From IMG/VR virus record IMGVR_UViG_3300031857_000110: 64,000 bases of DNA, one strand, 5' to 3'. Below are positions 1-64,000 of this stretch, one piece after another; the stretch's first letter is position 1; every line of letters begins with the position of its first letter. The translations under genes and the position numbers were made by a program. Below the pieces are notes generated by a model. The model was not told the origin of the DNA. It did no database searches and worked only from the letters and a program-made list of their open reading frames with translations. This DNA is from a virus.

Positions 1-10
1 TTAAGGCTAG

Positions 11-58
11 GGTCACCTTTTAAAGTGGCCTAAGCTTTCTACACTCACCCTCAAAATC
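11..58. repeat. 48-bp direct repeat, copy 1 (identical to 1201..1248); contains imperfect palindrome GGTCACCTTTTAAAGTGGCC
   Basis: Exact 48-nt identity with 1201..1248 read directly; both lie about 35-40 nt upstream of an ATG. Confidence 0.9.
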
Positions 59-94
59 TACTATACTATTAAAGGTTAAATACAATTCCTAATT

Positions 95-649
95 ATGAGT
101 ACATTTAATCCAACACTATTCACTCAAATGGAGCTACCATCTAGTTCTTACGACATCGAAAACCTATCATTGGAAGAACTAGATGCTTTATTGCCAGAAC
201 TTGAAACTAAATTGCAGTCTCTAGAAACACCCCCAATTGATGAGGTAGTTGAACAAAAGTTTAATAATGAATGGGAATTAATTTTTGGTTGTCTGGAAGA
301 GGAGTATAACTCAGATTTAAATACAACAAAACAGGTGCTATATATCTATACTGCTTTTGAAAATTTACTTAAAGAACTAATTGGAGATGAAAATACAAAA
401 TTATTTCTGAGGATCTCTAAACAATGTATCAACGAGAAGTCATTTAAATATGTTAATCGTATATATTCAAAAGTTGATACGCCGGTTGAAAATGCTACAA
501 TTAAGCTATTTTTCAGCATTCTACAGAACAAGTTTGGTAAACTCAAGAATTGGGAATTGAAAAGTAATATTAATTATATTACCACAGAATATCCAGAGCT
601 AAAAGAAACCTGCTCCATTCTTAAAGAACTTCAAATCATTACCTTTTAA
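95..649 (+). CDS. hypothetical protein (184 aa)
   Basis: ORF track; preceded by the 48-bp repeat; no recognisable motif. Confidence 0.5.
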   Translation: MSTFNPTLFTQMELPSSSYDIENLSLEELDALLPELETKLQSLETPPIDEVVEQKFNNEWELIFGCLEEEYNSDLNTTKQVLYIYTAFENLLKELIGDENTKLFLRISKQCINEKSFKYVNRIYSKVDTPVENATIKLFFSILQNKFGKLKNWELKSNINYITTEYPELKETCSILKELQIITF

Positions 650-655
650 TTCATC

Positions 656-1189
656 ATGCAAACACTCCAAAATCCCCAAGAAGTCAAATCACTAATTGAA
701 CAAATCAAAAGGCGTAAATTTGAGATTGAAAATTCAAAGACAATTAAAGATTTAATTGCAGATTCTTTTCGTGAAAGATGGGAAAGAGTTGAAAAAAATA
801 AAATTGAAAAATTTCAAAAAGTTATTCAACATGCTCAAACTTCTCTAAGAGTTGAAATCTCAATCATTGAATCCCTGCGTCAACTTGTAGATGATGAATT
901 TGTTCAGAATCTAGAATATGGATTTTCGCTCGTTCGTAAAACAAATGATTTGCGCTCTATTAAGAGTGTTTATTCTAAATATCAACATGATGAGAAACTT
1001 CGCCAGGTTTTGAAGCTTATCACTTGCGTTTATAAGTATAATACTGAAACTGATAAGCTAGCATTAAACATGATTAAGTTTAATTTAAAATCTAGAATTA
1101 AATATGCAATTCTTTGTCCGCATTGTGGAGAAGTCGCTAAAAGTATTCTAACAAATATTCAAAACACCAAGGTTCTTCAGCTTCCATAG
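656..1189 (+). CDS. hypothetical protein with C-terminal CPHCG zinc-ribbon-like motif; paralog of 44878..45357
   Basis: C-terminus KYAILCPHCGEVAKSIL resembles KYATICPHCGSLAAEFI in 44878..45357. Confidence 0.55.
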   Translation: MQTLQNPQEVKSLIEQIKRRKFEIENSKTIKDLIADSFRERWERVEKNKIEKFQKVIQHAQTSLRVEISIIESLRQLVDDEFVQNLEYGFSLVRKTNDLRSIKSVYSKYQHDEKLRQVLKLITCVYKYNTETDKLALNMIKFNLKSRIKYAILCPHCGEVAKSILTNIQNTKVLQLP

Positions 1190-1200
1190 GATTTATCAAA

Positions 1201-1248
1201 GGTCACCTTTTAAAGTGGCCTAAGCTTTCTACACTCACCCTCAAAATC
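1201..1248. repeat. 48-bp direct repeat, copy 2
   Basis: Identical to 11..58. Confidence 0.9.
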
Positions 1249-1262
1249 CATTATTCTACATC

Positions 1263-1538
1263 ATGACAGCAGAACCCCTTTTCGTTTATGAAAATTCTTG
1301 GTCATCACCACGATTTCTATTCAAACAAAACATTGGTGACTTTGTTGGTGCTACTTCTTTAAGTATCAATCTTGATGAGTTTACTGAAAATAAAACATTT
1401 TTCGGAAGATCTGGAAGTTTTAAAGTAAGTGGAGATTACTCAAATGTAAAGAGATTTGGTCAACTTCTTGAACGAGAATATGGTAAATATCTTTCGCTTG
1501 AAGCTGACTGGCCCTACTACGATTCACTTGTTTATTAA
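1263..1538 (+). CDS. hypothetical protein (91 aa)
   Basis: ORF downstream of repeat copy 2. Confidence 0.45.
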   Translation: MTAEPLFVYENSWSSPRFLFKQNIGDFVGATSLSINLDEFTENKTFFGRSGSFKVSGDYSNVKRFGQLLEREYGKYLSLEADWPYYDSLVY

Positions 1539-1548
1539 TTTTTAGAAC

Positions 1549-2247
1549 ATGTTCATCTCATTTGCTCTAGCGCACACCCTTAGCACTGCACCAGTACAAA
1601 TTCCATTTCTTGTCACTGAGCCTGTAACAATTGCTCGTAGTTATGGGAGCCGCTCTAGTTCTTTTCGCTCTAGTTCTTTTCGCTCAAGTTATTCTGCACC
1701 ATCTCGTATTCGTGTAAACTCTACATCTGTTCAAAGGGTTTCACCTCCAAGGACAATTAATATCTCTAAACCAGCCAATTCATCTTTAACACCAAAACTT
1801 GGGCCAACTCTACAGAAAACAACCTTGAAAAGGTTGGCAGATAAAAATGGGATGGTTCCAATTACTAAATCTGCTCCACCAAAACCAGTTCTAGTTTCGG
1901 CACCAAAAACAACTCCACCTAAAACTATTATTTCTGCTCCTCGTCCAAAAAATACAATTGCTGCACCATCAACCTCAAGGTATTATCCACAGCCATCAAA
2001 TTCACCAGTAATTATTCATCAAGATTCATCATTTTCAAATCCTTGGATGTGGATGTATCTTATGGATAACCGAAACCAAGCTCCTCAAATTTCAACAAAT
2101 GCTGCACTTAGAAATTTGAATGGTGATACTGTCAGCACCAAAATTGTGACACGGGAAGAGAGAAATCCACTTAAGGATTTTCTTCTTATTTCTCTTGGTC
2201 TTGGTTGTGGTATTCCTGTTGGGTATCTTTTCTTAAACAAAAAATGA
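1549..2247 (+). CDS. Pro/Ser-rich hypothetical protein with SSSFRSSSFRSS tandem peptide repeat and C-terminal hydrophobic anchor
   Basis: ORF track; low-complexity PS-rich sequence; C-terminal LLISLGLGCGIPVGYLFL hydrophobic stretch. Confidence 0.5.
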   Translation: MFISFALAHTLSTAPVQIPFLVTEPVTIARSYGSRSSSFRSSSFRSSYSAPSRIRVNSTSVQRVSPPRTINISKPANSSLTPKLGPTLQKTTLKRLADKNGMVPITKSAPPKPVLVSAPKTTPPKTIISAPRPKNTIAAPSTSRYYPQPSNSPVIIHQDSSFSNPWMWMYLMDNRNQAPQISTNAALRNLNGDTVSTKIVTREERNPLKDFLLISLGLGCGIPVGYLFLNKK

Positions 2248-2290
2248 AAACTCCAGAATGATTCATATGGCTCATAACTGAGCCTTTAAC

Positions 2291-2374
2291 CGGCCTCTGA
2301 TGGAATAGGTAGACATAGTGGACTTAAAATCCCCTGTCCGTAAGGGCGTAAGAGTTCGAGTCTCTTGGGGCCGA
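2291..2374 (+). tRNA. tRNA-Leu (anticodon UAA), class II with long variable arm; no encoded 3' CCA
   Basis: Manual fold: acceptor CGGCCTC/GGGGCCG (7 bp, one GU), D-stem ATG/CAT, anticodon stem GTGGA/TCCCC, loop CTTAAAA, variable arm GTCC-GTAA-GGGC, T-arm AAGAG-TTCGAGT-CTCTT, discriminator A. Confidence 0.7.
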
Positions 2375-2381
2375 TTTAAAC

Positions 2382-2436
2382 GATAAAGAATCCTTATCAA
2401 AAACACCTTGACAGTTCAAACCACTTCGGTTATCGT
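2382..2436 (+). promoter_or_regulatory. hairpin GATAAagaatccTTATC followed by sigma70-like promoter TTGACA-N17-TATCGT
   Basis: TTGACA at 2408..2413, 17-nt spacer, TATCGT at 2431..2436; same hairpin-plus-promoter layout recurs downstream in the window. Confidence 0.5.
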
Positions 2437-2462
2437 TAAATCAACCAAGCAAATGAGCCTCA

Positions 2463-2825
2463 ATGAACTTAATCAATTTGATTATAGAAGGAATCCCAAC
2501 AAAAAATGACCATACCTTAAAGGTGAATAAGCCACTACTAATTTTTAAAATTGCAATTCAAGCTCCATTTCAGATCTTTAACATACTTTCTAGTCAAATT
2601 GCTTTCCTTAGTGCCAAAGGAATTGATTTTCTATACATTGTTATACGAAAACCACACATTAGTACAATTGTATTTTCCAGTCTTCTGGGAGCTTTAAATC
2701 TTCTTTTTGATCAAATTTCTGAAATTTGTAGAAAATTGATTCAAGCAATTGATTTCATTTTCCCAAAATACTATCACTACATTCAATTATCATCCAAAGA
2801 GCAAGAAACAAATGAACATTCTTAG
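2463..2825 (+). CDS. hypothetical small protein
   Basis: ORF track only; overlaps next ORF in another frame. Confidence 0.3.
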   Translation: MNLINLIIEGIPTKNDHTLKVNKPLLIFKIAIQAPFQIFNILSSQIAFLSAKGIDFLYIVIRKPHISTIVFSSLLGALNLLFDQISEICRKLIQAIDFIFPKYYHYIQLSSKEQETNEHS

Positions 2826-3048
2826 AGCCTGGATCTTAAAACTTAATAGAGCAGATCGTAATGCAACTGTAAACTGGTTAAACATAATCATTCGGTTATT
2901 GATTATCTCTATTATTCTTTTCCCCAGTGCATTACTCATAATCTTAGTTGAGATTATTAATAAGGTTTTAAATGGAATTTATGATAAAACTTATAATTTT
3001 ATTGATATGTGGTTCCCACCAGTAAAATATACAAAAATTACCAAGTAA
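2749..3048 (+). CDS. hypothetical small membrane protein
   Basis: Hydrophobic segment IIIRLLIISIILFPSALLIILV. Confidence 0.3.
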   Translation: MISFSQNTITTFNYHPKSKKQMNILRAWILKLNRADRNATVNWLNIIIRLLIISIILFPSALLIILVEIINKVLNGIYDKTYNFIDMWFPPVKYTKITK

Positions 3049-3311
3049 TCAAACCCAACCAATCAACCAATCAAAGAACAATGGCATTCAAAGTTTCGTT
3101 TACCACTAAAACCAAAAAAATCACCATTTACCCACATTGGCTCATTCTTGAAATTTGTATTGCGGTTCCACTGATTATTATTGGTGTATTGGTTTTAATT
3201 GGCTATGGCTTATTTGCCACTCTTCTATTTGCTATTAACAAGATGATTGATACAGTTCAATATCTTATCCCATCTGGAATTAACGTAAGCGATAGAGAGC
3301 AAAATAAATAA
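3009..3311 (+). CDS. hypothetical small membrane protein
   Basis: Hydrophobic segment LILEICIAVPLIIIGVLVLIGYGLFATLLF. Confidence 0.3.
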   Translation: MVPTSKIYKNYQVIKPNQSTNQRTMAFKVSFTTKTKKITIYPHWLILEICIAVPLIIIGVLVLIGYGLFATLLFAINKMIDTVQYLIPSGINVSDREQNK

Positions 3312-3330
3312 TTTCAGTTGCAATGATAAA

Positions 3331-3609
3331 ATGGACTACACCATCACAACTTGTTTTAGATGGTTACTGTTCCCAAAAAATAAAAAGGAGATCGTAAAAA
3401 TCTACAAGATTGAAGGATTTCCTTTTTCATTTGACCGTCTTCCTGAACTAGCAAGAAATGAACCTGAAATAATCAGCGAAGCTAATGAAAAAATGGCAAT
3501 AAGAATTGAACAAATGTCTAGGTGGTCTAATTATCTAATAGCAGAAGAAGCACATCCATTTTTCTTTGATTTGAAACTAAAAAATCCAGAAGAACTTCCA
3601 ACTATTTAA
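3331..3609 (+). CDS. hypothetical protein (92 aa)
   Basis: ORF immediately upstream of the giant structural gene. Confidence 0.35.
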   Translation: MDYTITTCFRWLLFPKNKKEIVKIYKIEGFPFSFDRLPELARNEPEIISEANEKMAIRIEQMSRWSNYLIAEEAHPFFFDLKLKNPEELPTI

Positions 3610-3626
3610 ATACTCATTCATAAATA

Positions 3627-6600
3627 GTGCATAAGTTATTTTATGCACTAAGAATGGGGTTATCAAGACTTAGCCAACTGTTATCAAATATAACCGGAAG
3701 AACTTTATATGTAAACCCTGATTCAATAGATGCAACAGATTCTATTGAAAATCGTGGCAATTCTCCAACAAGACCTTTTAATGGTCTAAACCGTGCAATC
3801 GCAGAAGCTGTAAGATTCTCATATCAAACTGGACCAAATAATGATAGATTTGCTAGATGCACCATTATTCTTTCCCCTGGTTATCATAGAGTAACTAATC
3901 GCCCTGGATGGATTCCAGATGGTTCAAATAATTTCATATTAAGAAACGGAACAACTTCAAGTAATTTCTCTCAATGGGATATTAATACTAATTTTGATTT
4001 TAATTCAAGCAATAATGCACTCTATAAATTAAATTCAATACATGGTGGAATTTTTCTACCTCGTGGTGTTAGCATTATTGGTCAAGATTATAGAAAAACT
4101 ATAATTGTTCCAGATTATATTCCAAATCCTGAAAATGATTTAATTGAAAGATGTGGAGTTTTTCTTCTTACTGGTCAGAACTTTATTAATGAAATAACCA
4201 TTGAAGACCCTTCAGAGAGTGTTTATATTGATTACACAAATAATAGATATTCTCCAAAATTTTCACAACATAAATTAACAAACTTTGAAATGGCAGATGG
4301 TGTAAATCCAGTTGCCATAAATGATGGAATTATTGAATATTCATCTACTAGAACCGATCTTCAAATGTATTATGAGAAGATCGGTCTAGTTTTTGGTGCA
4401 TCTTCAGGTAGAGAAATAAAACCAGATTATCCCTCATCTTCAGTTGATATTCAACCAAGAATTGATGAATATAGAATTGTTGGTTCAAGAGGAAAGGAAG
4501 TCTTATTAAGTGCAATACAAGCTGGAAATGGTATTACCGCCACAACCACAATTACTGCAACTCTCTCAGAGCCTATTAATGATTTAGATGTAAATACTCC
4601 AATTAGAGTTCAAGGTGTTCCAGTTTCTGGATATGACGGCCAATTTATAATTAAACAAATCATTAGTCCAACTCAAGTAGTTTATGAAGTTTCAGTTGCT
4701 CCAATAGTTGCAAATCCATCTTTAGCTTCATCAACTGCAACTTTAAATATTTCTGTTGATACTATCACATCTTCTTCGCCTTATCTTTTTAATCTAGCAA
4801 GTAAAACTGTTTGGGGGAGAAATGGCCTTGATGTTGATGGCTCTAAAATTTCTGGCTTTAAGTCAGTTGTAGTAGCTCAATTTACTGGAATTGGCCTACA
4901 AAAAGATCCCAAAGCATTTGTAAAATATAATACAGCTTCTGGAATTTTTGAAGATTTTTCTGCTTCAGGTAACGAAAATATTCAAACATCTAGTAGAGCA
5001 TATTATAAACCCTCTTATGAAAACTTTCATATTAAGGCGAGTAATGATGGTTATGTTCAAGTAGTTTCAGTATTTGCTATCGGTTATGCCCATCAATTTT
5101 TATCAGAAAGTGGTGCAGATCAATCCATCAATGCTTCAAACTCTAATTTTGGTTCAAAAGCCTTAGTTTCTCGTGGATTTAGAAGTTCAGCATTTGTTCG
5201 TGATGATGTTGGTTATATTACACACATTATTCCACCGAAAGAAATTAAAACTACTGAAAATGCAATCACATACGATTCAATTGATGTTGGCATTACAACC
5301 TCAGTTGGACTAGCATCTCGCTTGTATTTTTATAATAAAAAATCTCTCGCTTCTCCCCCAGATTCTGTCATTGAAGGATTTAGAATTGGTGCAAACCCTT
5401 ATGATTCATTAAGAGTTGTTATTAATTCTAGAGAATATTTTTCAACAATTGTGATGCCAAACTCGGCTAAAACGGGTGAAAAATCATATTCTGTTGGTAG
5501 AAGTAATGCTGGAATCAATAGTATCACTTCAGATACATTTACATTAACTGAAACTCATACATTTGTATCTGGGGAATCTGTAAGAGTTATTAGTGAAACT
5601 GGGCAACTTCCAAATAGTCTAAATTCTGGATTGTATTATGTCATTACTACTGGTAATCCAAATGAAATTAAACTTGCTCAAACCTTCACAGATGCCTTAA
5701 CAGGAACAGAACTGTCTGTGAGCCCCTCTGGGGGGCCTCTGAGCATCGTTAGTCGGGTCTCAGACAAAGTGGCCGGAGAAATTGGACATCCTATTCAATT
5801 TGATCCTAATAATGGTTGGTATATCACTGTAGCAGTTTCTTTTGATAATCTTTTAAATAGCATCTATTATAGTTTGAATACAGTTTCAAGAATAGCGACT
5901 CAAAGAACATATTTTTATCGTAGAAATGACAATCGTAGTTTGGGTGATACAATATATAAGCTTCGTTATGTTATTCCATCATCTGTTGATGCGGCTAGAC
6001 CTCCTCTTGACGGCTATATTATTCAAGAGACTAATAGTACAATTGGCAAATCAAATACTGAAGTTGAGTCACAATTTAATCCATCAACAACTACATTAAA
6101 TTCAACATTCCAACTAAGAAACCAAAAGTTGATTGCCAATGCAAGTTGGTCAGCAAATACTGCAACTTTTGAATGTGAAGTTTCTCATAAACTCTCCATT
6201 GGTTCTGAAGTTGAAATAAAAAATGTAAAGAGCACTAATAATACAACTAGCCTAGATAACTTAGGTTATAATGGAACATTCATTGTTACTGAGATTGTTA
6301 ATGGAAAAATATTCAAAGTCATCCTTGAAACTAATCCTGGAACATTTACAAACAACACATCACAAAGAACCGTAGATTCACCTTATTTTATAAGAAAAAA
6401 ATATAATAATATCTTCTACATTTATAAAGTTGAAGAGACTAAAAAACATATTCCCGGTGTTCAAGATGGAGTTTATTATCTTACTATACTGAATTCGTCA
6501 AATTATCCTGCAGTAGAACCCTTTAGGAATAAAGGATATTCTCAACCAATTCAAAATCTTTATCCTCAGAAGAATAGGGACAATCCAATTTCTGATCCAA

Positions 6601-9600
6601 AGGAAACGGCTTGTTATACTCTTCCTGATCCTCTTGGGCAGGTTGTTGTAAATAATCCACAATACTCACTCACAAAAGAAACTTTACAAAGAGTTTTTCT
6701 TGAGAATGCTATTGGTATTGGTGTCACAAATATCATTTCAAATAGTGCTGGAACCGCTCACACAATTTATACCACATTAGATCATGGACTTGATCCAATT
6801 ACTTCAGTTTCAATTACGTCTCCTGGAAATGGTTATGGAATTGGATCTGGGAGTAATGAAACTTACTATAATGCTAAATTAGTTAATATTTCTTCATCCG
6901 GTGAAAATGCAACAGCGAGTATTATTGTAAATTCAAGTGGATCTATCTCTAGTATTCGTATTATGGATGGTGGCAGCAATTATAATGTTGGAGATAGATT
7001 AAGTGTGGTTGGAATTGCAACGACAACTGGATATACAGTTGGAATTGTAAGTGTTGCATCAATTTATAGTCATGTTGGAGAAACAATAAAGGTCAATAAA
7101 ACTTTAGACCGATACAATACCAGTTATAGAATTACTGGAATTACAAGTAGTAGAGCGATTCAAGTAAGTTCTGCCTCTTCAATAATCTCTCCATCTATAT
7201 CTGGAATTGGAAGTGTTTCAATTGGACAATGTTATGCTGAATTGACCGGAAAAGCCATTGCAATCTCATCAGTCGTCCATTCATCTGGAATTGCAACTAT
7301 AACAACAATTGATTCACATGATTTATACGTTGACAATAAAATTCTTTTTGGTGGATTTACTGAAAGTCCATTTAATAGAGAGTTTTTAGTGAATGGTGTT
7401 GTTGGTCTCAATACATTTACAGTAGCTACAGGTAGTACAAATATTTCTGTATCTTTCACTCAAACTCCATATGCCTATAGACAAGGTGCAGCTTCTAATG
7501 GTGGCTCTTATACTAATGACAATGAAGGTTTAAGAACTAGAATGATTCCTTTATATTCTGGAATCACTACAACTTTATCTGGAAACATTAATTCCACTAT
7601 AACTACAATTAATGTTTCAAATGCAGTTAATTGTGGTCTAAAAATTGGAGACTATTTACAAATTGATGAAGAATTTGTAAGAATTTCAACAACAGTTGTT
7701 TCCAATACCCTTACTGTTTTTCGTGGGGTTTTGGGTTCAAGAAGTTCTTCACATTCTTCTGGAGCTATTGTTTATAAGATTGGCATTGTTCCCATTGAAC
7801 TTAGACGCAACTCTTTACTTCGGGCAAGTGCACATACATTTGAATATAATGGCTTTGGATCTGGAAATTATTCATCAGCTCTACCAGATAGACAAGATAG
7901 AACCTTATCCCAACAGGAAGAATTATTAGCACAATCAACCAAAGAAAATGGCGGCATCGTTGTTTTTTCTGGGATGAATGCAAATGGTAGTTTTTATGTT
8001 GGAAATAAAAAAGTTAATTCTGCAACTGGAACCGAAGAAATTTTTGAGACTCCAATACCTACTATTACTGGCGAAGATGTCAGTACATTAAGTGGTTACA
8101 ATAATGTAAATACATTTGAAGCGACTATTAATCGCTCTCTGTTTGTTGAAGGTGGGGCTAACAAAAATCTTATTTCACAATTTGATGGACCCGTTGTTTT
8201 TAATAATAAAATAGTTTCAAATTCTGAAAGAGGATTTGAAGCATCTTCAATGCTATTATATGGTCAAGGATTAACACCAAGAAATTATACAATTGGTTCA
8301 TCTGAACCGAAATTATCTGGAAATCCTGGTGATGTTCAATATAATTCAGAGCCAATAAGTGGTGGATTTTTAGGTTGGGTCTATACCACAAATAATCGTT
8401 GGGAAAAATTTGGAAAAATCGGAAGCAGTGGATTATCTGTTGATAATAGTGTCGGAGTTTCTAGTAATGGCTCTTTTGTTGGACTTTCAACTCTTATTGA
8501 CTTTAAGACAAGTGGAATTGTTCTGACTTCTTCATATGATTCAGTAAGCGGGATTACAACATTAAATTTTTCTGGTGCTTCACCTTTAGGTAATAGTATT
8601 GGTATTTCAACTGGTTCTAATAATTTTGTTGGAATGGCAACTCAAATTAATTTTGTCGGTAGTCCAAATATTGATATAATTGGAACTGGTGGAACGGGAA
8701 TTAATACAATAAGAGTCGGAATTTCATCTACTTCTTCAATATTAGCTTCAGGTTTCATTAAAAGAGGTGCAACCGGAACCAATTTCTTAAAAGCTGATGG
8801 GTCAGATGCAACCATTACTTACAATGAGGTTACCAATGCCTTAGGTTATGTTCCTGCAAATTCAGGTTCAGTCTCTGGTGGTTCTGAAACTGGTAATTCA
8901 ATTATTTTAGATCAATTATCATCTTTTAATGGAATTACTTCTACATTTGATTTAAAACTTAATGGGAATCTTTTTGTTCCCCCTGGTGGACCTGCTAATT
9001 TAATTGTATCTCTTGGCGGAATTATTCAAAGGCCAGGAACTGATTATTTTATTCCTCAAAATGCTGGAATTAATACAAGCAAGATACAATTTACTGATGT
9101 ACCTTTATCTGGTCTTTCACACTTTATTGTTAGTCTTGGTGGTCAAGGATCCCTATTAAGTAATGGATCTTGGAACTCTAAAGGAGATTTAGTTGTTGGT
9201 CTTACTGATAATAATGCAGGTATTTTAAGTGTTGGTGCTAATGGTCAGGTTCTTACCGTTGATAGTAATTCTCCAGTTGGAGTAGCTTGGACTGATGGCC
9301 CAAAAATAATTTTAGCTGGATCTCAAAATACAAGCAGTGGAAATTCAATTAGTTATACAGACATTCCAAGCTGGGCTAAAAAAATTACAATATCATTTGA
9401 AGGGGTTGGTATTAATGGTTCTGGAGATATTCTAATTCAATTAGGAACTAATAGTATAATAACTTCTGGATATGAATCAACAAGTTCAAAAGTTAGTACG
9501 GCTGTTGCAACAATAAATTCAACCAATGGATTCATTGTTGAGAGTGATGGTTTCACTGCCCTAATAGGTGGCCATTTTACTTTAACTACAAATGGAGGAA

Positions 9601-9761
9601 ATAAGTGGATTAGTAGTCATACTATGAGAGGTGGCCTTTCTGCTTCTTATTTCGGAGCTGGAAATGTTACATTATCTTCATTATTACAACAAATTCATAT
9701 TAGTATTACAAACTCAAATAGTTTTACTTCTGGTTCTATTAATGTCATTTACGAGGGCTAA
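3627..9761 (+). CDS. giant (2044 aa) Ser/Thr/Gly/Asn-rich structural protein, probable tail fibre or tailspike with N-terminal right-handed beta-helix-like region
   Basis: Single uninterrupted 6.1-kb ORF; N-terminus RGNSPTRPFNGLNRAIAEAV...ILSPGYHRV resembles tailspike or pectate-lyase-fold starts; S/T/G/N-rich, repetitive beta-rich composition. Confidence 0.8.
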   Translation: MHKLFYALRMGLSRLSQLLSNITGRTLYVNPDSIDATDSIENRGNSPTRPFNGLNRAIAEAVRFSYQTGPNNDRFARCTIILSPGYHRVTNRPGWIPDGSNNFILRNGTTSSNFSQWDINTNFDFNSSNNALYKLNSIHGGIFLPRGVSIIGQDYRKTIIVPDYIPNPENDLIERCGVFLLTGQNFINEITIEDPSESVYIDYTNNRYSPKFSQHKLTNFEMADGVNPVAINDGIIEYSSTRTDLQMYYEKIGLVFGASSGREIKPDYPSSSVDIQPRIDEYRIVGSRGKEVLLSAIQAGNGITATTTITATLSEPINDLDVNTPIRVQGVPVSGYDGQFIIKQIISPTQVVYEVSVAPIVANPSLASSTATLNISVDTITSSSPYLFNLASKTVWGRNGLDVDGSKISGFKSVVVAQFTGIGLQKDPKAFVKYNTASGIFEDFSASGNENIQTSSRAYYKPSYENFHIKASNDGYVQVVSVFAIGYAHQFLSESGADQSINASNSNFGSKALVSRGFRSSAFVRDDVGYITHIIPPKEIKTTENAITYDSIDVGITTSVGLASRLYFYNKKSLASPPDSVIEGFRIGANPYDSLRVVINSREYFSTIVMPNSAKTGEKSYSVGRSNAGINSITSDTFTLTETHTFVSGESVRVISETGQLPNSLNSGLYYVITTGNPNEIKLAQTFTDALTGTELSVSPSGGPLSIVSRVSDKVAGEIGHPIQFDPNNGWYITVAVSFDNLLNSIYYSLNTVSRIATQRTYFYRRNDNRSLGDTIYKLRYVIPSSVDAARPPLDGYIIQETNSTIGKSNTEVESQFNPSTTTLNSTFQLRNQKLIANASWSANTATFECEVSHKLSIGSEVEIKNVKSTNNTTSLDNLGYNGTFIVTEIVNGKIFKVILETNPGTFTNNTSQRTVDSPYFIRKKYNNIFYIYKVEETKKHIPGVQDGVYYLTILNSSNYPAVEPFRNKGYSQPIQNLYPQKNRDNPISDPKETACYTLPDPLGQVVVNNPQYSLTKETLQRVFLENAIGIGVTNIISNSAGTAHTIYTTLDHGLDPITSVSITSPGNGYGIGSGSNETYYNAKLVNISSSGENATASIIVNSSGSISSIRIMDGGSNYNVGDRLSVVGIATTTGYTVGIVSVASIYSHVGETIKVNKTLDRYNTSYRITGITSSRAIQVSSASSIISPSISGIGSVSIGQCYAELTGKAIAISSVVHSSGIATITTIDSHDLYVDNKILFGGFTESPFNREFLVNGVVGLNTFTVATGSTNISVSFTQTPYAYRQGAASNGGSYTNDNEGLRTRMIPLYSGITTTLSGNINSTITTINVSNAVNCGLKIGDYLQIDEEFVRISTTVVSNTLTVFRGVLGSRSSSHSSGAIVYKIGIVPIELRRNSLLRASAHTFEYNGFGSGNYSSALPDRQDRTLSQQEELLAQSTKENGGIVVFSGMNANGSFYVGNKKVNSATGTEEIFETPIPTITGEDVSTLSGYNNVNTFEATINRSLFVEGGANKNLISQFDGPVVFNNKIVSNSERGFEASSMLLYGQGLTPRNYTIGSSEPKLSGNPGDVQYNSEPISGGFLGWVYTTNNRWEKFGKIGSSGLSVDNSVGVSSNGSFVGLSTLIDFKTSGIVLTSSYDSVSGITTLNFSGASPLGNSIGISTGSNNFVGMATQINFVGSPNIDIIGTGGTGINTIRVGISSTSSILASGFIKRGATGTNFLKADGSDATITYNEVTNALGYVPANSGSVSGGSETGNSIILDQLSSFNGITSTFDLKLNGNLFVPPGGPANLIVSLGGIIQRPGTDYFIPQNAGINTSKIQFTDVPLSGLSHFIVSLGGQGSLLSNGSWNSKGDLVVGLTDNNAGILSVGANGQVLTVDSNSPVGVAWTDGPKIILAGSQNTSSGNSISYTDIPSWAKKITISFEGVGINGSGDILIQLGTNSIITSGYESTSSKVSTAVATINSTNGFIVESDGFTALIGGHFTLTTNGGNKWISSHTMRGGLSASYFGAGNVTLSSLLQQIHISITNSNSFTSGSINVIYEG

Positions 9762-9934
9762 TTAATGTCAAAAACTCAAGCAGAGATTTACAAAGATTCA
9801 ACAATTAATGAAAATGATTTAGCAACAGATTCAGTAACAACTCCAAAAATTAAAGATGAGAATGTTACTAGAAGTAAGCTGAGTAATGATGTAAAACCTT
9901 CACCATTTACAACTAGAGGATTTAATTTACCAAT

Positions 9935-10276
9935 TTAACCATCTTCAGGAATAATTAAAATGTTGTAGGAAGCAGTTCCTCCAGATAAAGCTAAAGTAAT
10001 TGATCTAGTGTGTGGAATATAAACCTCTGTTGGAATTGCAGTAGAAATTCTATCTAGCCCAACTGTCATAAATTCCTCCCTTCTAATGGACTTGCCAAAG
10101 GCTCTAGCTGCTGGAGAATTAATAATTGCATTAGCAGCATTCATTGAAATTCCTAATCCTTGAGCTGGAGTATAGACATCACTTGCCCCAAAGTAATTAA
10201 TTACAACTCTTACATTACCCCCAGTATTATTAGTCCAAGAGACATTGCCAGTACCAGAAAGAATTGTTGCTGCCAT
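9935..10276 (-). CDS. hypothetical protein (113 aa), only convincing minus-strand gene
   Basis: No competing + strand ORF; 500-bp noncoding region upstream on the minus strand; non-repetitive sequence. Confidence 0.4.
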   Translation of the reverse strand: MAATILSGTGNVSWTNNTGGNVRVVINYFGASDVYTPAQGLGISMNAANAIINSPAARAFGKSIRREEFMTVGLDRISTAIPTEVYIPHTRSITLALSGGTASYNILIIPEDG

Positions 10277-10679
10277 GAGAATACAAAATTATTGAACTAT
10301 TTATTAGAATGGTGGTGATCTTGAATTATTATCCAAATTTACTAAATGGTCTTGATTGGACAGTTTTACTATTGGACTGAACTGCACCACAAGGCCTCTG
10401 AATGGTTCTATAATGTCCTTGATAAATGAAAACAAAATGTCAATTAGTGAAAGAATAATTTTCATCATGTGTTTTATGTGGTTCATGAATTGGGCTACAA
10501 GAGTAATGGAATTATTGATTCGTTACGTTTTTTATTAACTTAACTTTGTTATCTACACTAGCACCTCTTTCAAAATTTGTCAAGTCCCTTCAGTAATGTC
10601 AAGAAACCCTGACGTAGTATAAGTACTTATTGACAGACCTTCAATAATCATGTACGCTCAGCTTTGTCAAAGATGATGC

Positions 10680-10785
10680 ACGATAACTTAAGTGACTTAA
10701 AGAACTTAAATACTCTTAAAGATTCTTAAGTTACTTAAATACTCTTAAGTTATTTAAAGATTCTTAAAGATACTTAAGTAACAAT
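10680..10785. repeat. about ten degenerate 9-11 bp CTTAA(A/G)-containing tandem units (helical phasing)
   Basis: gacttaaa gaacttaaa tactcttaaa gattcttaag ttacttaaa tactcttaag ttatttaaa gattcttaaa gatacttaag. Confidence 0.7.
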
Positions 10786-10792
10786 TAATAAA

Positions 10793-11533
10793 ATGATTCA
10801 TTATCTCTTACAATCAGGAAACATTCTATCCACTGAAAAATCTGCATGTCTTAGAACAGAACATAAAATTACATGGACTGCTCATTCAAATCTTTTTAAT
10901 ACTATCAATCATCTTCTATTAACAGATAAACTTTCAGATATTATTCCTGTAGGATCTGTAGAATTTTGTAGAACTTATACTGAAATTGTAGGACTTGAGT
11001 TACCTGATGATTTTTCATATGGTTCAGTAGATATTTCTTTAATAGAACCATATTTAAAAAGAAAAATCAATAAAACAACTTTTGCGTTAGCAAAAGAATG
11101 TAGTTTCATTAAGCCGGTCTACACTAAACTTTTTACTGGAGACATTAAGAATCGCATTAATGATTCATCGCTTTCAGAATTTGAAGTATGGGAATCTGAA
11201 CCTGTAGAATTTACAGCAGAATTTAGATTCTATATCTATAGGGATAAAGTTATTGGTTATTCTCGTTATGATGATTTAGACTGTGATTGTAAAGAACTAG
11301 ACCACCATTTAATTGAAAAAATTATTAAAGTGCAAAACTCTTTCCCAATTGCTTATTCAATTGATATTGGTTGGCGAAATGATATTAATGAGTGGAGTCT
11401 TATTGAATTAAATGATGCATGGGCCTTGGGTTTTTATAATAATAGTGATACCTCTTCAAAACCCCCAAAAAGCAGTGATTATGCTCTAATGATTGCAGAA
11501 AGGTGGAGAGAAATTGTAAATGGACAGATTTGA
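10793..11533 (+). CDS. hypothetical protein (246 aa)
   Basis: ORF track; no secure motif. Confidence 0.5.
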   Translation: MIHYLLQSGNILSTEKSACLRTEHKITWTAHSNLFNTINHLLLTDKLSDIIPVGSVEFCRTYTEIVGLELPDDFSYGSVDISLIEPYLKRKINKTTFALAKECSFIKPVYTKLFTGDIKNRINDSSLSEFEVWESEPVEFTAEFRFYIYRDKVIGYSRYDDLDCDCKELDHHLIEKIIKVQNSFPIAYSIDIGWRNDINEWSLIELNDAWALGFYNNSDTSSKPPKSSDYALMIAERWREIVNGQI

Positions 11534-11572
11534 AAGTGTCTATAAAATTTTCAACAGCTTGAAAAGTGATGT

Positions 11573-11977
11573 ATGATTTTGTTGTCAGATACTAGACTTA
11601 ATAAAAAGATTAAAATCAAAATGAAAGCCTATAAAATTGAAATTCTCGTCATTGATAATGAGAATATTGGAGAAGAATCTATTAAAGAATACATTAAAAA
11701 TGCCAAGTACATTTATCCATCAATTTTATCAATAAAATCTAAAGAAATTGGTGATTGGTCAGATGATCATCCACTTAATAAGAAAGAAACATTTTCCAAA
11801 ACTGCTAAAGACTTATTTAACCATATAAGTCATGAAAAATTAAAAGAATGGATTGAAGATCAAGAATACTATTTGGGTTCTCCAGAAGACATTGGAGATG
11901 GTCAACATTTTGAATATTATATTCAACCACATACTTTAGAGCAATTAATTGAGTTAGCACTTGAGGAGTTATCATGA
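11573..11977 (+). CDS. hypothetical protein
   Basis: ORF; 3' end overlaps next start (ATGA). Confidence 0.45.
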   Translation: MILLSDTRLNKKIKIKMKAYKIEILVIDNENIGEESIKEYIKNAKYIYPSILSIKSKEIGDWSDDHPLNKKETFSKTAKDLFNHISHEKLKEWIEDQEYYLGSPEDIGDGQHFEYYIQPHTLEQLIELALEELS

Positions 11978-12366
11978 CAGATCAAAATGTTATAGATTTA
12001 GTTAAATTACTTCAAAAAGCTTATTCTTCAGTTCCATGGGTGCGAGAAGAAGAACTCAATAAAATTCTTGAAGAAGCAGTTAGTTTAGCTAATAAAATTG
12101 AAGATGATGAAAATAATTCTAGACATTTTTTATTAAACGATCTTAAAGAAGATCTAATGCGTCTTGAAAAAGGTATATTAGCTAAAAAGAACCAAATTAG
12201 AGAAAAAAGACTAGAATGTAAAAACTCTAAACAAGAATGGTTAAAACCATTGATAAGAGGAACAATAGAAACAATGGAAAAAACCTTGAAAAGTATGGAA
12301 GAAAGAAGAGAAATTATTAAAGAGCAATTGGACACTTTAAAATCTGACCTTGACCATACAGATTGA
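11974..12366 (+). CDS. hypothetical coiled-coil protein
   Basis: Charged heptad-like sequence; overlapping start. Confidence 0.45.
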   Translation: MTDQNVIDLVKLLQKAYSSVPWVREEELNKILEEAVSLANKIEDDENNSRHFLLNDLKEDLMRLEKGILAKKNQIREKRLECKNSKQEWLKPLIRGTIETMEKTLKSMEERREIIKEQLDTLKSDLDHTD

Positions 12367-12380
12367 GGTAATTTGAGTTT

Positions 12381-12629
12381 ATGATATTCTTAGATCAAAC
12401 ACCACCGATCAAAATGAAAATCAAACAGATCACGGGCCGGCATCGTCGGGACTTCACTGCAATTTATGAGTGTGAACATTGTGGTGTAACCTACAAAGGA
12501 AGCGGATATGACGACGCCAATTTCCACGATAACGTGATACCTGCGATGAAGTGTTCATCTTGTGGCAAGACTGCAAGTGATGATTATCAACCACTTCAGC
12601 CACGGTATCCTGAATCTTTTGTCATTTGA
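12381..12629 (+). CDS. small zinc-ribbon protein (CxxC...CxxC)
   Basis: CEHCG ... CSSCG pairs; region locally GC-richer. Confidence 0.45.
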   Translation: MIFLDQTPPIKMKIKQITGRHRRDFTAIYECEHCGVTYKGSGYDDANFHDNVIPAMKCSSCGKTASDDYQPLQPRYPESFVI

Positions 12630-13063
12630 TTCTGATGGACGCCTTTATCCCTAGCCCGCACAATCTATCGGCCACATTTAAATCATCATTTACAGTCCAC
12701 CAGAGAAGTAATAATATCGGCGGCTTACCATACTATCCACCAAATGAAACAATGCAGGAACGACTGGCGCGATGCATTGAGCATGAGTTGTATTATGGTG
12801 GCAATCATGTGGCTGCAGCCGCTGCAATCGTTAGGGACATTAGTGAAGGTTACATCCAATTCTCCGATGTTCTAGAAGGTGTAAAGGTTGAGCGCGACCT
12901 AGCCATTCGTATGTTGGCTAAATGGTGCACATCCGTTGAATTAAAAGGCTCTGACTGGGATGCCTGGGACGAGCACTATAAAAATGCTGCTCACCGGCCG
13001 GGTCCTTTGCGTGAACTTCTAGACGCAGCCATTATGGAGATCAAGGTGGAGAAAGAGGCATGA
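12626..13063 (+). CDS. hypothetical protein (GC-rich island)
   Basis: ORF; overlapping start; GC content visibly above neighbours. Confidence 0.45.
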   Translation: MILMDAFIPSPHNLSATFKSSFTVHQRSNNIGGLPYYPPNETMQERLARCIEHELYYGGNHVAAAAAIVRDISEGYIQFSDVLEGVKVERDLAIRMLAKWCTSVELKGSDWDAWDEHYKNAAHRPGPLRELLDAAIMEIKVEKEA

Positions 13064-13326
13064 ACCACTATAACGAGTCTAACAATACTTCTTATCCTTC
13101 TGATACTTTGGATGACACTAAAGAAGAGCATATGGAATTCCGTGCAACTGGTAGAATTCTTAATATCCTTAATGAACTTCGCGACAACTACAATCTGAGC
13201 AGGTCTGAAATTATTCGCAGGGCCATTGCTCTTTTCTTCATTGCGAAGAGAGAACAAAAAAGGGGTAACAGATTGGTAGTCTTGAATAGTGATGATGAAC
13301 TTATCTCTGAGATCACCTCTATTTAA
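13060..13326 (+). CDS. ribbon-helix-helix (CopG/Arc-like) DNA-binding protein
   Basis: LSRSEIIRRAIALFF resembles the RHH beta-strand plus helix signature. Confidence 0.5.
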   Translation: MNHYNESNNTSYPSDTLDDTKEEHMEFRATGRILNILNELRDNYNLSRSEIIRRAIALFFIAKREQKRGNRLVVLNSDDELISEITSI

Positions 13327-13369
13327 ATCTCACAATTATGAAACCTGTCAATCGCTTTCAAACTAAACA

Positions 13370-13645
13370 ATGACAATAAGAAACTTAAGTAATTATTATC
13401 TATCAAAAGATTATGAAGCCTTATATGAATTGGCGCAGAAACAATCTGTGGTCTGTATAGTAGATTATTTTAGCTGTAGGGATGTTTGTCAAACTTTATA
13501 TAATTCTTATTCAAATGTTATTGAAGTATGCTCCAGAGGTCATGGTTACATTTTTGCTGAAAATATGGAAGACTTTATAGCTATCTGTGAACCTTTGAAT
13601 CTTGAATGGATTGTCCCGACGCTTTGTGAGCTGTCACATTCTTGA
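13370..13645 (+). CDS. hypothetical protein
   Basis: ORF. Confidence 0.4.
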   Translation: MTIRNLSNYYLSKDYEALYELAQKQSVVCIVDYFSCRDVCQTLYNSYSNVIEVCSRGHGYIFAENMEDFIAICEPLNLEWIVPTLCELSHS

Positions 13646-13695
13646 TTACAAATGCTCAAAGTTATTGATAACATTACATCAGCTAACTACACCCT

Positions 13696-13905
13696 ATGAA
13701 TCATCCCACTTCTAAATGGGTAACATTTACCCGAACAATTTGTCCTAAAACTGGAATTCATTATCTTGATGCTCTTGATGAACATGGTCGTCATTGGGCG
13801 GCTCAAATGCACTATGGGCCAGAAAGGTGGCTAACTTTTATTCCAAATGAAAACTGGGCGCCCAGAACCATGTCACAGCCCCTTGAAACATTCACTCAAC
13901 CATGA
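13696..13905 (+). CDS. hypothetical protein
   Basis: ORF; overlaps next start. Confidence 0.4.
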   Translation: MNHPTSKWVTFTRTICPKTGIHYLDALDEHGRHWAAQMHYGPERWLTFIPNENWAPRTMSQPLETFTQP

Positions 13906-14381
13906 AACTCTCAGACATTAAAAATGGTGACTTTCTTTATTATACAGAAAGACCTTTTAGTAATTATGCAGATTCTTTAGTTGAAATTTTGGAAATTAAT
14001 GGTGAATTGGTCGGACATACTGTATGCACTAATTGGGAAGGTCAATATATTAATGTTCCCTATGAAGAGTCGGAAGATCTTCCACTAGCTCCATATTATG
14101 ATGAGAACTGTTGGTATCCAACAACTTATTCTTTAAAAGATGGAGATGCCTCAATATGGATGAATAAAACTTATCCACCAGATAAGCCATCTATTATACC
14201 AGTGAAAGAAATATATGCTCTTTATAAATCCTCTATGTTTTATCCTTATGCTAGTAAAATTGTTGGATTATTTACTGATAAAAATTTACTTGAATTAGCA
14301 ATGAATTCCATAAATGTTTCTAATAGTAGTGTTTTCAAATTTTATTACGAAACATATGAACCCAACAAAATTGGAGACTGA
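13902..14381 (+). CDS. hypothetical protein
   Basis: ORF. Confidence 0.45.
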   Translation: MKLSDIKNGDFLYYTERPFSNYADSLVEILEINGELVGHTVCTNWEGQYINVPYEESEDLPLAPYYDENCWYPTTYSLKDGDASIWMNKTYPPDKPSIIPVKEIYALYKSSMFYPYASKIVGLFTDKNLLELAMNSINVSNSSVFKFYYETYEPNKIGD

Positions 14382-14383
14382 TC

Positions 14384-14767
14384 ATGAAAGTTTTTGTTCT
14401 TTATGTAGGTGAAAGGCTTGGACCAATTGATAAAATTATAGGAATCTATACGAATGAAGAACTTGCAAAGAATGCCCTTTCACTATGTCCAAAGTCTACA
14501 TATGAATATTATTATTCATATTTTGAACAAGACCTAAATGTAATCCCAAATCATCCTGAAGGTACTAAAGCCTTTATTTGCTCTATTAGAAATAATGAAG
14601 TACAATATCTAAGACAATTTTCAATCCTTGAAGATACTAGAAGTATTCATCTTTTTCCTAGTGTTCATAAAAATGGGAATGAATGTACTGTATATTGTTG
14701 GGCAACTGATGAAAAACATGCTGGGCAAATAGCCCTAGACCACTTTAAAAACTGTCATGAGTCCTAA
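14384..14767 (+). CDS. hypothetical protein
   Basis: ORF. Confidence 0.45.
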   Translation: MKVFVLYVGERLGPIDKIIGIYTNEELAKNALSLCPKSTYEYYYSYFEQDLNVIPNHPEGTKAFICSIRNNEVQYLRQFSILEDTRSIHLFPSVHKNGNECTVYCWATDEKHAGQIALDHFKNCHES

Positions 14768-14782
14768 CCACTGGGCCATATT

Positions 14783-15643
14783 TTGAGCCATAATAACAAG
14801 GTCAACCAAACACCGACACCTCAAATGGCCAAAGTGATTGAAAATGCTAAAGATGCAATTGAATTTTTTGGTGAACCAGTGGTAGCTAGGAGAAAAACTA
14901 AAGTTAGGATCCGAGAAACAAATGGCGTTGAAACATTTGTGAGCAAATATGGACAAGGCACTCTTACGGCCAAACAGGGAATTGATTATGTAGTCATTCC
15001 TGTTGACGGCTCTGATCCATATCCATGCAAGATTGACATCTTTCATAATACTTGGGAAGAGATTGATGGAACAGGAACTTATCGTAAGACTGGATTGTGT
15101 AGGTTCATTCCAATTCCTGAAGGTACTACAGTGGAGCTTAAAACACTGGAGGGGCCAGTAGAAGTTTCGCATCCAAATTACATTGCTCTCGGTGCTGAAG
15201 GGGAAGTTTATTCATATAGTAAAGAATTCATTGAGAAAAATCTTGATTTAATTTATGTTGTCTTTGGTGAAGATTATCTTATATTCGGTGTGTACTCAAC
15301 TCTTGAACTTGCTGAAAAATGTAAAGGGGTAAAACCTGGCAGTTTTATTGGTTATTATTCAATAGATGTAGTTACTCCTCCAGATTTTCTTTTATGGCAA
15401 GTCTGCATCTTTACGAAAACTGGCAAGATCGACTCAATTGAACAAATTGATTCATTTAGCTTTGAATATGTAATGCGGTGTGCTGAACAAAATCCTTTCA
15501 GTTTATTTTATGCTAGTTACTGTTTCAGGGTCAAAGCTGAAACCAAAGAAGAAGCTGCAAAAATAGCACAGGAAAAATTCAAAGAAGCATTTAAAAATGA
15601 TGCGGAACTAGCACTCGAAAAATTTGAAAATGAAACCAATTAA
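14783..15643 (+). CDS. hypothetical protein (286 aa)
   Basis: ORF. Confidence 0.5.
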   Translation: MSHNNKVNQTPTPQMAKVIENAKDAIEFFGEPVVARRKTKVRIRETNGVETFVSKYGQGTLTAKQGIDYVVIPVDGSDPYPCKIDIFHNTWEEIDGTGTYRKTGLCRFIPIPEGTTVELKTLEGPVEVSHPNYIALGAEGEVYSYSKEFIEKNLDLIYVVFGEDYLIFGVYSTLELAEKCKGVKPGSFIGYYSIDVVTPPDFLLWQVCIFTKTGKIDSIEQIDSFSFEYVMRCAEQNPFSLFYASYCFRVKAETKEEAAKIAQEKFKEAFKNDAELALEKFENETN

Positions 15644-15736
15644 TCTCTTAGTCATTGTCCTCGTCTTTTTGCATTTCTTCTGAATAATCATAAGGCTGCT
15701 GTGAGAAATAAATACAGCAGCCATTTTATTAAAACT

Positions 15737-16030
15737 ATGAAAAACCTTTTTGGATTTTTAACATCCTTGTTACTTCTTTTACAATTTGTTTCTCCAGCTT
15801 TTGCTAAAATTCCTAGTGGAGCAATCCCACTAGAATGGAGACCAAACTATAAAGAACAGGTTGAATATATCATTAATAATAAATGTGAATCTAATGGAAT
15901 TGTCCCATATTATGGATACACATATTACACTTGTCCTTCAGGTGAAAAATTCTGGGCGGAAGTTTTAGTTCCTGTTGATAATTCTATTCTATATTTCAAG
16001 AACCGAGACAAACATTCAGATGAATATTAA
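15737..16030 (+). CDS. small secreted protein (signal peptide MKNLFGFLTSLLLLLQFVSPAFA)
   Basis: Typical n-h-c signal peptide with AFA cleavage motif; start trimmed to the internal Met. Confidence 0.5.
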   Translation: MKNLFGFLTSLLLLLQFVSPAFAKIPSGAIPLEWRPNYKEQVEYIINNKCESNGIVPYYGYTYYTCPSGEKFWAEVLVPVDNSILYFKNRDKHSDEY

Positions 16031-16032
16031 TT

Positions 16033-16398
16033 ATGAAAATCTCTACAACACATAAAAGATTTGCAGATCATTTAGATGACCAAATCGCTCTAGAATACCC
16101 TGCACGTTTTCTAGGACCCAATTGGAAGAATGTATTGAACTTCTGGATCTATTTGGATACTTTGAGTGGTGAAGAATTTAGGTTAATTTTTGATCGTTAT
16201 TGGGCTTTAGATGAAGATGCTAGAGTTTCTGCTATAAATAATGCTCATAAAGCGGCTGAAGCGACTATAGATATTCATTATACATATACAACTCGTGGTG
16301 CCGCCCTTACACTTGCACCTGCTTATGCATCCCTTGAACTCATTGGTTCTCATAAGCTAGAGTCTCTTAATTTTCTTCCTTTGTTTCTAAACCAGTGA
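16033..16398 (+). CDS. family-A hypervariable small protein, member 1
   Basis: MKISTTHKRFADHL..LEYPARFLGPNWKNVLNFWIYLDTLS N-block and ELIGSHKLESLNFLPLFLNQ C-block. Confidence 0.75.
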   Translation: MKISTTHKRFADHLDDQIALEYPARFLGPNWKNVLNFWIYLDTLSGEEFRLIFDRYWALDEDARVSAINNAHKAAEATIDIHYTYTTRGAALTLAPAYASLELIGSHKLESLNFLPLFLNQ

Positions 16399-16766
16399 AA
16401 ATATCTTCTTCTCATCAAAAATTTGCAGATCGGTTAAATAACCAAACTGCTCTAGAATACCCTGAACGTTTTCTGGGACCTAATTGGAAGGATGTATTGA
16501 ATTTCTGGATTTATTTGGATACTTTGAGTCGTGAAGAGCTTGATAAAGTCTATGAGCATCATCGTGGTTTGAAAGACATACATATATCAAGGCGTCTTGC
16601 TTGGTGTGCTGCTAAGGATACTATAGGTTATGATTATACAAATGCAGCTGCATTTGCATATTATGTTAATTGTTATAATGCCGCTGGATGTCATGCAACC
16701 AGTGAACTCATTGGTTCTCATAAGCTTGAGACCTTGACGTTTTTTCCTTTGTTCATAAATTTTTAA
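16395..16766 (+). CDS. family-A member 2 (GTG start overlapping previous TGA)
   Basis: Same conserved N and C blocks; variable middle. Confidence 0.7.
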   Translation: MKISSSHQKFADRLNNQTALEYPERFLGPNWKDVLNFWIYLDTLSREELDKVYEHHRGLKDIHISRRLAWCAAKDTIGYDYTNAAAFAYYVNCYNAAGCHATSELIGSHKLETLTFFPLFINF

Positions 16767-16774
16767 ACTTATTC

Positions 16775-17923
16775 ATGAATTTACTTAATGGCATTGTAGA
16801 TATATTCCCATCAATAGAACCACAAAATTTTTTGGAAACTCCAAAAAGAATTAAACTTGGATTTGATCCAACAACAGATTTTTTACATTTAGGTCATGCT
16901 GTTCTTTTAAGAAAATTAAGGCAATTTCAAAATGAAAATCATACTCCTGTAATAATTATAGGTGACTTTACTGCAAGAATTGGAGATCCAACAGGAAAAT
17001 CAAAAACTAGAAAACAATTAACCAAAGAAGAAGTAGAATTCAATACCAATGAATTTTTGAATACTCTTTCAAATTTTATTGACCCCGAAAAATCTGAAAT
17101 TATTTTTAATTCTAAACATTTAGAACAATTATCTCTATCTACAATTATACAATTACAATCATTGGTAACAGTAAATCAACTCCTAGCGAAAAGGGATTTT
17201 CATCAAAGATTTGAATTACAAAGCCCTATCAGTTTGCATGAATTTATGTATCCACTACTTCAAGGATATGATAGTCATGTAATATCATCTGAAATAGAAC
17301 TTGGAGGAATTGATCAAAAATTTAACATCTCAATGGGTAGAGATGTTCAAAGACATTTCAAAAATAAAAATGAACAAATTGGAATGTTAATGCCAATTTT
17401 ATGTGGTACTGATGGTGCCAATAAAATGTCTAAAAGTTTGAATAATGCAATAAAAATTGATGAACATCCTTTAATAATGTTTTCTCAATTGGAAAAAATT
17501 CCAGATAATTTAGTAGATGAATATATTCTTCTACTCACCGACTGTAATTTGGGAGATTTTTCTCCAGATCCTAGAGAAAGGCAAAAACAAATGGCCTTTG
17601 AGATTGTTTCAGAATTTTATGGTTCTGAAGTTGCTCTAAAGTCTATGAATGAATCTCAACAGATCGTTTTGTCTAATTCAAATATATCAGATGTCCCAGA
17701 GATAGTTGTTTCACATTTGCAGTTTCCATTACCTCTTGCAACTTTATTGAGAGAAACTAAATTATCAGATAGTTCATCTGCAGCAAGAAGATCAATTCGT
17801 TCAGGTTGTATTAAATTAGATGGGATTAAAATTACAGATGAAAATATTATGGTTGATATAAATGATATTGAAAATAAAATTATAAGAATGTCAAAGAACT
17901 CTTTTCATCGTTTTGTCATGTGA
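16775..17923 (+). CDS. tyrS: tyrosyl-tRNA synthetase (class I aaRS with C-terminal S4-like domain)
   Basis: HLGH (HIGH) motif, KMSKS motif, GGIDQ, C-terminal ARRSIRSGCIKLDGIKITD S4-like; length 382 aa. Confidence 0.75.
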   Translation: MNLLNGIVDIFPSIEPQNFLETPKRIKLGFDPTTDFLHLGHAVLLRKLRQFQNENHTPVIIIGDFTARIGDPTGKSKTRKQLTKEEVEFNTNEFLNTLSNFIDPEKSEIIFNSKHLEQLSLSTIIQLQSLVTVNQLLAKRDFHQRFELQSPISLHEFMYPLLQGYDSHVISSEIELGGIDQKFNISMGRDVQRHFKNKNEQIGMLMPILCGTDGANKMSKSLNNAIKIDEHPLIMFSQLEKIPDNLVDEYILLLTDCNLGDFSPDPRERQKQMAFEIVSEFYGSEVALKSMNESQQIVLSNSNISDVPEIVVSHLQFPLPLATLLRETKLSDSSSAARRSIRSGCIKLDGIKITDENIMVDINDIENKIIRMSKNSFHRFVM

Positions 17924-17940
17924 CAGTAGTTAAACTGTCA
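17921..17940 (+). repeat. inverted repeat TGACAGT-agttaa-ACTGTCA at tyrS stop
   Basis: Perfect 7-bp arms; no T-tract. Confidence 0.4.
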
Positions 17941-18349
17941 CTATGGAATACACACACTTCACTTCAGTTTGCTAAGATGAAAAAGAAACTTGGAGATTCC
18001 CCATGTTTAAAAGTAAGTTCTTTCCTTTAATTCTTTATCTTAGTTTACTCTTTATTGGAATTTCTTTTCCCTTTGCTATTCTAATGATTTATCCAGTATC
18101 GCCCACTCACAAAATTTTTTATGAATTCTGACAACTTTATTTTATGTTATTGTGTTACTCTTCTTTTTGGTTTCGTGGGGTTTGTTAGTTATGGTACTAT
18201 TAAAAATCAACCAGAATCTCTATATAGAGAAACTTTTAATAGATCTATTTCTTGTCGTGAAACTATAGGACTAAAACAAATAACAAATTTAGACTATATT
18301 TGTGGCAAACTTCCTCAAATCTCCGAATTCCATACACCTTCTAAATAAA

Positions 18350-19222
18350 ATGACACTCAAACTTACTGCAGTACATTTAGTTGATGAGGGATCTTATTTG
18401 GTTAAGTTCCCATATAATAATAAAAATATCTTGGTTTCTGGAGTTGTACCTGAAAGTTGCAATTATGTTGTAGTTTCTAGCCTTGATGAAATTGTAGAAC
18501 TTTATACACCATCAGCAATTCTAACGCATTATACAAATGATAATGATCCAACTCAAACCATAACCCCAACAATCTATCAACAACAAGTTGATATCCTTCG
18601 TGCTAAAGGAAATTATGATGATTTTTCTGGAGAATTAGTTTTCACAAATCTTGATGATGAATATGCATATAAAAAATTCATTAAAACTTGGAACCCTTTT
18701 TATGTTAAACAAGAAACCATAAAAAGACCAGTTGAAATTGAAATAACTGAAATTCGCACAAATTCTGGAGATCCAGATATTGTATCTTTATGGAACTCTC
18801 CTGCACTAGGAGTTGATCGTAAACTGTATTCAATTAATCGTCTGGATTTAGCTGTCAAAACTTTAAGAGCCATATGTGGTGATAATAATTGGAATCTTGA
18901 GATCCCAACACATTCTGGAATTTTATATGCAAAAATTAACAATAGTTATGTTTTTAAAGGTAATGAATTTAAATTTGAGACACATTTTATTGGCACTCTT
19001 GAACAATCAAAGAGTGAAAAAGCAAGAATTATTAAACTGATCAATGATGTAATAGCCATCCGTAATGCATGTAGGAATAAGATTAATAAAAGAACTGCTG
19101 GATATGTTTTAGGAAATCTTAGAATCATTAGTTACAGTGTTCAGTCTTCTACTAAATCTAATATATCAATGAAAATTAATGATCTTATTACTGATATTGA
19201 GAATGAGCTGATTAAGGAATGA
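18350..19222 (+). CDS. hypothetical protein
   Basis: ORF; start moved to an internal ATG preceded by taaa. Confidence 0.5.
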   Translation: MTLKLTAVHLVDEGSYLVKFPYNNKNILVSGVVPESCNYVVVSSLDEIVELYTPSAILTHYTNDNDPTQTITPTIYQQQVDILRAKGNYDDFSGELVFTNLDDEYAYKKFIKTWNPFYVKQETIKRPVEIEITEIRTNSGDPDIVSLWNSPALGVDRKLYSINRLDLAVKTLRAICGDNNWNLEIPTHSGILYAKINNSYVFKGNEFKFETHFIGTLEQSKSEKARIIKLINDVIAIRNACRNKINKRTAGYVLGNLRIISYSVQSSTKSNISMKINDLITDIENELIKE

Positions 19223-19423
19223 AAGCACCCAAAGAGTACAAACAATGGATCAATAGACTGAGAGCTTTATATTCCTCTTAGATAATCCACATATGGAAAG
19301 GAAATTAAACAACAATAAAAAGCATAGAAAAATAAAAATTGAGACAATTTAACAACTGTCCACCAAATCTCAAAATTCACAAAAAATCCCTTAGTATTAA
19401 CCTACAATCAACCAAAATCAACC

Positions 19424-19960
19424 ATGAGTGAACTTCCTGAATTTATTGCATTTCCTAAAATTCCACGTCTTCAAAAAGATTGTGTAGTTACTGAAAAAAT
19501 TGATGGCACTAATGGTGTTATCTACATCACTCTTGATGGTGATATGTTTATTGGGAGCCGAAATCGTTGGATTACTGCAGACTCAGACAATGCTGGGTTT
19601 CATCGTTGGGTGATGGAAAATAAAGCTGAATTAGAGAAACTTGGACCAGGTAGACATCATGGTGAATGGTGGGGAAGTGGAATTGGTCGGGGATATAATC
19701 TCCCCAAAGGAGAAAAGCGTTTTTCTCTTTTCAATGTTCATGTTTGGAATGAAGAGAATATTCCTAGCTGTTGTCATGTAGTTCCAACTCTTTACACTGG
19801 AGAATTCAATACTAATGAAATTGAAAATGCAATGTTAAGTCTCCAAGAAATGGGTTCCCATGCTGCTCCCGGTTATATGAATCCTGAAGGAGTTATGGTC
19901 TATCATGCTGCTGCTTGTATGTACTTCAAAGCTCCATTTGACAAAAACCACAAAGGTTAA
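19424..19960 (+). CDS. minimal RNA-ligase-like nucleotidyltransferase (motif I EKIDGTN, HHGEWWG, EGVMV, FKAP)
   Basis: Covalent nucleotidyltransferase motifs I, III/IV and V arranged as in Rnl5 or RNA_ligase (PF09414)-type enzymes. Confidence 0.55.
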   Translation: MSELPEFIAFPKIPRLQKDCVVTEKIDGTNGVIYITLDGDMFIGSRNRWITADSDNAGFHRWVMENKAELEKLGPGRHHGEWWGSGIGRGYNLPKGEKRFSLFNVHVWNEENIPSCCHVVPTLYTGEFNTNEIENAMLSLQEMGSHAAPGYMNPEGVMVYHAAACMYFKAPFDKNHKG

Positions 19961-19969
19961 AACAAATCA

Positions 19970-20734
19970 ATGAAATCTGAACTATTTCAATTTGCTGAAG
20001 TTGGTGGAGCTGTTCGGGATTCTTTTCTCGGAGTTCCTTCAAAAGATATAGACTTTGTTGCAATCCCAAATAATACAAATGATTGGAATTATGCAGATGA
20101 GGCTTTTACTAATTTAGTACAGGAATTATTTCATCTAGGATTCAAAGGATTTGATAGTAATAGTGGGAACTTCATTCTAAAGCCTGAATTTTTCACTGCT
20201 AGAGTGCAAGTCCCTAAAGAGAACCCTCTTCATCAACGTACAGTTGTGGCAGATTTTGTTCTATCACGTAAAGATGGACCAAGTTCTGATGGACGTAGAC
20301 CCGATTATGTTCTACCTGGAACTTTGCTTGATGATCTTAAGCGTAGAGATTTTACCATTAATGCAATGGCAGTCTTAGACGGCGAATTGGTAGATTATTT
20401 CGGCGGTCAAAAAGATCTAGAGGATCGCTTAATTCGCTTTGTTGGAGATCCACACGAAAGAATTGCAGAAGATGGTTTAAGAGTTATGAGAGCTTTAAGA
20501 TTTGTAATCACTAAAGATTTTATGCTCCATCCAGAGACCTATGATGCTATTAATTGCAGTTTAGGTGCACAGATGTTGACAAAAGTTTCTATTGAACGTA
20601 TTAGAGAAGAGCTGGAGAAAATGTTCACCTCAAATACATTGAAAACGATTTCTATTCTCAGTGGCCTTAAAGCTGATCTTCAAGAAGCAATTTTTAGAGA
20701 TGGTTTGCGTCTGATGCCGTCTTTGAAGCATTAG
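19970..20734 (+). CDS. cca: tRNA nucleotidyltransferase (CCA-adding enzyme or poly(A) polymerase head domain)
   Basis: GGAVRDSFLG...DIDF motif of class II tRNA nucleotidyltransferases; RDFTINA motif. Confidence 0.75.
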   Translation: MKSELFQFAEVGGAVRDSFLGVPSKDIDFVAIPNNTNDWNYADEAFTNLVQELFHLGFKGFDSNSGNFILKPEFFTARVQVPKENPLHQRTVVADFVLSRKDGPSSDGRRPDYVLPGTLLDDLKRRDFTINAMAVLDGELVDYFGGQKDLEDRLIRFVGDPHERIAEDGLRVMRALRFVITKDFMLHPETYDAINCSLGAQMLTKVSIERIREELEKMFTSNTLKTISILSGLKADLQEAIFRDGLRLMPSLKH

Positions 20735-21053
20735 ATTGTGACAGATTAAAATGTGTCACCGCAAGAACCCAAACCGAGTTCCCTTGCCATATGATAATAG
20801 AGCATTAAACAAACCCTCATGCCTTTCTAGTCAATGCTTGTAAGAATTATTGGAACTGCAATTGGAGTGTCTCTCTTACTTTTCATTCTTCTCTTGAGGG
20901 GACTTCCGGTTCTGTTTCTTCTTAAAATGATTCCTCTAGGAATTCTACTTTTTGTTGCTATTGCATTCATTTATGCTGGCGTAGCAAAAGATAGCTGATC
21001 AAAATCTCTGATCTTACTGTTTAACTTACCCATTCACTTCACCCTTTTTAACT

Positions 21054-21866
21054 ATGTCTCTCGTAAAAGTTGGTCTAGGTCTTGGTGCTGGCGTCCTGGT
21101 TCTTGCACTTATTTCCGGGCAATGGACAACAATCAATACAGGTGAAAACGGACTTTACACTGGATTTGATGGCCAGGTAAAGAATGAAGTTCTCACCCCC
21201 GGTATTAAATATGATGGTTTTGGTTCAATTAAAGTCTTCAATACTCGTAAGATTACGGTGACGGCAAATGACCTTCGCCCCAAGACTAAAGATAACACCA
21301 TCATGAAGGAGATGGATGTGACCGTAACCTACAGTATCAATCCCACCTCTCTCTATGATTTCTATACTGGTTATGATATGACCAATCACTCTATCAGCGA
21401 AAATGGACAAATTCAACTCATGTCCAGTTACATTGCTCGTCTGATTACTTCTGCTGTCAATCAATCTGTGGACGAATTCCCCGCTTTGGTTGTAAACAGC
21501 AGCCTTGGACAGGTTCAAGATACGATTAAGATTAATCTAAGCGAATCTCTAAAGAAAAATGGTCTTGAGGGAAAGATTACCATTGATTCAATCATTGTTG
21601 GTAAAGCTGATCTTCCTGATACTCTTGTTGAATCTGTGAACCGTGTGGTTGCGGCCCAATCTGCAAATAAAGAGCAACAAGTGAAGACTGAAACTGCCCA
21701 ATTGAAAGCTGAAGAGAACAAGGCTCTTGCATCTACTGTGACGGCACAATCTCTTGAGTATCAACGTCTTGAAGTTCTTCGTGAAGCGATGAGGAATGGT
21801 AGCATTCAAAAAATTCTGATTAATGGTGCCAATGTTCTTTCACTTTCTGATAATGTTTTTAAGTGA
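21054..21866 (+). CDS. SPFH/band-7 (prohibitin/HflK-like) membrane protein
   Basis: N-terminal TM helix; coiled-coil QSANKEQQVKTETAQLKAEENKALA...YQRLEVLREA typical of SPFH C-termini; locally higher GC. Confidence 0.5.
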   Translation: MSLVKVGLGLGAGVLVLALISGQWTTINTGENGLYTGFDGQVKNEVLTPGIKYDGFGSIKVFNTRKITVTANDLRPKTKDNTIMKEMDVTVTYSINPTSLYDFYTGYDMTNHSISENGQIQLMSSYIARLITSAVNQSVDEFPALVVNSSLGQVQDTIKINLSESLKKNGLEGKITIDSIIVGKADLPDTLVESVNRVVAAQSANKEQQVKTETAQLKAEENKALASTVTAQSLEYQRLEVLREAMRNGSIQKILINGANVLSLSDNVFK

Positions 21867-21901
21867 TAAATAATAATACCTGATATACGGCAATCTTCAG
21901 G

Positions 21902-21927
21902 AGGAGGGTGAAATTCCCTCCTTTTTA
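21902..21927 (+). terminator. rho-independent terminator AGGAGGG-tgaaatt-CCCTCCT-TTTTT
   Basis: 7-bp GC-rich stem plus T-tract read directly. Confidence 0.7.
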
Positions 21928-22121
21928 GTACCAATAGTAATGCCGTCTATTAGAGTAGAATTATGCTATCACGCATTTATACATACAAATTACTTTTGAA
22001 TAAGTTCCATACTATTATTATGGTAGTAAGAAAAAAAAAATAAGTGATGACACCTCTCAAACTTAAAAAGATCACTTCACAAACTGTCCCTCCATAACTC
22101 AACCAACCACCCAAAGGTACT

Positions 22122-22388
22122 ATGATACTCTCATACACATTGGAACTCCAAATGTTTGATGCCTACAATGACTATCCTTTTGAGCTGCTCCAGTTTTATG
22201 AAGTTATTCTTTCTTCGTCAAGGAAATCAACCATGGATCTTGAACACATTAAGCAGCAGTTAAACTGCTCAGAAGCATGTGCAAAGGATGTTTATCATTT
22301 GAGGAGTTCCCTTGATTGGTCTCTAGAAAAAGAACAAGAGCTAATTAATCTTCATAGTGCTGGTGTTTCTTTGTTGAGCCATGAGTAA
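22122..22388 (+). CDS. hypothetical protein, paralog of 25441..25890 (shared C-terminus EQELINxHxAGV)
   Basis: CSEACAKDVYHLRSSLDWSLEKEQELINLHSAGV versus CSSGCAIDVYLLRRKLDWTREQELELINTHNAGV. Confidence 0.5.
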   Translation: MILSYTLELQMFDAYNDYPFELLQFYEVILSSSRKSTMDLEHIKQQLNCSEACAKDVYHLRSSLDWSLEKEQELINLHSAGVSLLSHE

Positions 22389-22767
22389 CAATATTACAGA
22401 TGTTTTTAAGTTCAATAAAAACCCCACAGGCTTAACGTCAACTTACACTTATGAGGTTCTTTCCAAAATTTTTGATAATAATTGGCTAACTTATCTTTTT
22501 ACTGGGAAAAAACAAAGAGTTAGATATTATATTAGAGAGAGAGAAACATATAGGTATAATAAATGGTCTAATAATTCATTTTCAACATTTAGAGTTTTAC
22601 ATTACTTATCTGATTATAGTTTTTATTCATTGAGTGACTGGACATTTGTTCTCTTTTGGGATGATCCATCAGAACCACAAAGAATAATTACAGAAGCAAA
22701 GCTCAGGTATTTTGACAATACTAACATTAATGATGTTATTTTTTCCTCTGACGACATTCCAATTTAA
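22381..22767 (+). CDS. hypothetical protein
   Basis: ORF. Confidence 0.4.
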   Translation: MSNNITDVFKFNKNPTGLTSTYTYEVLSKIFDNNWLTYLFTGKKQRVRYYIRERETYRYNKWSNNSFSTFRVLHYLSDYSFYSLSDWTFVLFWDDPSEPQRIITEAKLRYFDNTNINDVIFSSDDIPI

Positions 22768-23018
22768 TTCAAACTAATCATGAAACTTCTAGTCATTGAT
22801 CTCAAAAATCCTGAAAATTCTCATTATAGCGATCCACATAAAATTGCAAGCTTTATGATGGCTAAAACTGTTAAAAATTATCCAATGTTTGCTGTTAGTG
22901 ATGGAACCAATTCTTACAACAACTTGTGACTGTGGTGAACTTCAACTGCAAGTTTTGGGACAAATTCATCATAAACGCCATCAACATAAACATACACAAT
23001 AAACTTGGCATAATCTAA

Positions 23019-23114
23019 ATGGAGAAAAAATTCAATCGGAAAAAGAATGAAACTAAAGGACACTTTATGGAGAAAAAATTCAATCGGAAAAAGAATGAAA
23101 CTAAAGGACACTTT
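23019..23114 (+). repeat. perfect 48-bp tandem duplication (x2)
   Basis: atggagaaaaaattcaatcggaaaaagaatgaaactaaaggacacttt repeated twice; in frame on + strand it encodes MEKKFNRKKNETKGHF twice. Confidence 0.9.
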
Positions 23115-23194
23115 AATGACTGACACATTGATCTGAGGTGTAGTGAGCCAGGTGATATGCTGAACTTGTTCAACACACAACGTTAAAAACCCTA

Positions 23195-23746
23195 ATGAAA
23201 ATTGACCTTTCACATTATGTCAGAAAAACTGTAAAAGTTAGATATGCCAATGGCAATGAAGCATTTGGTATAATTACAGTAAGACAATATCTACCTAGTA
23301 AATTTCTTCAATATAGACTTGTAGATAAAAACCAAAATAGAATTACAGATCATTACGCTTCTGGTAAGTGTTACTATTTTACAGAAAGTTATGACATTGT
23401 ACAAATTGAACCTATAACTACTGAAAAAACTATGGATAAACTAGATCTTATGAGCAATTTCTTTAATGCCAAAGATGCACACAAATTGTCAAGTCTTAGT
23501 GATCCAAATCAACTATTAAAAATAATTCTTGCAGAAATAGAGGAAGTAGCAAGGAATGGAAAATGGAAATATATTACTCGTTCTTATGGTTTTGGCGAAA
23601 GTGTTCTCTATGATATTGAAAACAATTATCCAACTAAAATTAAAGAAGTTTTGAATATGTTGCGTGATTTGGGGTTTACTGCTAAAATTGTAATACATGA
23701 AAATCAGTTTGTTGATATTTTTCTGCAGGTTACTTGGAATACATAA
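23195..23746 (+). CDS. hypothetical protein (183 aa)
   Basis: ORF. Confidence 0.5.
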   Translation: MKIDLSHYVRKTVKVRYANGNEAFGIITVRQYLPSKFLQYRLVDKNQNRITDHYASGKCYYFTESYDIVQIEPITTEKTMDKLDLMSNFFNAKDAHKLSSLSDPNQLLKIILAEIEEVARNGKWKYITRSYGFGESVLYDIENNYPTKIKEVLNMLRDLGFTAKIVIHENQFVDIFLQVTWNT

Positions 23747-24143
23747 AAAACTTCTATCATTGTCAAAAAATGCGCAGCCGGAACGGAGAATAAAGTGAAG
23801 GACACTTTAACGACTGGCACACACCCATACACTTTGACAAGCGTGCTCCTGCTATGATGAATCTGTTCAGCCAACAAATCTCTAATGATTGGAACAAAGG
23901 TTAGCACAGACTTAGTTGCACGAGTCCAAATTGAAAGGTTTGTAATTTCTATGGATGACCTTAAAGAGTATATGAGAAAAAAATTTAGTGCTGGTGGTTG
24001 GTATGATGTTGAGTTTCGGATCAATATCTTCTCCCCAGATTCATTAATAATTATATCACGGAAAAGAATAGTTAAGGTGTAAAAGAACATATAGATCTTG
24101 TTAATTCTGTCTGCAATCCCCACTTCTCATTTATCTAAACAAA

Positions 24144-24506
24144 ATGACTTCTACCACTCCAACTCAAACAATGAAAAAGAAAATTACTAAGGCATTAGTT
24201 TGGAATTTGACCAATATAGTGGAATTGTTTCTCATCTACCAGTGGATTTTTAATGATGTTTATTGGGCAGGAAATCTCATTAAATTTTGGATTGTATTTA
24301 TTTTTATTTGTACTCTTGCTGTTATATCTTCACCCGAAGCTGTAAAAAGACAACGTGAAATTGGACGATCTGTTCCTAAAATTTTAGCATATATTTCTTA
24401 TATTTTATCAATTGCTTTGATCGTATCTCAAGGCCATTTTGTTTTTGGTGCACTTTATACACTTTCTGCTTGTTTTGAAATTTATAATTTTGATGGAACT
24501 GATTAA
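24144..24506 (+). CDS. hypothetical multi-pass membrane protein
   Basis: Several hydrophobic helices. Confidence 0.45.
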   Translation: MTSTTPTQTMKKKITKALVWNLTNIVELFLIYQWIFNDVYWAGNLIKFWIVFIFICTLAVISSPEAVKRQREIGRSVPKILAYISYILSIALIVSQGHFVFGALYTLSACFEIYNFDGTD

Positions 24507-24509
24507 AAT

Positions 24510-24789
24510 GAAAACCTCTCCTTGGATTGTTGATGGTCATTGTGCAATTCGTGTGTTGAATGGTAGTAATTCTGACCAAATCAAAAATAGGATTGCATTC
24601 ATTGAAAAATCTCCTCGTATTCGGTTATCATCCTATACGGGTGATAACGATTATGAAAATTGGGCATATGGCCCTAAAGGAAGCAGTGGTGGAAATCCTG
24701 AAATAGACTTGACTTATGGATTTGATCCCATTTCTCGTCAATGGTGCGATGAACAATTAACTGCTATTGGTTACACACTAGGAGAATAA
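24510..24789 (+). CDS. hypothetical protein
   Basis: ORF trimmed to an internal ATG after the previous stop. Confidence 0.4.
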
Positions 24790-24791
24790 AA

Positions 24792-25106
24792 ATGAAACGC
24801 AGAATCTACAGAAAATATTGGAACCTTATCTTTAAGAAAGTTTTCAATAAGTGTCATATGCATGGCGAAGACATTGAGATTACTTGTTCAAAAATCAGAA
24901 AATATAGAAAGTATCTTCAGAGAATGAAGTATCATCATCAACAAAGTGAACAGGATTATCGTAGTGGATATGAGACTTATGGTTATGAAAGTATTGTAGA
25001 CATTGAGACCAGTCTTCTCTACATTTCAGACAGGTTTCATTCTGGATTTCGTTTAGCATGGTTAGTTAATGTTCCTGAAGAAGTTGATAAATTAATGAAC
25101 ACCTGA
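24792..25106 (+). CDS. hypothetical basic protein
   Basis: ORF. Confidence 0.4.
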   Translation: MKRRIYRKYWNLIFKKVFNKCHMHGEDIEITCSKIRKYRKYLQRMKYHHQQSEQDYRSGYETYGYESIVDIETSLLYISDRFHSGFRLAWLVNVPEEVDKLMNT

Positions 25107-25147
25107 CCATCTTGTAGAATCTCTCACTTCACACTCATCTAACCATT

Positions 25148-25360
25148 ATGAAAAACTACAGGATTAAAAAAGTAACAGAATCAAATTGTATTATGTATTT
25201 TCCGCAAAGAAAAATTCTTGGATTGTTTTGGATTGATATGTTTAGATATAACCCGTATTATGATGGGTTTGATTCTTATGAAAATGCACATGAAGCACTT
25301 TATAATGCTATTTGTAAACCTGAAGTTGAATACATTGATGTATATTTTGAAAATGAATGA
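25148..25360 (+). CDS. hypothetical protein
   Basis: ORF. Confidence 0.4.
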   Translation: MKNYRIKKVTESNCIMYFPQRKILGLFWIDMFRYNPYYDGFDSYENAHEALYNAICKPEVEYIDVYFENE

Positions 25361-25440
25361 ACACCTGATCATCTGGCACACCTCTATTCACTTTGAGGGG
25401 TGTGCTCGTGCTATGCTGCTTTCAGCAACCAAATTCCAAA

Positions 25441-25890
25441 ATGACTTCTCTTCATCTTGATTCCTCGGTTAGCGGACACCTTTTCAAAGATATTAAAATT
25501 TCTCTTTCTGATGATGAACAAGTTAATATCACACGGTTCATTAAAATTTATTATTTTGGTGATGATGAAATAACAAATGAAGAGATCTTAGACTATCCAA
25601 ATGATGTTGTAGAAGGATACACTGCTGCTCTTGGTAGGTTAAGAGGTGGGTGGTCTACAACACTTTCAATGTCTTTTAATCACAATGGGAATCCTTGTAT
25701 TAAAATTTCCGAATATGACATTGCTGGTTATGACGAAATTGACAAAATAAAAGAACAAATAGGTTGTTCTTCAGGTTGTGCAATTGATGTATATTTGCTT
25801 AGAAGAAAATTGGATTGGACACGAGAACAAGAACTTGAGCTAATCAATACTCATAATGCCGGTGTTCCATCACATGTTACATTGCTTTGA
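25441..25890 (+). CDS. hypothetical protein, paralog of 22122..22388
   Basis: Shared C-terminal block. Confidence 0.5.
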   Translation: MTSLHLDSSVSGHLFKDIKISLSDDEQVNITRFIKIYYFGDDEITNEEILDYPNDVVEGYTAALGRLRGGWSTTLSMSFNHNGNPCIKISEYDIAGYDEIDKIKEQIGCSSGCAIDVYLLRRKLDWTREQELELINTHNAGVPSHVTLL

Positions 25891-26278
25891 TATGAAAGCT
25901 AAAATTTCTGAGGATCTCTTCAAATTTTCTGAAAATCTATATGGCAATTTTACAATAAAGTGCACACATATGAAATTTTATCCAAAAGCACTCCAACAAA
26001 CTTGTTTACTTATCTTTTTACCATGAATCTCTCAGTCAATAGTTTTTATAAAAATTAATGAATAGACAGAATAAGAAGTGGCACAAAGTTAAAGATTTTT
26101 CACCCGAGACCATATATTATTAGAGAGTTCACCATCCAGCAAATGACTAACCGACAGCTTTGTATTTTGGTATTTTCCTTGTCTACTCTAGCATTCGCAC
26201 TTCAAATTAATAGCCTAATTTTAACATCATTAGTAATAAACATATCCGCAATTTTCGCTATTTACACAAGAAACTAAA

Positions 26279-26485
26279 ATGGAACCTTTTGATCTTTCTA
26301 CATCCCAAAAATTTGAGATTGAGCGCTTTAATCGCGCTATTGATAATACCACAAATATTGAAGATTTGCGTAAAATTGCTAAGCAACTTTTACAGGCTTG
26401 GTTTGTTCAAAAATCAGCAACAAGATGGGTAATGGAAGGCTCTTTAAATCGTAATTTGCCTTCTATTCCACCTCAACCAGAATAA
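26279..26485 (+). CDS. hypothetical protein
   Basis: ORF. Confidence 0.35.
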   Translation: MEPFDLSTSQKFEIERFNRAIDNTTNIEDLRKIAKQLLQAWFVQKSATRWVMEGSLNRNLPSIPPQPE

Positions 26486-26489
26486 ATTT

Positions 26490-26687
26490 ATGTTTGTTCA
26501 AATTTCTCCTGAAAAAAACATTGAAGTCTATTATATGAACAAGGAGAAGTGTGATAGCTATAATGATTTTCATGGGTATAATGAAAATGACAGTAATTAT
26601 ATCAGAGAAGGATATTATTATGAGAATATGATTGGAAATTTTAAAAGTCAGAAAGAAGCAATTGAACATGCCAAAGCTAAACTATGA
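26490..26687 (+). CDS. hypothetical protein
   Basis: ORF; ATGA overlap with next gene. Confidence 0.4.
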   Translation: MFVQISPEKNIEVYYMNKEKCDSYNDFHGYNENDSNYIREGYYYENMIGNFKSQKEAIEHAKAKL

Positions 26688-27040
26688 AAATCTCTACAAC
26701 ACATAAAAGATTTGCAGATCGGTTAAGAGGCCAACCTGCCCTAAAATATCCTGAATATTTCTTAGGACCTAATTGGAAGGATGTATTGAATTTCTGGATT
26801 TATTTGGATACTTTGAGTGATGATGATATTAGGTTAATTGATATGAGATATTTTGCTTTATGGGATTTAAATACCTTAAGGAATCTTGCTTGGAAAGCTG
26901 CTAAGGATACTATAGGTGTGTATTATGCAGAAGCATCTATTCTCACTCCTACATATGCTGGGACTTATGTAACCAGTGAACTTATTGGTTCTCATAAGCT
27001 TAAGTCTCTTAAGTTTCTCCCTTTGTTTTTAAACCTATGA
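26684..27040 (+). CDS. family-A member 3
   Basis: Conserved N and C blocks. Confidence 0.75.
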   Translation: MKISTTHKRFADRLRGQPALKYPEYFLGPNWKDVLNFWIYLDTLSDDDIRLIDMRYFALWDLNTLRNLAWKAAKDTIGVYYAEASILTPTYAGTYVTSELIGSHKLKSLKFLPLFLNL

Positions 27041-27408
27041 AAATCTCTACAACACATAAAAAATTTGCAGATCGGTTATGGGACCAACCTGTTTTAGAAT
27101 ACCCTGAACGATTTCTAGGACCTAATTGGAAGAATGTATTGAACTTCTGGATTTATTTGGATACTTTGAGTGCTGAGGATACTGATATAATTCATATGCG
27201 CTATTTGGTTTTAGGTGAAGATGCTATAGTTTATGCTGAAAACCATGATTGGAAAGCTGCTAGGGATACTATAGGTTTTACATATGCAGATGCAACTTGT
27301 CATATAACTTTTACATTTCCAAGCATTTATACAACTCTTGAACTCATTGGTTCTCATAATCTTGAGTATTTGACTTTTCTTCCATTGTTTTTAAAACATA
27401 AAATTTAA
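27037..27408 (+). CDS. family-A member 4
   Basis: Conserved N and C blocks; ATGA overlap. Confidence 0.75.
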   Translation: MKISTTHKKFADRLWDQPVLEYPERFLGPNWKNVLNFWIYLDTLSAEDTDIIHMRYLVLGEDAIVYAENHDWKAARDTIGFTYADATCHITFTFPSIYTTLELIGSHNLEYLTFLPLFLKHKI

Positions 27409-27627
27409 TCAATTATATCCATTAATCTATAATAATATTTTCACGGACACCTTTTCAACTGGCACATTATGAAAACTCTGAAAGATGTTGTTGAGCTAAA
27501 ATAAAAAAGTTCACACAAAAATCATGATTCTCTTCATTACTGTTGCAGCAATTGTGCCAGAATCAATCGCATATTCTTTAATTCTTTTTAATCTCCCTCT
27601 TGTTTGAAAAATTATTCATAACAAACA

Positions 27628-28866
27628 ATGGAACTCCGACTGCAACAAAAAAAGGCCATTGAAGTTCTTTCTCAGGCAAATAGAGGAATTATTGCAATGG
27701 CTCCAGGCTCAGGGAAAACTCTCATTCAAATTCATGATTCAAAAAGAATTTTTGAACAATCTGAAGAACCACAGACTGTTGTAGTTGTAGCGCCAAGAAT
27801 ACTTCTTGCTTCGCAGTTATCTTTTGATTATGGAAAGCACATTAATTGTGCTAAGTATCTCCATGTTCACTCAAAAATTGGAAAGGTAAATCATTATCAT
27901 ACAACAGATAAAGAAAATATCAGACAATGGTGTGAAATTCATAAGGAGCACCATAAACTAATTTTTACCACCTATCATTCACTCAAAAAGATTTATAAAT
28001 CAGGGATTACGGTAAATACATATATGTTTGATGAATCACATAATTCAACATCTGCTGGGTTTCATGAATATGTGAAAAAGGTAAGTGATAATAATCAAAG
28101 ATGCTTCCATTTTAGTGGTACACCTAGATTTAGCAGGGCACCTAAAAATCCGAAAAAGACAAAAAAACCTGGAATGAATGATCCAGTTTATGGTGAAATT
28201 ATAGTAAAAGCCACAGCAGCAGAAATGATTAAGCATGGTTATATCTTAAAGCCAAGGGTCATTTCTCATTATCTTGAATGGGTTGAAGAGAGAACTGCAC
28301 AACATGATGCAACAGATATCTTAAATATCATTAAGACATACAATCTTTCTAAACTTCTTATAAACGTAAGAAAAACATCAAATATGATGGAAATGCTTTC
28401 AGAGACAAATTTTCAAGAGTCTTTGAGAGAACTTGGCTATGATTTATTACATATTACTTCAAATTATGGTCCAGTGTATAATGGTAAAAAAATTAAAAGG
28501 GACAGATTTTTCCAACTCTTAGATAAGCTTGGTGAATCTATGGATAAAAAATATGTCATTTTAAATTATTCAATTTTAGGTGAAGGAATAAACATTAAAT
28601 CATTAGATGCTGTACTCTTACTAAGGCAACTAAATCTAATAAAACTTATTCAAACTATAGGGCGAGCAATCAGACTCTCTTCTGAGGATCAAAGGGCTAT
28701 TGATAATGGAAGCTTAAAGGCATGTGATTATATGAATTATCTTAAACCTGAAGGTTTAGTAATTATACCTGTTTATGATAAAAGACTTTTAGAGCAATCT
28801 AAAAGTATTACAACCACTGTTGAAGATGTCTATGAAAAGGGAGAACTCCCAATTATGCAAGTTTAA
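27628..28866 (+). CDS. SF2 DExH-box helicase (ResIII-like)
   Basis: Motif I APGSGKT, motif II DESH, motif III SGTP, motif VI QTIGRAIR. Confidence 0.7.
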   Translation: MELRLQQKKAIEVLSQANRGIIAMAPGSGKTLIQIHDSKRIFEQSEEPQTVVVVAPRILLASQLSFDYGKHINCAKYLHVHSKIGKVNHYHTTDKENIRQWCEIHKEHHKLIFTTYHSLKKIYKSGITVNTYMFDESHNSTSAGFHEYVKKVSDNNQRCFHFSGTPRFSRAPKNPKKTKKPGMNDPVYGEIIVKATAAEMIKHGYILKPRVISHYLEWVEERTAQHDATDILNIIKTYNLSKLLINVRKTSNMMEMLSETNFQESLRELGYDLLHITSNYGPVYNGKKIKRDRFFQLLDKLGESMDKKYVILNYSILGEGINIKSLDAVLLLRQLNLIKLIQTIGRAIRLSSEDQRAIDNGSLKACDYMNYLKPEGLVIIPVYDKRLLEQSKSITTTVEDVYEKGELPIMQV

Positions 28867-28870
28867 ACTC

Positions 28871-29230
28871 ATGAAAATCTCTTCAACACATCAACAATTT
28901 GCAAATGATTTAAAAGACCAAACTGCTCTAGAATACCCTGAACGTTTTCTAGGACCCAATTGGAAGAATGTCCTGAACTTCTGGATTTACTTGGATACTT
29001 TGAATGATGAAGAGAGTGAGTTAATTAATAAGCGTTATTGGGCTTCAGAAGATTTAATGAATTTAACAAATCTTTCTTTTAAAACTGCTGAAGCTATTAT
29101 AGGGCATGAAAATGCATCTGTAGCTTGGAGTGTCACTCCTTCATTTTCATCTGCTTGTGCAACCTGTGAACTCATTGGCTCACATAATCTAGAGTCTTTT
29201 AAGTTTCTTCCATTGTTTCTAAATATGTGA
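28871..29230 (+). CDS. family-A member 5
   Basis: Conserved blocks; start trimmed to MKISSTHQQ. Confidence 0.7.
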   Translation: MKISSTHQQFANDLKDQTALEYPERFLGPNWKNVLNFWIYLDTLNDEESELINKRYWASEDLMNLTNLSFKTAEAIIGHENASVAWSVTPSFSSACATCELIGSHNLESFKFLPLFLNM

Positions 29231-29303
29231 CACTTTAAAAACTGCCCACCTGCACACAACAACATGATAGATTTTGCTATGATTACTGTGAATTTAAGAA
29301 CCG

Positions 29304-29816
29304 ATGAACATTTTTGCAACCTCTTTTTGTCCAGAACAGTCTGCAATTGTTCTCCCAGATTTACATATTAAAAAGATGCCAATTGAATGCTGTCAAATGC
29401 TTGCTTATGTTGCATCTCCTTGGATTCACAATTACGGAACTATTCCTAAAAAAGATGGAACACCATACATGACAAAAAGAAACAGCCCTCGCCTTAAACA
29501 TCCATGTACGCTATGGGTAGCAGAATCTATTCATAATGCTCATTGGCTAATTTATCATGGGTTTATGTTGTGCGAGGAATATTTTAGACGTTATGAAAAA
29601 CAAATTGCATGTTATGGATCTCTTTTAAATGCTCTAGAAATATTTCCTGATGGTGACTTTAATAAGATTACACCATTTATTAGAGCTATGCCTGATCATT
29701 TGAAGTTTGATAAGACAATTGACACATTTACAGCCTATAAAAAATATCTTGCATCAAAATCATGGGCAGCAAACAATTATAAAAAACTTCCATCCCGCAA
29801 ACCAAATTGGATTTAA
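29304..29816 (+). CDS. hypothetical protein; weak resemblance to pyrimidine-dimer DNA glycosylase (DenV/Pyr_excise) family
   Basis: N-terminal start pattern and NAHWLIYHGFMLCEEYFRRYEK versus family block GHVLFFYDKGLYLQKRYDE, both recalled from memory; weak. Confidence 0.3.
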   Translation: MNIFATSFCPEQSAIVLPDLHIKKMPIECCQMLAYVASPWIHNYGTIPKKDGTPYMTKRNSPRLKHPCTLWVAESIHNAHWLIYHGFMLCEEYFRRYEKQIACYGSLLNALEIFPDGDFNKITPFIRAMPDHLKFDKTIDTFTAYKKYLASKSWAANNYKKLPSRKPNWI

Positions 29817-29822
29817 TTATAA

Positions 29823-30197
29823 ATGAAAATCTCAACTTCTCTTAAATATTTTCAAGACAACTATCACTATGATATTCCTAAACTTGGTTCCAATTATAAG
29901 AATATTTTAAACTTTTGGATTTTTATTGATACATTAAATATCAACCAATGGAATAAAATTGAAAAAGCTTTTTATCTAATTGAACAAGGTTACAATCTAA
30001 CAGAAATTAAACACTTTGCTGCGGATTTAAACGGCTATGCATATGAAATTCAACTTTCCACATGGGGATGTCCATATAAAAAATATAATTTATCACTAAG
30101 ATCTCCAATATTTGCAGCTTATGAACTAATTGCAATGGATAAAATTCTTGATGAAGGAAAAACTCTACAGATTTTACCACTATTTTTAGATTTATGA
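29823..30197 (+). CDS. family-A divergent member 6
   Basis: MKISTS..NYKNILNFWIFIDTL and C-terminal LQILPLFLDL. Confidence 0.55.
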   Translation: MKISTSLKYFQDNYHYDIPKLGSNYKNILNFWIFIDTLNINQWNKIEKAFYLIEQGYNLTEIKHFAADLNGYAYEIQLSTWGCPYKKYNLSLRSPIFAAYELIAMDKILDEGKTLQILPLFLDL

Positions 30198-30781
30198 ACC
30201 CCATAAGAAAAACCAACTATCTTTCTATTGATTTAGAACTTAATACTGATGGAACACAAACATATGAAATTTGCGAAATTGGAGTAGCTCTAGGAAATAT
30301 TGATGAAATATTTTTAACAGATTCAAGGGTTATTAAAATTAAGCAGCCTCTATTTGAAAAAACTACAGAAATTACCAAAATTACACAAGAAGAGATTGAT
30401 TCTGGGATCTCATTAAATGAAGCTGCTCAATGGCTTTCTGAAATAATTGATACTCATAAGCCTTTTGTAAATCCAGTACAATGGGGTGTTAGTGATTCTT
30501 TTGAATTGTTAGCTGAATTTAAACAGAACAATATTAATTTTCCATATTTTGGAAGACGAATTATTGATGTAAAACACATCTTTCTTTTTATTGAAGCTGC
30601 ATATGGTAGAAGTCTTTCTGGTGGATTAAGAAGTGCAATGGGTAAACATAAGCTCAAATTTTTCGGTACTCCACATAGAGCAGAGTGTGATGCTCACAAT
30701 ACTTTAAGATTATTTTTTCACCTTTTGAAACGACAAAGAAGTCTTGAAGAAATTATAGTTAAATCTAAATCCATTTTTTAA
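30194..30781 (+). CDS. DEDDh 3'-5' exonuclease (DnaQ-like)
   Basis: Exo I LSIDLELN, C-terminal HRAECDAHNT (H-x4-D). Confidence 0.6.
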   Translation: MNPIRKTNYLSIDLELNTDGTQTYEICEIGVALGNIDEIFLTDSRVIKIKQPLFEKTTEITKITQEEIDSGISLNEAAQWLSEIIDTHKPFVNPVQWGVSDSFELLAEFKQNNINFPYFGRRIIDVKHIFLFIEAAYGRSLSGGLRSAMGKHKLKFFGTPHRAECDAHNTLRLFFHLLKRQRSLEEIIVKSKSIF

Positions 30782-30783
30782 TA

Positions 30784-31290
30784 ATGAAAATATATACTGG
30801 TATTGGAAGCCGTTCAACACCTGAACACATCATAACATTAATTCATGGAATTTCAAAAAAGTTGAATGAACAAGGATTTTTATTGAGATCTGGTGGAGCT
30901 AATGGGGCAGACTCGGCATTTGAGAAATTCTCAACAAATAGAGAAATCTATTTACCTTGGGATGGATTTAATAGAAGAACACATGATGGATCATCTTATT
31001 TTGAGTTTTTGAAGTGCCCTGCGTGGACCACAGCAACTTCTAGTGTTAATACTTTTCATCCATATCATGAAAAACTTTCATCATCTGCTAGACTTCTAAT
31101 GGCTCGCAATTTTATGCAAATTATGGGCGCAGACGGTAAGACTCCCACCAATTTTGTGATATGTTGGACTAAAGAGGGAAAAGATATTGGAGGAACTTCA
31201 CAGGCACTGAGAATCGCAAGACATGAAAATATTCCTGTTCTCAATTTGGGGAATCTTAAGATAGAAAGACACTTTACAAACTGGCTGTAA
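30784..31290 (+). CDS. DprA/Smf-like SLOG-domain protein
   Basis: GIGSRSTPE and LRSGGANGADSAFEKF resemble the DprA Rossmann-like signature; small (168 aa). Confidence 0.5.
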   Translation: MKIYTGIGSRSTPEHIITLIHGISKKLNEQGFLLRSGGANGADSAFEKFSTNREIYLPWDGFNRRTHDGSSYFEFLKCPAWTTATSSVNTFHPYHEKLSSSARLLMARNFMQIMGADGKTPTNFVICWTKEGKDIGGTSQALRIARHENIPVLNLGNLKIERHFTNWL

Positions 31291-31346
31291 AGTGATCTGT
31301 TGGTCTAAAAATTTTGATATGGTAAGCAAGATACACAAGAGAATTT

Positions 31347-32054
31347 ATGGATCTCATTCCAGTTTCTTCGGGCAGATTTGATTCATTTAGGTATCATAAT
31401 GAAACTTTCTATAGATTGAGATTTCAAGATGGTGCTAAATGGTATCGTTATCAATCATCGTTGGAAAGTTTTAAAGAGTTATTATGTGAATATATTTTAA
31501 TCTCAAAGTTAGAAGAAGAATATTCTCTTTTTATACGCCCAATTAAAAAACTCACCGAAAACAAGTCTGAACTTAATACAGAAGAAGTTTTCAATTTTGT
31601 GGTTGATGCAATTAAAAATAGAACCAATTATACAAGCTTCAATCAGCAGCCAAATAGTACCAATAAATTAATTGTAGAAAGTAACTCTAAATGCTCATCT
31701 CTCTATATCTGCAGTAAACGAGATGCATATCTGAATAGAAATACTGTGGCAGCATTTTATGATGACCATTGTATAGTGTTTCCATTAGAGAATGTCATCA
31801 GGGTAAATTTAAAGAAATTATATGGATTGTTGTTCTTATTTTTACACCGAGAATATTCAATTCAACTCTATCATTATAGAGAAAATAAAAATGGTTATAC
31901 CCAACAAATTTGGAGACATAAAATTAACCCATCTGCGAATAAAAATGAGAAGATGTTTAGAAATTTTGATGAACCAATTACAATACTTTTTCGTAAAATC
32001 ATTAATGATAATGATGACAATTTTACAAATTCCAATCATAAAACTGTCCACTAG
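31347..32054 (+). CDS. hypothetical protein
   Basis: ORF. Confidence 0.45.
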   Translation: MDLIPVSSGRFDSFRYHNETFYRLRFQDGAKWYRYQSSLESFKELLCEYILISKLEEEYSLFIRPIKKLTENKSELNTEEVFNFVVDAIKNRTNYTSFNQQPNSTNKLIVESNSKCSSLYICSKRDAYLNRNTVAAFYDDHCIVFPLENVIRVNLKKLYGLLFLFLHREYSIQLYHYRENKNGYTQQIWRHKINPSANKNEKMFRNFDEPITILFRKIINDNDDNFTNSNHKTVH

Positions 32055-32101
32055 AACCACCAAACCTTCCAATTTGATTCTAAAATATCAATGCCTTACA
32101 A

Positions 32102-32626
32102 ATGAAAACATGCATGTCAGTTCCTAAATTTAAGATTGGAGATATTATTATCTCTAAACTAGGTACAAAACCTGGTAAAATTACCTACACAACCTGGAGC
32201 GATTATTATGAAGTAACATATCTTCATAATAATCGCTCTGGGGCAATCTCAAAAACCAATGCAATTCTTTATCACGGAGACTCAACAATGACTCAAGATT
32301 CGCTATTTTCTTTCATCAAAGATGATGGATCCATCGGATATGCAACATACCTTGCAACCAATAGTGCAGGAGAATGGGTGGTTGAAGAGAAAGGTAGCTC
32401 AGTTATTCATACCAAACCTAAAGATAGCTTCACTGAAGTTGTTCCATTTACATTTTCTGCAAAATCTGGAAGTCAGACTGTTTCTTTTACCTGCGATGAA
32501 TATAAAGTCTTAGTTGGTGAGCTTCTTCTCCTTGATGGTTCAATTTATCAAGTTACAGGATTAAATACAAAGGCTAAAAATGCACCAAAATTCACTGGAG
32601 TACGCCTAGTAACCAAACCCTTTTGA
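32102..32626 (+). CDS. hypothetical protein
   Basis: ORF. Confidence 0.45.
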   Translation: MKTCMSVPKFKIGDIIISKLGTKPGKITYTTWSDYYEVTYLHNNRSGAISKTNAILYHGDSTMTQDSLFSFIKDDGSIGYATYLATNSAGEWVVEEKGSSVIHTKPKDSFTEVVPFTFSAKSGSQTVSFTCDEYKVLVGELLLLDGSIYQVTGLNTKAKNAPKFTGVRLVTKPF

Positions 32627-32688
32627 TAATATTTGGGGCTCAATTTAATGAGCCCTTTCCATTAATTAAAACCATCTAATAAATCACC

Positions 32689-34233
32689 ATGTCACTTAAA
32701 ATTTCCGAAAAAGCTAATCTTAATTATCTTGCAAAAGTTGTAAAACTAACAAATCTTAGAAAGCATCCAAATGCAGATAAATTACAGATAACCACTATTG
32801 ATGGAAATAATATCATTACTGGCTTAGATGCTAAGGATGGTGATCTTTATGTGTATTTTTCTCTTGAAAGTTCAATCAATTTGAATTATATTTCATTTTC
32901 AAATGGATTTAGGGAAAGCTCTTTAAATACTAATAAAGAAGTTGTTGGATTTTTTGAACCAAGAGGTAGAGTGCGGGCGATCTCTCTTCGGGGTGAAAAA
33001 TCATGTGGATATATTTGTCCAGTAAAAAATATCAATGAATGGCTTAATACCTTTACGTCTTTCAATATTACTGAAGAACATCAAGATGTAGAATTTGATA
33101 TGATTTGTGATACGGTAATGTGCGAAAAATATATAAATCGTGAAGCACTTCTTAAAATCTTAAAGGCCAATAAAACTCCAAAGGGTATTAAAAAATTAGC
33201 AAAAGAAACAAAGCTAATTGAAGGTCAATTCGCATTTCATGTTGATACTGCACATCTTCAAAAATATATCTATAAAATCAATCCGCATGATATCATTCAT
33301 ATTTCCAAAAAGCTTCATGGAACTTCTGCTATTGTTGGAAATATTTTGTGTAAGCGTAAATTATCGCTTAAAGATTCCATTGCAAGATTTTTTGGGGTAA
33401 ATGTAAATGAAACAGAATATCAATTGATTTGGTCTTCTAGAACAGTTGTAAAGAATGGCAACTATTATTTGTCTTGGCAAGAAACCCTCTGGAAAAATTT
33501 TCTATATTATCTCAGCAGTTACAAAAAACCATTTGAATCTTGGGTATCCTTGATTTTAGCTGAAGGTGACCAGAAAAGAGAAGAATTTTTTGGTGATTTG
33601 CAATATCATAGATCAACTCCTTTGCAACTCTATAAAGATTTGCAAGAGTGGAGTAAAATTATCAAAAATCCACAAACATCTAATCATTATTATTCATATG
33701 ATATTTGGAGGGATGTTGCTATCCAGCTTGAAGATTTTCTTTATAAAGGAATGACATTTTATTGTGAAGTTGTTGGTTATACAAAGGAAGGAGCATATCT
33801 TCAAAAGGGTTATGACTATGGTTGCGATCTAGGAAACTTTGCAATTTACATCTATCGCATCACATATACAAATCCTTCAGGGAAGATATTTGAATTTTCA
33901 ACTCAGCAAGTGAAGGCATATTGCAATAAACTTGGCCTAAACATGGTCCCAGAACTTTATTATGGGAGAGCAAAAGACCTATTTGACATTCCTGTAGATG
34001 ATAATTGGCATGATAATTTTATTGAATTAGTTAGCCAGAATTATCTTGAAAAGGATTGTGACATGTGTGTAAATAAAGTTCCAGATGAAGGTATTGTACT
34101 CCGTAAGGAAGATATTGACATTGAACCATACAAATATATAAGTTTTGCATTTAAACTGCGAGAAACAAAAAATGCAGATAATGGCGAAATTGATCTAGAA
34201 ACAATTGAATCTGAACAGTTAGGTGATGCATAA
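32689..34233 (+). CDS. RNA ligase (Rnl2-like nucleotidyltransferase) with N-terminal tRNA-binding OB (EMAP/Myf-like) domain
   Basis: N-terminus LRKHPNADKLQITTIDGNNIITGLDAKDGDLYV matches the tRNA-binding domain signature; motif I KLHGTS, motif IV EGIVLRKE, motif V FKL. Confidence 0.65.
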   Translation: MSLKISEKANLNYLAKVVKLTNLRKHPNADKLQITTIDGNNIITGLDAKDGDLYVYFSLESSINLNYISFSNGFRESSLNTNKEVVGFFEPRGRVRAISLRGEKSCGYICPVKNINEWLNTFTSFNITEEHQDVEFDMICDTVMCEKYINREALLKILKANKTPKGIKKLAKETKLIEGQFAFHVDTAHLQKYIYKINPHDIIHISKKLHGTSAIVGNILCKRKLSLKDSIARFFGVNVNETEYQLIWSSRTVVKNGNYYLSWQETLWKNFLYYLSSYKKPFESWVSLILAEGDQKREEFFGDLQYHRSTPLQLYKDLQEWSKIIKNPQTSNHYYSYDIWRDVAIQLEDFLYKGMTFYCEVVGYTKEGAYLQKGYDYGCDLGNFAIYIYRITYTNPSGKIFEFSTQQVKAYCNKLGLNMVPELYYGRAKDLFDIPVDDNWHDNFIELVSQNYLEKDCDMCVNKVPDEGIVLRKEDIDIEPYKYISFAFKLRETKNADNGEIDLETIESEQLGDA

Positions 34234-34276
34234 TAATTATCCTTTACTTTAACATTATTGTATTGTTTCTAAACCA

Positions 34277-34645
34277 GTGAAAATCTCCACCACCCATCAA
34301 AAATTTGCAGATCAGTTAGGCGACCAAACTGCTCTAGAATACCCTGAACGTTTTCTAGGACCTAATTGGAAGGATTTTTTGAACTTCTGGATTTATTTGG
34401 ACACTTTAAGCGCCGAAAAGCGTAAGATAGTTAGTAAGCGCTATAGTGCTTTAGCTGATACTTCAGTAATAAGTTTAACTCATGGTTCTCACTGGGTTCT
34501 TACATGGAATGCTGCTCAAGATATTATAGGTAATGAATGTGTATGGTCAGCTTTCCGGGTGATTGGGAGCAGTGTGAACATTGAACTCATCGCTTCACAT
34601 AAACTTGAGTCTCTTAAGTTTCTTCCCCTGTTTTTGAATTTATGA
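34277..34645 (+). CDS. family-A member 7 (GTG start)
   Basis: Conserved blocks. Confidence 0.7.
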   Translation: MKISTTHQKFADQLGDQTALEYPERFLGPNWKDFLNFWIYLDTLSAEKRKIVSKRYSALADTSVISLTHGSHWVLTWNAAQDIIGNECVWSAFRVIGSSVNIELIASHKLESLKFLPLFLNL

Positions 34646-34995
34646 AAATCTCTAGAACACATAAAAGATTTGCCGATCATTTAGATGACCAAACTGCTTT
34701 AGAATACCCTGAACGATTTCTAGGACCCAATTGGAAAGATGTACTGAACTTTTGGATTTATTACGATACTTTGAGTGATGATGTTCTTAGGTTAATTATT
34801 AGGCGCCATCAGGCTATAGAGGATTTAAATTATGTAAAGAATCTTTCTTGGAATGCTGCTGAAAATACTATAGGTGAGTATTATACGCGGGTAGCTTATG
34901 ATGTTACACATTCTCTTAGTTATTTAACCTGCGAACTCATTGGTTCACATAAGCTTGAGACTCTCAATTTTCTTCCTTTGTTTTTGAATTTATGA
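34642..34995 (+). CDS. family-A member 8
   Basis: Conserved blocks; ATGA overlaps on both sides. Confidence 0.75.
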   Translation: MKISRTHKRFADHLDDQTALEYPERFLGPNWKDVLNFWIYYDTLSDDVLRLIIRRHQAIEDLNYVKNLSWNAAENTIGEYYTRVAYDVTHSLSYLTCELIGSHKLETLNFLPLFLNL

Positions 34996-35450
34996 AACAT
35001 CTTCCATCTCTGCTTATTTTATGTGGACTTCCTGGTTCAGGTAAGAGCACTTATTGTAAACAATATTCAAATTCAAATTTTGTAAGACTTTCATCAGATG
35101 ATTATATTGAAAAAGTGGCAAGAGACCAAGGAAAAACATACAATGAAGTTTTTTCATATGCAATTAGAGATGCTGATAGATATTTTAAACAAAAATTAGA
35201 CTATTATGCAGACACTGAATATAACATAATTATTGATAGAACAAATCTTACTGTAAAAACTAGAAGAAAGATTATCAACAAATTTAAAAATCATCAAAAG
35301 ATGATTGTATTTTTTAATGTGCCATTAAATACCATAAAAGAAAGAAACATCAGGCCTGGAAAAATATTTTCTGAAGAAATGTTAGATGATATGTATAGTA
35401 GATTGGAAATACCAACAGAACTTGAAGCTCAAGTTGTGACAGTTAGCTAA
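34992..35450 (+). CDS. P-loop polynucleotide 5'-kinase (T4 Pnk kinase-domain-like)
   Basis: Walker A GLPGSGKST and IIDRTNL (compare T4 Pnk IISDTNL). Confidence 0.65.
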   Translation: MKHLPSLLILCGLPGSGKSTYCKQYSNSNFVRLSSDDYIEKVARDQGKTYNEVFSYAIRDADRYFKQKLDYYADTEYNIIIDRTNLTVKTRRKIINKFKNHQKMIVFFNVPLNTIKERNIRPGKIFSEEMLDDMYSRLEIPTELEAQVVTVS

Positions 35451-35501
35451 CTGTCCAAAGGTGACAGACTACAAAGGTACTCAATGTTATGATATGTATT
35501 A

Positions 35502-36206
35502 TTGATTCGGAAACTAATGAATTGCGTTCTTGTTGGGGACATTCATTCTCAATTTTCAAAACTTCAAAATGCTCTTAATTACATTGAAAATACTATTGAG
35601 GATTATTATATCATATTTTTAGGAGATGCATTTGATTCAAGATGTGAAGAATCAAATTCTGTTGGAGTCTACAAAACAATTAAAAATTTACAAGATAAAA
35701 ACAAAGCAACTCTCATTCATTCAAATCATCAATGGAAACTTCAACGATATCTTTATGGAAATCCTGTAAGAATTGATCAATCTCTACAGAGAACTCTTGA
35801 TGATTTTCAGAGTTCAGATGTTACATCTATTGAACTTTTAACTTGGCTTGAGTCTTTACCATTTGCTTGTGCATTTAAAGATATTAATGAACAAGAATAT
35901 CGCTGCGCCCATGCATATCATAGTTCTAAGCTTCTTATTCCTAGAACTTATGATGGCATACATTGTACTTATAAAGTAAGTGCAAAAATGCGAGATAAAT
36001 TGATTTATGGTGCATTATATGAGGGAACCCGGCTGTCATGGTGGGAACATGAATCAACAAATGAATGGATTCGGGTTTCTGGACATTATCATACTGTTGA
36101 AATCTCATATACAAAAAAAGCATTGGTATTGGATTCATGTTGCGGGGATGAAAATGGTCTTCTCTCTGTTTTTAATGTAAACACATGGGAGATTTTTCAA
36201 TTTTGA
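35502..36206 (+). CDS. calcineurin-like metallophosphoesterase (candidate 2',3'-phosphatase, bacterial Pnkp-like)
   Basis: GDIHS, GDAFDSR, SNHQ motifs. Confidence 0.6.
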   Translation: MIRKLMNCVLVGDIHSQFSKLQNALNYIENTIEDYYIIFLGDAFDSRCEESNSVGVYKTIKNLQDKNKATLIHSNHQWKLQRYLYGNPVRIDQSLQRTLDDFQSSDVTSIELLTWLESLPFACAFKDINEQEYRCAHAYHSSKLLIPRTYDGIHCTYKVSAKMRDKLIYGALYEGTRLSWWEHESTNEWIRVSGHYHTVEISYTKKALVLDSCCGDENGLLSVFNVNTWEIFQF

Positions 36207-36727
36207 ATATTAAGGATCATCTTATTGAAAGACATGTTGATCTAAATCTGCATAAGCCACTTCTAGATGATGAAAACATCTCTGCCATATTTTTATGCTA
36301 TAATTTATCTGGACAATTATGTGGCTATCAGAGATATAGGCCATTAGGAGATAAAAAGATTTTTAATAATCCATATCATGGTCGGTATTACACATATAGA
36401 AAGCAACAAACTGTTACAGTTTGGGGAGCAGAATCTTATTTCATTTCAAATGGCCCAATCTTTATAACTGAGGGAATTTTTGATGCAGCAAGAATTACAG
36501 AAAGAAATTGTAGTGCCTTTGCTATGTTATGTAATAGTCCACCAAAAGACTATAAAAATTGGCTCCAAATGTTAGCTAGACCAACTATTGCAATTTGCGA
36601 TAATGATCAGGCTGGCATTGAGCTTTCCAAGTTTACTGATTTTTATGAGATTGCTCCAGATGGTGATTTAGGTTCTTCTCCAAATGACTACGTTTCTTAT
36701 CTTTTAACTAAATATGCCAGTCTTTGA
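36185..36727 (+). CDS. Toprim-domain protein
   Basis: ITEGIFDA conserved Glu and ICDNDQAG DxD motif. Confidence 0.5.
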   Translation: MGDFSILNIKDHLIERHVDLNLHKPLLDDENISAIFLCYNLSGQLCGYQRYRPLGDKKIFNNPYHGRYYTYRKQQTVTVWGAESYFISNGPIFITEGIFDAARITERNCSAFAMLCNSPPKDYKNWLQMLARPTIAICDNDQAGIELSKFTDFYEIAPDGDLGSSPNDYVSYLLTKYASL

Positions 36728-36927
36728 AGTGTCCATTCTAAGTGAACTTTATTAAAATCTCTGCTAAGTTAATAAAACCTCCTGAGGAATTCTAAATTTA
36801 TGATTCGCGCTCCTCCCAATCAACCAACTGTCCACTCTCTCACCCAAACTCACAGATCTCTGTTATCTTATAGGGGTGAGAGACAAAAACTCTCCACAAA
36901 CCCTCAACTCTACAAAATAACTGCATT

Positions 36928-37197
36928 ATGTCTTCTTTCTCTAACGCTCTTCAGCAACAAGATCCTTCTGCTGTTGTGTATCTGGATGTGAACGGTAACG
37001 TGATCGCTCTGATGCCCAACGAATACGAGGGGAAAACCCTGACCCAACTTTTCACCGACTTTGGTTCCCGACTCGGCACTAACGTTTCCCGCGTTACAAG
37101 CTTCACTATCAATGGTCAACAAGTGGGCGCCACCGCCGTTGTCCGCCCAGGCGAAACCGTTCGCGGCAACGTTCAAACTGACAGCAAGCAAGCCTGA
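36928..37197 (+). CDS. small GC-rich protein (89 aa), candidate beta-grasp or ubiquitin-like partner
   Basis: Size and position upstream of JAB and E1 genes; high-GC codons; no C-terminal GG. Confidence 0.35.
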   Translation: MSSFSNALQQQDPSAVVYLDVNGNVIALMPNEYEGKTLTQLFTDFGSRLGTNVSRVTSFTINGQQVGATAVVRPGETVRGNVQTDSKQA

Positions 37198-37213
37198 TCA
37201 TCCTTCAGATTAA

Positions 37214-38377
37214 TTGACCATGAGTCTACCTAGTTTCTGGGTAGACTCTATTTCTTTATCTTTTATTATGACATCTTCTAGATTCCTAAATCTTTATGCT
37301 AATTATCATGGTGATCAAACCGTTCTTGAGAATCCTGAGCAAGTTCTAGGACCAAATTGTAAAAGTATTTTAGACTTTTGGGAGAGCCTAGATGAAAGTG
37401 TTCTTAGAACTGAATTTGATGGTTCATTTGAGATCTATTCCTGTCCATGGGGGAAATATCTTAGGCCTTGCCGGGATCCTCTAGCTAATTCAGTAATAAC
37501 AAAAGAAAATTATGATAAGTTTGAAGTCGCAGAAAATGTCAATAAAATTCCATCAGATATTTGGACTGCATGGATTCTTCTCTGTTTTCATTTTGTGGAT
37601 AAAGTTCCAACAAAAATGGAAGTTCTTGTTCGTTTCTTGAGAAATGAAGAAAATCCATCTCAATTTATGGCAGTCGTCCCTAAACAATCTGTTACAGGGG
37701 TATCAGTAAAAGTTGGAAACTTTAATGATTGCTGTAACCTCTTAACTGGAGAAAAATACACATCATATCCACCAGAAGGTTGGATTCCATGTGGTTCTAG
37801 TCATAGCCATAATACATTGTTTTCTGGCTGGAGTGATGAAGATAATAAATATGAAATTCCAGATCCAGGGATTCATATTACGGTTGGGGAAATCAACTCA
37901 ACAAAACGAACATATCAAATTGCCGCTTCAGTGACAGGAAATTTGAAAAGATTCAAGATTAATTATACTCATCTCATTGATACAACATTTGATGAAGACT
38001 CTAAATTTCATAAAAATGTATTAGAATATGTTGAAATTAGTACAACAAAATATCAATCATGGCCTACGAATGTTAATTATAAACCCCTGCAGCGAAAACT
38101 TCCTCCAGCCAAAACAACTTTCAGCAATATTGAAGAATATCGTGAGTTTATGTATGGGGAATTCACTGATTTTGATGCCTATAAAAAAATTAGTAGAGAT
38201 CCATTTCATTATAGCGATTCGTTTAGATATGTAACTAATACATTAGAGGTTCATCAAATAGCTGATAGCATTGAAGATTTTATCAAAGAGAATCGCAATG
38301 ATGCTGATCAACTAGAAGAGTTGCAAAATACTCTGTCTTCATGTCTTATTGATCTTCAACTTGAACTAAACTCATGA
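37214..38377 (+). CDS. family-A N-terminal module fused to JAB/MPN+ (JAMM) metalloprotease-like domain
   Basis: N-terminus ENPEQVLGPNCKSILDFWESLDES aligns to the family-A block; HSHNTLFSGWSDED matches the JAMM motif HxHx7Sx2D exactly. Confidence 0.5.
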   Translation: MTMSLPSFWVDSISLSFIMTSSRFLNLYANYHGDQTVLENPEQVLGPNCKSILDFWESLDESVLRTEFDGSFEIYSCPWGKYLRPCRDPLANSVITKENYDKFEVAENVNKIPSDIWTAWILLCFHFVDKVPTKMEVLVRFLRNEENPSQFMAVVPKQSVTGVSVKVGNFNDCCNLLTGEKYTSYPPEGWIPCGSSHSHNTLFSGWSDEDNKYEIPDPGIHITVGEINSTKRTYQIAASVTGNLKRFKINYTHLIDTTFDEDSKFHKNVLEYVEISTTKYQSWPTNVNYKPLQRKLPPAKTTFSNIEEYREFMYGEFTDFDAYKKISRDPFHYSDSFRYVTNTLEVHQIADSIEDFIKENRNDADQLEELQNTLSSCLIDLQLELNS

Positions 38378-39195
38378 CATCCATTCTTTTTCCCGAAACG
38401 CTTCCTTCTGGGCTTGTTAATCTATTTCCACCAAAAATCAGTGCAATTTCATATAATTATTCTGGAGATGGATTGCTTTTAAGGGCTCATATGAAAGATA
38501 AATTTAGACGTTTGCAACAAGATGGTGAATATGCTGCAAACTTTCTTATGTGTCCCATGATTTTTCAGCAAACTTTGGAAATTAATAACCCTGAAACTAG
38601 ATTTCAAGTAAGAGAAACTCCCAGCCATTATCCAGAAACCAGAGTATATTTACAGGGAACAAAAATAGTAGATAATAATATTTTTACAACAGTAAAGGAT
38701 AATATGTCAAATGTATGTGATAGCACTTTTTTAGTTTGCTGGGGTGGAAATTTTAATGTAAAGAGTATAAAAACAATGAAAGGATTTATTGATCTTTTCT
38801 TTAATAGTTATTTTAATGGTGATTATACTTCACCAAAGGCATTAAGGACATCTGAAGAAAATTGTATTGAGATTAGAGGTGAAATTGCAGAAGATTCTTT
38901 TGAGGCCACTAATTATAAGCTCATTTCAAAGGATGCAAATGCAATCTATACTATTCATAGGCATGATAATCCTTCCATTTTCTTTTGGCTTAAATCTGCC
39001 GGATTTAATCCAATTGTAGAAAATTCTGACATTATGTTAGTTCCACTTAAGAGTGTTATCCTAACGGATAATGGAATTGATTATCCTGGATTTGTAACAC
39101 CTATTGATCTTTGCCGTAAGAAATGGTTCATTCTCCCTGATGGGAAATTTGTTGGGCAGATGTCCAGTTCACAGACTGTCCGTAACCCCACGTAA
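38374..39195 (+). CDS. hypothetical protein (273 aa), operon partner of JAB and E1
   Basis: ATGA overlap with upstream gene; no secure motif. Confidence 0.45.
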   Translation: MTSILFPETLPSGLVNLFPPKISAISYNYSGDGLLLRAHMKDKFRRLQQDGEYAANFLMCPMIFQQTLEINNPETRFQVRETPSHYPETRVYLQGTKIVDNNIFTTVKDNMSNVCDSTFLVCWGGNFNVKSIKTMKGFIDLFFNSYFNGDYTSPKALRTSEENCIEIRGEIAEDSFEATNYKLISKDANAIYTIHRHDNPSIFFWLKSAGFNPIVENSDIMLVPLKSVILTDNGIDYPGFVTPIDLCRKKWFILPDGKFVGQMSSSQTVRNPT

Positions 39196-39242
39196 AATCC
39201 CTAAAACCTCCTAGATTAAAAAAGCCTACAACACACTCAAAA

Positions 39243-39956
39243 ATGTTTGATAAAGTTTATCTGCTCGGAATTGGCGGGGGTGGAAGTCACCTTGCTCCAG
39301 TTCTCGTCCAAACTCTCCGCTCACACCCAAAAACTTCATATAGTACAATCACCTTTATTGATGGTGATAAATTTGAGAAAAAAAACCAGAGCCGACAGCT
39401 TATGGAGCCTAGCGATGTTGGCCTTAACAAGGCTACTTCAGTTGCTAGAATCTGTGAAGATCGTGGATTTTCTGATGTATATTCAATTGAAGATTATGCA
39501 AACTTTGAGAATCTAGTTCCACTTCTTGAAGATGCTCAGTCTCCACTTGTGATTGCATGTGTAGATAACAATGCAACCAGGGCAGCTATCATTGATGCGA
39601 TCCAAAAAGTTTGCATTGATGATAACAAGAAGAACTTCTTCTTTATCACACCTGGTAATAGTGATGCGACCGAAGACCCTAAGGGTCAAGTTTGTTGGTG
39701 GGGGGCAATCAACGGGAAAACTTATGGTCAAAACCCCAAAGAATATGATCTAGACATTCAAAATCCTGATGATTTTATTCCAAGGATTGGTGGATGTATG
39801 GATATGAGCGAATCTCATCCACAAGTTCTTTCAGCAAATCATCTTGCGGTGTCTCTCACCCTTTCTCTCGTTCAAACACTGTTGGATGAGAAATTGGATC
39901 ATCGTAAGTCTCAAATTCGCTTCAACTGCTACAATCTTACCACTGCCATTTCCTGA
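39243..39956 (+). CDS. E1-like / ThiF-MoeB family adenylyltransferase
   Basis: GIGGGGS Rossmann loop; IDGDKFEKKNQSRQLMEPSDVGLNKATSV matches the ThiF D-x-D...N-R-Q...G-x-K block; IACVDNNATRAAI. Confidence 0.65.
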   Translation: MFDKVYLLGIGGGGSHLAPVLVQTLRSHPKTSYSTITFIDGDKFEKKNQSRQLMEPSDVGLNKATSVARICEDRGFSDVYSIEDYANFENLVPLLEDAQSPLVIACVDNNATRAAIIDAIQKVCIDDNKKNFFFITPGNSDATEDPKGQVCWWGAINGKTYGQNPKEYDLDIQNPDDFIPRIGGCMDMSESHPQVLSANHLAVSLTLSLVQTLLDEKLDHRKSQIRFNCYNLTTAIS

Positions 39957-39961
39957 AAATC

Positions 39962-48869: not shown

Positions 48870-48929
48870 CGCCGCTTGACAAGCCCGCGTGAATCCCCTA
48901 GTATCAATGAGCAACTAGGGGATTCCCCC

Positions 48930-50363
48930 ATGATCATTCTCAGCTCTGAACAGAAACTGGCAATTGAAGCCGCAAGAAGACAGAATAGTAATTTAATTAT
49001 TGAAGCTGTCGCAGGAGCAGGAAAAACTTTCACACTAATTGAAATTCTCAAAATACTAGAGGGTTCAATTGCCTTTACAGCTTACAATAAAGATATTGCA
49101 ACTGAAATATCCCAAAGAATTTCTCCACTGAATCTTGATAATGTAAATGTTGGTACAATACATTCAATGGGGTTTGGTTCTATTCGTAGAGCATTCAAAA
49201 ATGTTAAGGTTGATGGAAATAAACTCAATAAATTAGCCAAAGAAGAGTTTAATGGAGAATATGAATATCTACGTGATATCGCAATAAAGGGTGCAGAATT
49301 GGCAAAACAAGTAATGCCAAAAACCTTTGAAGACTGGCATAAAATGTTTGATCATTATAATTTATGGGATATGGTTTCCGAAGATGCTGCAATTGATGCT
49401 GCTCAATATTTGTTAAATGTTTCAAATAGTGTTAAAAATGTTGTAGATTTTTCAGATATGATCTATATGCCAATTCAATTCAATTTAAGAATTTGGCAAT
49501 ATGATGTGATTCTATTAGATGAAGCTCAAGATACAAACCGAGCAAGACGAGAATTGATAAAGAAAATGTTAAAGCCTAATGGCATTCTTATTGCTGTAGG
49601 TGATCCTCATCAGGCGATTTATGGTTTCACTGGGGCTGACCACAATTCTTTAAACATAATCAAAGAAGAATTTAATTCAGAGGTTTTAAGGCTATCAACA
49701 ACCTATAGATGCCCAAAGAAAATTGTAGAATATGCTCAAAAATGGGTAGGACATATTAAAGCACATGAATCTGCACCTGAAGGACTATTAGATTTCTGTA
49801 AAATTACAGATATAAATCCTAATCCAAATGATGCAATAATTTGTAGAAATACTCGCCCCTTAATTGAAATTGCTTACAAACTATTAAGAGAAAATATCTC
49901 ATGTAAAGTTGAAGGTAGAAAAATCGGTGAAGGGTTAATTAAATTAATTAATAAGTGGAAGAGTGTCAAAACTGTTTGTCAATTAGAACAAAAATTAGAC
50001 GAATGGGCCGAAAAAGAAATACAAAAAAATAAAGATAAAGAAAAATTCACAGTATGTCAAGATATTGAAGATAGAGTTCAAACAATTAAAGTTTTTATTG
50101 AGCAATGTGAAGAAACTGATGGAATTGCAATTTTAATTCAAAAAATAAAGTCTTTATTTGAAGATAATACTAGCGGTTGTGTTATTCTTTCTACAATTCA
50201 TAAAGCAAAGGGAAGAGAATGGAATCACGTTTATGCATTAGGAATGAATAAGTATTCTCCAAGTAAATGGGCCAAAATGGAATGGGAAATTAAACAAGAA
50301 AAAAATCTTTGTTATGTCCAAGTTACTAGATCTAAACATCATCTTACTATTGTTGAAGCATAA
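48930..50363 (+). CDS. SF1 UvrD/PcrA-like helicase
   Basis: SEQKLAIEAA...IIEAVAGAGKT (UvrD motif I), DEAQD (motif II), C-terminal ILSTIHKAKGREWNHVY (UvrD_C); start at an ATG behind an AGGGGATTCCCCC RBS. Confidence 0.7.
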   Translation: MIILSSEQKLAIEAARRQNSNLIIEAVAGAGKTFTLIEILKILEGSIAFTAYNKDIATEISQRISPLNLDNVNVGTIHSMGFGSIRRAFKNVKVDGNKLNKLAKEEFNGEYEYLRDIAIKGAELAKQVMPKTFEDWHKMFDHYNLWDMVSEDAAIDAAQYLLNVSNSVKNVVDFSDMIYMPIQFNLRIWQYDVILLDEAQDTNRARRELIKKMLKPNGILIAVGDPHQAIYGFTGADHNSLNIIKEEFNSEVLRLSTTYRCPKKIVEYAQKWVGHIKAHESAPEGLLDFCKITDINPNPNDAIICRNTRPLIEIAYKLLRENISCKVEGRKIGEGLIKLINKWKSVKTVCQLEQKLDEWAEKEIQKNKDKEKFTVCQDIEDRVQTIKVFIEQCEETDGIAILIQKIKSLFEDNTSGCVILSTIHKAKGREWNHVYALGMNKYSPSKWAKMEWEIKQEKNLCYVQVTRSKHHLTIVEA

Positions 50364-50375
50364 GCAACACTGATC

Positions 50376-50413
50376 AATAAGAGCTTGACAGACCACACTC
50401 AAGCTCTTATAAT
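50376..50413 (+). promoter_or_regulatory. consensus sigma70-like promoter TTGACA-N17-TATAAT embedded in perfect 11-bp inverted repeat ATAAGAGCTTG / CAAGCTCTTAT
   Basis: Read directly; same palindrome at 52148..52185. Confidence 0.65.
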
Positions 50414-50442
50414 GTTAAAGATGCCAACCTACCAATTCTACA

Positions 50443-50940
50443 ATGTCTAATCTTTTCGCCTGGAATGAAACCATTCAAAATCTTTACCCAGTTCAACCAA
50501 TTCCTACAGTTCAACAAATTCTAGATGAAACTTCTGTTGGTAATGGTTTCCATAAATTTGCAGTTGAAGGTGGATTTGTTCACCTCACCACTGAAGTTTT
50601 CCGTCTAGCACTAGAAGATGCTTATGATCCCACCATGAGGGATTGGCAATTATCTGTTAAATTATGGGTATCGGATAAGACGGCAGAAACAAATTATTGG
50701 GAAAGAAGGTTACACCAAGCACTTATGAATGCAAGTGATGCATTATCAGGTGTCCATCATATTTTCACACAAAGATTGAAACGTGGTGAATGTAAAATAG
50801 AAGCTCGAGATCTTGAGAATTTAATGGGTGATTATGAAGTTTCAGTTAAAATTCTACAAGACTATGCTAAATATATGGAAAATCTCGTTAAAGATAAGGT
50901 AGAAAAAATCATAAGCAACCCTTATCAATCAACTCCTTGA
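50443..50940 (+). CDS. hypothetical protein
   Basis: ORF downstream of promoter. Confidence 0.5.
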   Translation: MSNLFAWNETIQNLYPVQPIPTVQQILDETSVGNGFHKFAVEGGFVHLTTEVFRLALEDAYDPTMRDWQLSVKLWVSDKTAETNYWERRLHQALMNASDALSGVHHIFTQRLKRGECKIEARDLENLMGDYEVSVKILQDYAKYMENLVKDKVEKIISNPYQSTP

Positions 50941-50992
50941 CACTGCCAGCCCCTTGGCATATACTTAAAAGGTCACACAGAGGACTCCAACC

Positions 50993-51214
50993 ATGATCCA
51001 TGCATTTTTAACCACGGGCGCGTGCATTAGTGGTCATATTGGTGACCTTAACTTTAGAAACAAATTAAGGAATGAATCGTCAAGCGTCACGGAGATTCAA
51101 GCTGATGAAGATGAACTAGCTAGAGCATGTTCATTATTGGGAAGAAATCTTCCGCCGGTAAGATTTTACCATTTTGTTGGGGTTAATGCCCAAGAAATTG
51201 CAGCAAATTGGTAG
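50993..51214 (+). CDS. hypothetical protein
   Basis: ORF. Confidence 0.35.
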   Translation: MIHAFLTTGACISGHIGDLNFRNKLRNESSSVTEIQADEDELARACSLLGRNLPPVRFYHFVGVNAQEIAANW

Positions 51215-51359
51215 GAATAATAAATTGCTCAAAGAATTAGGAGTTTAATTCTCCTCCAAATAAACTTTCAGATGGTTTATTTGTTCTCGCTTAGTGTAAT
51301 TGAGGTTCCTTATTTGGAACCTCTACCTGAGCACATTAGTTTATCATCAAGGAGCCACA

Positions 51360-51548
51360 ATGACAACTGAAACATTTGAAATTCAAATTTTAGTTGACAA
51401 TCAATGGACTAATGATGCCTCTTATTTGGGGCATGGTTGTAAACAAAGCCTGAATAAATTTGATGGTTTAGACACAGCTCAATCAGCAATAGAAAGTTTG
51501 ATTGCTGTTGGGTTTGATGGCTCAAAATTAAGAGTAACAAGCCCGTAA
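51360..51548 (+). CDS. hypothetical protein
   Basis: ORF trimmed to an internal Met. Confidence 0.3.
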   Translation: MTTETFEIQILVDNQWTNDASYLGHGCKQSLNKFDGLDTAQSAIESLIAVGFDGSKLRVTSP

Positions 51549-51589
51549 TACCCATAAGCTTTACTAATCATTCCAACCACCAACTAATC

Positions 51590-51931
51590 ATGAAGATCAG
51601 CCAAGAAGCAAAGATTGTCAGACATCCAATGTCCATTTTGACAATTGACAGGAAAAATGGTATTGAAACAAGGGTTATCAGTCAAATGCCACAAGGAATT
51701 TATGTTAATGATCGCTTATATTCTTATGCTGAGGCGATCCGTAAAGTAAATCCACTTAATCAGTTACACTGGCCGTCAGATGTTCATACACATGTTCATA
51801 TGAATGCTGTAACTGCATTCCTAAAAACCTTTGAAGCTGCATGTCTTAAAAAAGATTACATCCTTAAAGAGATTATTGTTAATGGTAATGGGTATATCTT
51901 TAATTTTGACTTGGAAAATCAATCACTCTAA
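51590..51931 (+). CDS. hypothetical protein
   Basis: ORF. Confidence 0.4.
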   Translation: MKISQEAKIVRHPMSILTIDRKNGIETRVISQMPQGIYVNDRLYSYAEAIRKVNPLNQLHWPSDVHTHVHMNAVTAFLKTFEAACLKKDYILKEIIVNGNGYIFNFDLENQSL

Positions 51932-51934
51932 ATC

Positions 51935-52135
51935 ATGGCGCTTTTCAGTTTTCTTATTTCTGCATACCCCTATGTATGTTTCATGGTGTTCGGATTTTTT
52001 GTAGGAATTTCAACCTCCAATTGTGAGAGAAACCCAACTATATTTGAGAAATTAGTGCTCATTTCAACTTCTGCAATTTTGGCAATTTTATGGCCAATTG
52101 TATTAATTATATTTTTTTGGTTGGTTGATCCATAA
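51935..52135 (+). CDS. small two-TM membrane protein
   Basis: Two hydrophobic helices in 66 aa. Confidence 0.4.
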   Translation: MALFSFLISAYPYVCFMVFGFFVGISTSNCERNPTIFEKLVLISTSAILAILWPIVLIIFFWLVDP

Positions 52136-52147
52136 GCAACACTGATC

Positions 52148-52185
52148 AATAAGAGCTTGACAGACCACCCTCAAGCTCTTATAGT
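52148..52185 (+). promoter_or_regulatory. sigma70-like promoter TTGACA-N17-TATAGT within palindrome ATAAGAGCTTG/CAAGCTCTTAT
   Basis: Read directly. Confidence 0.6.
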
Positions 52186-52211
52186 AAGAAAGTCAACTTC
52201 AACCACACAAG

Positions 52212-52631
52212 ATGGATACCAACGATTTTTTCACACTTCTCGGACTTGAGCATCATCATGTAATGATAGGCTCTAGAGCTTATATGAATACGCCATATTC
52301 TGATTATGATTATATGTGTTATATTTTCGATAAAGACGAAATATTACAGACACTTAATAATCGTGGAATTAAGTATAGTGTAAATGCTCACGGGACTATT
52401 CAAATTCTTGTTAGTTTTTTTAAAACTTCAAAATTTGAAATTCCTCAAACCACTCAAATTCACATATGCTTTATTAAGGATTTTGTAGCATGGGAGAAAG
52501 CAACTGATTGTATGAAAATAGTTTCTAAAAAAACTGAACTATTTTCTAATTGGTCTAAAAAAGATAGAATTAGTCTTTTCTGTGATTTTGTTGTGTATTT
52601 TGGTGGAGACAGGCCAAAAAACTGCTATTAA
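52212..52631 (+). CDS. hypothetical protein
   Basis: ORF. Confidence 0.45.
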   Translation: MDTNDFFTLLGLEHHHVMIGSRAYMNTPYSDYDYMCYIFDKDEILQTLNNRGIKYSVNAHGTIQILVSFFKTSKFEIPQTTQIHICFIKDFVAWEKATDCMKIVSKKTELFSNWSKKDRISLFCDFVVYFGGDRPKNCY

Positions 52632-52722
52632 ATGGGGTTGATCCATAAGAAATCCTGATCAATGAGAGCTTGACAAACCACGCTCAAGCTCTTATAGTAA
52701 GAAAGTCAACCTCACTTGCACC

Positions 52723-52977
52723 ATGGACAACAAGAGCATTCAAGTCGGTCGGTTGTGGACAGCTTCCCTAGCATGGAAAGATGCTGCAGAAGTATATTTA
52801 ATTGCAGGAGATCTCAATAAGTATCGACACTGCAAGAAAGAACAGGCTGATCTTCTTTTGATGAGAGCAAAGATTCTTAAAGAGATTGCTGATGGAAATA
52901 ATTCTCCTGATTATGTCTGGAAAGCTAAGATTTCCACATCAGCAGTGCAATTGCCCATAAGCAACACTGATCAATAA
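52723..52977 (+). CDS. hypothetical protein
   Basis: ORF behind a promoter cassette at 52660. Confidence 0.45.
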   Translation: MDNKSIQVGRLWTASLAWKDAAEVYLIAGDLNKYRHCKKEQADLLLMRAKILKEIADGNNSPDYVWKAKISTSAVQLPISNTDQ

Positions 52978-53032
52978 GAGCTTGACAGAATCTCAAAAAT
53001 CCATTAGTTTACCTTCATCCGCAACACTGATC

Positions 53033-53275
53033 ATGAACAACAAGGAATTGTTTGAATCGCATTTGAACGAGGCATACATTGATTTATTTCAAAATGATGC
53101 AGACTATTCTTATGCAGCAGCCAGAAAAACTCCTGCTGAATTGGCATCTTTAATGACAGTTTCTTTAGCCAGGGGTGAAGCCAATTTGGAAGGTGAGGGT
53201 ATAACAAGAGCCTGCAAAGCTGTAGGAATAAAGAAAACCCGTAAAGCAATTAAAGAATTTTTGAATAAGCCATAA
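53033..53275 (+). CDS. hypothetical protein
   Basis: Start trimmed; the TTG at 52982 is the -35 box. Confidence 0.45.
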   Translation: MNNKELFESHLNEAYIDLFQNDADYSYAAARKTPAELASLMTVSLARGEANLEGEGITRACKAVGIKKTRKAIKEFLNKP

Positions 53276-53317
53276 AATCTAAAAGATAATTTTAGTCTTA
53301 ACCCATTCAACACTCCA

Positions 53318-53539
53318 ATGGAAAATCTTTTTGTCAACATCAACCGACGGTCTGATCCAGATTCACCTAAATGGGTTAGATTGAGTGAGATTCTTACATT
53401 TCATGATACAATTTTCGGTGTTAGAGTAATTTGCAAGGGAGGACATAAGTTTACCGGAACATTGAAATCAAAATTTCTAATGCATGTAATTGCAAAAACT
53501 ACAAATACTACATTGAATGATATTGACTATTCCATTTGA
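53318..53539 (+). CDS. hypothetical protein
   Basis: ORF. Confidence 0.4.
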   Translation: MENLFVNINRRSDPDSPKWVRLSEILTFHDTIFGVRVICKGGHKFTGTLKSKFLMHVIAKTTNTTLNDIDYSI

Positions 53540-53542
53540 TTA

Positions 53543-53806
53543 ATGAAAATCATTAAATTAAGACATCTTTCGCAAAACTCACTCATGAATTATTCAATAG
53601 GGCATTGGTATATGAAAGGTTGCCTTGCATGTTATAGAAATGCCTTTCTAAATGAAGAAATTTTTTATAACAAAGAGACTCTACTAATTTCTATTGAGAA
53701 TGTGAAAAATTCTCGTAATAGTTATATTACAGAAGAGGCATATCAAACTGTTTTGAGACATTTTGAGGCTGGACTTCTTCTTTTTGAATGTCAAAATAAA
53801 CCATAA
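53543..53806 (+). CDS. hypothetical protein
   Basis: ORF. Confidence 0.4.
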   Translation: MKIIKLRHLSQNSLMNYSIGHWYMKGCLACYRNAFLNEEIFYNKETLLISIENVKNSRNSYITEEAYQTVLRHFEAGLLLFECQNKP

Positions 53807-53890
53807 GCAACACTGATCATTCAATAGCTTGACAGCAGCTCAAAAACCCATTAACTTACTTTCATCCACATCAGGGAGGTTTCCCCGCTC

Positions 53891-54541
53891 ATGATTACTG
53901 AATCTGAAGTCAATTCTGCGGTTTATACGCTTCTGCGGTCTAAGAATCTTGAGCATCTTAATGCTCATTCGGGGCTTATTGCCAGGATCAGGAGAGAATG
54001 GAATTCTTTCAAGAAATCTGCAATAAGTCTAGGGTTTAACCCAGAAGAACACCGCTTAACTGCATACAATATTGCTGAAGGTGATCTATGGGATCATGCT
54101 GCACATGACTGGATTTTAACTAGAGAAGGTTGTGGGTGTGGTTTCTGGGATGGTGATTGGGAAAAGAATATGGGAGAAAAGCTAACCGAATTGTCCAAGA
54201 CTTTCGGGGAGTTGGATGTATATTCTGAACGGGGCTATGTTTATAGCGAGTTCCCATGTAATATCAATAAGATTGCAACTTATTGTTTTATTAAATATAA
54301 AAACTTCAGCCAACGCGGGGCCAGCCTCATTCAATTCCCACAGAAAAACGCAACTTCATATCTGGTTAAATTACCTGAGATTGATAAACACTGGAGAAGG
54401 ATTAACTGTAGATGTGTATCTATAGATGGTGGGTTTGAATTTATAGATTGGTGTCATGTGAAGGGAGAAAAAATTTGTCTAGGGAATATATTAGGTAGAA
54501 TTTATGTACCTGTAGATGATGTTGTTAAAGTTGAACTATAA
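53891..54541 (+). CDS. hypothetical protein, family B (paralog of 56882..57508)
   Basis: Alignable throughout: EVNSAVY...RIRREWNSFKKSAISLGFNPEEHR...DLWDHAAHDWIL...IATYCFIKYK...KLPEIDKHWRRI; GGGAGGTTTCCCC leader. Confidence 0.6.
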   Translation: MITESEVNSAVYTLLRSKNLEHLNAHSGLIARIRREWNSFKKSAISLGFNPEEHRLTAYNIAEGDLWDHAAHDWILTREGCGCGFWDGDWEKNMGEKLTELSKTFGELDVYSERGYVYSEFPCNINKIATYCFIKYKNFSQRGASLIQFPQKNATSYLVKLPEIDKHWRRINCRCVSIDGGFEFIDWCHVKGEKICLGNILGRIYVPVDDVVKVEL

Positions 54542-54619
54542 TGGATTCTAATCAATGGAGGCTTGACAGCGAGAGATAAACCCCTTACAGTAACAGAGTA
54601 ATCCACCACACTCAAAACA

Positions 54620-55156
54620 ATGTCAACAAAAAGAGAGCTTCAAAGTGAAATTGAAAGTTTGAAAAGAGACATAGATTGCATAACCAATAGAATTAAAGAA
54701 AGAGAAGAAGAATTATCTAAGTATTCAGCACCAGATCGCATTAGAGATGCTGATGTTGGTGAAACATTGGCAGATGGTTGTGTATTGATAGATTTTCTAC
54801 GTGGCAAAGACCGAGCATGGGCAATTCTAGGCGCACCCGTAGAAACCATTCAGTACACTACGCTTAAAGATATGGATAAAATTAAAAAAGAATTATCATT
54901 AGGCCCAGAATGGTTTCTACCTACACACCAAATTGCTAAAAGTATTTGCATTGATCCTTGCCATTTTGAACTTCTCCCGGTGGGTGAGTATTGGACATCT
55001 ATTTCTGAGAATGAATATATTCTCATTGCGGAGAATAACGCGCTTGTATTTGCCACCTTAAGATACGCGAATAACAACAATCTTTCTAGACTGGCTTGGT
55101 ATTGTAAGATTGTTGAGTTTAGTGTGCATCCATCATACGATTATTTACCTTATTGA
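54620..55156 (+). CDS. hypothetical protein
   Basis: ORF behind promoter 54563. Confidence 0.45.
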   Translation: MSTKRELQSEIESLKRDIDCITNRIKEREEELSKYSAPDRIRDADVGETLADGCVLIDFLRGKDRAWAILGAPVETIQYTTLKDMDKIKKELSLGPEWFLPTHQIAKSICIDPCHFELLPVGEYWTSISENEYILIAENNALVFATLRYANNNNLSRLAWYCKIVEFSVHPSYDYLPY

Positions 55157-55238
55157 TCTATAAGAACGACTTATCAATAAAAGCTTGACAAGCCATAATT
55201 CTTCCCCTATCATTAAAAAGTCTTCAACACTTGAATCA

Positions 55239-55532
55239 ATGACTGATCAAACTGCTCGCCAGCGTGCAATCCATGCAGCTAACATGCAATGGGCTGCACA
55301 CCTAAAGCGAACCGCTCAAAAAGCTGCTCAAGATGCAGATAAAGCTTCTCTAGCAGCCTCTCAAGCACATGACCGAGTAAACACTCTTCGTGCAGCATTA
55401 GCGGCTGCTCATGCTAATCTTCAAAGTTCAATAGCAGCAGCCATCACAACACAAGATATTTCAAATAATGCTAAGCTAAATGCCATAGATGCTCGTACAG
55501 ATTACCATACTTTTATGGATAGTATCAAATAA
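55239..55532 (+). CDS. Ala-rich coiled-coil protein (GC-rich)
   Basis: Start trimmed; the TTG at 55185 is the -35 box. Confidence 0.45.
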   Translation: MTDQTARQRAIHAANMQWAAHLKRTAQKAAQDADKASLAASQAHDRVNTLRAALAAAHANLQSSIAAAITTQDISNNAKLNAIDARTDYHTFMDSIK

Positions 55533-55539
55533 TTGTATC

Positions 55540-55695
55540 ATGAAAAACGGTTCATATTGGTCGGATAAAAGAGACATTCCAAGCGGAAAATATGGTAAGA
55601 CTAAGCTGCCTGACTGTGAATGTACTGGTATATTTACATGTAGAGTCTGTTTAGATTATAGTATTATTAGGGACAAAATCTTTCCAAACTCATGA
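55540..55695 (+). CDS. small Cys-rich protein (51 aa)
   Basis: CECTGIFTCRVC; ATGA overlap with the next gene. Confidence 0.3.
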   Translation: MKNGSYWSDKRDIPSGKYGKTKLPDCECTGIFTCRVCLDYSIIRDKIFPNS

Positions 55696-56180
55696 AAAGT
55701 TTTCACCAACAACTGGCAACATTCAAAGCTCTTGACAAACAAAAAAGAGAGAATCCTTTTCGTAAGGAATGGATAAATTCACAGTCTCTCCATTATACAG
55801 AAAGATGGAAAAAAGAAGCTGATATTATTAAAAGGTATGTTGAATTATCACGAGGAAAGTTTCCTGATTTTGTTCTAGAGAATTTTTATTGCTTAAAATA
55901 TATGATAACAGGGGAAGCTTTTAATCTTGGCTGGGGTTTTGAATGTAATAATGTAATTTATTGGAAAGATACAAAAAGAGAGATAATGGCTGAATGGATG
56001 GATAGATATAATCACACATGCGATTATCTAGGACCAATTAAAAGAGTAACCATGCTGGAAAGTATGCTGTATAATAGATTCAATTTTATAGGGCCAATTG
56101 AACGAAAAATCTTGCATGAAAGTATGCGGAGTGACTCATATGGAATTCTAATGCCTCAAGGTCTTGACAAAAGCACTTGA
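55692..56180 (+). CDS. hypothetical protein; 3' end contains the next promoter
   Basis: ORF. Confidence 0.45.
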   Translation: MKSFHQQLATFKALDKQKRENPFRKEWINSQSLHYTERWKKEADIIKRYVELSRGKFPDFVLENFYCLKYMITGEAFNLGWGFECNNVIYWKDTKREIMAEWMDRYNHTCDYLGPIKRVTMLESMLYNRFNFIGPIERKILHESMRSDSYGILMPQGLDKST

Positions 56181-56219
56181 GACATTCTAGTATAAACAAG
56201 TAATCCACAGAGGGTTCCC

Positions 56220-56726
56220 ATGGCTCCTATTCACTTCCACCGCGACAATAATTTGAAAGAAGTAATTGTTGCAACAAATAAAATCAATAAAGTATGTAAT
56301 ATTATTCAACCGCAGATCATAGAAACTTTAAGACCTTTCAGGGGCAAAAAAATAATTAAGGTAACTCCTTATCGTACTCTAACGAGTAAAGTTTTTGAAG
56401 TTCTCAATCCAGTTTTAGAAGAATACCGAAAAACAATGGGAGGTATGTATATCTTGGATTATCAATCTAATTATAGTCTGTCTTTGAAAGTTCAGGTGCC
56501 GTATAAATTGCATTATGATGATGGGGGGTTTCAAGGCAGTTTGTCTCATTTTCTTTATTTGGGTTTTTTGGAAAACAGTACTTACCTTAAGGACGAAGAT
56601 CTAAAGTTATGTAAGAGTAAGGAAGATTATGATTTTGATGAAATTAAGTTGAAAATGGTGCAGCTTAAACAGTTGGAAGAACAATTTGATGCATTAAAGA
56701 GTGAATTATCGCGCTTCTTGCGATAA
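56220..56726 (+). CDS. hypothetical protein
   Basis: ORF behind promoter 56164 with GAGGGTTCCC leader. Confidence 0.5.
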   Translation: MAPIHFHRDNNLKEVIVATNKINKVCNIIQPQIIETLRPFRGKKIIKVTPYRTLTSKVFEVLNPVLEEYRKTMGGMYILDYQSNYSLSLKVQVPYKLHYDDGGFQGSLSHFLYLGFLENSTYLKDEDLKLCKSKEDYDFDEIKLKMVQLKQLEEQFDALKSELSRFLR

Positions 56727-56751
56727 GGAATAGACCATATTACTCCCCGGT

Positions 56752-56816
56752 TTGCTAGTCTTACTGGGGATTTTTTGTGTTTAATGTTTTAATGTGACAC
56801 TTTAAGAACTGGCACA
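56752..56816 (+). repeat. about 65-nt reiterated element GCTAGTCTTACTGGGGATTTTTTGTG(T/C)TTAATGTTTTAATGTGACACTTTAAGAACTGGCACA, copy 1 (second copy at 57907..57971)
   Basis: Near-identical copies read directly. Confidence 0.85.
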
Positions 56817-56881
56817 TTCTTAACCACCTTTCCGCCCTTACCTGCTGTAGGATAAACAAGCAAACAAAGGGAGGTTCCCCC

Positions 56882-57508
56882 GTGACTACACAATCTGAAG
56901 TTAATGCTGCAATTGCAGCATTGTATATTTCCGATGAATTTGATGATAAAAAGGTTACTAAATCTCTAAACTCTCGTATAAAAAGAGAATGGTTATCATT
57001 CAAAGCTTCTGCTATAAATATAGGTTTTGACCCTGAAAAACATAGAACATTTACGCTAGATAAATCTAAAGAAGACTTATGGGGTTATGTTGCACATGAC
57101 TGGATAATGATTCGTAATTTGGGATTTTTAGACGGCCATTGGCAAAAAGATAAGGCAGAGAAATTAGCAGAAATTGCAAAATCTTTTGGCCGGTTGGAAG
57201 TATTTCAACAGGGTGATTATATCTTTCCACGTTCAGATGAGTATATCAATAAGATTGCAACTTACTGCTTTCTTAAGTATAAAGAAGTGTCACACTCACA
57301 TTTGAATAAAGATGGTTATGGTAAGACTTCATCGCCATATATGATTAAGTTACCCGAGATTGATAATCAATGGAGGAGAATATATTCTTTATGCTATTCT
57401 AATACATCAACCGAAATCATTACAATAAAAGGTGAAACATTATTATTGGGGAATCTATTATCGGATTTTTGTATAGCAGTTGGAGATACAGTTAAGATTA
57501 ATTTGTAG
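56882..57508 (+). CDS. hypothetical protein, family B (GTG start)
   Basis: Paralog of 53891..54541. Confidence 0.6.
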   Translation: MTTQSEVNAAIAALYISDEFDDKKVTKSLNSRIKREWLSFKASAINIGFDPEKHRTFTLDKSKEDLWGYVAHDWIMIRNLGFLDGHWQKDKAEKLAEIAKSFGRLEVFQQGDYIFPRSDEYINKIATYCFLKYKEVSHSHLNKDGYGKTSSPYMIKLPEIDNQWRRIYSLCYSNTSTEIITIKGETLLLGNLLSDFCIAVGDTVKINL

Positions 57509-57603
57509 GTATAACAAGCTCTCATAAGAGATGCTAATGCCTTAAGGGTTGACAGATCCCCTTAAGACATTCTAGTATAAACAAGTAATCCACAGAGGTT
57601 TTT

Positions 57604-57906
57604 ATGCACTCCCAACATCCAGCAATTATTGAATGTTTGAATAGTTTCAATTTTGAAAATGTTCACAAAATAATGGTACTTCTAGATTGGAAATATGCTA
57701 TGCCTGCACCACCATATTATGCTGAGGTTCCTAATATAGAACGGCTGAAGGAATGCGCAGAATATCTATTGCGTCTATCTGTGCAGCATAGATGTGATTG
57801 GAGTAGTGGTGGATTTGAAGCGAAATATATTGTCGGGTGGGATGGTTTTGTTAAGCTTCGCTTATGCTTCGTGGCAGTTGATTGTCAGGTGAATTGTAAA
57901 GAATAA
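57604..57906 (+). CDS. hypothetical protein
   Basis: ORF. Confidence 0.45.
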   Translation: MHSQHPAIIECLNSFNFENVHKIMVLLDWKYAMPAPPYYAEVPNIERLKECAEYLLRLSVQHRCDWSSGGFEAKYIVGWDGFVKLRLCFVAVDCQVNCKE

Positions 57907-58031
57907 GCTAGTCTTACTGGGGATTTTTTGTGCTTAATGTTTTAATGTGACACTTTAAGAACTGGCACAGTCTAGAGAACCATCCAGCCCTTAGCTGCTT
58001 TATGATATGGAGGTATTCATCCAGGTATTTC

Positions 58032-58328
58032 ATGGCTACGCCAGCATTCAAAACAAAAAAAGGTGACCTTACAGCTTATGCCTTGGCTTGTGGATATATT
58101 GAAAAGGTGGAAATTGGAGATGATATAATAGTTCTGCAAGCTTTGGATTGCCCTAATGTATATCTCGTTTCGTTGTGGGAAGGTAAATATAATTCCCATG
58201 ATAAAGATTATCGCTTGCTAACTGATGCACGAAGAGAGTTTAAGAAGCTCGTCTCTATGAAAAAACGTGCTGACACTTTAAGAACTGGCACGTTCTCAAC
58301 CACCTTTCCGCCCTTAGCTGCTGTATGA
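58032..58328 (+). CDS. hypothetical protein (start uncertain; C-terminal codons run through a reiterated leader)
   Basis: ORF. Confidence 0.35.
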   Translation: MATPAFKTKKGDLTAYALACGYIEKVEIGDDIIVLQALDCPNVYLVSLWEGKYNSHDKDYRLLTDARREFKKLVSMKKRADTLRTGTFSTTFPPLAAV

Positions 58329-58358
58329 TGACAAGGTAAACAAAGGGAGGTTCCCACC

Positions 58359-58874
58359 ATGCCCATCACAATCTATGAATTCGGTGAATTGTCAGATGAA
58401 GCAAAAAGCATTGCATTAAATACCTTTCGTTATATCAATGTTGACTGTAACTGGCATGAAACTGTATGCGAAGATGCAGAAGTAATCGGATTAAAGATTA
58501 CAGAATTTGATATTGATAGAAATACCATAAAGGGACATTTGAAACAAGATTTTTTGGATGTATGTAGGCTAATAAGAAAAAATCACGGTAAAGATACGGA
58601 AACAAGAGACACCGCCAAAAAGTATCTTAAAGAATATATTGCAGAATACTATCGTTATAGGGGCAATGATACACAAAATTTACCAGATTTGCTGAAAGGC
58701 TTCCAATGTGAAGATGAAGCAAAGGATATAGAGATAGATTTTGCCCTCGCACTTTTGGAGGATTATTTCATCATGTTGAGAAGAGAATATGAATATCTCA
58801 CATCTGATGAAGCAGTTAAAGAATCAATTGAATTAAATGAGATGAAATTTCTAGAGAATGGTAATGTGACATAA
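58359..58874 (+). CDS. hypothetical protein
   Basis: AAGGGAGGTTCCCACC leader. Confidence 0.5.
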   Translation: MPITIYEFGELSDEAKSIALNTFRYINVDCNWHETVCEDAEVIGLKITEFDIDRNTIKGHLKQDFLDVCRLIRKNHGKDTETRDTAKKYLKEYIAEYYRYRGNDTQNLPDLLKGFQCEDEAKDIEIDFALALLEDYFIMLRREYEYLTSDEAVKESIELNEMKFLENGNVT

Positions 58875-58954
58875 GCAGTGCTTATCAATAAAGGCTTGAC
58901 AATCCATATTCTTACCTGTAGTATTCTTTCATCCACATCAGGGAGGTTCCCACT

Positions 58955-59497
58955 ATGTCTCAAATTCGTCTCACCGGCCTTGATCTATTGAAGCATCATA
59001 AAAGTCAACATGAAACAAGGCACTTAAAGGTGATGTTTGCTGGATATATTAAAGATGGATTTAAGCCATCATATACAGAATACTATTCAGCATTACTTCC
59101 ACTAATGTTATGGAATAAAAAGTATGAAAATACAATGAACAATGGAGGTTCTAAAATTGTTCAAAGTCTAGTGACACATCTGGTGGCGGGTGCAGATTAT
59201 CAGAAAGAAAATGATCGGGTGTGTTATTTGAGTAATGGTGATGCTGCTATTTACTATTATGGGCAGTTAATATGCATTGTAAATTTTAATAATAATTATA
59301 TAACGATTCAGCCCAATTTAATGAGAACAAAATCCACAAAAGAACGTTTGAATAGAATTTTGATGAAATTCACTGGATGTCAACTATTTCAAAAAGAAAA
59401 GAAGTGGTATGTTTATGATCCAGAAAGAGATCAAGATAGTTTAGTGCCTGAGGGAGCTTGCTTCAGAGTAGATTTTATCGGCTCCTGTCCAGAATAG
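58955..59497 (+). CDS. hypothetical protein, family C
   Basis: Paralog of 47936..48400. Confidence 0.5.
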   Translation: MSQIRLTGLDLLKHHKSQHETRHLKVMFAGYIKDGFKPSYTEYYSALLPLMLWNKKYENTMNNGGSKIVQSLVTHLVAGADYQKENDRVCYLSNGDAAIYYYGQLICIVNFNNNYITIQPNLMRTKSTKERLNRILMKFTGCQLFQKEKKWYVYDPERDQDSLVPEGACFRVDFIGSCPE

Positions 59498-59587
59498 GAC
59501 ATAAGAGATACTAATGCCTTAAGTGATTGACAGATCCCCTTAAGGCATTCTAAGATAATCAAGTAAACCAAGGGAGGTTCCCCAATC

Positions 59588-60004
59588 ATGGCTCAAACTT
59601 TCAACAATTGGTCTGAAGTTCCTGCATCAATTGAAGCAAAGATCCGAAAAATTTGGAATGGTGACGGAGCTTCAACATACGAAAAAAGTCATGATGAAAA
59701 CGGTGAAGAAATTACAGTCTATAAATTATCAGACTACAAAGTGATTTTCAATACTGATTTTTTGACCGATGCTCAGAAAATTAAATTCTTTGAGTTGGCA
59801 TGGACCTATAGATTAAATCTTGCAGACTTTCTGCATAATTTAACATTTGAACCTGAATGTGTAAGGATATATGATGAAGTATATCATATCCCCGGAATTG
59901 TTGTAGGAACCTGGCCACATTGCAACCTATATGGTGGGATGGATGAAAACGGACATATTCATACTCAATTATGGTTCAGCTTTCTTAAATCTTATCAGAG
60001 CTAA
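59588..60004 (+). CDS. hypothetical protein
   Basis: Promoter plus leader. Confidence 0.5.
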   Translation: MAQTFNNWSEVPASIEAKIRKIWNGDGASTYEKSHDENGEEITVYKLSDYKVIFNTDFLTDAQKIKFFELAWTYRLNLADFLHNLTFEPECVRIYDEVYHIPGIVVGTWPHCNLYGGMDENGHIHTQLWFSFLKSYQS

Positions 60005-60106
60005 AAACATGTAGGCCTATAAGAGATACTAATACCTTAAGGTCTTGACAAAAGCCCTTAAGGTATTTTAGTATAATCAAGTAAACACATCAGGGAGGTT
60101 CCCACC

Positions 60107-60439
60107 ATGATTGATTCTTTATATCAAGATGGAGAGATTAGATTTTTGAGGCATTTTTCTACAAGAGGAGGTAGATATATTTCAAATAGGCTAAATCTAA
60201 AGGGAAAAAATGCAGAAAAAATTAGCAATAGTCTGTCAGGTTTCTTCTGGAATTTACATGCTGCAATTGTGGTTAAAAATTTGAATGAAATGAAAGCCAA
60301 TAAAATTACTAATCCATATGTAAATGGCTGCAAAATGATATATGAAGAAATTCTTGAGAATCCGCAATATATGTTTCTTCCAAAATGGGTTAAGGACGAT
60401 TTAGTTATTGCTGGTAAATTTTTGAGTTACGAAAAATAA
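60107..60439 (+). CDS. hypothetical protein
   Basis: Promoter plus leader. Confidence 0.5.
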   Translation: MIDSLYQDGEIRFLRHFSTRGGRYISNRLNLKGKNAEKISNSLSGFFWNLHAAIVVKNLNEMKANKITNPYVNGCKMIYEEILENPQYMFLPKWVKDDLVIAGKFLSYEK

Positions 60440-60547
60440 GACAATCTTCCATCTCTAGGGTGACACTTTAAGAACCGGCACACCCTAGAGAACCTTCTGG
60501 CCCTTAGCTGCTGTAAAATAAGCAAGTAAACCACAAGGGAGGTTCCT

Positions 60548-60889
60548 TTGACTGCAACAATCTATCAACAATTACTTGAGCACTCTAAAGGTTTAATAGA
60601 GATTCATGAAACTGATTTAACCATTCACGATCAAAACAGAATAAAGACATTTGAGCCAGGTTCAAAATGGTTATGGGTTTGTTATCAGTGTGGAACATAT
60701 TTAACAAAATGGGAGAGTAAATTCACATCAGAACTTTTATATTATATCGTGGAGAGGAATGGCTGTCCAGATTGCAAAGTCTTCATCATTGAATGTAATG
60801 AAGAATTAAATGGAAATGTTATAGAGAAACAAGCAGCAGAATTGTGGATTCAAAAGAAATATGAGAATTCCTTATCAATAAAGGCTTGA
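60548..60889 (+). CDS. zinc-ribbon protein (CYQCG...CPDCK), TTG start
   Basis: Leader AAGGGAGGTTCC then TTG. Confidence 0.4.
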   Translation: MTATIYQQLLEHSKGLIEIHETDLTIHDQNRIKTFEPGSKWLWVCYQCGTYLTKWESKFTSELLYYIVERNGCPDCKVFIIECNEELNGNVIEKQAAELWIQKKYENSLSIKA

Positions 60890-60941
60890 CAAACCATACT
60901 CTTACCTGTAGTATTCTTTCACTCACATCAGAGAGGTTCTC

Positions 60942-61346
60942 ATGTTTTTAGGTAAACATCAAAAAGGTCTCATTACTTATCTCGTAAAACGGAAAAATTA
61001 CACTGGCATTTGTGGCCAAGATATGAGAGATGTTCTTAATAGGCTAGTAAAAAGAGGTATAATTAAGTATAAAAAAATTGAGTATAATTATGGAACATAT
61101 GAATATGAAGTAACATTAACTATTCCAGATATTCATTACATTACATCTGAAGAAGCTAATAATATGAATAGTTTTCAGCGATATAAAGAGCTTAGGGGTG
61201 AACCTTATAGAGAAGGATTCTTTTTTATTACAAACCCACAATTACTTTCTAATAAGACACATTATTCACGACAACATGAAGAATTTGGACCATTCTCTAG
61301 TATAGAAGAAGCTGTTGTATTTTATGCAAGTAATAGAAAATTTTAA
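60942..61346 (+). CDS. hypothetical protein
   Basis: Promoter 60886 plus leader. Confidence 0.5.
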   Translation: MFLGKHQKGLITYLVKRKNYTGICGQDMRDVLNRLVKRGIIKYKKIEYNYGTYEYEVTLTIPDIHYITSEEANNMNSFQRYKELRGEPYREGFFFITNPQLLSNKTHYSRQHEEFGPFSSIEEAVVFYASNRKF

Positions 61347-61530
61347 TAAAATGTGTTTTTAATCGTTTTTATTGATAATCATTCTCAATAAGGTGTTTTA
61401 AGTGTTTTATTGATCTTATTGATAATCATTCTCAATAAGGTGTTTTAAGTATATTGAAGGTCTTAAATGTTTTATTGATAATCATTCTCAATAAGGTATT
61501 TTAGGTATTTTAGGTATTTTAAGTGTCTTA
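61347..61530. repeat. three copies of an iteron-like palindrome TTATTGATAATCATTCTCAATAAGGT(G/A)TTTTA(A/G)GT plus GGTATTTTA tandem units
   Basis: Perfect inverted repeat TTATTGA/TCAATAA inside each of 3 direct repeats; followed at 61538..61639 by the distant inverted repeat ATCTTAGCGG ... CCGCTAAGAT. Confidence 0.85.
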
Positions 61531-61658
61531 TTGGTCTGATGATCTTAGCGGACTAGGACCACACACTCTAAGACACTCAAGGACAGAAGAAAAACCGGCA
61601 CAATAAAACCCACAGAACGATCATAACCGCTAAGATGTAAAAGTCATTCAATCATTCC

Positions 61659-61874
61659 ATGGCCACCCACAACATTTTTCCAGCCTACAAAGGGCTAGTT
61701 AAAGTGTCCAAACTGCGCAAAAAGATTGGCCAACAAAGATATACAATCTCAGCAAAAATCACCCCAGACTTTACATTTGAAACAATAATTCCAGCATATA
61801 ACAGAGAGGATGCAATTTTCCGTGCTACAGCATACTTTCCAAATGGAAGATTCGTCAAAGTGAATAACAAATGA
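61659..61874 (+). CDS. hypothetical protein
   Basis: ORF. Confidence 0.4.
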   Translation: MATHNIFPAYKGLVKVSKLRKKIGQQRYTISAKITPDFTFETIIPAYNREDAIFRATAYFPNGRFVKVNNK

Positions 61875-61962
61875 GACTGTGACACTTTAAGAACTGGCAT
61901 GTTCTCAACCACCTTTCCGCCTTTAGCTGTAGGATATGGAGGCAAACAAAGGGAGGTTTCCC

Positions 61963-62184
61963 GTGAAATTGATCAGTAATCACGAGGATAACATTAAAAG
62001 GGAGCTTTATACAATTGAAAATAATGGGGATAAATTTACACTCATTTGGTATGTTAATCCAACTACAAAAACAATTATTGATGTTGAACTGAGAGATGCA
62101 TCCGGGGTATCTGTTTTTGATCCTGCCTTACTTGAGGAGATTGAAACCTTTGTAGTTGATACACTTATTGAACGTCAATCTTAA
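61963..62184 (+). CDS. hypothetical protein (GTG start after GGGAGGTTTCCC leader)
   Basis: Leader homology. Confidence 0.4.
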   Translation: MKLISNHEDNIKRELYTIENNGDKFTLIWYVNPTTKTIIDVELRDASGVSVFDPALLEEIETFVVDTLIERQS

Positions 62185-62264
62185 GATAAGCATTTCTTAT
62201 CATAGACTCTAGAGTGCTCAAAGTGTGCTAGAGTCTTAACTATAAATCAAGGGAGGTTCCCGCA

Positions 62265-62648
62265 ATGGCTAAAGAAACCACATCACAGATTGTTTCAAAG
62301 TATAAGTGTCTCATTGTAAACATTTTAGCAGGAGCTAAAATAACCAAACCGACGGGTCTTGAGCTTATGGGGCAATTGAGTAATTTGTGGTCAGATGAAG
62401 AATTTAGCAGCTTGTCATTATATGCAAAGGAAGAACTATTTGAATACTCAGACAATAAAAGGATACAGCTTACTGATGAATATACAGTATCACTTTACAC
62501 TGATGATAATGGCAATAAAAGTATATCAAACAAAACCGAATTTGCATGTGAGCCATCCATTTATTGGTATGAAGTCAAAGAGATATGCTCAAATGATGGA
62601 ACAATGGTAATAATCAAAACACCTACAGATAAAGTATATCTTGAGTAA
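62265..62648 (+). CDS. hypothetical protein
   Basis: Leader GGGAGGTTCCCGCA then ATG. Confidence 0.5.
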   Translation: MAKETTSQIVSKYKCLIVNILAGAKITKPTGLELMGQLSNLWSDEEFSSLSLYAKEELFEYSDNKRIQLTDEYTVSLYTDDNGNKSISNKTEFACEPSIYWYEVKEICSNDGTMVIIKTPTDKVYLE

Positions 62649-62756
62649 GTCTTATAGGTATATTAAGCTCTCATAAGAGATGCTAATGCCTTAAGTGATT
62701 GACAGATCCCCTTAAGGCATTCTAGTATAGTCAAGTAAACCAAAGGGAGGTTCCCC

Positions 62757-62927
62757 ATGGCTAAAGAAAGTTTCAGGGAAAAGATCATCGGCTTGGCTAT
62801 AGGTTGTGATTATACACATGATGACTCCTGCGCAACATGGGAATCAATAGCACGGGAGCTGATTGCTCAGATGAGCGAACAAGATTGCCAGGATTTCTAT
62901 GATTATTTCATGGACAATTGCATGTAA
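62757..62927 (+). CDS. small protein (56 aa, below ORF-track cutoff) starting MAKES like its upstream neighbour
   Basis: Promoter 62699 plus leader AAAGGGAGGTTCCCC then ATG. Confidence 0.4.
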   Translation: MAKESFREKIIGLAIGCDYTHDDSCATWESIARELIAQMSEQDCQDFYDYFMDNCM

Positions 62928-62969
62928 CTGATAAGCTCCAATCTTTCCACCAACACCGCTTTTTTCACC

Positions 62970-63569
62970 ATGGCTAATTTGATTGATTCTGGAATTGACT
63001 ACGGAATGGGACGGACTAATGTTGATATGGATAATGGGATCCGTTACGGCTTCATTCCCGCTAATGATCTTGCATCCCACGCATGGGATACTATCATGAA
63101 CGACGGTGAAGATTTAGACTATACGGAAGCAATTGAAAATTTGAAAGATGAATTAGCTAGAACGATAAAAAGCACAGTGGAAGACTATGATCCCCGTTTC
63201 GACTGCAAACAAGCAGCAGAGGATATAGTGGATGCAATGGAATTTATTCTAGAGTCTAGCGGAGATTGCACAAGGTACAAATACGAAAATAAAGGGTTGG
63301 AATTTTCTACGTTATCCGATGGCGATTTAGTAGTGATAAAATCCCCGTACTTTACCTACTGCGGCCACTGTTCCCCTTGCGCGCCTGGTGGAGGTTATCT
63401 TAAGTCTGGGGGATCTGTAAAGACCTACTGTCTTGGACCGGAATGGTTTGACGAGAATTCCCCTATACCCTACGTTTGCTATAGAGTGTCAGACGGATCC
63501 CCCTTGTCTCCTCATGACTACTTGCATCCACAAGACGGGCTAGTTTTAACTGTTTCAATAGAACCTTAA
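62970..63569 (+). CDS. hypothetical protein (Cys-rich C-terminus)
   Basis: ORF. Confidence 0.45.
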   Translation: MANLIDSGIDYGMGRTNVDMDNGIRYGFIPANDLASHAWDTIMNDGEDLDYTEAIENLKDELARTIKSTVEDYDPRFDCKQAAEDIVDAMEFILESSGDCTRYKYENKGLEFSTLSDGDLVVIKSPYFTYCGHCSPCAPGGGYLKSGGSVKTYCLGPEWFDENSPIPYVCYRVSDGSPLSPHDYLHPQDGLVLTVSIEP

Positions 63570-63784
63570 AAGAATAAAGGAAATAAGGCAACCAAAATCT
63601 ATTAAGAGACTTCAATAAGCGATGGAATAATTCTAGTATTTGATTGCAGATACTCTGCTCATTATATCAATCCTTGTGGCTTTTAGGTATATCAGGCTCC
63701 CATAAGGTATTCTTATCATTCAAAGCTTGACAAGCCATAATTTTAGTCTTATTGTTCCTTTGTTCACTCATTCAGGTTTCAATC

Positions 63785-64000
63785 ATGCGCAAAATTGAAG
63801 AAAAGATGATTGATGCAATCAATTATCGCAAAAATTGGTCTTGCGATAACACAATGGTTGAGATTTTTGATAATGAAATTATCGTCAAATTACATTTTCA
63901 CCCCATCGCTAGAATTAATAAAAATAGCATTAAACTTTCATCGTTTGGTTATGAAACAAGAACCACAAAATCTAGACTTAATGCTATTCTTAGTCACTTT
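63785..64000 (+). CDS. family C paralog, 3'-truncated by window end
   Basis: Promoter 63727; FGYETRTTKSRLNAILSHF similar to the family C block. Confidence 0.4.
   Translation, partial: MRKIEEKMIDAINYRKNWSCDNTMVEIFDNEIIVKLHFHPIARINKNSIKLSSFGYETRTTKSRLNAILSHF

Follow-up and report, generated by a model that had tools for sequence, protein, structure and literature searches.

In the window, by which we mean the whole 64-kb stretch of viral DNA that was analysed, positions 61347–61658 form a gap between an ORF of 134 aa (60942–61346) and an ORF of 71 aa (61659–61874), and within this gap no ORF reaches 30 aa. Three exact + strand copies of the 26-mer TTATTGATAATCATTCTCAATAAGGT lie in the gap at 61369–61394, 61416–61441 and 61472–61497, separated by 47 and 56 nt from start to start, in AT-rich noncoding DNA with a GC content of 23%. 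No further copy was detected in the 64-kb window even when 3 mismatches were allowed, and 0 copies were expected (100 shuffles). An earlier sequence-only reading had described three direct repeats in a noncoding gap between small genes, and the 26-mer bears this out; the longer 35-mer that it proposed is exact in two copies, but the third copy carries 2 mismatches (GGTATTTTAGGT). The same reading placed a perfect palindrome in each repeat. Each copy does contain TTATTGA-N9-TCAATAA, but the full dyad is an 11-1-11 near-palindrome, TTATTGATAAT-C-ATTcTCAATAA, in which one position is asymmetric. The spacers between the repeats consist of degenerate 9-nt units (AAGTRTTTT type) and half-boxes. The tandem units after the repeats and the second inverted repeat, both of which had been noted before, were recovered as listed below, and the arms of the inverted repeat have no other occurrence in the window (0 expected). 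The array region was 100% identical across four independent public assemblies, one of which is a 249,370-nt contig, and this identity rules out an assembly artefact. The features of the locus are as follows; relatives, which were reached via the flanking proteins, are named by their contig handles where needed.

60886–60914, + strand: early promoter of the upstream gene, TTGACA-17-TAGTAT, 10/12 to consensus
60942–61346, + strand: upstream gene of 134 aa, encoding a possible winged-helix protein, a rival candidate for binding the array
61369–61394, no strand assigned: predicted Fur-family box 1, TTATTGATAATCATTCTCAATAAGGT, with the 7-1-7 core TGATAATCATTCTCA at 61373–61387
61407–61415, + strand: half-box TTATTGATC, which abuts box 2 and is reiterated in the relative L252
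61416–61441, no strand assigned: predicted Fur-family box 2, same sequence as box 1
61472–61497, no strand assigned: predicted Fur-family box 3, same sequence as box 1
61494–61521, + strand: tandem 9-nt units AGGTATTTT, 3.1 copies with 100% matches
61527–61533, + strand: half-box CTTATTG, between array and leader, kept in the window and in L250
61537–61658, + strand: conserved C/A-rich leader, G-poor on the + strand, 5' of the 71-aa gene
61542–61551, + strand: left inverted-repeat arm ATCTTAGCGG, 10 bp, kept in L252 and replaced by ATCTTAGTGG in L250
61627–61636, + strand: right inverted-repeat arm CCGCTAAGAT, which holds the invariant hexamer TAAGAT (61631–61636)
61659–61874, + strand: conserved 71-aa gene, the first gene 3' of the array, with five homologous clusters at 55–100% identity

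The sizeable ORFs of the window are all on the + strand, and its GC content is about 34%. Its genes encode a tyrosyl-tRNA synthetase, RNA ligases, a CCA-adding-type enzyme and helicases; neither an iron-related family nor FUR is among the 25 Pfam families listed of 41 (109 ORFs). From 50 to 64 kb, the window is of early type, with small genes that are each preceded by an element of their own. The first helicase has its best match in the Synechococcus phages B3/B23 (56% identity). The second matches 419 phage records at E < 1e-10, again with B3/B23 as the best, and nearly all of these records are named cyanophages (Synechococcus, Cyanophage, Prochlorococcus), with 5 listed as 'Marine'. Two window proteins carry a Kyano_Gp96 domain, B3 belongs to the Kyanoviridae, and a tRNA-Leu(TAA) is common to B3 and the window; at the nucleotide level, no similarity of the window to cultured phages was found. 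Judged from the helicase matches, the Kyano_Gp96 domains and the likeness to B3, the source is a large (~249-kb) T4-related freshwater cyanophage related to the Synechococcus phages B3/B23. From this phage relatedness, we infer that the host is a cyanobacterium.

The five homologous clusters indicate that the 71-aa gene is real. The AlphaFold model of its product (pLDDT 81) has a beta-beta-beta-alpha-beta fold without a significant structural match in PDB or BFVD, its sequence has no significant family match, and neither this product nor those of the next genes gave a Pfam, PHROG or structural match to a metal-related family. A metal-related target gene is typical of Fur regulons, though not strictly defining. 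On the other side of the gap, homologs of the 134-aa protein occur in L252 and L253, both close relatives, and nowhere else. When viral contigs were scanned with the single sequences of the 134-aa protein and a 171-aa protein, no relatives emerged, and the 134-aa, 171-aa and 71-aa proteins had no match in cultured phages.

Between 60800 and 62300, no + strand terminator was found, so transcripts from the promoter at 60886 should enter the boxes. Box 3 is the sole box with promoter-like hexamers, in two combinations that each score 9/12: TTGAAG (61454)-17-GATAAT and TTGATA (61475)-16-TATTTT. These hexamers are not kept in L252, and no conserved consensus promoter overlaps the boxes. For the leader and the 71-aa gene, neither a consensus sigma-70 promoter nor a Shine-Dalgarno sequence was visible; the hexamer TAAGAT of the right arm is the -10 hexamer of consensus promoters in the relatives L250 and L251. 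The predicted RNA fold of the inverted-repeat region was no better than that of shuffled sequences (z = 0.24), RNAalifold on three relatives counted no covariation there, and an Rfam search of 60800–62300 returned no relevant match. In L250, the arms read ATCTTAGTGG on the left and CCACTTAAGAT on the right, where a C-to-T change is matched by a G-to-A change together with a one-base insertion; this compensatory change is a manual reading that depends on a 1-nt bulge and did not register in the automated count. The 9-nt units and the 10-bp inverted repeat have no assigned binder, and the 134-aa protein may bind them.

Resemblance of the repeat to Fur-family boxes

The core TGATAATCATTCTCA agrees with the Fur-family 7-1-7 motif TGATAATnATTATCA at 13 of the 14 specified positions, with 1 mismatch, in all three copies. 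Strong matches to TGATAATnATTATCA in the 64 kb are confined to the three boxes, and 2 others are weaker. When set against the classical E. coli Fur 19-mer, the phage box agrees at 15/19 positions by manual alignment and gives no match at 3 or fewer mismatches.

The exact 19-mer ATTGATAATCATTCTCAAT was present at 120 or more bacterial genome loci (at least 120) in many phyla, and the matches listed include Pelagibacteraceae, Paenibacillus and other Bacillales, streptococci, Shewanella and Verrucomicrobia. About nine-tenths of the listed sites lie outside long ORFs, just 5' of genes, and the 137 ORFs that flank them are dominated by Fur-regulon families. Among these neighbours of the listed matches, iron uptake was represented by Fe(III)-type solute-binding proteins (23), FecCD (10), the siderophore-binding Peripla_BP_2 (9) and FeoA/FeoB (3), and the others were AraC-type regulators (7), ABC-3 (6), FUR (2) and ZnuA (2). 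There was no cyanobacterial genome among the listed matches (from the at least 120 loci), which says little.

The 24-mer common to the boxes of the window and its relatives was found, as an exact match, at 18 metagenomic loci in about 11 contexts. In two of these, a gene for a Fur-family regulator follows it, with the start codon 2 nt downstream in L255/L268 and 7 nt downstream in L254/L264. These two contexts are unrelated, with GC contents of 54% and 31%, and the two Fur-family genes fall below all NCBIfam cut-offs, with no paralog assigned. By its position, the 24-mer at these genes is in the arrangement expected of an autoregulatory operator.

In Anabaena sp. PCC 7120, the FurA consensus is AAATAAATTCTCAATAAAT and the footprinted autoregulatory box of furA is ATAAATATTCTCAATAAGC (PMC4005646). 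The phage box agrees with the furA box at 16/19 positions, including 12 contiguous nucleotides, ATTCTCAATAAG, in the right arm, and with the consensus at 13/19. Taken together, the bacterial genome context and the cyanobacterial FurA literature support the assignment of the palindrome as a predicted Fur-family box.

The metal that such a box would answer to, iron through FurA or zinc through Zur, is uncertain because the core also agrees at 14/15 positions with a Zur site, TGATAATCATTATCA. This site is listed with TGATAATCATTATCG and TGATAATAATAATCA among the experimentally supported and predicted Zur sites of Anabaena (PMC10957091 Table S3). If the boxes were operators of the host zinc uptake regulator Zur (FurB) rather than of Fur, the locus would respond to zinc; consistent with this, an ABC-transporter ATPase gene comes after the fur-family gene of L255, a common zur-znu arrangement, and the 19-mer has ZnuA and ABC-3 genes among its neighbours in bacteria. 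However, the outward extension of the palindrome (ATTCTCAATAAG, TCAATAAG) fits FurA sites, whereas the flanks of the listed Zur sites differ, and the listed non-cyanobacterial 19-mer sites are mostly beside iron-uptake genes. We thus consider Zur in place of Fur unlikely.

Conservation and recurrence of the box

In L252, a contig of 92 kb in which the protein of the upstream gene shows 81% identity, the same locus carries five boxes, and in L253 it carries at least two before the contig ends. The 24-mer is identical in 10/10 copies across the window, L252 (5) and L253 (at least 2), while the spacers vary among strains in both sequence and length (47–83 nt) and the flanking genes show 86–88% nucleotide identity. 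As the copies remain identical where spacers and flanking genes diverge, and box number ranges from 3 to 5 between strains, box identity is by sequence comparison a signature of purifying selection, accompanied by copy-number change that we attribute to unequal exchange. The leader at 61537–61658 is 96.6% identical to that of L252, above the flanking genes, and about 70% identical to that of L250. The L250 contig starts at a box end (…CAATAAAGGT) and continues with six 9-nt units, AAGGTCTTA, and then the same leader. The 9-nt period is kept in relatives with a different sequence, as GTRTTTTAA in 4–5 copies in L252 and as AAGGTCTTA in 6 copies in L250. Absence of the repeats from related phages with conserved gene order had been put forward earlier as a refuting condition, and the outcome was divided: close relatives keep the array, which in L252 is expanded to 5 copies, but B3, the nearest relative in culture, has no array in its syntenic 50 kb.

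The box also recurs outside this lineage. The cultured Microcystis phage Mic1 (92.6-kb genome) carries the identical 24-mer inside a cluster that brings together 5/6 of its Fur-like boxes within 715 bp; the cluster belongs to 3 kb of noncoding, repeat-rich DNA that separates gp49 from gp50, and no homolog of any window protein was detectable in Mic1. No account of Fur boxes in cyanophages or Mic1 turned up in the literature searches, and the papers on Mic1 are silent on its boxes. In an uncultured phage family (L001, L002, L266, L267, L269 and L271), the 24-mer and GGTGATTA are kept while the surrounding DNA has diverged, and the box lies about 190 nt 5' of the nearest strong promoter. In L236, which is related to the window phage, a divergent noncoding region of 590 nt holds four or five degenerate units (TTATTGATAAtAATTCGTATcG…). 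The same region has a single perfect copy of the 23-mer palindrome, which ends 29 nt 5' of a TTGACA -35 hexamer. The 17-mer core was found in 108 viral contigs, and 19 of the 96 distinct contexts have at least two boxes within 400 nt, some with six to ten. Since the same site occurs in phages that share no proteins, a host factor common to these phages is the best explanation for its presence.

This recurrence bears on the proposal that the array serves a regulator encoded by the phage itself, in which the 134-aa putative winged-helix protein would bind the palindromes, the 9-nt units or the inverted repeat and control the downstream gene. The gene of this protein adjoins the array, gene and array co-occur in L252 and L253, and the protein would supply a binder for the 9-nt units and the inverted repeat, to which no other is assigned. 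Its N-terminal part is modelled as helix-helix-strand-strand, and weak winged-helix signals came from Pfam matches to the TFIIE_alpha and Mnd1 HTH domains (E ~0.02–0.09). These matches are below cut-off, however, and the structure model is unreliable, with a pLDDT of 47 that is too poor for a fold search. Moreover, the 24-mer in Mic1 and the L001 family and the 23-mer in L236 all occur without a detectable homolog of the protein in the DNA examined, and bacteria use the sequence at promoters of fur-family and iron-uptake genes. We consider such a phage-encoded binder very improbable.

Another reading draws on the F plasmid, where a ParB-type protein binds sopC, a series of tandem units of about 43–50 bp that each contain a short palindrome. 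By analogy, a ParB-type protein could bind the tandem units here as a sopC-type centromere, and the direct repeats of 47–56 nt, each with a dyad and in variable copy number, do resemble that layout. Mic1, with its similar cluster, encodes ParA and ParB, but its par genes lie 23–47 kb from the cluster. No ParA/ParB was found among the 25 Pfam families listed of 41 for the 109 window ORFs, and Fur-box identity accounts for the sequence without the idea of partition. The chance that the array is a centromere appears to us negligible.

Possible functions of the array

The sequence-only reading had likened the region either to replication-origin iterons or to a multi-operator region. As an origin, the array would hold iterons for a phage initiator or sites for host factors, the AT-rich DNA would unwind, and the inverted repeats would aid melting. 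Several features are compatible with this: direct repeats with internal dyads in noncoding DNA of 23% GC, a copy number that differs between strains, the adjoining gene for a possible winged-helix protein, and a sharp switch of the top strand from G/T-rich to C/A-rich at ~61530, which is local, on a 300-bp scale. Among other phage contigs, L075 has four DnaA boxes interspersed with Fur-like boxes, and in L005 a cluster of 9–10 boxes adjoins TTATCAACA/TTATTCACA repeats. However, no DnaA box lies within 1 kb of the array, and the window as a whole has 6 against 12.5 expected. No Rep, primase or initiator family was found in the neighbouring genes, and Mic1, L001 and L236 all lack a homolog of the 134-aa protein. 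The GC-skew inflection suggested earlier as a check was absent at the 2-kb scale, where cumulative skew rises monotonically through the site. In the absence of DnaA boxes, an initiator gene and a large-scale skew inflection, an origin is not supported. Iterons match their own initiator; the box at this locus is common to unrelated phages and to bacterial Fur-regulon promoters, and therefore is not a private iteron of the window phage. An origin is, in our estimate, quite unlikely, while the operator half of the earlier suggestion agrees with the Fur-family box and its bacterial context.

We favour the reading, at a probability of roughly 0.65, that the three repeats are host Fur-family boxes (FurA most likely, possibly Zur) arranged in tandem as an operator array within the early region of the cyanophage. 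This reading suggests that the virus reads or manipulates the iron (or zinc) status of the host at the array, and not that replication starts there. Metal-loaded dimers of host Fur, most likely FurA, would occupy the array and block RNA polymerase, whether it initiates at box 3 or arrives by read-through from the promoter at 60886, and this block would keep transcription out of the leader and the 71-aa gene. When the host is starved of metal, Fur would leave the DNA, and it is mainly then that the downstream early gene or genes would be expressed. Because the promoter at 60886 is followed by no terminator before the array, we take a roadblock or operator as the simplest working model. Every replicated phage genome would in addition contribute 3–5 strong sites that soak up host Fur, as a side effect or perhaps as the main purpose.

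Carried further, the last point would make the array a Fur decoy rather than a gene switch, with identical sites of maximal affinity whose copy number is under selection and which titrate the host Fur pool. Phage replication would multiply the sites a hundred-fold or more and force the iron-starvation programme, comprising uptake and iron-sparing, upon the host. Titration fits several features better, namely the identical, consensus-grade copies, their varying number and the lack of a recognisable promoter overlap; we nonetheless judge it improbable that the array is a decoy in place of a switch. If it were one, the similar clusters in Mic1 and in other phage contigs would represent a general viral reprogramming of host regulons by DNA sites, not by proteins.

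Comparison with known systems

Iron limits the growth of cyanobacteria in many lakes and oceans, and cyanophages tap the phosphate and nitrogen regulators of their hosts. In the literature, we found no report that links a cyanophage to a host iron or zinc regulator. The predicted array, in an abundant freshwater cyanophage lineage, would offer a concrete handle on a link between phage and host metal regulation, and the cultured Microcystis phage Mic1, which carries a similar cluster, a laboratory system. The question bears on whether viruses sense or rewire host metal homeostasis, on bloom dynamics, and on the manipulation of host regulators by bare DNA sites.

One close likeness is to bacterial Fur operators with more than one box, such as those of furA and isiB in Anabaena sp. 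PCC 7120, and to the classical 7-1-7 Fur box; a 7-1-7 core, multiple neighbouring sites and AT-rich DNA are the points in common with the phage array, and the right arm of the phage box is identical to the furA operator over 12 nt (PMC4005646). Compared with bacterial multi-box Fur operators, the phage array is viral, and its copies are identical and consensus-grade instead of degenerate. Its boxes are spaced at 47–83 nt with 9-nt filler repeats, in contrast to overlapping hexamer arrays, its copy number is variable, and it has neither a recognisable promoter overlap nor a metal gene downstream.

Host Fur sites on phage DNA have precedents among coliphages. The stx1 gene is under Fur control. 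On lambdoid temperate coliphages, Fur boxes precede the sitABCD cargo ('moron') genes (PMC6969025). In both cases, as would be so here, host Fur sites on phage DNA put phage-borne genes into the host iron regulon. In the coliphage cases, however, a gene of bacterial origin, for metal uptake or a toxin, has a single box at its promoter within a prophage, whereas the cyanophage has a tandem array in the early region of a large T4-related phage, before a small phage-specific gene.

Cyanophages carry PhoB boxes upstream of pstS/phoA, as well as NtcA sites in promoters. There, too, a host regulator of nutrient status is borrowed to time or tune phage genes; at the present locus, the nutrient would be iron or zinc, and the gene under control would be no obvious auxiliary metabolic gene. 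The sites here also form an array and show perfect conservation. With iteron origins and sopC centromeres, the locus shares tandem direct repeats with a dyad, AT-rich noncoding DNA and variable copy number. It differs from them in that the repeat core is a shared host-regulator box and not a private one, and in that no cognate initiator or partition gene was found. Against this background, what appears to be new is a predicted Fur-type array that is tandem, perfectly conserved and variable in copy number, together with a parallel cluster in an unrelated cyanophage.

Promoter elements sharing an arm of the Fur-like box

Recurrent elements lie upstream of genes in the window, and one of these shares an arm with the Fur-like box of the array. 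At least eight early promoters between 50300 and 62760 have a common upstream element of the form CT[G/T]ATCAATAA[G/A][A/G]GCTTGACA-N17-TAnnnT, for which 13 matches were found against 0.12 expected. Immediately 5' of the -35 hexamer, the TTATCAATAA part of this element is identical to an arm of the Fur-like box. In several of the promoters, an inverted repeat, ATAAGAGCTTGA…TCAAGCTCTTAT, additionally extends across the -35 to -10 region. The recurrent elements in the window were as follows:

50370, 52142, 52655, 52967, 55170, 58881 and 60871: examples of early promoters with the shared element
about 57540, 59520, 60040 and 62690: second promoter class, CATAAGAGATGCTAATGCCTTAAGkgaTTGACAgatCCCCTTAAGGCATTCTAGTAT
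about 56790, 57940, 58270, 60460 and 61880: third recurrent element, about 90 nt, 5' of five genes

In the second class, the -35 hexamer is flanked on both sides by a 12-nt inverted repeat (AATGCCTTAAGG / CCTTAAGGCATT) that looks like the operator of a putative regulator. The third element, GTGACACTTTAAGAACYGGCAC-N22-GCCCTTAGCTGCTGTAkrAT, precedes a strong ribosome-binding site, AAGGGAGGTTCCC, and may be a phage-specific, possibly middle, promoter; a stretched version of it, GACACT…AAGAA…CCGGCAC, lies inside the leader at 61569-61600.

The C/A-rich leader and other genes of the window

The C/A-rich leader (window 61537-61658) is shared with two relatives of the window phage, L252 (3254-3377) and L250 (106-238). 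Between the window and L252 it is 96.6% identical, as compared with 86-88% for the neighbouring genes. Its RNA was predicted to fold no better than shuffled sequences, and its 10-bp inverted repeat carries one apparent compensatory change in L250.

Three genes 3' of the array, a 199-aa ORF (62970-63569) that matched no family has a segment rich in cysteines (…YCGHCSPCAPGGGY…), a possible metal-binding site. Elsewhere, the window encodes a gene set of tRNA and RNA-repair style, together with a 2044-aa ORF:

2291-2374, 16775-17923, 32689-34233 and neighbours: tRNA-Leu(TAA), tyrosyl-tRNA synthetase, two RNA ligases, PolyA_pol/CCA-adding head domain, cREC_REC and a P-loop kinase (AAA_33/Zeta_toxin/KTI12 matches)
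3627-9761: 2044-aa ORF

Box clusters and repeats in other viruses

Clusters of 5-10 Fur-like boxes were present in four other viral contigs:

L075, 1-310
L005, 2217-3020
L021, 190-575
L091, 5756-6057

The L075 cluster, which adjoins a terminase-like gene, alternates its Fur-like boxes with four DnaA boxes (TGTGGATAA), and reiterated TTATCAACA/TTATTCACA motifs adjoin the cluster in L005. Because of this interleaving and these motifs, the sequences hint that host Fur and DnaA sites are joined in one control or origin region in some phages. L236 (4320-4760), which is likewise related to the window phage, has a divergent intergenic region of 590 nt that consists, in order, of four to five degenerate cccTTATTGATAAtAATTCGTATcGTTTATTGTGTTT units, three CAACAGCAACCACCAATAA units and one perfect 23-mer palindrome; the CAACAGCAACCACCAATAA units are the reverse complement of the TTATTGTTGTTATTG motifs preceding them.

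The 3-kb noncoding region of Microcystis phage Mic1 (L235 2263-5314, corresponding to 53855-56906 of the Mic1 record) holds, besides five Fur-like boxes, several long direct-repeat families, for example four copies of GGTTTAAGTATTTATACTCATGGTGTCCCTGTCCTAACCACCCTCACAAGT, and an element of roughly 250 nt in two large inverted copies near L235 3690-3900 and 5020-5250. The Mic1 genome papers describe other repeats and do not mention those of this region.

The exact 19-mer in Pelagibacteraceae

Among the Pelagibacteraceae loci, which come from single-cell genomes (L109, L112, L141, L152, L173 and L210), several genomes carry the exact 19-mer within the end of a 278-aa reading frame, and the gene just 3' of it encodes a 552-aa Nuo51-type protein (NADH dehydrogenase F-like, Fe-S). 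At other Pelagibacter loci, the 19-mer and a second TGAGAATnnTTCTCA box lie upstream of a gene for an Fe(III)-binding protein.
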